Shown: positions 1 to 15,387 of the stretch, piece after piece
How positions within the stretch are numbered: the first letter of the stretch is position 1
Layout: the number at the start of each line of letters is the position of its first letter
Source of the DNA: Methanobacterium sp.
Lineage (GTDB): Archaea > Methanobacteriota > Methanobacteria > Methanobacteriales > Methanobacteriaceae
Reading direction: 5' to 3'
Length of the DNA: 15,387 bases
NCBI GenBank assembly: GCA_003166335.1
Contig: PMWA01000054.1
Coordinates: 1,602-16,988, forward strand
Position numbers and translations under genes: made by a program
The notes under the pieces: model-generated
Seen by the model: the letters and a program-made list of their open reading frames with translations, nothing else
Database searches by the model: none
Told to the model about the DNA's origin: nothing

Positions 1-399
1 GGCTGCTCCCGGTTGCATATCCGCAATATTAATCGGTTGTATCATCAACGCAATAAGAATAGCTGCCGGCCCGAAGTAATAGAATCCCACAATCATAACC
101 AGTAATATTCCTATACCCCTGGAGAGTTGGCCAAATTCAACTGGAAGAACGTTTATTTTTTTTCTGCCAATTAAATCGTCTACGAATGCAAATACTCCAA
201 TTATTGCAATTAAATAATTCCCGGGAGGAGGGAAAAATATTATTAATACTAAAAAGGGAGCTAAACCCACTGCACGAGGTGTTCCACCCCTTAAACTGGT
301 GTATAAATTCTCTCCCCACCAAGTGATAATTGTTTTAAATAACAATGTTAAAAATGAGGATAAAATGAATATTATTATAAGTAGGATTATTTGATTCAA
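1..399 (-). CDS. MraY/WecA-like (glycosyltransferase family 4, polyprenyl-phosphate sugar-1-P transferase) membrane protein; 3' end runs off the window
   Basis: Manually translated: TTG start at 399, SD GGTGA (411-407) 7 nt upstream, in-frame TAA at 405-403. MNQIILLIIIFILSSFLTLLF...RGGTPRAVGLAPF...GVFAFVDDLIGRK...QPINIADMQPGAA is open to base 1, has several TM segments and the TP-x-x-x-G, DD and N-x-x-D-x-x-PG motifs typical of the family. Confidence 0.8.
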   Translation of the reverse strand, partial: MNQIILLIIIFILSSFLTLLFKTIITWWGENLYTSLRGGTPRAVGLAPFLVLIIFFPPPGNYLIAIIGVFAFVDDLIGRKKINVLPVEFGQLSRGIGILLVMIVGFYYFGPAAILIALMIQPINIADMQPGAA

Positions 400-523
400 A
401 ATTTATTCACCATATACTTTTATTTAACTATTAACCATTGAAATTTTGACTTTAATATTAAAAAAATTAAATTTTGTCAGCAGCAATAATTTTTTTTAAG
501 ATTTTAGGGGAGAAATCGGTTTT

Positions 524-1582
524 TTATATTGCATATCTTAAAAGCGCTGCAATTCCGCCCAAAGCAGATAATTGTTTTCCACCCTCATGTTCACTACTTA
601 TAACCATCACTTTACCCCCTAAATTCTCAGTGACATCCATCATCCTCTCCACATCTTCATTACGAAGTAACTCATCAATAATTAGCAACTGTTTCACAGC
701 ACCTGCATCAACAGCATTCTTAACTTCATTTTTTCCATACGTCACCATATTAGATGATTTACCAACTTCCTGCAATAATTGATTTATCAACCGCATTTCC
801 TGGGCAATACGTCCTTCAGTAGCCATCTCCTCCAGAACACCTTTTTGTAAAATTTCCCGAATCCCAGCTCTACCACCAGCTCCAGTACTCTCTAAACGAG
901 CTATTTTAGATAGTTTAGGATAATTCTCATCAAGGAACTTATAGAAATCATTTTTCCAAAACCCCGGGCCACCAATAACTATCCCTTCTATCCCCTCGAA
1001 ACTACTGATAGTTTTGATGATTTCATCATAAAAATCATTTAAAATTTTCTGCCGATTTTTTTGTACTTCTCTTTTACCTGTGATTCCCCCAATAATAGGG
1101 CCGTAATACTCCACTCCATACTGTCGTAGGATACCTAGATCTGCAACGTCATCTTCAATTATAATTACTAATGCACGAGGAGTTTTTGATGCTTTGATAG
1201 CGTCTTTAATTCTCTTTTGATGCCAACGAGTCCATCTTTCCTTTTGGATTTTAACCGAATTTTTAAGCTTCAAATCTAAGGTGTGATGGGAGCCTAAAGG
1301 GACTAAGTCTTCTGGCCCCTTTTCAATGACACCAGTAGTTCGTAGTTTCCCCGTGTACTTATGGAATTTAATGCTTTCAACACGTATGCCAATAAAGAAT
1401 GTTTTTTTAATTCCTCGATCGCTGCGTAATCGTTCTCCAGTTGTATCTTGTATTCGGCGGGTGGTTCTAGATGAGACCAGATCTCCTGGCTCTATAATAT
1501 GAGATAAATGCCATAAATCATCTAGAGTTTCAGGTAATAACTCTATAAGTCCTCTTCTAGCATCTTGATGAATTATACGCAT
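524..1582 (-). CDS. pelA: Pelota/Dom34 ribosome rescue and mRNA surveillance protein
   Basis: 352 aa; PETLDDLWHLSHII, GSHHTL, GPGFWK, YGKNEV, SSEHEGGKQLSALGGIAALLRY (eRF1-family domains). Confidence 0.97.
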   Translation of the reverse strand: MRIIHQDARRGLIELLPETLDDLWHLSHIIEPGDLVSSRTTRRIQDTTGERLRSDRGIKKTFFIGIRVESIKFHKYTGKLRTTGVIEKGPEDLVPLGSHHTLDLKLKNSVKIQKERWTRWHQKRIKDAIKASKTPRALVIIIEDDVADLGILRQYGVEYYGPIIGGITGKREVQKNRQKILNDFYDEIIKTISSFEGIEGIVIGGPGFWKNDFYKFLDENYPKLSKIARLESTGAGGRAGIREILQKGVLEEMATEGRIAQEMRLINQLLQEVGKSSNMVTYGKNEVKNAVDAGAVKQLLIIDELLRNEDVERMMDVTENLGGKVMVISSEHEGGKQLSALGGIAALLRYAI

Positions 1583-1865
1583 TTATAAAACCACTTTTTT
1601 TGATGTAAGAACGAATATGAATTTGATTTAAGGAAAAAAAATCGTGATAAATCTTACTTATTTATATTACAAATATTTTTTTTATTATCCATTGTTCATA
1701 AGTTTTCTCTTATTTCTAGAATTAATTCTACTAAAAAATTAATGATAATTTATGATTTTGAAGAGCTGGAAAGATTAAAAAAAAATGATTTTAGACATTT
1801 TGGATTAATAAATTAATGAGTATATACTAAAGATTTAAAATACATGGTTTTCCATAGATAACTCT

Positions 1866-3170
1866 ATGCAAGTGGCGATTATTGGTGGTACTCGTGGATT
1901 GGGAAATTGGATAGCTAATTTTCTTAAAGAAAGAGGATGTGATGTAATCATCACCGGTCGAAATTCTCTGATGGGAATGGAGATATCTGAAAAAATTGGG
2001 GTATCCTATACTTCCAATAACATCGAAGCTGCATCTGGAGCTGATATAGTGATTTTAGCGGTTCCCATAGATGTAACTCCTAAAATAATAATGGAAGTTG
2101 CTCCACACTTAAAAGAGGGTTCATTGTTAATGGATGTCACTTCTGTAAAGGAAGAACCATCACGGGCGATGGAGGAATTTATTCCAGATGGTGTGGAATT
2201 TATTCCTACTCATCCTATGTTCGGTCCCAGAATTAAATCCTTGGAGGGACAGGTTGTTGTATTAACACCATTGGATAAGGGTAAATGGTACGAGAAAGTA
2301 AATAAATTTTTAGAATCAGAAAATGCTCGTGTTATTGAAACCACTCCACAAATTCATGATCAAATGATGAGCATTGTCCAAGGTTTAACTCATTTTGCAT
2401 ATATCAGTATTGCTGTAACGTTGGAACGATTTCAGGTGGATGTTAAGATGTCCAGAAAATTTGCAAGTCCAGTGTATAGTTTGATGCTTGATATGATTGC
2501 TAGAATAGTTTCACAGAATCCTTATATGTATTATTCTATTCAGACTCAAAATCATTACGTTGCTGAGGTTCATAAGCAGTTTTCCTCCACTATTGATGAG
2601 TTGAATGATATATTAACCCATAACAATGAGGAAAGATTTGTAGAAGTCATGAGTTCAGCAGCTAAATATTTAGATGATTTAGAAGCATCTCTTGGAAGGT
2701 CTGATAAAGCGATATCTGTACTTACCGAGGAGATTAGGATATTGAAAAGTTCATTAGGTGAGGAAGTTGGCTTGAGACATATATATTCCGGAAGAATTCA
2801 TGTAGGGATTTTAGAGGAGATTACACCAAATTTTGTAATTATCAATAGTCATAACATGCTAGTAAAATTAAAAATATCGAATATAGAAATCTTAAACCCA
2901 AAGGAACTAAAACTATACAAGAATGAAAATTATCCAAGGAAGATTTTCGATGTTTCCGTTATTTTACCTAAGGATTCTAATCCAGAAGTGATATCAAGTA
3001 CAATAAGGACTTTAAATGATGTGGCAGATGTTTATGTCGAAGATGTGTATCAAGGCAGTCAGATCGAATCTGGAATGAAAAGCATCACTTTTAGATATCA
3101 CGTAATAGATGTTGAAGCACGAACTACTGTTGAAAAACTTCTTAAGGGTTTCGGCGGAATCGTACGATAA
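1866..3170 (+). CDS. tyrA: Prephenate/arogenate dehydrogenase with ~140-aa C-terminal extension
   Basis: Rossmann motif IIGGTRGLG, DVTSVK, THPMFGP, HDQMMSIVQGLTH. Confidence 0.95.
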   Translation: MQVAIIGGTRGLGNWIANFLKERGCDVIITGRNSLMGMEISEKIGVSYTSNNIEAASGADIVILAVPIDVTPKIIMEVAPHLKEGSLLMDVTSVKEEPSRAMEEFIPDGVEFIPTHPMFGPRIKSLEGQVVVLTPLDKGKWYEKVNKFLESENARVIETTPQIHDQMMSIVQGLTHFAYISIAVTLERFQVDVKMSRKFASPVYSLMLDMIARIVSQNPYMYYSIQTQNHYVAEVHKQFSSTIDELNDILTHNNEERFVEVMSSAAKYLDDLEASLGRSDKAISVLTEEIRILKSSLGEEVGLRHIYSGRIHVGILEEITPNFVIINSHNMLVKLKISNIEILNPKELKLYKNENYPRKIFDVSVILPKDSNPEVISSTIRTLNDVADVYVEDVYQGSQIESGMKSITFRYHVIDVEARTTVEKLLKGFGGIVR

Positions 3171-3478
3171 AAATAAAGGATTTCTATGAGAAATTTATTA
3201 GTAAATTAAAAAAATGTTGATAAATGTCTGCTTTACTATTTTTTTTTATATTTGAATATTTTGTAGTGCTTACTGGGCTTTTAATCATACTATTATCGTG
3301 AATTTCCTGCCTTTGCATCTTGTAACAAATAATCTTTGCAGAATTTCATGTAATGTTATTCTTTTAAAGTATTTCGTAGTTTGCTTTAAATTAACCTGTT
3401 TTGAATTGATTTTAGTAGGTTTTGTCATAACTAAAGCTTATACTAGAATTTATTTATCTTAAAATTTTAGACAAAACA

Positions 3479-3513
3479 TTTATATATATTGTACTACAAT
3501 GTTATAGTAACAT
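3479..3513 (+). promoter_or_regulatory. cdc48 TATA box (TTTATATA 3479-3486) followed by two overlapping inverted repeats
   Basis: Consensus archaeal TATA with A-rich BRE-like upstream sequence; ATTGTA-C-TACAAT (3488-3500) and ATGTTA-TAG-TAACAT (3499-3513). Confidence 0.55.
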
Positions 3514-3621
3514 AAGTTAACTAAATTATAATTGAAGTATAATTTCTTTTTTATCTATTTAAAGATTAACATTTATCTTTTAAGGATTTGAAAGGAGGAT
3601 TTTAACATTAACAATAAAGAA

Positions 3622-5796
3622 ATGAAATTAAAAGTAGCAGAAGCATATTCCCAAGGAGATGTAGGTAGATCAATAGCTAGAATAGACCCTAAATGCATGG
3701 AAAACCTTGATCTACTCGACGGGGATATAATAGAGATTGAAGGCAAAAAATTAACCGCCAACACTGTAGCCTCATCCCAATTAGACATAGGATTGGGAAT
3801 AATCAGAATAGATGGTTACATCAGAAAAAACGCTGGAGCTTCTATCGGAGAAGAAGTAACTGTAAGGCACGCTAAAGTTAAGGCAGCACAGAAGATAACC
3901 CTAGCGCCAGTCGATCAAAAAATCAGAATTACAGGAGATGTTAAAGGTGCATTTCAGGGACGAGTACTCTCCAAAGGAGATATAATAATCACCGGGATCA
4001 GACAACAAACCGTACGAAGCGGATTATTCGATGAATTCTTCCGTGAAATGGGTACTAGCGTCAGTCCAATGGGAGAATTAAAACTCGCAGTAATCGCCAC
4101 TAAACCCGCAGGAGTAGTTAAGGTCACTGAAATCAGTGAAGTAGAAATACAATCAGAACCCGTTGACATAGCTAAATTAGAAGGAGTAAAAACACTTATA
4201 GATGTAAATTATGAGGATATCGGTGGACTCAAAGAAGAAGTTAAAAAAGTCAGGGAAATGATAGAAATACCCCTCAAAAGACCTGAACTCTTCGAAAGAC
4301 TGGGAATATCACCACCAAAAGGAGTTCTAATGCACGGACCTCCAGGAACAGGTAAAACATTACTAGCTAAAGCCGTAGCTAATGAGACTGATGCACACTT
4401 CATCAGCATTCAAGGACCGGAAATCATGAGTAAATACGTGGGCGGATCCGAAGAAAGACTCAGAGAATTCTTTGAAGAAGCAGAAGAAAACGCTCCAAGT
4501 ATAATTTTCATAGATGAATTAGATGCTATCGCTCCAAAAAGAGAAGAAGTCTCTGGAGAAGTGGAAAGACGAGTAGTAGCTCAACTCTTAACATTAATGG
4601 ATGGACTTAAATCAAGAGGCCAAGTAGTAGTGATAGGAGCAACTAATAGGGTTGATTCTCTAGATGGTGCACTGCGACGTCCAGGACGTTTCGACCGGGA
4701 GATTGAGATTGGAGTGCCAGATAAAGACGGTCGCCGAGAAGTGCTTCAAATCCACACCAGAGGAATGCCATTAGATGAAAAAGTAGATCTCGATGAAATT
4801 GCTGAGATAACCCATGGTTTTGTAGGTGCAGATCTACAGTCACTTTGTAAAGAATCAGCTATGCGAGTTATAAGGCGAGTTCTCTCTGAAATTAAGGGTG
4901 ACGAGGAGATTCCACAGGAAACCTTGAAGAAAATGATTATTAATAAGAATGATTTCAAGGAAGCCCTTAAAGAAATTCAACCCTCAGCACTTCGTGAAGT
5001 AATGGTACAGGTTCCTGATATAAAATGGGATGATATTGGTGGCCTAGAATCTGCTAAACAGGAGTTAATAGAGGCTGTTGAATGGCCTTTAAAATATCCG
5101 GAGAATTTTGAAAAATTCGGGGTTAAACCACCTAAAGGTGTTCTAATTTATGGTCCACCGGGAACAGGTAAAACATTGTTAGCTAAAGCAGTAGCTAATG
5201 AAAGTGCATCAAACTTTATAGCTATTAAAGGACCTGAATTATTATCTAAGTGGGTTGGTGAATCAGAGAAAGGTGTACGTGAAGTATTTAGAAAAGCTAG
5301 ACAAACAGCACCAACAGTAATATTTTTCGATGAAATAGATTCTATAGCCTCCACTAGAGGTGGCGGTAGCTCTGACAATGGTGTAACACAGAGAGTGGTG
5401 AATCAACTTCTCACCGAGATTGATGGTATGGAAGAGTTAACGGATGTAGCTGTAATTGCCGCTACAAATCGAGTGGATATACTAGATCCCGCATTGGTAA
5501 GGCCTGGAAGATTTGACAGACATGTTAAAGTAGAAGCACCTAATGAAGCAGGTCGTTTATCAATATTTAAAGTTCACACTAAAAAAATGCCTTTAGCAGA
5601 AAATGTGAGCCTAAAAAGACTTGCTAAAGAATCAGACGGATATGTAGGTTCAGATATCGAAGCTGTGTGCCGTGAAGCTGTTATGTTAGCTCTCAGAGAA
5701 AACTTAGAAGTAGATACTATCTCAATGAAATACTTCAAAGAAGCCATGAAAAAGGTTAAAACAGAAGAGAAAATGGAATTGATACAGTATCATTAA
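3622..5796 (+). CDS. cdc48: Cdc48/VCP/VAT AAA+ ATPase (true start may be ATT at 3607)
   Basis: N-domain ([10 protein letters not shown]) and two AAA modules, each with [17 protein letters not shown]; Walker B IIFIDELD and [19 protein letters not shown]-terminus IQYH. Confidence 0.98.
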
Positions 5797-5808
5797 TTTA
5801 AAGGTTTA

Positions 5809-5838
5809 AGAAGAAATAATTTTTTTTTACTTTCTTCT
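5809..5838 (+). terminator. Putative cdc48 terminator
   Basis: AGAAGAAA (5809-5816) / TTTCTTCT (5831-5838) inverted repeat enclosing a T9 run, followed by further oligo-T tracts. Confidence 0.55.
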
Positions 5839-6133
5839 AAATATTTTATTTTTTTTAATTTTAAATTAGCTCATTTTTAGTCACTATTTTTTCTCATCTT
5901 TTACATTTTTTATATATTAGTCAAATCAAATCATTTTAAATTATTTAGAAGATTTATTTATCGTTCTTTTTATTGCTTTTTATGCTAGATTTTCTATAGC
6001 TCTATTTAATCTTAAGATCAGCTAATAATGAGTTCATTATCAGTTATGAGGTCTCTCCAGAGATTAGATAAGAAATGTTAAATATTAAAAATAGCGATAA
6101 GAATAAATTAGGTAAATTAGAGGCCAATTTATT

Positions 6134-6328
6134 ATGGTGGAAAAAACTGATGATCAAAATCAAATTACTGCAAAAGTTGTTGTAACATTGATTATTGTTA
6201 TTTTAGCAATTTTTTATTTATTTGTGGTAATTGGAATTGCTGTTATATTAGTTATATTTTTTGTAGTATGGTTAGTAAACAAATTACGGAGAAATCCGAA
6301 AGATTTGGAGATAAAAAAAATTAACTAA
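6134..6328 (+). CDS. Small hydrophobic membrane protein, 64 aa, unknown function
   Basis: GAGG at 6120-6123; ~34 consecutive apolar residues followed by the basic NKLRR (positive-inside pattern). Confidence 0.65.
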   Translation: MVEKTDDQNQITAKVVVTLIIVILAIFYLFVVIGIAVILVIFFVVWLVNKLRRNPKDLEIKKIN

Positions 6329-6572
6329 TATAATTAGAAAATGAGTATTTTAATTCAACCCAACTCCACTTCATAGAGTTACTCCCTCACTTAAAAAGTA
6401 AAATTTTTTATTAATTTTTCAAAAGTTTTTAACTAGATAAAATATATATTAAAGTTGAATCTGGTATTTTAATATCCATTGGAATTATTTAATTAAATTT
6501 CGATTAAAGTAACATAAGAATATTGAATAATATTATTTTCAAATAAATCCATTATTGCAAGGTGAAAAAAAC

Positions 6573-7826
6573 GTGACTTACAATGTAAAAGATATATCTC
6601 TAGCACCAGAGGGTGAAAAACGGATTAAATGGGTTCAAAGACATATGCCTGTTTTAGAACATATTAAAAAGAAGTTTGAAAAGGAAAAACCTTTTGAAGG
6701 TATCACAATTAGTTCTTGTTTACATTTAGAGCCTAAAACTATTAATTTAGGTTTAACTCTCCTAGCTGGGGGTGCTGAAGTTGTTATGACTGGTTGTAAT
6801 CCTTTATCCACTCAAGATGATGCTACCGCCGCTGGAGCTTCAATGGGCCTCAATATTTATGGTTGGAGAGGAGAAAACAACGAAGAATACTATCAGAATA
6901 TTAACCAGATTTTAGATTATAAACCAGATATTCTGATTGATGATGGCGCGGATATGATATTCCAAGTGCATAGGGAGAGGAGAGAACTCATTCCTAAAAT
7001 AATAGGGGCTTGTGAGGAAACCACAACTGGAATCCATAGATTAAAATCCATGGCTAAGGATAAAGCGCTTGATTTCCCTGTAATAGCTGTAAATGATGCT
7101 TACACTAAATATTTATTTGATAATCGTTACGGTACAGGTCAATCCACCTGGGACTCTATAATGGGCTCTACTAATGTACTTATCGCAGGTAAAACAGTAG
7201 TAGTCGCTGGTTATGGATGGTGCGGCCGTGGAATAGCTATGAGAGCTAATGGCCTCGGTGCCAACGTCATAATCACTGAAGTCGAACCAATAAGAGCTCT
7301 TGAAGCTCGTATGGATGGTTATAGAGTCATGCCTGTGCGTAATGCAGTTAAAGAGGCTGATTTATTAATAACTGCTACGGGGAATATTGATGTGGTTTCT
7401 GGGGCTGATTTCAATTACATGAAAGATGGTTGTATAATGGCTAATTCCGGTCATTTTAATGTAGAAATTAATCAGAATGATTTAATGGAAAAGTCCAAGA
7501 GTCATGATAAAATAAAAGGAGATATTGATGAGTATATCATGGAAGATGGACGTAAAATATACCTCCTAGCTGAGGGACGGTTAGTGAACTTAGCAGGTGA
7601 ACGCGGTCAAGGTCATCCTGCAGAGATAATGGATTTAAGTTTTGCCATGCAAGCTTTATCCGTCAAATATTTATTAGATAATGAATTAGAGGTTGGAGTT
7701 TACAAAATACCTGATGAAACCGATGAATATGTAGCAAAACTTAAATTAAAAGCTATGGGAATAGAAATTGACGAGTTAACCCTTAAGCAGAAAGAGTATA
7801 TTGAAGGTTGGGAGCAGGGGACCTAA
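6573..7826 (+). CDS. ahcY: Adenosylhomocysteinase family protein (in methanogens typically S-inosyl-L-homocysteine hydrolase), 417 aa
   Basis: CLHLEPKT, CNPLSTQD, EETTTG, FDNRYGTGQS, GYGWCGRG, GHPAEIMDLSF. Start moved from TTG 6555 to GTG 6573 because SD GGTGA (6561-6565) lies 7 nt upstream of it. Confidence 0.96.
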   Translation: MTYNVKDISLAPEGEKRIKWVQRHMPVLEHIKKKFEKEKPFEGITISSCLHLEPKTINLGLTLLAGGAEVVMTGCNPLSTQDDATAAGASMGLNIYGWRGENNEEYYQNINQILDYKPDILIDDGADMIFQVHRERRELIPKIIGACEETTTGIHRLKSMAKDKALDFPVIAVNDAYTKYLFDNRYGTGQSTWDSIMGSTNVLIAGKTVVVAGYGWCGRGIAMRANGLGANVIITEVEPIRALEARMDGYRVMPVRNAVKEADLLITATGNIDVVSGADFNYMKDGCIMANSGHFNVEINQNDLMEKSKSHDKIKGDIDEYIMEDGRKIYLLAEGRLVNLAGERGQGHPAEIMDLSFAMQALSVKYLLDNELEVGVYKIPDETDEYVAKLKLKAMGIEIDELTLKQKEYIEGWEQGT

Positions 7827-8003
7827 AAAAAACATTTTTCTTTACTAACATTTCTTTTTTTACGGATTTATTGAATAATCTTCATTTGAAACGTTTTAAA
7901 TTGAAAGTCCAGAACCTTAATTTTTGTAATATCAATATAATGAAATCATAAAATAAGGAAAATTCCTAGAGGTTTTTAGGTAGAGTATGGGGGATATTTT
8001 TTT

Positions 8004-8612
8004 ATGGAATTTTTTAAGTGTATAGATAAAGGACCAGGATTAAAACGTCTATTTATAGGTGGTGTACATGGTAAAGAAGGATTAAGCACCATTAACGCCA
8101 TTAAAAAAATATCTGAAAATGATGTAAAAGACGGTACGTTGGTAATTTATAATTGCGACGAAAGCAGGTATATAAGTACTTTAAATCCCCTATATTATCA
8201 ATCAACAGTGGGTAAAGAGATTTTATATTTAATTAATCATTATCAACCGGATATGTATATAGAACTACACTGCTATAAACCGGAAAGCTATCCTGCTTTA
8301 ACCAGTATAGATCGCATTAAAAGAGTTGGTGTCCCTCCATTAATAGAACTGGAGAAGGGCGTTCTCATTGGTTCAGTATCACCTCAAATAAGAACTAAAA
8401 TCTTTAAAAAAGAAGATATTTGCATCACATTAGAAATGCCATGCTCACCGTCACCAGAGACTTTAAATATATACGTTAATTTTTTGAAAGTACTGGCTAG
8501 TGCAAAAAATAGATTTGATCTAGAAAATAAGGTTACAAAAATTTATCCAGAACAAGTTGAAACTTCTCAAAAATATGCGCATATAATTTTCGGAGAGTAC
8601 CCTCCCTTTTAA
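8004..8612 (+). CDS. DUF2119-like archaeal protein, Zn-carboxypeptidase/deacylase (M14-like) fold
   Basis: LFIGGVHGKEG (HxxE), YIELHCY (third Zn ligand) and TLEMP (candidate catalytic Glu); GGGGGA SD upstream. Confidence 0.75.
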   Translation: MEFFKCIDKGPGLKRLFIGGVHGKEGLSTINAIKKISENDVKDGTLVIYNCDESRYISTLNPLYYQSTVGKEILYLINHYQPDMYIELHCYKPESYPALTSIDRIKRVGVPPLIELEKGVLIGSVSPQIRTKIFKKEDICITLEMPCSPSPETLNIYVNFLKVLASAKNRFDLENKVTKIYPEQVETSQKYAHIIFGEYPPF

Positions 8613-8647
8613 TATTAATTTAAATATTGGAATTTAAACCTCTTTTT

Positions 8648-9643
8648 TTAGAACCATTTCTCTAGGCTGCTTTGACTGTTATCTATTTTTTTAAGTTTAT
8701 AGAGTTTATCTATAGCTGTAACTACCCGATCTTCGCTAAAATCATGTTCTCCAACTAAAAATTCAATCACACCAGACCTATCCGGATTACCCCACTTCAA
8801 CTCATAATCTGATATAAACTCATGTTTCAAGAATATATCCCTTAAACGCTGCGGATCTACTTCTAATTCAACATTCAAATGATCCAGGACTTTAAACAGG
8901 TCACCATATTTCTTAATAAGGTTTAAACCTTTCTTGGCACCTATACCTTTAATTCCATCATTAAAATCCGTACCTACTAGTATAGCTAAATCCACTAATT
9001 GTTCCCTGTTTATATTTAGATCCTTTAAAACTTTTTTAAGTAAGATAAGTTCTAAATTTGCCCTACCACCCGTGATAGTTAAATTTTTAACTGTGCGAGT
9101 GGCTCCAAATAATATGCAGTCATAATCTTGAGATCCCACACACCATGCATCACCTTTTTCGACCATATAAGATGCTTGAGCTTCTCCTTCGCCTTTAGAT
9201 TGTATGTAAGGTATTCCCATAAGATCTAAGAGTATTTTAGATCCTTCCACTACTTCGGCTGACATCCGTGAAGATCTAACTGCATATTTCCGTGCATCCT
9301 CAATTCTACCCTCATCCAAGGCTATTTTCCACTTCTCGTGAGATTCTTTCCTAAATTCACTTCTTTTAATTTGAGTACCTTTTTTAAGGATGCTGGATTT
9401 TCCATCAAAGACATACAATGGTTTAATCCCTTTTTCTATTAATGAAGTGGTACGATATAGAATTCCACTAAAATGAGAGGTTACTTTTCCATTATGATCC
9501 ATGAGGGGAGTTCCATCTGCTTGTCTAATACTTGAGAGAAATTGGTATATTACATTAGCAGCATCTAAAGCCACTATTTTCCCTTTTAAATCCTCAAATT
9601 TTATGGATTCTGGAGTTACAATATCCTTAAACTTCACTCCCAT
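8648..9643 (-). CDS. fen: Flap endonuclease 1
   Basis: MGVKF N-terminus, YQFLSSIRQADG, YVFDG, EGEAQA, SQDYD, LVGTDFN, GIGAKK and C-terminal PIP box QSSLEKWF; SD GGTGA at 9654-9650. Confidence 0.98.
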   Translation of the reverse strand: MGVKFKDIVTPESIKFEDLKGKIVALDAANVIYQFLSSIRQADGTPLMDHNGKVTSHFSGILYRTTSLIEKGIKPLYVFDGKSSILKKGTQIKRSEFRKESHEKWKIALDEGRIEDARKYAVRSSRMSAEVVEGSKILLDLMGIPYIQSKGEGEAQASYMVEKGDAWCVGSQDYDCILFGATRTVKNLTITGGRANLELILLKKVLKDLNINREQLVDLAILVGTDFNDGIKGIGAKKGLNLIKKYGDLFKVLDHLNVELEVDPQRLRDIFLKHEFISDYELKWGNPDRSGVIEFLVGEHDFSEDRVVTAIDKLYKLKKIDNSQSSLEKWF

Positions 9644-9709
9644 AATAATTCACCTAACTTTTTTTTAGTTCCCTAAATAAAATTATTCAATAATTTATAA
9701 TGTTTTTTT

Positions 9710-10243
9710 TTATTTGCGGAATAAACTATAAGGAAAAGTTTCTTTTAACCATATTAAGACTTCATCATGATGAATAATATTGTAAGTCCTATTAAGCATG
9801 AGTGAATTTGTATCAAAGATTTTAGAAAGCTCTGGAGTAGCTTCTTCCACATAGACAGATTTTATTTCCCTGCGAGATTCTATGTTATGTTTCCTGAGAA
9901 TTCTTCCAATGGGAGTGTCAGCTTTGATAAGATCCTCCTTAAATTCATTATCTAATCGTTTTATAGGAACTAATGAAACGGCATATATTAAAGGTTCTTT
10001 GGTTCCGATCACCACTACTCGGTAGTTTACAGTTTCGCCTTCATTTATATCCAAATTATCTGCCATTTCCTTAGTGGCTGGTATAAACTTTTGTGTTAAT
10101 GTATTAATATCCACGTGACCCATTAAAACATCTAATATATTAGTTACAGAGCCATCTGTAATTAAAAGTATTTTCTGTGCACTGGAAAGTTTACCAACAG
10201 TTTTCTCTATATTTTCAAGACTATCAAAAATATTCTGATCCAT
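9710..10243 (-). CDS. Chorismate pyruvate-lyase (UbiC/DUF98, UTRA fold) family protein
   Basis: QKILLITDGSVT, PLIYAVS, DTPIGRILRKHNIESRREI, RTYNII, KETFP. ATG 10243 preferred over TTG 10261 because GGGGATGG lies upstream as an SD. Confidence 0.85.
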   Translation of the reverse strand: MDQNIFDSLENIEKTVGKLSSAQKILLITDGSVTNILDVLMGHVDINTLTQKFIPATKEMADNLDINEGETVNYRVVVIGTKEPLIYAVSLVPIKRLDNEFKEDLIKADTPIGRILRKHNIESRREIKSVYVEEATPELSKIFDTNSLMLNRTYNIIHHDEVLIWLKETFPYSLFRK

Positions 10244-10287
10244 AAAAAATTCCATCCCCAAAGAATTTATTTTCTTTTTTACATATC

Positions 10288-11535
10288 TTATAATTCTCTT
10301 GGATCCTTTATTTCACCCGCTATTGCAGATGCAGCCACCACTGCCGGATTAGCTAAATAAACCTCCGACTTTGGATCACCCATCCGACCCACAAAGTTTC
10401 GGTTGGTTGTTGACACACAAACCTCCCCCTCTCCTAAAACACCCATATGGGCACCTAAACATGGACCACATCCGGGATTGCAAATTATAGCATCTGAATC
10501 AAGGAATATGTCTATTAATCCCAATTTAAGTGCATCATGATAGATCTCTTTTGATGCGGGTACTATTATAAGCCTTACATCTTCATGCACTTTTCTCCCA
10601 TTAAGAACCTGTGCTGCGAGTTTCAAATCTCCTAAACGACCGTTAGTACAGGATCCAATGAAAGCTTGGTCAATGCCTGCACCATTCACTTCAGAAACTG
10701 GATAAACATTATCAACATTGTGAGGACAAGCTATTTGAGGTTCCAATTCATTAACTTCAAAGGAATAATTTTTCTCATAATTCGAATCTTTATCAGAATT
10801 TAATATTTCAAATGATGAAACGTTAAGTTCCTTTAAATAATTTAAGGTGGCTTTATTAGGTTCCATTATCCCATTTTTAGCACCACATTCCACGGCCATA
10901 TTACACATAGTCATCCGGCCAGAAACATCCATATTTTCAATAGTTTCTCCATTAAACTCTAATGCTTTATACGTAGCACCGAAAGAACCTATAGTGCTAA
11001 TTATATTTAAAATAAGATCTTTTGAAGTCACATAACTTTTTAACATGCCATTTACGGTTATTTCATAAGTTTCAGGTATCATAAACCATGTTTTGCCAGT
11101 TGCAAAAACCATGGCCATATCTGTAGCTCCCATACCCGTTGCAAAAGCACCGAATGCACCGTAAGTGCAGGTATGCGAATCAGCACCCACCACCACTGAG
11201 CCTGGTTTAATTAAACCCTTCTCGGGAAGCACCTGATGACATATGCCTTCCCCATGAGCGAAAAATTTTTTTATTCCCTGCGTTTTGACAAATTCTCTAG
11301 TTATCTTCTGGAATTCAGCAGATCCAATATTATTGGCGGGAATATTATGATCAAAGACAATGGCGATCTTATCAGGATCCCAAACCTTATCCGCAATCTT
11401 CCGGAAAGTGTTAATAGTTGGTGGTGAAGTTCCATCATGACTCATGGCTAAATCCACCCGACTTTCAATTATCTCACCAGGATGAACCTCCCGACTACCA
11501 GATGATTTAGCCAGAATTTTTTCAGTGATATTCAT
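10288..11535 (-). CDS. aksD: Methanogen homoaconitase large subunit (LeuC/HacA family)
   Basis: MNITEKIL, GICHQVLPE, GADSHTCTYG, Fe-S cysteines GSCTNGR and CGPCLG, TTNRNFVGRMG; adjacent to aksA. Start at ATG 11535 or 11541. Paralogue LeuC is not fully excluded. Confidence 0.85.
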   Translation of the reverse strand: MNITEKILAKSSGSREVHPGEIIESRVDLAMSHDGTSPPTINTFRKIADKVWDPDKIAIVFDHNIPANNIGSAEFQKITREFVKTQGIKKFFAHGEGICHQVLPEKGLIKPGSVVVGADSHTCTYGAFGAFATGMGATDMAMVFATGKTWFMIPETYEITVNGMLKSYVTSKDLILNIISTIGSFGATYKALEFNGETIENMDVSGRMTMCNMAVECGAKNGIMEPNKATLNYLKELNVSSFEILNSDKDSNYEKNYSFEVNELEPQIACPHNVDNVYPVSEVNGAGIDQAFIGSCTNGRLGDLKLAAQVLNGRKVHEDVRLIIVPASKEIYHDALKLGLIDIFLDSDAIICNPGCGPCLGAHMGVLGEGEVCVSTTNRNFVGRMGDPKSEVYLANPAVVAASAIAGEIKDPREL

Positions 11536-11624
11536 AAACATACATCTCTTCAAATAAAAATAATCATATAAAAATATAAATTTTATTCAAATCTATAATT
11601 TTTTTTAAATAACTCAAACATTTT

Positions 11625-12800
11625 TTATAGGTCAACTGGTCCACGCACTGACATTACAATTTTATTGAACAGAACATCATTAATGTATTTACCCTTCTCC
11701 CTTTGATTTTTAACTTTTTCCACTATTTGACATAACTCGTCTCTGGTTACTTCAATACCACATTCATCAAGCTTAGCTTTAACAGCCCGGCAACCTGAAT
11801 GCTTTCCAAGAACTATTCTTCTTTGATGTCCTATTAATTCTGGAAGAAACGGTTCATATGTTAAAGGTTCCTCTAAAACAGCATCTACATGTATTCCTGA
11901 TTCATGCCTGAAAACATTTCTACCTACAATTGGTTTAGTTTCCGGAATTCTCAGTGAAGTTAACTCCTCAACTAGTTTGGAGAGTTCATAGAAAATTTTA
12001 ATATTGAAACCCAAATCAACATCATAAATTATTTTCAAAGCCATAACTAATTCTTCTAATGAAGTGTTACCTGCACGTTCACCGATTCCATTTACAGTGG
12101 TTGATACACCATTAGCTCCGGCTAAAAGTCCGGAGATTGAATTTGATAAGGCCATTCCGAAGTCATTATGACAATGTAAAGCTATATCTGTATTCAAAGT
12201 AGATCTGAGTTCACTTACTAAGTAATTCATCCCCTGAGGACTTATGGCTCCTACAGTATCAGCTATATGTACTCTATCCACACCATAACTCTCTGCTTTC
12301 TTGTATATCTTCTTTAAAAAGTTTAGGTCTGTTCGGGTGGCATCTTCAGCTGAAAATGCTACAAATAAACCATGATCTTTAGCGTGTTCAATAGATTTCA
12401 TGCATATATTTAAAATTTCTTCCTGACTCATCTTCATTTTATGTTCCAGATGAATTTGTGAAGTACCCATAAAAGTGATTACACCATCAACATCACAATC
12501 AATAGCAGTGTCTATGTCTTCTTTCTTGGTGCGGCACAGTACAAGTATATCTGCATTTAAATCCTCTTTAACAATAGCTTTAATAGATCTTTTCTCTTCA
12601 TTGGAAACTACAGGAAATCCCGCTTCTATCTGATGAATTCCTAATTCATCCAATTTTTTTGCAATCTTCAATTTTTCAGGAGTTCGTAAACATACTCCAG
12701 GGGTTTGCTCACCATCCCTTAAAGTGGTGTCATAAACTGTAATGTTATCAGGGAACTTTAAATCCACTAATTTATTAAATGGGCTTACATAATACTCCAA
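11625..12800 (-). CDS. aksA: Methanogen homocitrate synthase (coenzyme B/biotin 2-oxoacid elongation)
   Basis: DTTLRDGEQTPG, HCHNDFG, GIGERAGN, HESGIH, LGKHSG; 391 aa, lacking the LeuA/CimA regulatory domain; TTG start with SD AGGTGG (12813-12808). Confidence 0.88.
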   Translation of the reverse strand: MEYYVSPFNKLVDLKFPDNITVYDTTLRDGEQTPGVCLRTPEKLKIAKKLDELGIHQIEAGFPVVSNEEKRSIKAIVKEDLNADILVLCRTKKEDIDTAIDCDVDGVITFMGTSQIHLEHKMKMSQEEILNICMKSIEHAKDHGLFVAFSAEDATRTDLNFLKKIYKKAESYGVDRVHIADTVGAISPQGMNYLVSELRSTLNTDIALHCHNDFGMALSNSISGLLAGANGVSTTVNGIGERAGNTSLEELVMALKIIYDVDLGFNIKIFYELSKLVEELTSLRIPETKPIVGRNVFRHESGIHVDAVLEEPLTYEPFLPELIGHQRRIVLGKHSGCRAVKAKLDECGIEVTRDELCQIVEKVKNQREKGKYINDVLFNKIVMSVRGPVDL

Positions 12801-12892
12801 GTAAATTCCACCTTTTAAATTCTATTAAATACTCTGTAATTATTTATTTAATAATAAGCAATCATATAAAAAAATTAAATTCTCTTAAATCC

Positions 12893-13438
12893 TTATTGAG
12901 GTGATGATTCCAGAAGTTCCAGATATGATCTTCTTTCAAATCCATCTGTAACACCTAACTTCAGATATAAACGGAATATTTCATCCAATGACTCTTGGTA
13001 ATCTGCTCCTTCATTAAGATCCTTCTCTATCTCCACAAAATTTCCTACTTCATGAACAGTGTCAAGGGTTATTATATATTCATTAATAGTATAAAAAATT
13101 CTATCCTTTTTCACAGGTCTCACAGGCTTGAATCCAAGTTTTTCAAGGATTAATTTAGTGTTTTCTAAATCTTCTATATTAACCTCGATTTCTTCACGAG
13201 TTTTACTTAATTCATCTAATTTAGCTCCTTTATATGTAAGAATTATTTCAAATCCACCTTTACTTGTTACTTTTCTTATTCTTAATGCTTCATCTGTCTG
13301 GGCAAAGTCGCGGTGAGGAGCATTAAAGTAAATATCCTCTTGATATTCTGTTCTCACTTCTCGAGCACCAATCGAGGATAGTTTAATCTTAATTTCTTTA
13401 AAATCAGTTAAATGTGCTTTAACTTCAACTTCTATCAT
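12893..13438 (-). CDS. cyaB: CYTH-domain protein (class IV adenylate cyclase CyaB-like / triphosphate tunnel metalloenzyme)
   Basis: EVEVK (ExExK), QEDIYF, ALRIR, LTYKG, REEIE, GNFVEIE, RRSYLELL. Confidence 0.9.
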   Translation of the reverse strand: MIEVEVKAHLTDFKEIKIKLSSIGAREVRTEYQEDIYFNAPHRDFAQTDEALRIRKVTSKGGFEIILTYKGAKLDELSKTREEIEVNIEDLENTKLILEKLGFKPVRPVKKDRIFYTINEYIITLDTVHEVGNFVEIEKDLNEGADYQESLDEIFRLYLKLGVTDGFERRSYLELLESSPQ

Positions 13439-13498
13439 AAGAACATAACTTCCTATTAATTAATTATTTTTAATGCTTAATCCGGGGAGTTAATTTAT

Positions 13499-13903
13499 TT
13501 ATCGCACTTTATCTTGGATTTGGTTGCGTATGTAGTTTCGAGAATCATCGATTTGAGTTAAATAATTCTCAATCATGGTTTCAATGATTTCATAGGCAGC
13601 GAGGGTGAGTTTTCTCTCTTTTTTTATAGACTTCCTCTTCTGATAGAGTTTTTCAACCGACATTTTCTTGCCGAATAATCCTTTTTTAAGGGCTAGTTCA
13701 TCGATATTCTGCATCTTCTTAATATAATCCAACCTAATTTTTCTAATATCAGCCCGGAGGTTATACTTGATTTTTTTCAGCACTTCTTCCCGATCAGATA
13801 ATTTATGTAAAGTTTTCATACTCTTCTCTAGAGATGATACGTTTAACTCCATATCTTCAATACCAGTATCATATATCTGTTGTCGGTATGTTTGAGGGTT
13901 CAT
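13499..13903 (-). CDS. Hypothetical basic, all-helical/coiled-coil protein, 134 aa
   Basis: Strong SD GGAGGTGA (13920-13913); intact ORF with K/E/R-rich helical composition. Confidence 0.85.
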   Translation of the reverse strand: MNPQTYRQQIYDTGIEDMELNVSSLEKSMKTLHKLSDREEVLKKIKYNLRADIRKIRLDYIKKMQNIDELALKKGLFGKKMSVEKLYQKRKSIKKERKLTLAAYEIIETMIENYLTQIDDSRNYIRNQIQDKVR

Positions 13904-14213
13904 AAAAAATTCTCACCTCCCCCTTAATTAGAAGATTATTTTTTCTGAAATTTTATTTTGAATAAAAAAATATATTGTAATTATATATTGATATTATAAT
14001 ATACTAGATTTAATTGTTAAACATTAGCTTAAACTATGCATCTTTTTGTTGAATTTAAATAAGTCATGTTCTTTGGTTTAGCTATATTATTTTTACGCTG
14101 ATGAATAGGTTCTATGAAATTTCTAATTAATAATATAAGGTAGAATAAATCTAATTTATTATGTTATAAAAAATATTAAAAAATAATTTGATGTGAACAC
14201 TCTTTGAATATGG

Positions 14214-14225
14214 TTTATATATAAA
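14214..14225. promoter_or_regulatory. Palindromic TATA box candidate TTTATATATAAA in the divergent hypothetical/tbp spacer
   Basis: Reads TTTATATA on both strands; a second candidate, TTATATAA, lies at 14300-14307. Confidence 0.4.
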
Positions 14226-14388
14226 TAAATACATAATTCCAACAAATTCTAGATTTCTATTAAATAACACTTATAAAGGATGATTATAAATTATTTCAAT
14301 TATATAAATAAACAGAATTAAAAATGTCGCATAGCGTGATGGAGTATAATGATTATTATTAATAAATGATTTTTGGAGGATTTGAAAT

Positions 14389-14934
14389 ATGACAGTAGTA
14401 GAAATAAAAGTAGAGAATATTGTGGCTTCTGCAACTCTAGGGAAATCCATTGACCTCCCAAGTGTAGCTCCCGCATTAGAAGGAGTTGAGTATAATCAAG
14501 AAAATTTCCCGGGACTAGTTTACAAGCTCAAAGAACCTAAAACAGCAGCCCTTATATTTGGTTCAGGAAAACTGGTTTGTACTGGTGCTAAATCAATAGA
14601 AGATTCGATTAAAGCCATACACATTGCTGTGGATAATATGAGAACTTTGGATGTTGATATACCTCATGAATTTGAGATTAAGATACAAAATATAGTTGCA
14701 TCGGCAAACTTGGGTAAAACCTTAAACTTGGAAGCCGTGGCTTTGGACCTTGAGAATACAGAGTATGAACCTGAACAATTCCCTGGTCTTGTTTACAGGC
14801 TTGCTGACCCAAAAGTGGTTCTACTTTTATTTGGATCCGGAAAAGTAGTATGCACTGGTGCTAAAAGTTTCGAAGATGCTCAACTTGGTGTGGAAAAAAC
14901 TAAAGAAAGATTGGCTGAACTAGCTCTACTCTAA
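14389..14934 (+). CDS. tbp: TATA-box-binding protein
   Basis: Two direct repeats (ENIVAS...YNQENFPGLVYK...IFGSGKLVCTGAKS and QNIVAS...YEPEQFPGLVYR...LFGSGKVVCTGAKS); SD GGAGG at 14375-14379. Confidence 0.99.
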   Translation: MTVVEIKVENIVASATLGKSIDLPSVAPALEGVEYNQENFPGLVYKLKEPKTAALIFGSGKLVCTGAKSIEDSIKAIHIAVDNMRTLDVDIPHEFEIKIQNIVASANLGKTLNLEAVALDLENTEYEPEQFPGLVYRLADPKVVLLLFGSGKVVCTGAKSFEDAQLGVEKTKERLAELALL

Positions 14935-14978
14935 ATATTTTAATAGTTTCAAATATTTTTAATATAATTGGTGGTTTT

Positions 14979-15387
14979 TTGATTAAACTTATTGCATTTG
15001 ATCTTGATAACGTTCTCTTAGATGGTGAAGCCATAGATGAAATAGGTAAATTAGTGGGTGTTGAAAATGAAATTTCAGCATTAACTGAACAGGCTATGGA
15101 AGGAGATTTAGACTTTGAAACATCACTTAAAAAAAGAGTTAGTTTACTTAAAGGAGCTTCATTAGATGATGTGAAGAAGGTAGTAGATAATATTCCTTTA
15201 ATGGAAGGAGCAGAGGAAACCATTAAAGAACTTAAAAGAAGAGGATATAAAATAGCTACTATCACTGGTAATGTTGAAATTGTTGCCCTGCGTTTAAAGA
15301 ATGAATTGAATTTAGATTACGCATTTTGTAATATACTCCATGAAAAAAATGGTTTACTCACTGGCGAAGTTAGTGGACCCTTGTTAG
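14979..15387 (+). CDS. serB: Phosphoserine phosphatase (HAD family); 3' end runs off the window
   Basis: Manually translated from TTG 14979, downstream of GGTGG: MIKLIAFDLDNVLLDGEAIDEIG...TEQAMEGDLDFETSLKKRVSLLKG...ATITGN...LTGEVSGP; HAD motif I DxD and the SerB cap motif. Confidence 0.93.
   Translation, partial: MIKLIAFDLDNVLLDGEAIDEIGKLVGVENEISALTEQAMEGDLDFETSLKKRVSLLKGASLDDVKKVVDNIPLMEGAEETIKELKRRGYKIATITGNVEIVALRLKNELNLDYAFCNILHEKNGLLTGEVSGPLL

Follow-up and report, generated by a model that had tools for sequence, protein, structure and literature searches.

Profile and fold comparisons confirm that the tail of a Methanobacterium sp. prephenate dehydrogenase (TyrA) is a shortened homologue of the anticodon-binding domain (B8, or FDX-ACB) of PheRS beta. 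The domain, which has a beta-alpha-beta-beta-alpha-beta fold, is encoded at positions 2931..3167 (plus strand) of a 15,387-nt window (assembly GCA_003166335.1, contig PMWA01000054.1, positions 1,602 to 16,988 of the forward strand), the window being the whole stretch of DNA analyzed. Translation of this interval gives 79 amino acid residues, corresponding to residues 356-434 of a 434-residue open reading frame. The residues with which PheRS holds G34 of its tRNA have counterparts in this tail and are selectively conserved in its relatives.

The tyrA Gene and Its Product

The tyrA gene (P0001; 1866..3170, plus strand) encodes a prephenate dehydrogenase of 434 amino acid residues, which by sequence is a member of the known archaeal TyrA-REG family. 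NCBIfam profile NF006408 (PRK08655) matches residues 1-434 with 629.1 bits against a cut-off of 422, and the close relatives that are named in the homologue list are Methanobacterium proteins. The catalytic core (residues 1-275; 1866..2690, plus strand) comprises the nucleotide-binding PDH_N and the dimerization PDH_C domains, with Pfam matches to PF02153 (E 2e-36) and PF20463 (E 9e-27). Core residues S93, K95, H116, H164, D165, and Q172 are identical throughout 37 sequences. Q217 probably represents the position linked to prephenate preference; it was paired by eye with Q227 of the M. harundinacea enzyme via a primer printed in PMC5681985.

The full-length AlphaFold model (pLDDT 94.9, pTM 0.82) reveals, in order, the catalytic core, a long linker helix (residues 272-295; 2679..2750, plus strand), a helix plus five-strand barrel (residues 290-345), a further helix, and the beta-alpha-beta-beta-alpha-beta domain (residues 358-434). 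Upstream, a TATA-like box can be read from the sequence 24-32 nt 5′ of the start codon (1834..1842, plus strand), suggesting that tyrA, from its presumed start site, carries little or no 5′ leader. Contigs of peat RNA from four libraries (three studies) span parts of tyrA and its tail; strand, start, and level are not readable from such contigs, and DNA carry-over is possible.

The archaeal TyrA extension was named REG in 2005 in a paper that cited COG4937, only presumed regulation, and referred to Porat 2004 for tyrosine inhibition in M. maripaludis; the words “tRNA” and “anticodon” are both absent from its main text (PMC1173090). From the family and the organisms listed there, the tail described here probably corresponds to REG (COG4937). 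The M. jannaschii TyrA-REG protein (Q58029), whose cluster is recovered by the tail profile, is of the same family and architecture, with no difference in kind. We presume that COG4937 now carries the label of an FDX-ACB domain, in which case the homology already stands on record as annotation. None of the best 60 of 148 matches to solved structures is a TyrA-REG; they fall on the core, on unrelated nucleotide-binding domains, or on PheT.

The C-Terminal Domain Is Related to B8 of PheRS Beta

A sequence-only reading of this DNA had suggested that the tail follows the pattern of the bacterial PheT C-terminus, and profile and fold searches bear this out. The Pfam FDX-ACB profile (PF03147) matches the tail with E 2.4e-6 and 28.3 bits, which misses the gathering cut-off of 31.1 bits; the tail is therefore filed as a divergent FDX-ACB homologue and not as a formal member. 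The same profile scores 24.9 bits on the whole protein and 28.9 bits on the M. jannaschii protein. TIGR00472 (pheT_bact) matches the tail with E 1.5e-7 over profile positions 707-771. FDX-ACB was recovered at E ≤ 1 in 37 of 40 relatives' tails (best 4.7e-9) and at E ≤ 0.1 in 29 of the 37 distant full-length proteins. PF03147 also appears in the precomputed annotation of 34 of 120 listed homologues (counted by eye), so that the FDX-ACB call is visible in databases. Alignment of the tail to PheT C-termini with hhalign gave a probability of 99.0% (E 3.8e-18), a value that is partly circular because the PheT set used for it and for the tree was chosen by the tail profile; the Pfam, TIGR00472, and fold searches are independent of that choice. 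When ranked by the tail profile, TyrA proteins come first, followed by bacterial PheT C-termini.

The AlphaFold model of the tail (pLDDT 94.4) was compared with 48,161 representative chains, among which B8 of PheT is the best structural match (2rhs; Z 12.8, rmsd 1.4 Å over 77 residues); the next non-PheRS chain has a Z of 10.4 and an rmsd of 2.5. Foldseek also places PheRS chains at the top and additionally returns MscS channels, which have the two-domain layout in common with the tail (E about 1e-4, rmsd about 11). The 77 tail residues align to 89 residues of PheT (712-800), with no counterpart of the “RTL” segment found in B8, in agreement with the earlier impression of a shortened domain. 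With B8 of bacterial PheRS beta and of mitochondrial PheRS, the tail has fold, motifs, and G34/A35 contact residues in common, whereas it differs in being about 12 residues shorter, in lacking the “RTL” segment, in scoring below the Pfam cut-off, and in being fused to a metabolic enzyme.

B8 had been expected to be absent from archaeal-type PheRS beta, and the genome's own PheRS beta, which is of that type, indeed ends without it; the TyrA tail is the only match in the genome to PF03147, and likewise the only one to the tail profile. An unrooted tree built on 87 columns separates 38 tails from 12 PheT domains with support of 98/94, which is compatible with one ancient fusion; it gives neither direction nor donor.

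The sequence-only reading had allowed that the shortened domain might instead act as an ACT-like amino acid sensor; the ACT domain likewise possesses a beta-alpha-beta-beta-alpha-beta fold, one common to many families. No ACT family matched TyrA in Pfam at E ≤ 10, and none occurred among the best 25 of 39 families matched by the tails of 40 relatives. Against ten ACT domains from the same genome, hhalign gave the tail a probability of 0.5%, and ACT chains match the domain at Z 7.4-8.4 (rmsd 2.1-2.5), well below B8. FDX-ACB consequently prevails on residues 356-434, and an ACT domain is ruled out by HMM, profile (0.5% versus 99%), and fold ranking (Z 7.4-8.4 versus 12.8). By comparison, the Bacillus-type TyrA-ACT, which carries a Tyr-binding ACT domain, resembles the present protein in combining a TyrA core with a C-terminal ferredoxin-like appendage (Z 7.4, rmsd 2.5), but the appendages are without sequence or profile similarity, and the Sm-like domain is an extra feature of the TyrA described here.

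Equivalents of the PheRS Anticodon-Contact Residues

In PheRS-tRNA complexes, an Asp binds N1/N2 of G34, an aromatic residue stacks on this base, an Arg binds its O6/N7, and a Ser its O6; in one such complex A35 is bound by a Ser and a Thr, and an Asp and a Gln contact the 36/37 ribose and the backbone, respectively (PMC8136816, PMC7540514). Alanine is said to be commoner in PheT than the A35-binding Ser/Thr pair (PMC8136816). Alignment to 7k9m identifies D362 and S364 of TyrA (2949..2957, plus strand) as the equivalents of the PheT contacts to the A36/A37 ribose and to base A35, respectively (PMC8136816). Farther along, D393, Y395, Q399, S406, and T408 (3042..3089, plus strand) correspond in the same alignment to the Asp hydrogen-bonded to G34, the stacking aromatic, the backbone contact, the Ser at G34 O6, and the Thr contacting A35. 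The C-terminal R434 (3165..3167, plus strand) ends the structural alignments, where it is equivalent to residue 830 of 7k98, 780 of 2iy5, and 414 of 3cmq, and represents the Arg that binds G34 O6/N7. The G34-recognition set of Asp, aromatic, Ser, and terminal Arg is complete in TyrA (D393, Y395, S406, R434). The ninth contact position is occupied by E392, at a site where bacterial PheRS has Phe and human mitochondrial PheRS has Ile.

These positions are selectively conserved. Across 54 non-redundant Methanobacteria sequences (under 75% identity, kept from 160), the nine contact positions have a mean identity of 0.84 versus 0.57 for the domain, a mean that 26 of 200,000 random position sets reached, although kinship among the sequences causes such permutation values to overstate. 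When the 41 polar positions are ordered by conservation in this set, the top seven are all contact positions, and all four G34 residues are present in 46 of the 54 sequences. Conservation extends to 37 distant representatives (27-48% identity; two PheT fragments dropped): D362 is found in 29, S364 in 32, D393 in 31 (with Glu in four more), Tyr or Phe at 395 in 35, S406 in 30, T408 in 33, and R434 in 31, while Q399 is variable (10 of 37). Twenty-four possess the full G34 set and 13 lack at least one member of it. In this group Ile is the residue most often present at 392, and Lys is among the two commonest at 399, both as in human mitochondrial PheRS, which is a proven tRNA binder (PMC8136816).

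Genomes with two tyrA genes serve as natural controls. In all three examined, the copy adjacent to pelota keeps D393, Y395, S406, T408, and R434, and the non-syntenic second copy (L073, L074, and L075 in genomes G047, G069, and G097) has lost Y395 and R434, with all nine core residues checked intact. The decay of the anticodon site next to an intact catalytic site suggests that the former is not needed for fold or catalysis. The site is kept in the second copy of another genome (L047), and it is lost in two single-copy genomes (G086 and G022) chosen for their low scores.

The Predicted Hfq/Sm-Like Barrel

Residues 290-345 (2733..2900, plus strand) are predicted to form a helix followed by a five-stranded Hfq/Sm-like barrel. 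The model superimposes on S. aureus Hfq (1kq1) with Z 8.3 and an rmsd of 1.3 over 54 residues, and on M. jannaschii Hfq (2qtx) with Z 8.0; a designed SH3-like barrel matches equally well (Z 8.1), and because of this tie only the fold is indicated. Pfam yields no Sm, LSM, or Hfq family match to TyrA, the sole candidate being DUF2642 (E 0.09), which matches 14 of 40 relatives (best 2.7e-4), and the ESM Atlas provided no usable match for residues 288-355. Thus, of the Sm-like module proposed in the sequence-only reading, the predicted fold stands (Z about 8). The likeness to Hfq and Lsm proteins lies in this predicted fold (Z 7.7-8.3, rmsd 1.3-1.6); the barrel differs from them in having no family-level sequence match and in being embedded in an enzyme.

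Three TyrA representatives of 350-362 residues (P0200, P0213, P0262) match the tail profile over the Sm-like part only; these could be incomplete records, or else natural variants that lack the B8-like domain.

Distribution and Genomic Setting

Within the class, 120 of 121 genomes yielded a full or partial match to TyrA; at the level of the phylum, 196 of 201 have the tail. The tail profile recovered 175 matches at E ≤ 0.001 from 1.84 billion representatives. Among the 150 of these listed, 38 are 400-500 residues long, of which 36 possess a TyrA core and two, near the bottom of the list, are PheT fragments; with respect to other fusions, none of the same 150 is longer than 477 residues, and the short matches, which might otherwise be taken for stand-alone forms, may be gene fragments. 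Named sources include Methanocaldococcus (with Q58029), Methanohalobium, Halorutilales, Halobacteria/Halobacteriota and Bathyarchaeia bins, and one unclassified bacterium; most matches carry no source name, so that the distribution beyond Methanobacteria rests on a few. Scanning the genome collection with one distant member returned two bacterial matches, both to the core only. In control genomes, PF03147 is present in M. jannaschii and absent from H. volcanii, S. acidocaldarius, and M. acetivorans.

The tyrA gene lies between pelota (524-1582, minus strand) and cdc48 (3622-5796, plus strand), an order kept at most of 30 related loci, where a small open reading frame, missing here, often separates pelota from tyrA. 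These usual neighbors are neither aromatic-pathway nor synthetase genes, and no tRNA or synthetase gene was recognized among the open reading frames neighboring tyrA. A tRNA-Phe gene was not found among the 27 tRNAs of the assembly, which include tRNA-Tyr (GTA); this is probably an assembly gap.

Several further features of the window deserve mention. Upstream of cdc48, about 20 nt downstream of a TATA box, is an imperfect palindrome (TAGTAAC-N4-GTTAACTA; 3504-3528, plus strand), which visual inspection revealed in each of the 26 regions shown upstream of cdc48 genes and which we take to resemble an archaeal heat-shock repressor operator of the Phr/HSR1 type. Three related sites (G000:C90:8246-8406) precede a small helix-turn-helix-like gene. 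A chorismate pyruvate-lyase-like gene (9710-10261, minus strand; PF01947, E 3e-33) directly follows the genes for homocitrate synthase and the homoaconitase large subunit and precedes FEN1. Upstream of a CYTH/class IV adenylate cyclase gene (12893-13438) is an open reading frame for 134 amino acid residues (13499-13903, minus strand) with no Pfam or NCBIfam match.

A Possible Role in tRNA Binding

The conservation of anticodon-gripping residues suggests that the enzyme likely binds a tRNA. Specifically, we consider the chances slightly better than even that the ligand of the tail is the anticodon loop of a tRNA with G34, either tRNA-Phe or tRNA-Tyr. The grip on G34 would come from D393, Y395, S406, and R434, the reading of base 35 from S364 and T408, and contact with the 36/37 ribose from D362, with the Hfq/Sm-like barrel adding RNA surface or spacing. 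Since S364 and T408 copy the A35-bonding Ser/Thr pair, this analogy makes tRNA-Phe (GAA) a somewhat likelier ligand than tRNA-Tyr (GUA), a modest preference given that Ser/Thr hydroxyls could also read U35.

That tRNA would in addition control catalysis by TyrA is a more doubtful step. The full proposal, which we advance tentatively and with the balance of probability against it, is that TyrA-REG is directly regulated by tRNA: with a synthetase-derived anticodon reader and an Hfq-like barrel, the enzyme would detect free tRNA-Phe or tRNA-Tyr and direct prephenate toward tyrosine or phenylalanine. Most speculatively, free tRNA, accumulating in shortage, would bind TyrA and tune the enzyme where the pathway branches at prephenate. 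Free tRNA-Phe, for instance, might damp TyrA and so leave prephenate to PheA, itself equipped with an ACT domain; such control would add to the usual feedback by tyrosine.

A number of observations count against tRNA reading. The contact residues overlap the motifs that reveal the B8 homology, and some could be structural. The domain has a slightly negative mean net charge (-1.7), E392 stands where PheT usually has Phe, and the “RTL” segment is missing. PheRS holds its tRNA through further domains besides B8 (PMC8136816), so that the tail alone may bind weakly. Moreover, the anticodon carries no information on whether a tRNA is charged, and sensing would thus require an additional assumption. 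The G34 site is lost in the two single-copy genomes and incomplete in 13 of the 37 distant representatives, and tyrosine inhibition has been reported for the M. maripaludis enzyme (cited in PMC1173090). The position of tyrA between pelota and cdc48, away from any recognized tRNA or synthetase gene, likewise lends the proposal no support.

Other ligands might account for the same conserved face. The G34 pocket could have been reused for a free guanine nucleotide or a short oligonucleotide signal (GTP, GMP, or similar) acting as an allosteric regulator. This we regard as unlikely: although D393, Y395, S406, and R434 jointly define a conserved guanine pocket in a domain that is not basic, S364, T408, and D362, whose contacts are to positions 35-37 and not to G34, are equally conserved, which points to a longer RNA ligand. 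It is quite unlikely that the tail is ACT-like in function, binding free Tyr or Phe for feedback control without any RNA role. It has no ACT sequence signal, and the positions it conserves coincide exactly with those that contact RNA in B8, notwithstanding the general fold shared with ACT chains (Z 7.4-8.4, rmsd 2.1-2.5) and the conceivable use of Y395 and R434 to hold an aromatic amino acid. Tyrosine inhibition of the M. maripaludis prephenate dehydrogenase has been ascribed to REG, but the same paper states for the family that Tyr can inhibit at the catalytic core by substrate mimicry (PMC1173090).

Alternatively, the conserved face might be a protein-protein surface, used for oligomerization, for docking on the catalytic dimer, or for a partner such as a synthetase, the tail then being structural. 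The MscS-like two-domain layout (E about 1e-4, rmsd about 11) and the defined arrangement suggested by the pTM of 0.82 would fit, and Sm folds usually oligomerize. We nevertheless find this distinctly improbable, as it leaves the retention of specifically base-reading residues unexplained, and second copies lose just those residues with their catalytic residues intact. Finally, the tail could act as a translational regulator by binding an mRNA hairpin that resembles an anticodon loop, either in the tyrA message or in another one of the aromatic pathway. Two RNA-associated folds in tandem, one of them Hfq-like, would suit such a role, and synthetases that repress their own mRNA by tRNA mimicry are known. 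Nonetheless, inspection by eye of the 100 nt upstream of tyrA at 50 loci revealed no common element, and in close relatives the TATA-like box lies so near the start (about 30 nt upstream) that almost no leader is left. The earlier suggestion that TyrA reads its own mRNA is accordingly not upheld as far as a conserved leader is concerned, and we hold mRNA binding in general to be very unlikely. Binding to a G34 tRNA remains our preferred reading of the tail.

Relation to Previous Work

We found no paper linking TyrA-REG to tRNA, nor one linking an FDX-ACB or PheRS anticodon-binding domain to prephenate dehydrogenase, in a literature search that covered few subscription papers. Within it, COG4937 is mentioned only in PMC1173090, and nothing was found on the function of the TyrA-REG tail beyond presumed regulation; passages of PMC11237513, PMC2739858, PMC13759103, and PMC5681985 contain nothing on this tail. 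A loose precedent is a methanogen Hmd paralogue that binds prolyl-tRNA synthetase (PMC2739858). The sequence-only reading had regarded the tail of long methanogen TyrA proteins as without functional explanation; it had in fact already been named REG/COG4937 and presumed regulatory, while no later explanation has come to light. What is added to the 2005 description is the resolution of REG into predicted Sm-like and B8-like domains, the latter with retained G34-site residues. The occurrence of retained and selectively conserved anticodon-site residues beside an Hfq-like barrel in a biosynthetic enzyme is seemingly unreported.

Were the regulatory proposal true, TyrA-REG would be a protein-level counterpart of the T-box riboswitch, with amino acid biosynthesis coupled to translation directly at the enzyme. 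We know of no biosynthetic dehydrogenase with direct enzyme-level coupling of this kind. Nearly every member of the Methanobacteria sampled carries the tail, relatives of rumen and gut methanogens among them, as do several further groups of archaea. Even without regulation, these archaea retain on a metabolic enzyme an anticodon domain of the PheRS type that is missing from their own PheRS beta.
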